This document shows positions 1-18,078 of a stretch of 18,078 nt of DNA, in pieces. Under the pieces are notes generated by a model. That model was not told where the DNA came from. It searched no databases and worked only from the letters and a program-made list of their open reading frames with translations. The DNA is from Thermostichus sp. DRC_bins_24 (GTDB taxonomy: Bacteria; Cyanobacteriota; Cyanobacteriia; Thermostichales; Thermostichaceae), in the NCBI GenBank assembly GCA_039794845.1, contig JAUQVK010000043.1, positions 1 to 18,078 on the forward strand, given 5' to 3'. The position numbers were made by a program, and so were the translations under genes. Every line of letters starts with the position of its first letter. Position 1 is the first letter of the stretch.

Positions 1-528
1 ATTCTGGATCCTGAGGATTTGGGTCTGAATCAACCAGAGACATTTCCCCTGGAGCCATCCCGGATTGCAGAAATTTGGGCAATCCGACAAGCCAACCCAA
101 ATCTGAATATCACTGTCGGATCCCCTGACTACGCTGGAATCATCAGCCCCCGAAGAGAAAAACATATTCTCTATGGTGATGCCAGTGGCGGAGGTCATCT
201 CTCTGGGGTTGGGAACGCTAAGAAGTCTGAGTATCCGCCTAGTTGGACACCCCAAAAGATCCTGGAAACAGCAGCAGACCTTGCCACACGGCCAGGGTTG
301 GGGTGGTGGCAGCAAGACGGGCCTGGACAAGGCACTGTCCACACATCACCTCCGGGCTCAATCTTTACCAATGCAGGAAAACCAGTTCGATATATTGTCA
401 TTGATCCAAGTGGAAGCTTGCCAATCGTAGATGGGGTTACCATTCGGGTTGTTATTGAGCCAGACGGGGAAGGAGTCATTACAGCGGTTCCCATAAGTGG
501 CCCCGGTGTGATTAGAAATCCACCCTAG
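1..528 (+). CDS. C-terminal part of a polymorphic toxin with a bacterial EndoU ribonuclease domain (MafB-CT-like); 5' end lies outside the window
   Basis: Frame 1 is open from base 1 (ILDPEDLGLNQPETFP...). Motifs HILYGD-x2-GGGH, K-S-E-Y-P-x2-W-x3-KI and C-terminal DGVTIRVVIEP...VITAVP match EndoU toxin domains such as the Neisseria MafB EndoU C-terminus as I recall it. Confidence 0.85.
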   Translation: MLDPEDLGLNQPETFPLEPSRIAEIWAIRQANPNLNITVGSPDYAGIISPRREKHILYGDASGGGHLSGVGNAKKSEYPPSWTPQKILETAADLATRPGLGWWQQDGPGQGTVHTSPPGSIFTNAGKPVRYIVIDPSGSLPIVDGVTIRVVIEPDGEGVITAVPISGPGVIRNPP

Positions 529-590
529 TAGGGCGGCACACTTAAGAATGAGGATGAAGGCTTTGTATCGAGCATTATTGGTAAAAAAAT

Positions 591-702
591 GGCTCTCCTG
601 ACTTTATGGTGACAGCATAAGAGTCTCCCGATGTCAACGTCTTACAGGGTAAGGATCCTAGACTTCGCAATGAGCCGCCTCCACCACGTTTCCAGGAGAG
701 CC
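591..702. mobile_element. 112-bp non-autonomous miniature element with ISL3-like ends
   Basis: Terminal IRs GGCTCTCCTG-N6-TGGTG at both ends (591-611 and reverse complement of 682-702), flanked by direct repeat AAAAAAT (584-590 and 703-709). GGCTCT ends and AT-rich target duplications are typical of ISL3. Confidence 0.75.
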
Positions 703-805
703 AAAAAATGGAGCTTAAAGTCTCCACTTGGCTGTATCAACTTTTGGCTTTCACTTAATTGATTGCCAAATCAAGTTCTAAATCTTTGGATTTCGGAGAG
801 ATAAA

Positions 806-1126
806 ATGACCCCTGAAGAAATAGAAATCTACCGAGAAGCAGAAGCAGCATTTCAATATGTGGTCAATCTGATTGAAAGTAGATTTGACCAGATCCCTGA
901 CGATGAAACAAAAAATAGCTTGAGGAGACGCATTGAAGAATTTGTTAAAATATACGTGGAGGATGGAGAAATCGGTATTGCATATGAAAGCTTAGTCAAT
1001 CAATTATATGATCTCTCGATACCTATTTCTAGAGAGATTTATCAAGGAATGGAGAAATACAGTCTTTGCTTTCCTACTCCGCCAGAGGATCATAAGATTC
1101 TCATAGAACTAGTTGTCGACTCCTGA
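806..1126 (+). CDS. Immunity protein, MafI-like (probable cognate of the EndoU toxin)
   Basis: Small acidic 106-aa protein downstream of the toxin, with GGAG RBS at about 796-799. YVEDGEIGIAYESLVNQLYDLSIPISREIY fits the MafI pattern Y-x3-E-x2-A-(F/Y)E-x-L-x2-(Q/Y)-L-x-(D/E)-x2-I. Confidence 0.72.
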   Translation: MTPEEIEIYREAEAAFQYVVNLIESRFDQIPDDETKNSLRRRIEEFVKIYVEDGEIGIAYESLVNQLYDLSIPISREIYQGMEKYSLCFPTPPEDHKILIELVVDS

Positions 1127-1166
1127 GTTTAAGCAGGCAGTTTATTCATGGTTAGCAATTAGCTAA

Positions 1167-1521
1167 ATGCAATCCTTTAGGCTGTCTCCAATCGGGATCC
1201 AGACTAATTCCTCTGATCCCCCCACTGGCATAGGAGACGGGATCCCTGGCCAATTACCCAGATTCGGGGAAGGATTGGATCCTTTTTCGCCTGAAGACTA
1301 TATCCTTTATGCCACCACTGCTGAGGGAGTTCAGATTCGGATCCCTCAAAATCATGGACATTGGGACGGGATCCCTGGGGAATCGGGGTGGCATTCTAAT
1401 CTACCGGAAGTGATTGCCGTAACGGGTGGAGTACCGATCCTGTTTCGTAATGGCTTCCCAGACTTTGGGCCTTGGACACAAATGAGAGTTCCGCTGGAAA
1501 ATATGAAGGGTAATTACACTA
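1167..1521 (+). pseudogene. Orphan toxin cassette fragment (N-terminal half of an HNH/colicin-DNase-type nuclease toxin domain) interrupted by a MITE
   Basis: RIPQNHGHWDGIPGESGW...PILFRNGFPDFGPW...ENMKG resembles the P-x2-NG-x-W-x-G-x2-G-x-S-x-W ... NG-x-PDF segment that precedes HNH-type toxin cores. The ORF-track tail TTALARVFQ... is read-through into the MITE starting at 1522. No His-rich catalytic core remains. Confidence 0.6.
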
Positions 1522-1664
1522 CAGCCCTTGCGCGGGTCTTCCAGGACAGGGCTTGTGCTTCCTGCTCCCGCTCTGCGGGGCCTGGAGGGCTAGCCCCCCA
1601 GAGTGTAGATATCAGTGTAGATCTCAACTTCCATAGTTGTTACACGTGACCGGCACAAGGGCTG
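1522..1664 (+). mobile_element. 143-bp MITE (family A, copy 1), TA target duplication
   Basis: TA|CAGCCCTTGCGC...GCACAAGGGCTG|TA. Homologous to 1896-1999, 6411-6497 and 17479-17538. Confidence 0.85.
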
Positions 1665-1895
1665 TAAGGGAGCCGATTATGTATTGGGCACATCGAAAAA
1701 TCCAGACCTTATTGAGAATAGCAACAATAGAATAGGGCTCCTAGCCTTATCTGATTTGCAACAAGGCAATTAATCGAAGTGCCCTATTGGCCCTTAAAGG
1801 TAATCAAGGCAATACCTGTTAGGCAGTCGAAACATTGTTCAAAGGTTGGCAGGAGCAAGCATTTGCCAATCTTTCTTACAGTTATCATCCAGTTA

Positions 1896-1999
1896 CAGCC
1901 CTTTCGCTAGTCACGTATAACAACTGTGGGAGTTAGGATCCGCTCTCTAGAAGGCTGAGGAAGCACAATCCTTGCTGCAGAAAACCCGCGCAAGGGCTG
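1896..1999 (-). mobile_element. 104-bp MITE (family A, copy 2), inverted relative to copy 1
   Basis: TA|CAGCCCTT...CAAGGGCTG|TA. Its reverse complement matches copy 1 at 34/42 nt on the left end and 36/45 nt on the right end (manual ungapped count). Confidence 0.85.
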
Positions 2000-2000
2000 T

Positions 2001-2333
2001 ATCATCGCTTATCATCGCCAAGTAGAAGTCGGACATGGCCGCATTGAAACCCGGCAGCATTGGAGTGTGAATCTGGAAGACTGCGCTGCACCCGAGGTGC
2101 TGAAGCAGTGGCTGCACCTGGTGGCAATTGGTCGGGTGGATTCGGAGGCAAAAATCCGGGAGAAAACGCGTCGTAACGTACGCTACTATCCGCTTTCGCC
2201 TCCGCTGAGTACGGAAGAATTGGGGCACGTGGTACGCAGTCACCGGCAAGTAGAGAATGGTCTGCACTGGGTGCTGGATGTAACCTTAGAAAGGGCAACG
2301 GCGCAGAGAATCCGGCCATTCTCAGCCGGCTAG
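2001..2333 (+). pseudogene. ISAs1-family transposase internal fragment
   Basis: One frame from 2001 reads ...EVGHGRIETRQ...W...RYY...VRSHRQVENGLHWVLDVT, the ISAs1 signature motifs GHGRIEtR and RxHWxIENxLHWVLDVxF. N-terminus is missing, cut at the MITE. Confidence 0.85.
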
Positions 2334-2357
2334 CTTAAGGAAACAAGATTTTCTGAT

Positions 2358-2397
2358 CTTCGTGAAGGGGTCGCAGGTTCAAACCCTGTCATCCCGA
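2358..2397 (+). other. 3' fragment of a tRNA-Pro gene; probable att (island boundary) repeat
   Basis: GAAGGGGTCGCAGGTTCAAACCCTGTCATCCCGA gives a T-arm (GCAGG/TTCAAAC/CCTGT) plus acceptor 3' strand CATCCCG-A, complementary to the CGGGATG 5' end of cyanobacterial tRNA-Pro. No 5' half or anticodon loop. Sits at the accessory/core junction. Confidence 0.8.
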
Positions 2398-2510
2398 TAG
2401 ACAAAGATCTGGCTGTAACAATGGGATCCATTTTTCAGCCCTGCTACCCAGGGCTCCCTCCCCTCTTGGCCGATCTTGTTGGATGAGTTCCCTAGGTAGC
2501 AAACAAGAAT

Positions 2511-3857
2511 TTACTCGGGTTGGGGTTCTCGCCGTCGCAAAACCTGATCTCGAAGGGTACCTTCGTACCCTTGATCAGAGGGGTGATAAAAACGGGATCC
2601 CTGTAAATTGTCCGGCAGATATTGTTGCGCCACCCAGTGTTCTCGAAACGCATGAGGATAGCGGTAACCTGCCCCGTGCCCCAAGCCTTGTGACCCAGAG
2701 CCTGGGTCACCTTTCTTGTCGCGGTTGCTATCTTTCAAGTGATTGGGCACTTCATCAGAATAGGTTTGTTCGACCGCCCGCAGTGCCTCAAAAAAGCCCA
2801 ATACACTGTTGGATTTCGGGGCAGTAGCCAAGTAGAGGGCCGCATGAGCCAAAGCATAGTGTCCTTCCGGCAGACCAACCCGGTCAAACGTGGCCGCGCA
2901 GGCATTCACCACCACAATCGCTTGTGGATCTGCCAAGCCCACATCTTCACTGGCCAGGATCCCCATGCGGCGAAACAAAAAGCGGGGATCCTCTCCCGCG
3001 TGAATCATCCGCGCCAGCCAATACAAAGCAGCGTCAGGATCCGAGCCGCGTACACTTTTGATAAAGGCACTAATGCTATCGAAGTGGGCATCGCCATCCC
3101 GGTCGTAGAGCAAAGCCCGTTGTTGAATCGAATCTTCCGCCACTGCCAGGGTGATGTGAACCACACCTTCGGTGTCGGGATCCGTGGTTTCTACCGCCAG
3201 CTCCAAGGCATTGAGCAAAGCCCGCGCATCGCCATTGGCGACATTCACCCAATGGGCTAGCGCCTGTGGATCCACATTGATTTTGCGGGCACCATAACCT
3301 CGTTCCGGATCCCTGAGGGCTTGCCGAGCAATCAAGGTGAGGTCTTTCGGGGTGAGGGCTTTCAGTTGAAATAAGCGGGAACGACTTACCAGGGCCGTAT
3401 TCACTTCAAAGTAAGGATTTTCGGTGGTGGCCCCAATTAAAATCACCGTGCCATTTTCCACCCAAGGCAACAGGGCATCCTGCTGAGCCTTATTAAAGCG
3501 ATGCACTTCGTCTACAAACAAAATGGTGCGCTGGCCATACAACCGCAACCGTTCTTGAGCTTCATCGATGGCGGATCGAATGTCCTTGATCCCTGCCAAC
3601 ACGGCATTGATGGCGATGAAATGAGCACAGGTATGGTTGGCAATAATCTGGGCCAGTGTGGTTTTTCCGGTGCCGGGAGGGCCAAAAAAAATCAGGGAAG
3701 AAAGTTGATCTGCTTGTATGGCCCGTCGCAGCAGTCGGCCTTCTCCCAAAATTGCTTCTTGACCGATAAATTCTTCCAAGGTGCGGGGGCGCATGCGTGC
3801 GGCTAACGGCGCTTGTTTTTCCGCCTGTTGAGCGGCCTGATACTCAAATAAATCCAT
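2511..3857 (-). CDS. rarA: Replication-associated recombination protein A (RarA/MgsA AAA+ ATPase)
   Basis: PLAARMRP, Walker A GPPGTGKTT, Walker B DEVHRF, GATTENP, SAFIKSVRGSDPDAALYWLARM, Y-x-YPH, QQYLP. Confidence 0.95.
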   Translation of the reverse strand: MDLFEYQAAQQAEKQAPLAARMRPRTLEEFIGQEAILGEGRLLRRAIQADQLSSLIFFGPPGTGKTTLAQIIANHTCAHFIAINAVLAGIKDIRSAIDEAQERLRLYGQRTILFVDEVHRFNKAQQDALLPWVENGTVILIGATTENPYFEVNTALVSRSRLFQLKALTPKDLTLIARQALRDPERGYGARKINVDPQALAHWVNVANGDARALLNALELAVETTDPDTEGVVHITLAVAEDSIQQRALLYDRDGDAHFDSISAFIKSVRGSDPDAALYWLARMIHAGEDPRFLFRRMGILASEDVGLADPQAIVVVNACAATFDRVGLPEGHYALAHAALYLATAPKSNSVLGFFEALRAVEQTYSDEVPNHLKDSNRDKKGDPGSGSQGLGHGAGYRYPHAFREHWVAQQYLPDNLQGSRFYHPSDQGYEGTLRDQVLRRREPQPE

Positions 3858-3950
3858 CGGTTTCTGTGCGCAGCCCCTTGCTTTTTCAGGACTATTTCCA
3901 GAACTATGGGATCCCTAATGCCCAGTTTCTTACGCCCAAGTGGTAAGCCA

Positions 3951-4568
3951 CTACTCTAGCAATTCTCGCAAATCTCCATCTTCCTCCAACAGCTGTTCAA
4001 GAGCATCCCCTTCATCTTCAACACGGTAGCCCTCAACTCTAAGGGCGGAAGAGTAGGTCTCCTTTGGCTTGGAACCCAACGGCTTTCCTTTAGACGCTTG
4101 TGTGGGAGGCATTGTACGTCGGAAGGGATTGGGCCAGCGGGTGCGGCGCTCGGCCGGAATGGATACCGGTGGCTGGGTAGGTCGTTTGGGAGCCGACGGG
4201 ATCCGCTCGGAACGGGTAATGTAACGGGAGAGATCTTCCGCTGCCGGAGTTGAGGGCTGCGGGTGAGGGGTTTCTTCGGGCACCGGGGTGGGGGCGGGCT
4301 GAGATTCCACCTGGGGGATCGTGCGCGGCACTTCGCTGGTTCGGGGCAGGATCAGGTGGTTGAGGAAAAAGGTGATGGTTTCCGGCTTAACCCACCCGCG
4401 AGCCACCAAAATCTCCCCAAACAGCAGACCCGAATAGCGTTGATCCACAAGCGCCACCTGGATCTGGCCTTCACTCAGGAGGCCCGCTTGTTTCAATACC
4501 TGCCCAATGGGTTGGTTCTCCGGTTCTTTAGGGGTTGGAGTGGGTTCACTGGGCAGATCGGCGCTCAT
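3951..4568 (-). CDS. Hypothetical protein with N-terminal MshEN/GspE-N-like motif and Pro-rich disordered tail
   Basis: IGQVLKQAGLLSEGQIQVALVDQ...FGEILVARGWV. ATG at 4568 preferred over the GTG at 4625. Confidence 0.7.
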   Translation of the reverse strand: MSADLPSEPTPTPKEPENQPIGQVLKQAGLLSEGQIQVALVDQRYSGLLFGEILVARGWVKPETITFFLNHLILPRTSEVPRTIPQVESQPAPTPVPEETPHPQPSTPAAEDLSRYITRSERIPSAPKRPTQPPVSIPAERRTRWPNPFRRTMPPTQASKGKPLGSKPKETYSSALRVEGYRVEDEGDALEQLLEEDGDLRELLE

Positions 4569-4709
4569 GATTCGGGATCCCTTCAAATATGAGGAGGCAT
4601 CAGATATTGGGATGCAAACAACCACCTGCCTCCTACTTTATCTCCAAGAACCCAAAACGATACATCCTTGCAGGTGGATTTATATAGCTGGGCTCAAATG
4701 AGAAACCAT

Positions 4710-6242
4710 TCAGGCCCCGACAGCCTCCTTGGCGGCGTACATCACTTCCACACTGATCTCGGCAAAACCGCGTTCTCGGGCAAATTTTTCGGTATTGCGT
4801 TTTACTTTACCGCGCACAAAACCGGGCACTCTGTTCAGTTCCGCTTGGGCTTCCCGTGTCCAGGTGATGTCGGAATCGGCACTTAAGCCCTTGTGGATCA
4901 CTTCTTTGGTGTCGTGGCCGCCGAAGATCTCCAGCAGGTGATCCTCCATGCCCAGGGTGAAGGAGTTGTAGATCAAGTCGGTGATCTGATTGGTGCCTTC
5001 ATAGCCCAGGAAGGGCTTGTAGCCAATCGGGAAATCCTGTACATGAATGGGGGCGGAGATCACCCCACAGGGGGTATGCAGCCGCTTGCCGATGTGACGT
5101 TCCATCTGGGTGCCAAAAATCGCTGCGGGCTCAGCTTGGGCAATGGCATCGCCGACACGGGTGTGATCATCTGTCATCAGGATTTGATCGCAGTATTCCC
5201 CCACCTCCGCCTGGAACCACTCGGCATCGTAGGTGCAGTAGCTGCCCGCCCACACCACGTGAATGCCCATCTCGCGGGCCAAGATTTTGGTGATCGCCGC
5301 CGCATGGGTGGAATCCCCAAAGACCACTGCTTTTTTGCCCGTTAGGTTTTGGCAGTCGATGGAACGGGAGAACCAAGCCGCCTGGGAAACGTGCAGGGTT
5401 TGCTCTTGAATGTAGGGGTCGTAGTTGACCGGGATCCCTTGTTCATTAAGGATCCGCTGCACCTGGCGAATGAAGCGAGCGGTTTCCACCACCCCCATGG
5501 GGCAGATATCAATGAAGGGGGTGCCAAATTGCTCCTGTAGATAGTGAGCCGTCATGGGCCCCAGTTCGCGGTAGGGCACCACATTAAACCAAGCGCGCCC
5601 CAGGTGTTTGAGGTCATGGACGCTGGCCCCTTCGGGGATCACCAGGTTGAGGTCGATCTCCAGATCCCGCAGTAGCACCTTCAGCTCCCGTAGGTCGTGG
5701 GCATGGTGAAACCCGAGGCTGGAGATGCCGAGAATGTTGCAGGAGGGGCGCTCGGTCCTGGGAGGGGAGTCGCTCAGTTCCCCATTCTTACGGGCCTTGC
5801 TGGTGTAGAACTCGACAATTTGCTTGAGGGTGCGATCCGCCGCCTGCAGTTCGTTGACGCGGTAATGGTTCACATCCGCCAGCAACACATCGGCACGACT
5901 CCGCAACCGGGCCTGCTGCACAAAGTGATTCAGATCTTCCTGCAGAATGCTGGAGGTGCAGGTGGGGGTAAGAACGATCAGGTCGGGGTGTTCTTCGCCG
6001 TCTTTGCGGGTGATGTTTTGAATGACCTTTTCGTCGGATCCCCGTGCCAACACGTGCCGGTCAACCACGCTGGTGGTGACGGGGGTAAACTCGCGATCCC
6101 GCTCCAACATGGAACGCATGACATTGAAATAGTCATCTCCGAGGGGAGCATGCATGATGCTATGAACATTTTTGAAGGAGCTTGCCACCCGCAGCGTGCC
6201 GATGTGGGCGGGGCCAGCATACATCCAATAGGCCAACTTCAT
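4710..6242 (-). CDS. chlB: Light-independent protochlorophyllide reductase subunit B
   Basis: Canonical start [35 protein letters not shown] and C-terminal PCP_red domain ([17 protein letters not shown]). True start is the ATG at 6242 (510 aa), not 6386. Confidence 0.97.
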
Positions 6243-6410
6243 GGGCGTGCTCTCGAGAAAGGACTTAGGATCCGAATCCATCTGGCGGGCATGAGCGGAT
6301 CTCCTTTGGAATTGTAGAACGACCCTTTGGCAAGAATGGGCATTTGTTATCCTCGGTAACTCCTTTTGAAAAGAAGCCTTGATCAAAAGAAAAGTCTTTC
6401 AAGCTCCTTA

Positions 6411-6497
6411 CAGCCTTTGCGCAGGTTTTCTAGGGCAGGGCTTGCGCTTCTGGGGGAGGGAGGTCTCAACCTGCAGAGTTGTCATAGGTGAAGGCAA
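6411..6497 (+). mobile_element. Degenerate MITE (family A, copy 3) upstream of chlB; right TIR lost
   Basis: TA|CAGCCTTTGCGCAGGTTTTCTAGGGCAGGGCTTGCGCTTC matches copy 1 at 34/40 nt. GGTCTCAACC...ATAGGTGA (6462-6491) matches the right arm of copy 1 at 23/30. Confidence 0.75.
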
Positions 6498-6654
6498 GTT
6501 CAATTGCGCGGATCCCCCCTGTTTCACTTGAGCGGTTCGTTTCAGAATGGGAATAGGGGGTGTATGGTTGCCGACCCACTCCCCCCGAAGCCACACCAAT
6601 GCAAAGACAAAGGAAAGGCCCAGCTATCTTCGGATGGTTACAGGAGGGAAATTC

Positions 6655-6670
6655 TGTAGTTTTCGTTACA
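6655..6670. promoter_or_regulatory. Candidate NtcA-binding site
   Basis: TGTAGTTTTCGTTACA is a perfect GTA-N8-TAC with TGT/ACA flanks, in a divergent intergenic region. Confidence 0.55.
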
Positions 6671-6880
6671 TATTAACTTTCGAAGACAAAGTGTGTACCC
6701 CTGTAACATTGGTCGGAGATTTTGTTTTACACAAGCCAGTTTCCGATTGGGAGGGGCAGACTAAGGGAGGGGGTGTAACCAATGTTTCCCCCGATACAGA
6801 GAACCATCGATTGCTTGCTGACCCAGCGTTTGGACAATTCGAAAGGGGTATAGCTCCTTCAGGGTGTGAGGTGAAGACCT

Positions 6881-7246
6881 ATGGGTTCTACAACGATTTC
6901 CTTGCAACGTATTCGCAAAGCTCCTCAGGAGCTAACTGTTTCCATGACTTCTTTGCACCTCAAGTCCACGGCTCGCCTGCGTGACTGGTTGCAGGCCCCG
7001 TTGCGACCCATTCAATCCACTATCGATAACTTTCGTATTCGCGATCCCCGCTTGGCCCGGTTCTTTTGCAAGTGGATCCCGGCCCAGTGTCCCTTCGAAC
7101 GAGACCTGGTGCTGTTTGGCCACAAAGTGATGCACATTCCGCCGCTGTGTAAGCTCAACCCCTTCTACGACCAGGTGGCTGGGCTGCGCTTTCGGGCCTT
7201 GTCTTTTCTGGCGGAACAGGGGGAAGATGTGACCCCCTATTTGTGA
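6881..7246 (+). CDS. Mo-dependent nitrogenase C-terminal domain (Mo-nitro_C) family protein; not a nitrogenase
   Basis: IPAQCPFERD-x3-FG-x5-IPPLCKLNPFYDQ-x3-LRFRAL is the family signature. Alternative start at ATG 6944. Confidence 0.85.
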   Translation: MGSTTISLQRIRKAPQELTVSMTSLHLKSTARLRDWLQAPLRPIQSTIDNFRIRDPRLARFFCKWIPAQCPFERDLVLFGHKVMHIPPLCKLNPFYDQVAGLRFRALSFLAEQGEDVTPYL

Positions 7247-7330
7247 ATCGGAGGAATCGGAAGAACTGAGGGTGATCCCACAGGCGCTCATCCATTCCAC
7301 GCCGGGAAAAAAGCCGGGGATCCCCATCCC

Positions 7331-8329
7331 TTAGAGGGAGGTGGCCAGGCTGGCTGCATTTTCGCGGGAATCGGGGGAAGCCTCGGCTCGTACCGCCCGA
7401 AACATGCCAAATCGGCACAAACCCACCCCAAACGCCAAGCGCATCAACAGCAAGGTGGGCACTTCCCGCACAGATTTCACGAATCCCGCCAAGCCGTAGC
7501 GCAGAAAACCCTGGGGCCGCCGGATCCCTTGCCAAATGGAGTCCAGCCAGGAGGGCAATGTGGGCTCTGTCCAATCTGCCGTGATCACCTCTCCATCTAC
7601 CCATCCGGTCGCGGTCAGCAGTTCCGCAAAGCCTTCAATGCTGGCAAAGGCCGGGTGAGACCACTGATCCAATAACTGCCGCATGACCAAGCGCTCCCAG
7701 CCCTTAAGGGGGTTTTGTCGCTCATCCCGCTGGTTCCAATCCGCCACCGCCAGGATCCCACCCGGTTTGAGCACCCGCAGCAGCTCTCGGGCAAAGACCG
7801 CCTTATCAGGCATGTGGGGGCCGGCCTCGATCGACCACACCACATCAAAACTTCCGTCTGGAAAGGACATGGCCATGGCATCGTCCACCTGGAACTGCAC
7901 ATCCAACTCAGGGGGGGTGAGCGCCTGCGCCCGCTTTACTTGCTGGGGGCTGATGGTGATTCCGGTTACCGAAAAGCCGTAGTCTCGGGCCAAAATGCGG
8001 CTGCTCCCCCCAATCCCACACCCCACGTCCAACACCCGCGTTCCGGCGGGCAGCCGATCCAATCCCGCCCAGCGCACCATCTCGTGAACAAAATCCGCCT
8101 TGGCTTCTAAGAAATCCTTACGGTGGGGCGGGGATCCGTAGTGACCCAGGTGAATGTGTTCCCCCCAGTAAAACTCCAGGATGCCGTCTTGGGTCCATTC
8201 GTCGTAGGCGTTGGCCACCGAATCTGCCGATTGGTAGGGGCGGGCGCTGAGCAGGTAAAGGCCGATCCCCACCAGCAGCACCAGACCCAAAAGGCCCACT
8301 CCCCAACCCAGCAGCGCCATCATCTCCAT
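7331..8329 (-). CDS. MPBQ/MSBQ methyltransferase (Sll0418-like; tocopherol/plastoquinone pathway)
   Basis: N-terminal hydrophobic helix, SVANAYDEWTQDGILEFYWGEHIHLGHY, SAM motif VLDVGCGIGGS, WSIEAGPHMPDK. Confidence 0.88.
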   Translation of the reverse strand: MEMMALLGWGVGLLGLVLLVGIGLYLLSARPYQSADSVANAYDEWTQDGILEFYWGEHIHLGHYGSPPHRKDFLEAKADFVHEMVRWAGLDRLPAGTRVLDVGCGIGGSSRILARDYGFSVTGITISPQQVKRAQALTPPELDVQFQVDDAMAMSFPDGSFDVVWSIEAGPHMPDKAVFARELLRVLKPGGILAVADWNQRDERQNPLKGWERLVMRQLLDQWSHPAFASIEGFAELLTATGWVDGEVITADWTEPTLPSWLDSIWQGIRRPQGFLRYGLAGFVKSVREVPTLLLMRLAFGVGLCRFGMFRAVRAEASPDSRENAASLATSL

Positions 8330-8482
8330 CCCTCAAGCTTCACGTCCGTTCCCAAATGCTCCGACCCAGGGATCCGCCCAGCCAATCCATCAGGGGATCT
8401 CTAATCGCCCAGAGGTCTTTACAAAACTTAGGATCGGACTGCATTGTAGCCTTGAATCGGGATCCCTGTTGGGCCAAGCCCC

Positions 8483-11400
8483 CTAAAAGCGGGTCTCAAA
8501 CTCCACAGAGATAACATTATTGCCCTCTAGATCGGTACTGGCGCGGGTGAGGGTTTGCTCGTTTAGGCGGTAGCGAGTGCTGTAGCGGGTGGGCTGGAAG
8601 GGATCCGTCAGGTTCCGCTGCACCGAGACCGACATCGTGGGACCGAGGTCCTTGGCCACCTCCAAGGCCAAACCTACGGAGGAGCGATTGGGGGCACGCG
8701 TATCGATCTGGGGAATGGGGCTGAGGCGAATTTCATCCAGGCCGAGGGTATCGCCCAGGGCTTCTTGCAGGTCATTGAGCAGGGCTGTACCTGCCAAACC
8801 CGCCACCCCCACTTCCGCATTCAGACGGGCCAAAGCCGTGCCACCCAAGAGGGCGACGATCTCTTCAGGTGAGCGGCTGGGGCTGCTGGAGAGGGCCAGA
8901 ATGCCATTGCGGGGATCCGCTTCCCCCAACTCGCTGGCCCGCCCATTTACCGTGGCGAAAATATCGATGCTCTGCTGGGATCCCAACACATTACGGTTGT
9001 TGTCAAAGGGGGAAATATCCTGTGGGAAGCGGTAGACCTCGGTGGCTTGGGTTACCAGGCGCAGATCCAAAAGGGGATCCAAGCCATTGTCCAGGTCGAA
9101 GATGGCCCTGTTGGGACGGGAGCGATCCAGGCGAAAGGCAGCAATGGGCAGGGTGACACGGCCTCGCTCCAGATTGATGGTACCCGCCGGGCGTAGGTCT
9201 TGCGGGGTGCCGAAAAGGCGCAGATTGCCAGAGGCGTTGAATTCAAACAGGTTGCGGCGCAGAATTTGAATGCCGGATCCCAGGGCCAGTTCCAGGCCGT
9301 TTAAGCGGGGCCGCCAAGCGGGCGGAGAGGACTCGGGAATCGGTTGCGCTGCTGGGGTAGCGCCATTGCGGGGGGTCACATCCACAACCCCTTCCGAGAC
9401 TTGCAAACGCCCCTCGATCAGGGGTTGCAGCAGCAGACCCGCCACCACCACTTCCCCCTCCAAATGGCCGCTGTAAAGATTGGGGAGCGCCAGGTTGATC
9501 CCCTGCAACTGGAAGGTTAAGGGTTGAAAGCCATGGGCGCCGGAGCCTGTCCCACCCTCGCCCGACTGCAGGGCCCCGCGGGAGTTGATCGGCAGAATGC
9601 CATTGGCCAAAATCGATCCCTGGCTGAATTGTCCGCTCAGCTCCTGCACCTCCAGTTGGTTCAGGTTAAAGGCGATTCGCCCCGTCAGGTCGGTAATCGG
9701 TTCCGGTAGGGCGGCGAAGTTGAGGATCCCGGCGGCCACACTCAGATTTCCCTGCAAACTGGGCTCGCGTAAGGTGCCGCGGATGGCCAGCTCCAGTTGG
9801 CTTTGCCCGCCTTCCCAACGCACTTGATCGGTGAAGAGGTTGATCAATCGCAGGCCGCCATTTTGGGCTTGCAAGGTGAGATCAATCTGGTCGGATTCCG
9901 CCTGTACCTCGGCAAAGGGAAGGGTGTAGGGCACCAGGCCAAACATGCGGATTGGCTCGTCCCCATTGGCCAAGAGGGTGCTGTCGAAGCGCAACTGCCC
10001 TTGGTTGTAGTCGAATTGGCCCCCCACCTCCCGTAGGGGTACCTGGTTGATCTGGGCATTCAACACCGTCAGGGATCCCGTGGCATGGGGATCCCGCAGG
10101 TTGCCCGCCAATTCCACATCTAGGTTCAGGTCACCCCCCAATTCCAGCTCATCCGGCAGAAAGCGATCCACCAAAGCCAGGGGCAACCCTTGAATTTGTA
10201 GGGATCCCGACTGTTCGTTCAGGCCCAAGGTGCCGGAGAAACGGGCCTGCCGTTCCCCACTGCGCAGCAGCAGCGGCTCCAACACCACCGCCCCATCGGC
10301 AAAGCTCCCCGTAGCCGTGAGGCTTTCAACACCAAACTCCTCCGCCTGCCAATTTTGGCCATCCAGTTGAAAGCTGACACTGGGCTGATTGAGGCCGCCG
10401 GCAATGCTGACGCTGGCCTGGAATTCACCCCGCAAACTACTGGGGGGCGGGATCAGAGGATCCATGCGGCTGGCCAGGGTTTCCAGGTGGGTGGCCAAAA
10501 CCTGGGCATAGTACTGTAACTGCTCCACCAGAGGGTGCTCCGGTAAACCTACCGGTTCACTTTCCAACACCGACGCCGGACGCAGGGGCGGCAACCGAAA
10601 GCCACGGCGGGTGAGATCGCTCCATTGCCGCCACTTAAAGGTGGAGATGATGTCTTCCAGGCGGCCTTGGGTGGTGCTGATTTGCAACTCGAGCTGAGGG
10701 ACAGGGGTTTCTCGGCTGGGATCCAAACGCGCCAAGAGAGGGGCTTCTGGCAGCCGCAACGTGCCGCTGGCGGTGTAGGTGCTCTCAAACAGATCCAGTT
10801 GTGCTTGGGTAACGGTGAGGCGATCGGCGCGGTAGTCGAAATCCACTGCAAATCCCTGGGCCTCAATACCTGCTAAGCGCAGATCCGCCACGGCGACCCG
10901 GCCTTGCACAGCCCGATTCTGGAGGTTGACGGCCAGATCGCCGCTGAGGATCCCTTCCAGACTGGCCAAAGGCCCCTCCCCCACCCAGCTGGCCAGCAGG
11001 GGCAAAGGCAGTTGCTGAATTCCAACCTGTAAACTTCCGTTCTCCCGTTGCCCGATGGCTGTGGCTTCTCCCCGTTGCACCCGGAATTGCAGCGGCTGCC
11101 CGCGGGTATCGAGGCTGAGAGCCAGTTGGTCCTGGTCCCCCTGCAGATCCACCTCCGTTCCTTGAGCCGACCAGCGGAAGGGCCCCGCCATATCCGCAAA
11201 GCCGATCCCCCCCAGAGTCAGGCCCTGCAACTGAGCATCCCCCTGTACCCGCAGGTCACCTAGGGATCCCTGCACTCGACCGGAACCCTGCAGAACCCCC
11301 TGCACCAGGGCGGGCACACCGGGAATTTGGGCCAAAGAAACCTGATCCGCCTCCACCGCCAAATCCAGGGATCCCACCTGGAGAGTTTCGGGATCCACCG

Positions 11401-13315
11401 GGATCCGCCCCTGCACCGTGGCCAACCCCAGTGCCTCCGCCCGCTCAATCACCAAGCCGGAGCCATCCCACGCCACCTGTCCTCTGAGGTCGCCTAGAGG
11501 TTGAGAAAGGACTACAGCTCCTTCCGCCCGCAAGGCCCCCAAGAAAGGCAAACCCGATTCGATGATGTCTTCGGTGTTCACCCGCGCCGCCACTTCCCCC
11601 GAGAGGGATCCCGCCAACTCCGGGTTAAAGAAAGACAAAGGTAAGTTTTGCGGAGCCACCTGGGCCTGAATTTGCCCCTCCGCCCACCGCCCAGACAGCG
11701 CCGCCCGTCCCTCCCCCAGCGTCAAGACGGCCTGCGGGATCTCCACCACCAAGCCGCGGGTATCCGGCAGTGCTTCCAGGGCAGGCCCAATTTGCACTTC
11801 CCCAGTACCGCCGATTTCTCCCCCAGTGGCCTCCCAAGTCCCTTGAATCCGGGGCTGGGATCCTGTCAGAGCCACCTCCACCTGTCCAGAAACCTGCCCC
11901 ACGGAGCGTGGCAAGCTGCCCCCGTACCAGCCCACCACCTGCTCGGCATTGGCCCCACGCACCTGCAACTGAAACAAACCCTCTAAGGGGGAACCGAGTT
12001 GAAGTTGGCCGGAACCTTGAATGCGTCCGCCGGCTGCCGCTAGGTCAATACGCTCAAAGGCTAAGGTTTGGTTGGCGAAGCGAAAGTCCAGGCTGTACTG
12101 GGACAAAGGGATCCGATCCACCCGTCCAGGAGCCCGCGCCTGCAACTGACCCCGGATTTCCGGCTGCGTCAGTGCCCCCCCCACCGTTAGGGATCCCCCC
12201 AACACCGCCTCCACATCCACAGGCAGGTCAAAATCAAAAGTTTGTTGCACCTGCGCCAAGCTGGCCTGGGCAATTTCTGCCTGCAAATCGAACCCCTCTG
12301 CACCGAAGCGAATCGGGCCGTTCAGATCCCGAAAGGGCAGTTGACCAAAACGACCGCTCACCTGCTCCAGATTCAGTTCTTGCACAGTAAACCGAACCGA
12401 ACCGCTCACCTCCTCAAAAGGATGGGGCAACATCTCCAGCCCAATACGGGCCTGTTGTAGCTGCGCCTGACCCGTCAGTTGCAAAGGTTGATCCCGACTC
12501 CAGGCCACCTGTAAATTCAGGCCCGCATCTCCCTGCAAATCCGTGAGGGGCACAGCCGGCAAAAGGCTGGGCAACAGATCCAGGGGCACACTCCGAGAGG
12601 AAAGGGCCACCGAACCGGAAGCCTGGGCAAAATCGGCTACACCCCTAAGGCGCACCGGATGGCCACCCGGAGTATCCGGTGATTGTAATCTGGCGGAAAG
12701 TTGGAAACTGGCTCGCCCACCTGAGTGTTCCGCTGCCGCCTGCGGCTCCCCGGCTAACCAAATCTGGGTCTGGGCCTGCAGTTGATCAAACTGGCGACGC
12801 TCCCCCACCAACGGGATGGCCGTCAGGGATCCCCGCCGCAGATGAACATTCAACCCCTGAATCGGCAGGGATCCCTCCCCTTCCGAAGCCGGCAATTGAA
12901 ACTGAATATCCGCCCAACCGCGATCGAGGGTTTCCATCACCAGCAACTGCGGTTGATCGAGGGTGAGGTTAAGCACCCATTCCCCTGTTTGGATCCACGT
13001 CCACAGATCAGGGCTGATGTCGATAGAGCCGATGGTGGCCAAATGTTCGATGCGGCTCTCCCCCAAGCTCACCTGCCAAGGAGCAAGAAAGGTCACTTCC
13101 CCCAACTCCACCCGCCGCCGCAGCGCCTGAGAGAGAGTTTCCTCCACCTGAGGGATCACCTGCCCCTGGATATAAGCCCTGGCACCCCAAACCGCTCCAA
13201 AAGAGGCCGCCGTCAGGCCGAGGCCCAACCCTGCCCCCACCCAAGTTAGGTTGAGTCGTCGCTGCTGCACGTCTTTATCCCAGTGATCTTCACCCAACGG
13301 CTTACCCCTCCTCAC
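8483..13315 (-). CDS. tamB: TamB/DUF490 translocation and assembly module protein
   Basis: 1610 aa, N-terminal membrane anchor, long Gly/Leu-rich beta repeats, C-terminal LSSSPSRSPEEIVALLGG...GLDEIRL...EFETRF typical of cyanobacterial DUF490 proteins. Confidence 0.88.
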   Translation of the reverse strand: MRRGKPLGEDHWDKDVQQRRLNLTWVGAGLGLGLTAASFGAVWGARAYIQGQVIPQVEETLSQALRRRVELGEVTFLAPWQVSLGESRIEHLATIGSIDISPDLWTWIQTGEWVLNLTLDQPQLLVMETLDRGWADIQFQLPASEGEGSLPIQGLNVHLRRGSLTAIPLVGERRQFDQLQAQTQIWLAGEPQAAAEHSGGRASFQLSARLQSPDTPGGHPVRLRGVADFAQASGSVALSSRSVPLDLLPSLLPAVPLTDLQGDAGLNLQVAWSRDQPLQLTGQAQLQQARIGLEMLPHPFEEVSGSVRFTVQELNLEQVSGRFGQLPFRDLNGPIRFGAEGFDLQAEIAQASLAQVQQTFDFDLPVDVEAVLGGSLTVGGALTQPEIRGQLQARAPGRVDRIPLSQYSLDFRFANQTLAFERIDLAAAGGRIQGSGQLQLGSPLEGLFQLQVRGANAEQVVGWYGGSLPRSVGQVSGQVEVALTGSQPRIQGTWEATGGEIGGTGEVQIGPALEALPDTRGLVVEIPQAVLTLGEGRAALSGRWAEGQIQAQVAPQNLPLSFFNPELAGSLSGEVAARVNTEDIIESGLPFLGALRAEGAVVLSQPLGDLRGQVAWDGSGLVIERAEALGLATVQGRIPVDPETLQVGSLDLAVEADQVSLAQIPGVPALVQGVLQGSGRVQGSLGDLRVQGDAQLQGLTLGGIGFADMAGPFRWSAQGTEVDLQGDQDQLALSLDTRGQPLQFRVQRGEATAIGQRENGSLQVGIQQLPLPLLASWVGEGPLASLEGILSGDLAVNLQNRAVQGRVAVADLRLAGIEAQGFAVDFDYRADRLTVTQAQLDLFESTYTASGTLRLPEAPLLARLDPSRETPVPQLELQISTTQGRLEDIISTFKWRQWSDLTRRGFRLPPLRPASVLESEPVGLPEHPLVEQLQYYAQVLATHLETLASRMDPLIPPPSSLRGEFQASVSIAGGLNQPSVSFQLDGQNWQAEEFGVESLTATGSFADGAVVLEPLLLRSGERQARFSGTLGLNEQSGSLQIQGLPLALVDRFLPDELELGGDLNLDVELAGNLRDPHATGSLTVLNAQINQVPLREVGGQFDYNQGQLRFDSTLLANGDEPIRMFGLVPYTLPFAEVQAESDQIDLTLQAQNGGLRLINLFTDQVRWEGGQSQLELAIRGTLREPSLQGNLSVAAGILNFAALPEPITDLTGRIAFNLNQLEVQELSGQFSQGSILANGILPINSRGALQSGEGGTGSGAHGFQPLTFQLQGINLALPNLYSGHLEGEVVVAGLLLQPLIEGRLQVSEGVVDVTPRNGATPAAQPIPESSPPAWRPRLNGLELALGSGIQILRRNLFEFNASGNLRLFGTPQDLRPAGTINLERGRVTLPIAAFRLDRSRPNRAIFDLDNGLDPLLDLRLVTQATEVYRFPQDISPFDNNRNVLGSQQSIDIFATVNGRASELGEADPRNGILALSSSPSRSPEEIVALLGGTALARLNAEVGVAGLAGTALLNDLQEALGDTLGLDEIRLSPIPQIDTRAPNRSSVGLALEVAKDLGPTMSVSVQRNLTDPFQPTRYSTRYRLNEQTLTRASTDLEGNNVISVEFETRF

Positions 13316-13572
13316 ACCGGGGATCCAGCAAGGTTTTCGTCTGAATCATTCCTGTGTTACCGGACTGCAACACAAGTTGCTCCCATCCTACTCAAGGACT
13401 CTGCGCTTGCCACGGGGCCAATGGGAGAACAAAATGCCACTTCTGGCGATAATTTAGGCGATGCAGGATGTTAAGCTATCACCACGCTGGGGATCCAGTC
13501 TGCACAGCAGAGCTCCAAAGGGTTCCCCCCTTGAGATGATTGATGTTGAGATGATTGATAAGGAGAAGAGCC

Positions 13573-13965
13573 ATTCCGGAACCACTATCTTTGACGGTCA
13601 GCTTGCGCGGCAGCCACGAAGCGCTGGATAACTGCCAGGTCTTTCACCTGACCGGCCTTCTGGATGCCTTTTCTGAACCTGTCTTTCGTAAAGTCGTCAC
13701 GAAATATTTGGAAGAGGGATCCCCCAACATCATCTTGGATCTGACAGGGATCGACTTTGTGGATAGCTCCGGCGTCGGGGCCCTGGTGCAGTTGGCCAAG
13801 CTGGTGCAAAGCCACTCAGGCATTTTTCAGGTGGTGAGCAATGCGCGTGTCACCCAAACGGTGAAACTGGTGCGGCTAGAGAAGTTCCTGGCCTTACGCT
13901 CCTCCTTACAAGAGGCCCTGGATTATCTGGCGGCAGAGGGCACGGGCGATGCCGAACCCGCCTGA
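13573..13965 (+). CDS. STAS-domain anti-sigma factor antagonist
   Basis: LTGLLDAFSEP and IILDLTGIDFVDSSGVGALV with the phosphorylatable Ser. Start is uncertain: ATT at 13573 lies 7 nt after AGGAG; TTG at 13555 or 13591 are alternatives. Confidence 0.88.
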   Translation: MPEPLSLTVSLRGSHEALDNCQVFHLTGLLDAFSEPVFRKVVTKYLEEGSPNIILDLTGIDFVDSSGVGALVQLAKLVQSHSGIFQVVSNARVTQTVKLVRLEKFLALRSSLQEALDYLAAEGTGDAEPA

Positions 13966-14003
13966 GGATTTTGCCCTTTTGCTTTTAATAGCTCTGACGG
14001 GGA

Positions 14004-14720
14004 ATGGGCCTGGGAACCTTTTGGGGCATTAGTGCGGGAGCCGGAGATCCCGACTGGCTGACAGTGAAAGGGGCGAAGCTCCTCAACGCCGTGAGCTGGG
14101 TAGCCTGCCCGCAAAGTCCCTCCGGTCAGCCCGGCTTAGCCTATCAAATTGTTCGTCCGTGGCTACGCCCCGACCAGACCCTGCTGACCCTACACCTACC
14201 CTTCGTCACCCAGCCAAATCAGCTACAAGCTGCCTGGAAAACAGCCGCCGAGCGTCTGGCCCCACCCCTAGAACAGGGGGAGGATGTGGCCTTTGTTTGC
14301 GAGGGGGATGTGGGCCTTTACAGCACCTTTGCCTACGTTGCCCGGGCCCTACGGGAGCGGATCCCGACCCTGCCGATTCAAGCCATACCAGGGGTTTCGT
14401 CTCCACTGGCAGCCGCGGCCCTGCTGGGATCCCCGTTGGTATTGGGATCCGAGAAATTGGCGGTTTTGCCGGCCCTGTTTGCCCTATCTGAATTGGAACA
14501 GGCCTGCGCCTGGGCGGAGGTGGTGGTACTCATGAAAGTCTCCTCCGTATACCCCCAAGTTTGGCAGTGGATGGCTGAAAGAGCTTGGCTTCAGCAAGCC
14601 AGCTTGGTGGTCTGGGCCGGCTGGCCTCAACAAGCCATCTTTCCCACCCTAGAAGGGCTGGCCGACTACCAGCCCCCCTACTTTTCCCTGCTGATTTGGC
14701 GTTCTCACCCCCGGAATTAA
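14004..14720 (+). CDS. cobI: Precorrin-2 C20-methyltransferase
   Basis: GISAGAGDPDWLTVKG, VAFVCEGDVGLYSTF, IPGVSS, VVLMKV, PYFSL. Confidence 0.88.
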   Translation: MGLGTFWGISAGAGDPDWLTVKGAKLLNAVSWVACPQSPSGQPGLAYQIVRPWLRPDQTLLTLHLPFVTQPNQLQAAWKTAAERLAPPLEQGEDVAFVCEGDVGLYSTFAYVARALRERIPTLPIQAIPGVSSPLAAAALLGSPLVLGSEKLAVLPALFALSELEQACAWAEVVVLMKVSSVYPQVWQWMAERAWLQQASLVVWAGWPQQAIFPTLEGLADYQPPYFSLLIWRSHPRN

Positions 14721-15554
14721 GATTTTCTTAACCTGAGGAAAGGTCTGTGGCTGGATGGAGTTTTCTATGATGAATGCAAAGAGTCCTTTTCCGGCGGCGT
14801 GTAACTGAAGCTAGGGATCGGTCAGGGAGTATCTCTCTTGCATTTGTCTTGAACTAGGGAAGGAGGGCAGCTTGTTTCTTTCTAAGAGGAACAGGCTCGT
14901 TTGTACTGAGAAAAAGCGAGGAACTCACCTCTAAATCTGCTGAAATTCTGGTGGCGAAACGAGATAAAAAGACCAATTAAAGGAATGATTCAGCCCATTA
15001 AGAACGGTTGCTAGCCATTGTAGGGAGAGAGGACACGAGTTAGATTATAGATGTGGTGATTCAGGAAAGGGGGATAATATCTCAGCTCCATCTCAAATGC
15101 GAGACACCACTCTGCACTTTGGTCAAATCCAAAATTCTCTGTCGGCCAACGCTTTGATCCAAACTTCCGATCCGTTGTTTCGGCAGGCTTTTCCAAGAGG
15201 TGGTTGTCTTGCCAACCAGGGCATCTGGTACCTGCAACAGGTTTTCCTCTAAATAGGACATGGGAGCTAAATCAGATAGCAGCTGGGTTTGTTGCAATGA
15301 GACGCTGCAGAGTAGAGAGTGAAAGATCCCTCTGTTCTGTGATGATAAGCGGTTGTGCCAGTTCAATAAACTCCGTCGGCTATTTCGAGTCTCCGTTTGT
15401 GAGCAACTAAAGATTGGAAAATCGATGATCGGGTTCAGATGCCCTCAACCTGCAGACTCTGGTGAATCGGGATCTGTGCCTAATTGTGCCCAATGTGGTA
15501 AGAGCTGCGGGCTTTAGCAATTCATGATTCCACTCTCACCTTGAGGAGGTTCCT

Positions 15555-15713
15555 ATGTTTGCCTTTCTCTCGAAGATTGCTAGAGCGATTGTCCGCGTGT
15601 TTACTCCTGCCAAATCCGATCTGGTCGAGGTCGGTTACCAGCCGATCACGGATGACATCTATCGCATCGATGGCTCAGCCTGTCACGTTAGCGATCTAGA
15701 AAGTCTATCCTAA
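15555..15713 (+). CDS. atpT: 52-aa small protein, probable ATP synthase inhibitor AtpTheta (Norf1) homolog
   Basis: Strong RBS GAGGAGGT 4 nt before ATG. MFAFLSKIARAIVRVFTPAKSDLVEVGYQPITDDIYRIDGSACHVSDLESLS has an amphipathic N-helix and RVFTP...GYQP, paralleling the RIFxP...GVQP motif I recall for AtpTheta. Confidence 0.62.
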   Translation: MFAFLSKIARAIVRVFTPAKSDLVEVGYQPITDDIYRIDGSACHVSDLESLS

Positions 15714-15796
15714 GTCTTGGGTTGGATTCTGGCATCTGAGCAAACGCCCACAGGCATCAAGCCAGAGACTGAGTTCACCAGATTATTAATTGACCT

Positions 15797-15960
15797 TCAT
15801 TGACCAAGTAGTCGGGTTCATTCGTTCAGACAGATCAGTTCCAGGTTAAGGCAATTGAATAAACTTGGGATGCGGCCAGTTCGCATCAGTTTGGGAGGCT
15901 ATCCTCCTTAGGTTCGAATTCCACCGAATACATCGGACAGAACCCAGTTCTACCCGTCAA
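15797..15960 (+). ncRNA. ssrS: Probable 6S RNA (ends approximate)
   Basis: End-to-end pairing TTGAC/GTCAA, GTAG/CTAC and GGGTTC/GAACCC. Internal GGGATGCGGCCAGTTCGCATCAGTTTGGGAGG...CTTAGG and CCCAGTTCTACC resemble cyanobacterial ssaA. AT-rich -10-like TATTAAT at 15784-15790 and terminator directly downstream. Confidence 0.72.
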
Positions 15961-16003
15961 GTGGCGGCCCCGTTCGGAGGGTCGCCACTTGTTGTTTTTG
16001 TTT
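15958..16003 (+). terminator. Rho-independent terminator
   Basis: 13-bp stem CAAGTGGCGGCCC / GGGTCGCCACTTG (one G-U pair), 8-nt loop, then TTGTTTTTGTTT. Confidence 0.85.
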
Positions 16004-16062
16004 GTGAGTTGTGGGTTGTGAGTTGTTTGCGAGAATAACTTAAGAATGCTTGGGGTCGATGG

Positions 16063-16593
16063 TTGAGCGCCTCTTTTCGGTCTGTGTTGCCCTCCCTTGT
16101 GGTTTATCCCGCTACGCCGAGTGACTTGGAGCCTTTGGCTGAGGTGCTCACTCAGGTTTTTCATCCGCCCCTGGGCCTTCAACGCTGGATCTACCCGATT
16201 CGCAAGCTGGGTATTCGAGAGGATTTGCGCCTGAGGCTGGGCTCACGGGATCCCTACTACTGTTGTTTGGTGGCTGCAGTGGGCTCCTGGGTGGTGGGCA
16301 CGGCAGAGATCTCCCTGCGGACTTTGGCCCATGGAAGGTACCCTTATCTTTCCAACTTGGCGGTGTTACCGTGTTGGCGGCGGCGAGGGGTGGCTCGTCA
16401 GCTTCTACTGAGTGCTGAGGGGGTGGTTCAGGTGTGGGGGTATCGCAACTTGCATCTGCACGTTTTGGAGGACAATCTTCCCGCTCGGCAACTGTATTCT
16501 CAGCTGCATTACACCCCGATCGAACGCACCTCCCGAATCTGGCAGTGGCTGGGGGTGTCTCCGCAGTTGTTGCTCTGTAAGTGGCTGTCCTAA
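16063..16593 (+). CDS. GNAT-family N-acetyltransferase
   Basis: PYLSNLAVLPCWRRRGVARQLL acetyl-CoA motif and LHVLEDNLPARQLY. Start codon uncertain. Confidence 0.88.
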   Translation: MSASFRSVLPSLVVYPATPSDLEPLAEVLTQVFHPPLGLQRWIYPIRKLGIREDLRLRLGSRDPYYCCLVAAVGSWVVGTAEISLRTLAHGRYPYLSNLAVLPCWRRRGVARQLLLSAEGVVQVWGYRNLHLHVLEDNLPARQLYSQLHYTPIERTSRIWQWLGVSPQLLLCKWLS

Positions 16594-16648
16594 GTTGGCG
16601 TCGTAAAGTTATGTAAACTAGATAAAAAGCTCCAAAAGAGGTTTCCCG

Positions 16649-17224
16649 GTGGTCACGAAAGGGTTACATATCGTTGTTTGGCGGTTCGTTTGGCGCTGGT
16701 TGAGCCTCGTGGGATTGCTGGTGGGTCTCGGTGCCGCTCAGCCTGCTTGGGCTCAGTGGGGCACCACACCCCTACCGCAGATTGGTTTTCCTGCGCCGGA
16801 GTTTCGGTTGCTGGATCAGTCGGGGAAATGGCGTCAACTGGCCGATTTTCGGGGGGACTGGGTGGTGCTGTACTTCTATCCTCGTGACTTCACCTCAGGT
16901 TGCACCCTCGAAGCCCGCCGTTTTCAGCAGGATCTGCCCAAGTTCCGGGCGATGGGGGCACAAATCGTGGGCATCAGTGCCGACTCGGTAGACTCCCACG
17001 AGCGGTTCTGTTCGGCAGAAGGGCTACAGTTTCCGCTGTTATCGGATCCCGAGGGGCAGGTGAGTCAAGCTTATGGCTCTTGGATGGGGGATGCGGCGTT
17101 GCGCAATACCTTTCTGATCGATCGAGAAGGAATCCTGCGGGAGATCGACCCGATTGTGCATCCTTCTCGGCACAGCGCTGAAGTGCTGACTCAACTACGG
17201 CAGCTTATGAGTGATTACGGTTGA
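16649..17224 (+). CDS. bcp: Peroxiredoxin Q / BCP family with N-terminal signal-like peptide
   Basis: YFYPRDFTSGCTLEA (PxxxTxxC), GISADSVDSHERFC, RNTFLID. Hydrophobic leader ending PAWA. Confidence 0.9.
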   Translation: MVTKGLHIVVWRFVWRWLSLVGLLVGLGAAQPAWAQWGTTPLPQIGFPAPEFRLLDQSGKWRQLADFRGDWVVLYFYPRDFTSGCTLEARRFQQDLPKFRAMGAQIVGISADSVDSHERFCSAEGLQFPLLSDPEGQVSQAYGSWMGDAALRNTFLIDREGILREIDPIVHPSRHSAEVLTQLRQLMSDYG

Positions 17225-17410
17225 TCAGCTTTGGGGGCCAAAGGTTTGGTCAAACTCGTAGAGCAGCTCGTCGATCTCTTCTAGGGCTTGGTTCACATCC
17301 ACTCGCAAGCTGCCTAAACCTGGCTTTTCCAGCAGCTTAGCCACCGCCGGCCGGCGCTCACGGATGAGTCTGATGCGGTCTTTCAACGCAGCGATTTCGG
17401 CAGCATCCAT
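17225..17410 (-). CDS. Small conserved-looking cyanobacterial hypothetical protein (61 aa)
   Basis: MDAAEIAALKDRI...LGSLRVDVNQALEEIDELLYEFDQTF is helical-hairpin-like. ATG at 17410; converges with bcp. Confidence 0.7.
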   Translation of the reverse strand: MDAAEIAALKDRIRLIRERRPAVAKLLEKPGLGSLRVDVNQALEEIDELLYEFDQTFGPQS

Positions 17411-17478
17411 AACTCGAGCACGATTCTTCACTCCCAAAGCTTAGCGCAGGAGCGGCTTTACAAGCACCTGCGAAATTG

Positions 17479-17538
17479 CTGCCCTTGCGGGAGTGTTCTC
17501 CGCCAGAGCTTGTGCCTGCTGCACGCTGCGCTACGGGG
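17479..17538 (+). mobile_element. Eroded left arm of MITE family A (copy 4), ending shortly before the IS200/IS605 element
   Basis: CTGCCCTTGCGGGAGTGTTCTCCGCCAGAGCTTGTGCCTGCTGC matches copy 1 at 33/44 nt ungapped. Confidence 0.55.
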
Positions 17539-17558
17539 AGCGGTGACCCTCCGGTCAG

Positions 17559-18078
17559 TCCCGCCCTCTACCCCCTAGAGTCAGCGTCGGGATACATGGA
17601 CTCCCCGCGCTTGTCGATTCCCCTACATGGGCAGGAGACATCCATTCACCGTTCAGTCTGGCGAGCGGTAGAACACAGCTACGCTGACCATGAACTACAC
17701 CTATCGCATCTATTCGAATCCATCCCGATGCCCCACAGCAGAGTCCTCTGCGGTCGGGGCTTGAACCGTGCAGAGGCCTGTATAACGAAGCAATTCCCGC
17801 ATTGGGGCAAGGTGCATTCCCAGGTGTTGCAGACCACAATTCGTAGAGTGCACGATACTCGGGAGGCGTTTCAGAAACGGGGACACGGGTTCCCCCGCTT
17901 CAAAAAGTTCGGTCAATTCCGGTCATTGGTGTTTCCTCAGTTCAGGAATCATCCCATCAGCGGCCACGCTATCAAGCTGCCAAAGATAGGTGAAGTGCCT
18001 ATCAACCGGCATCGCCCCATTCCTGACGGGTTCAAGGTGAAGCAGGTGGGGGTATTGTCTAAGGTGAGAGGTACGCAA
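17559..18078 (+). mobile_element. tnpB: IS200/IS605-family element: end hairpin plus degenerate tnpB, running off the window
   Basis: Hairpin TCCCG..CTCTA/TAGAG..CGGGA at 17559-17592. (T)LTMNYTYRIY from 17681, frameshift to PDAPQQ...CRGLYN, then KVHSQVLQTTIRR...GFPRFKK...IKLPKIG...HRPIPDGF, all TnpB motifs. No tnpA seen. Confidence 0.85.

Follow-up and report, generated by a model that had tools for sequence, protein, structure and literature searches.

A probable polymorphic toxin locus with a lipoprotein-type carrier in a hot-spring cyanobacterium

Genes and repeats at the start of the window

The window analyzed here, an 18,078-nt stretch on contig C43 of the Thermostichus sp. DRC_bins_24 genome, opens inside a reading frame. 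This frame, ORF1, occupies positions 1 to 528 of the plus strand and is the 3' end of a candidate polymorphic toxin gene: it is open at its 5' side, encodes 175 amino acids, and closes with a stop codon at 526 to 528. Its first 21 bases correspond to the end of the carrier junction (ILDPEDL), residues 1 to 19 form a linker, and residues from about 20 to 175 make up a domain assigned to the EndoU family of RNases. Against the Pfam model of this family (PF14436, EndoU_bacteria), ORF1 scored 24.9 bits (E = 2.8e-5) with a gathering cutoff of 25.3, which two close relatives passed (P0004 with 28.9 and P0005 with 25.4 bits). A HMMER search of 1.84 billion representatives returned 922 relatives of ORF1 at E ≤ 1e-3. 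PF14436 was sought in 53 of the 150 relatives listed out of these 922, and all 53 matched it; the match reached the cutoff in 52 of the 53, and in 50 the domain ended no more than 12 residues from the C terminus. The carriers of these scanned proteins include RHS repeats (11), DUF637/PT-VENN (8), PT-TG (6), eCIS_core (1), and others. In a 73-sequence alignment, H55, H66, K75, T96, and T161 show a conservation of 90% or more, and ORF1 keeps them all; indeed, every nearly invariant EndoU residue is intact in the copy of the window genome, which bears out the preliminary description in its reading of an EndoU toxin C terminus with His/His/Lys motifs. The lysine at the K75 position we take to be catalytic. 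The roles of the catalytic His, His, and Ser/Thr residues are those given in the accessible text of Zhang et al. (2012).

By sequence, neither ORF1 nor ORF2 nor the A4 profile had a significant match in the PDB, and Foldseek returned no PDB match at E ≤ 1e-3. Among solved structures, those closest in fold to the ORF1 model were CdiA-CT RNases (5hkq, 6cp9, 8ey4, 7m5f, and 5e3e); of these, 5hkq_A had the highest identity (24% over 88 aligned residues). When the whole genome was searched with PF14436, nothing came up at E ≤ 0.001, ORF1 included, and the controls were equally silent. Backed by the relatives and, more tentatively, by the comparison of predicted with solved folds, the family match identifies positions 1 to 528 as encoding an EndoU-family toxin domain, a predicted RNase. 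The activity typical of this family does not depend on metal and prefers uridylates.

On the same strand, 277 nt after the ORF1 stop codon, begins ORF2 (806 to 1126), the candidate immunity gene. It encodes an acidic protein of 106 amino acids (pI 4.30; 23 D+E versus 10 K+R), has an ATG preceded by a GGAG motif, and shows a GC content of 0.377 versus 0.569 for the genome. Its match to the NCBIfam model of MafI (NF033691; E = 9.2e-7) covers profile positions 13 to 60 of 67 and, at 28.6 bits, lies below the cutoff of 31; the EndoU and MafI searches proposed at the outset thus both recovered their family, yet each at a score slightly below the curated cutoff. An Atlas model of ORF2 (pTM 0.67) compared with two clusters automatically named MafI family immunity protein gave TM scores of 0.71/0.79 and 0.72/0.84, with predicted structures on both sides. 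The small acidic gene that had been noted after the toxin therefore resembles MafI immunity proteins, both in sequence, below the cutoff, and in predicted fold. Among 400 other cyanobacterial genomes, no reliable relative of ORF2 was found. Hits in two of them (G376 and G064; E = 0.001 to 0.009) were set aside as chance, as was a similarity to CRISPR_Cse2 (E = 0.001; 19.9 bits against a cutoff of 24.6). The spacer between ORF1 and ORF2 holds a small dispersed repeat (590 to 703), with copies of 88 to 89% identity on contigs C27 and C12.

A third co-oriented frame, ORF3 (1167 to 1649), had been described as a second toxin-like gene without a delivery domain. It derives from a toxin only up to residue 118 or so (1167 to 1522, plus strand), and its residues 119 to 160 are read-through of a dispersed repeat, a MITE at 1520 to 1666 of the plus strand with 19-nt terminal inverted repeats and dozens of copies in the genome (I3; arms 89% complementary, fold z score of -3.47). 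Residues 48 to 116 of ORF3 are 43% identical (E = 2e-19) to the N-terminal half of a toxin at locus L023 of another genome (G333) that carries PF14414 WHH and Colicin-DNase. The match ends at residue 110 of that toxin, the WHH region of which spans residues 149 to 180, and in ORF3 itself we found neither a Pfam match nor the WHH catalytic motif. We therefore read 1167 to 1522 as a tip that was displaced and truncated: of a WHH-type HNH/EndoVII nuclease domain, it keeps the N-terminal half and lacks the catalytic one. The 3' half was not found in the genome, no immunity gene follows ORF3, and a word-index search gave no longer relatives; hits in three further genomes (G099, G048, and G354; E = 0.001 to 0.009) were taken as chance, the one in G099 being a spurious frame. 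Since the MITE cuts the tip at about 1520, it is therefore dead: the orphan tip of the preliminary description stands, but as a truncated rather than an intact cassette.

The remaining span of the original finding, 1650 to 1773, is repeat DNA. A second dispersed repeat family lies at 1686 to 1784 (87 to 96% identical copies on C115, C72, C86, and others), followed by a shorter, inverted MITE copy at 1893 to 2001 on the minus strand (I1, I2, and I5), an ISAs1-family transposase gene fragment at 2067 to 2333 on the plus strand (NF033564, E = 2.2e-16, profile positions 223 to 289 of 314), and, at 2364 to 2398 of the plus strand, a 3' fragment of a tRNA-Pro gene that matches the 3' end of the tRNA-Pro-CGG gene of C6 (35 nt, 94% identity) and may be the remnant of an attachment site. 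ARAGORN detected no whole tRNA in the window, and Rfam gave no match in positions 1 to 2600 at E ≤ 0.1. Promoter-like sites (3, versus a mean of 2.8 in shuffled sequence) and terminator-like sites (1 versus 2.9) did not exceed expectation. The MITEs, the transposase fragment, and the tRNA-Pro fragment hint at the mobile island that had been proposed, but neither an integrase nor a second att copy was found.

As to the host, a hot-spring cyanobacterium was a sound guess. ChlB is encoded within the window; the stretch is held by three runs labelled hot springs metagenome, which belong to one study and may represent the source sample; and the best relative of ORF1 is a 73% identical homologue in Synechococcus sp. 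Nb3U1, which, according to the accessible part of its description, was isolated from a mat of the Nakabusa Hot Spring (PMC9119104).

A candidate carrier and the tips behind its junction

The start of the gene that ends at position 528 most likely lies on a different contig. A candidate for its upstream part was located on contig C29, where a frame at 4588 to 5940 stays open for 451 codons, is 82% identical to residues 50 to 205 of P0001, and runs off the contig inside a different tip. From its N terminus, this carrier comprises a lipobox-bearing lipoprotein signal, some 140 residues rich in Pro, Ser, and Gly (27% Pro in residues 39 to 175), a hydrophobic stretch of about 55 residues (roughly 185 to 235), and a pre-toxin region that is conserved and has TTILDPxD at its end. 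The lipobox was read from the sequence as LASC in C29 and in the copy of genome G008 and as LVGC in P0003, each time behind a basic n-region and a hydrophobic core. Given that the carrier begins with a lipoprotein signal, its export probably follows ordinary Sec/lipoprotein processing, and the undescribed part would be the escort.

The C29 frame matched no Pfam family at E ≤ 5, and P0003 had no Pfam match either; in P0001, EndoU was the sole Pfam match. The carrier likewise had no NCBIfam match, and family searches found in it no RHS repeats, no hemagglutinin repeats/DUF637/VENN, and no MafB N-terminal domain. The suspicion that the upstream part lies outside the known delivery classes, to be checked by retrieving it and searching its N terminus, was thus borne out in that no standard Rhs/CdiA N terminus appeared. 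A carrier profile was present in 3 of 401 cyanobacterial genomes, all belonging to genus g1 (3 of the 12 within it). Broken copies occur as well: the one in G008 is interrupted by TAG, a remnant lies on contig C1 of G004, and on C3 of G004 a lipoprotein-signal frame is out of frame. Searches with carrier alignment A2 found no further loci in public genome contigs or metagenome contigs, and neither a scan of public genome contigs with ORF1 nor one of metagenome contigs with EndoU alignment A3 found loci that would add context; in all of these, records near the window genome may be left out. The structure model of the carrier was too poor for a fold search (pLDDT of 42.7 and pTM of 0.19, from 6 sequences). 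Judged by its sequence, the carrier appears to be of an undescribed lipoprotein type that has so far been seen in only one hot-spring cyanobacterial group.

Behind its junction, different tips are found. In alignment A1, identity runs through TTILDPxD and then gives way to no fewer than three tails unrelated to one another. In P0001 and P0005 the carrier is joined directly to EndoU, whereas P0003 fuses it to an ORF3-type tip; the homology of ORF3 to this carrier-fused form begins at 1263, so that ORF3 holds a tip, though a truncated one, without its carrier. Metagenome contigs from X2 and X3, two runs of one hot-spring study, show the same exchange. In X3, one contig joins window position 21 to position 1263 with 18 letters in between, a joint seen in this single contig, with a likeness of 90% on its 21-letter side and a class that the tool flagged with a warning. 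In X2, loose ends before 1263 bear the C29-type junction. Contigs of both runs continue past 1522 in a frame encoding DF..AD, which the L023 WHH toxin also has, and across the metagenome runs the tips are both numerous and variable. A conserved N-terminal part for trafficking, unrelated C-terminal toxin domains, a sharp junction between them, and stand-alone tip cassettes close to the main gene are what defines a polymorphic toxin system in the sense of Zhang et al. (2012); all of these are seen here, the last in the form of the truncated ORF3. The sequence comparison across strains and hot-spring metagenomes thus shows different tips behind one junction, within the genus and beyond the window genome, as the preliminary description had anticipated in speaking of swappable tips. 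The order that it had likened to MafB, CdiA, and Rhs loci, a toxin and its immunity gene followed by an orphan tip, also holds up in the family matches and in ORF3, given that the latter is truncated by a MITE.

These fusions also bear on whether the pair might act inside the producing cell, as a toxin-antitoxin or abortive-infection module, instead of being exported as a weapon. RNases of the BECR fold also occur in toxin-antitoxin pairs, and RelE, BrnT, and ParE-type structures are among the weak structural neighbors of the ORF1 model. However, relatives fuse the toxin domain in frame to a signal-bearing carrier, others hold it at the C termini of Rhs, CdiA-type, PT-TG, and eCIS proteins, the toxin gene precedes the immunity gene, and the tips are swappable, all of which makes an intracellular module very improbable.

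Contig ends and the left flank of the window

Which gene precedes position 1 has to be judged from contig ends. Only one carrier copy is assembled in the window genome, and the window shares just 21 nt with C29. However, the last 142 nt of contig C41 are 97% identical to C29:4300-4441, with 100% identity in the last 102 nt, and between this end and the start of an esterase gene there are 50 nt; C43, in turn, opens in frame at the opposite end of the repeat. In Nb3U1, that esterase gene is the divergent neighbor of the carrier-EndoU gene, and upstream of the carriers lie surE/gap or an esterase. C29 cannot be placed beside speD/speE as in Nb3U1, since in the window genome these genes lie in the middle of contig C115, beside gmk. 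Together, the ends of C41, C29, and C43 and the synteny with Nb3U1 suggest that a second, collapsed carrier copy precedes window position 1, and we infer a physical linkage from C41 through this copy to C43.

Alternatively, ORF1 itself could be an orphan cassette. The genome would then have a single carrier gene, the one on C29 with its other tip, and the EndoU tip, the immunity gene, and the WHH fragment would form a silent downstream array, expressed only after recombination. The single assembled copy and the overlap of 21 nt fit this possibility, as does P0004, a protein of 167 amino acids that starts just past the junction like a stand-alone cassette; moreover, something must follow C29 where it leaves its contig inside another tip. 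We nevertheless consider a silent array unlikely. The identity of the C41 end to C29 provides a second left flank, which needs a right flank of its own; the same esterase flank adjoins a carrier-EndoU fusion in Nb3U1; P0001 and P0005 are such fusions too; and Logan contigs extend 9 to 71 nt beyond window position 1.

Decay was also considered, namely that the toxin is no longer exported or active and that the region, overrun by MITEs and insertion sequence fragments, has no present role in competition. A MITE has destroyed ORF3, the spacer of the toxin and immunity genes holds a MITE-like repeat, an ISAs1 fragment follows, and the carrier copies of G004 and G008 are broken. In Nb3U1, the toxin is altered at G59 and G65, positions with at least 90% conservation, and a search with ORF2 found no similar gene after the homologue or elsewhere in that genome. 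Yet ORF1 retains all nearly invariant residues, including H55, H66, and K75, ORF2 is undamaged and preceded by a ribosome-binding motif, the carrier frame on C29 stays open and keeps its lipobox, and the metagenome tips are abundant and variable. A mere relic thus seems quite unlikely.

Proposed function and relation to known systems

In positions 1 to 2400 we see, with good probability, the variable end of a hot-spring cyanobacterial locus for a polymorphic toxin, made up of a lipoprotein carrier, an EndoU tip, a MafI-like immunity gene, and a displaced WHH tip. For such a locus we infer lipidation, a delivery route, RNase activity, and immunity by binding as follows. After export through Sec, the toxin would be lipidated and then presented in the cell envelope; upon contact with a related cell, its C-terminal EndoU-type RNase would enter the cytoplasm of the target and cut RNA, and the producer would be shielded by the acidic MafI-like protein (806 to 1126) binding the toxin. 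Recombination at the junction would bring in new modules of tip plus immunity gene, and the older WHH-type DNase tip (1167 to 1522) would have been pushed downstream, deprived of its carrier, and then destroyed by a MITE.

It is tempting to speculate that the carrier represents a new delivery class, a lipid-anchored polymorphic toxin in which a Pro-rich stalk and a hydrophobic hairpin bring nuclease tips into neighboring cyanobacterial cells of the dense mat, by membrane contact or vesicles and without type V, VI, or VII secretion or myxobacterial TraAB. We regard this as a tentative idea, possible rather than probable. TssC was not found in the window genome, which is 99.9% complete; a search of the whole genome for ShlB (PF03865) was uninformative, since its controls remained silent. 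If true, the new class would provide hot-spring cyanobacteria with a kin-discrimination system.

Hot-spring mats of the Synechococcus type are a classic model for the coexistence of closely related ecotypes. To our knowledge, weapons between such mat strains have hardly been described. In our literature search, no publication connected hot-spring Synechococcus with toxin-immunity pairs, and the word toxin is absent from PMC11456837. A genus-restricted carrier with tips that differ between co-occurring strains would make antagonism and kin discrimination at the strain level accessible to study in mats. After SitA of myxobacteria, it would add another case of polymorphic nucleases borne by a lipoprotein, here in a cyanobacterium that, judged by the lack of TssC in its genome, has no type VI secretion. 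The carrier is new, whereas the overall kind of system, a polymorphic toxin, is already known.

In its layout, the locus is close to MafB of Neisseria. In the accessible part of its description, MafB starts with a Sec signal and an N-terminal domain confined to the genus, after which a brief conserved motif marks the junction to a toxic C terminus that varies; one version of this C terminus is an EndoU RNase, and the immunity gene follows immediately, with tip-only cassettes behind it (PMC4287609). The signal, the genus-restricted N-terminal part, the junction, the EndoU tip, the downstream immunity gene, and the tip cassettes all have counterparts here, and ORF2 is MafI-like. In contrast, the carrier matches neither DUF1020/MafB_N nor any other Pfam family, its signal is that of a lipoprotein with a lipobox rather than the type I signal given for MafB in the same source, no mafA-like gene lies nearby, and the host is a cyanobacterium. 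The EndoU CdiA-CT of E. coli STEC_O31 with its CdiI (PDB accession no. 5hkq) follows the same logic, in which an RNase tip is paired with its own immunity gene. ORF3 resembles the N-terminal half of the Rhs-linked WHH nuclease with SUKH immunity (L023, G333), but it has neither the WHH catalytic half nor a following immunity gene, and its carrier-fused form uses the lipoprotein carrier instead of Rhs/Hint.

By description rather than by sequence, the carrier can be likened to two further systems. SitA of myxobacteria is presented, in the text accessible to us, as a protein that begins with a lipoprotein signal, continues with an escort region (of six types) by which its families are defined, and ends in polymorphic nucleases; these work inside the cytoplasm, as does the immunity protein SitI encoded beside them, and delivery depends on outer-membrane exchange by TraA/TraB (PMC8546572). 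The signal with its lipobox cysteine in C29, G008, and P0003 agrees with this scheme of a lipoprotein polymorphic toxin, whereas the same text does not describe for SitA the Pro-rich spacer and hydrophobic hairpin of our carrier. APD1 and APD2 of Amoebophilus, as far as their accessible description goes, likewise combine a lipobox signal peptide and a conserved N-terminal domain with highly polymorphic C termini (PMC3482391); their predicted action, however, is on a eukaryotic host.

Toxin tip, immunity candidate and truncated second tip

The genome that holds the window comprises 3.50 Mb in 115 contigs (99.93% complete), and the toxin locus lies at a contig end because the window starts at base 1 of contig C43 and takes in 18,078 bases. 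Bases 1 to 1649 hold three co-oriented frames: ORF1, which is open at its 5' end, spans 175 codons, and stops at 528; ORF2, a gene of 106 codons (806 to 1126); and ORF3, an ORF of 160 codons (1167 to 1649). The remaining window genes are housekeeping genes (RarA/MgsA, ChlB, methyltransferase, TamB, STAS, tetrapyrrole methylase, GNAT, peroxiredoxin). The TamB-family protein (1610 amino acids, 8483 to 13315, minus strand) is encoded 6 kb away from the toxin locus.

ORF1 had been described as an EndoU toxin tip with an intact His/His/Lys motif, and this reading held. The Pfam HMM PF14436 (EndoU_bacteria) matches ORF1 with 24.9 bits (E = 2.8e-5), 0.4 bits below its curated cut-off. Among 1.84 billion representatives, 922 relatives were found at E ≤ 1e-3, of which 171 reach E ≤ 1e-10. 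The 53 scanned for domains, chosen among 150 listed relatives for closeness or length, all match PF14436, and 52 reach the cut-off (the exception, P0012, scores 20.5). The domain stops at most 12 residues short of the C terminus in 50 of these 53. Judged by their domains, the N termini of these relatives are classic polymorphic-toxin carriers, with RHS repeats in 11 of 53, DUF637/PT-VENN/haemagglutinin in 8, PT-TG in 6, and eCIS_core in 1; LysM, PG_binding, Dockerin, and DUF4347 also occur. Residues H55, H66, K75, T96, and T161, at least 90% conserved in a 73-sequence alignment, are all present in ORF1. Its AlphaFold model is confident (pLDDT 91.8, pTM 0.85) and weak at residues 1 to 20 alone. 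A Foldseek search of this model against the PDB returned nothing at E ≤ 1e-3, with XendoU as the top weak row. A fold comparison listed the CdiA-CT RNase toxins 6cp9_A (5.9; 3.2; 98), 8ey4_A (5.1), 7m5f_C (4.9), and 5e3e_B (4.5), followed by calcium-activated EndoU (9ftw_B, 4.4), XendoU (2c1w_A, 4.1), Nsp15 (5yvd_B, 3.9), and the CdiA-CT of STEC_O31 (5hkq_A, 3.8; 88; 24% identity).

ORF2 had been proposed as a MafI-like partner. ORF2 is acidic (23 D+E versus 10 K+R, pI 4.30), with a GC content of 0.377 versus 0.588 for the carrier, the N-terminal lipoprotein-type part of the toxin gene, and 0.569 for the genome. In its favor, NF033691 (MafI family immunity protein) matches ORF2 with 28.6 bits (E = 9.2e-7), although the cut-off of 31 is not reached, and the ESM Atlas, which contains the sequence, offers a model (its own pTM, 0.67) resembling clusters auto-named MafI family immunity protein (TM 0.71 to 0.72 by query and 0.79 to 0.84 by target). 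An EndoU/MafI-like pairing has precedent, since in Neisseria one MafB tip is described as an EndoU RNase to which mafI, the next gene, confers immunity (PMC4287609). On the other side, no reliable ORF2 relatives were found in 400 other cyanobacterial genomes, and no ORF2-like gene follows the toxin of Synechococcus sp. Nb3U1, which is 73% identical to ORF1; both observations argue against strict coupling of toxin and ORF2.

ORF3 had been taken for an orphan nuclease cassette. Its toxin likeness stands: residues 48 to 116 share 43% identity (E = 2e-19) with the N-terminal half of a toxin from another cyanobacterium, which lies behind an Rhs/Hint region, contains PF14414 WHH and Colicin-DNase, and precedes a SUKH immunity gene. 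That locus (L023, contig C12 of genome G333, 361 to 2523) has the textbook order of Rhs core end, Hint domain, WHH/Colicin-DNase tip, and SUKH immunity gene. An Atlas lead, an HNH/EndoVII polymorphic toxin cluster (score 0.90), points in the same direction. The cassette is not intact, however: only residues 1 to 118 derive from a toxin, and from base 1520 ORF3 reads through a MITE of ~147 bp (1520 to 1666) with 19-nt terminal inverted repeats. Neither the catalytic half of this tip nor any immunity gene for it was found in the genome with the queries used. In contigs from X2 and X3, two runs labelled hot springs metagenome, an ORF3-type tip continues in frame beyond 1522 with a DF..AD stretch as in the L023 toxin, and the MITE insertion is therefore specific to the window's lineage. 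The MITE has dozens of copies across many contigs of the genome and accounts for most of 46 genome matches. Its terminal inverted repeats begin TACAGCCCTTGCGC, another copy lies at 1893 to 2001, and its landing inside genes yields ORF-like tails.

A lipoprotein-type carrier

The best ORF1 relative, P0001 of Nb3U1 (372 amino acids), extends upstream of the ORF1 part, and its N-terminal part is 82% identical to the end of contig C29 in the window's own genome. There, a frame of 451 codons runs off the contig. Its likely start is a GTG preceded by AAGAGG, and its signal, KRNPWLHLKRLIPAVGVVLA-SC, includes a lipobox Cys. Residues 39 to 175 are 27% Pro, a hydrophobic stretch spans approximately residues 185 to 235, and the conserved region terminates in PTLPGTTILDPGD. 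Clean lipoprotein signals likewise open the G008 copy and P0003, a carrier with an ORF3-type tip. The carrier has no match in Pfam or NCBIfam and, as far as the searched libraries go, is undescribed; the preliminary description had suspected that it may be an uncharacterized secretion type. Its structure model was unusable. With a profile built from six carrier sequences, it was detected in 3 of 401 cyanobacterial genomes; these three belong to the window's genus, in which 3 of 12 genomes have it.

The C29 tip (L009, 5560 to 5942) differs from EndoU, belongs to no known family, and ends in IPDVIGVRTDGRVDA at the contig end; it may resemble restriction-endonuclease-fold toxins. Neither its continuation nor an immunity gene for it was found.

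In the Nb3U1 toxin, the positions G59 and G65, both at least 90% conserved, are substituted, and the lipoprotein-signal frame is gone; from these changes, the copy may be inactive. The annotated N terminus of P0001 (L018, Nb3U1 contig C3, 9143 to 10300, minus strand) is in another frame than the signal, which is retained out of frame at 10104 to 10217, and the Pro-rich region is ~330 nt shorter than in C29.

Only one carrier copy is assembled in the window's genome. Contig C41 ends 50 nt past the start of an esterase gene and shares 97% identity with C29:4300-4441 over its last 142 nt (100% over the last 102 nt); in Nb3U1, the same esterase is the divergent neighbor of the carrier-EndoU gene. 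The first 21 nt of C43, which are in frame, repeat the end of the shared stretch except at one position. A single assembled middle between two left and two right flanks is what a two-copy repeat of ~1.26 kb leaves when it collapses, which favors the order C41, second carrier copy, C43, with a putative pairing of upstream flank and tip. In this genome and in Nb3U1, an antisense 5' fragment of the other locus's esterase gene accompanies the toxin module at the surE site (compared over L009 4300 to 4441, the end of C41, and L019 9751 to 10416), and the module was therefore copied between sites as a segment.

Different tips after one junction

Swappable tips, proposed from the window alone, are supported by the carrier/tip alignment, in which sequences are near-identical as far as the junction (TTILDPxD) and unrelated beyond it. 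EndoU tips occur in the window, P0001, and P0005, and WHH-type tips in P0003 and ORF3; the C29 tip is unassigned, G008 ends in a short tail, and contig C1 of Nb3U1 bears a remnant. In one X3 contig, 18 letters that code PTGSPG link window base 21 to base 1263, one side of this joint being just 21 letters at 90% likeness, a class flagged for caution. Three X2 records place a C29-type junction directly before 1263; their loose ends, one letter different from C29:5549-5578, independently support the X3 joint. The three hot-spring runs belong to a single study that may include the source sample.

A 180-codon open frame at the end of contig C30 (L021, 10300 to 11079, minus strand) shares 60% identity over its last 50 residues with the start of the C29 tip and is followed by a 36-nt carrier piece (92% identical) in another frame; by its sequence, it is a further scrambled toxin-family fragment.

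Mobility and relation to known systems

The suggested mobile island is hinted at by the GC content of the tips and ORF2, which is below that of the genome, by the MITEs and an ISAs1 transposase fragment (2067 to 2333) after the array, and by a 35-nt tRNA-Pro 3' fragment (2364 to 2398; 94% identity to tRNA-Pro-CGG on contig C6), which may be an old attachment site; against it, neither an integrase nor another att copy was seen. The tRNA fragment sits just after the transposase fragment.

Given the lipoprotein signal and established lipoprotein biogenesis, the toxin would be exported by Sec and then lipidated. By analogy with MafB/MafI and SitA lipoprotein toxins, it might then be displayed on the envelope, its tip entering on contact and cleaving RNA, with the ORF2 protein neutralizing it. 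TssC was not found in the genome, where the positive control worked. Our literature search found no report of such toxin systems in hot-spring Synechococcus. SitA toxins are described as having N-terminal escort domains that define families and nucleases at the C terminus (PMC8546572). Both the toxin domain and the immunity domain fall into families already known, and the system follows the logic described for polymorphic toxins (PMC3482391).
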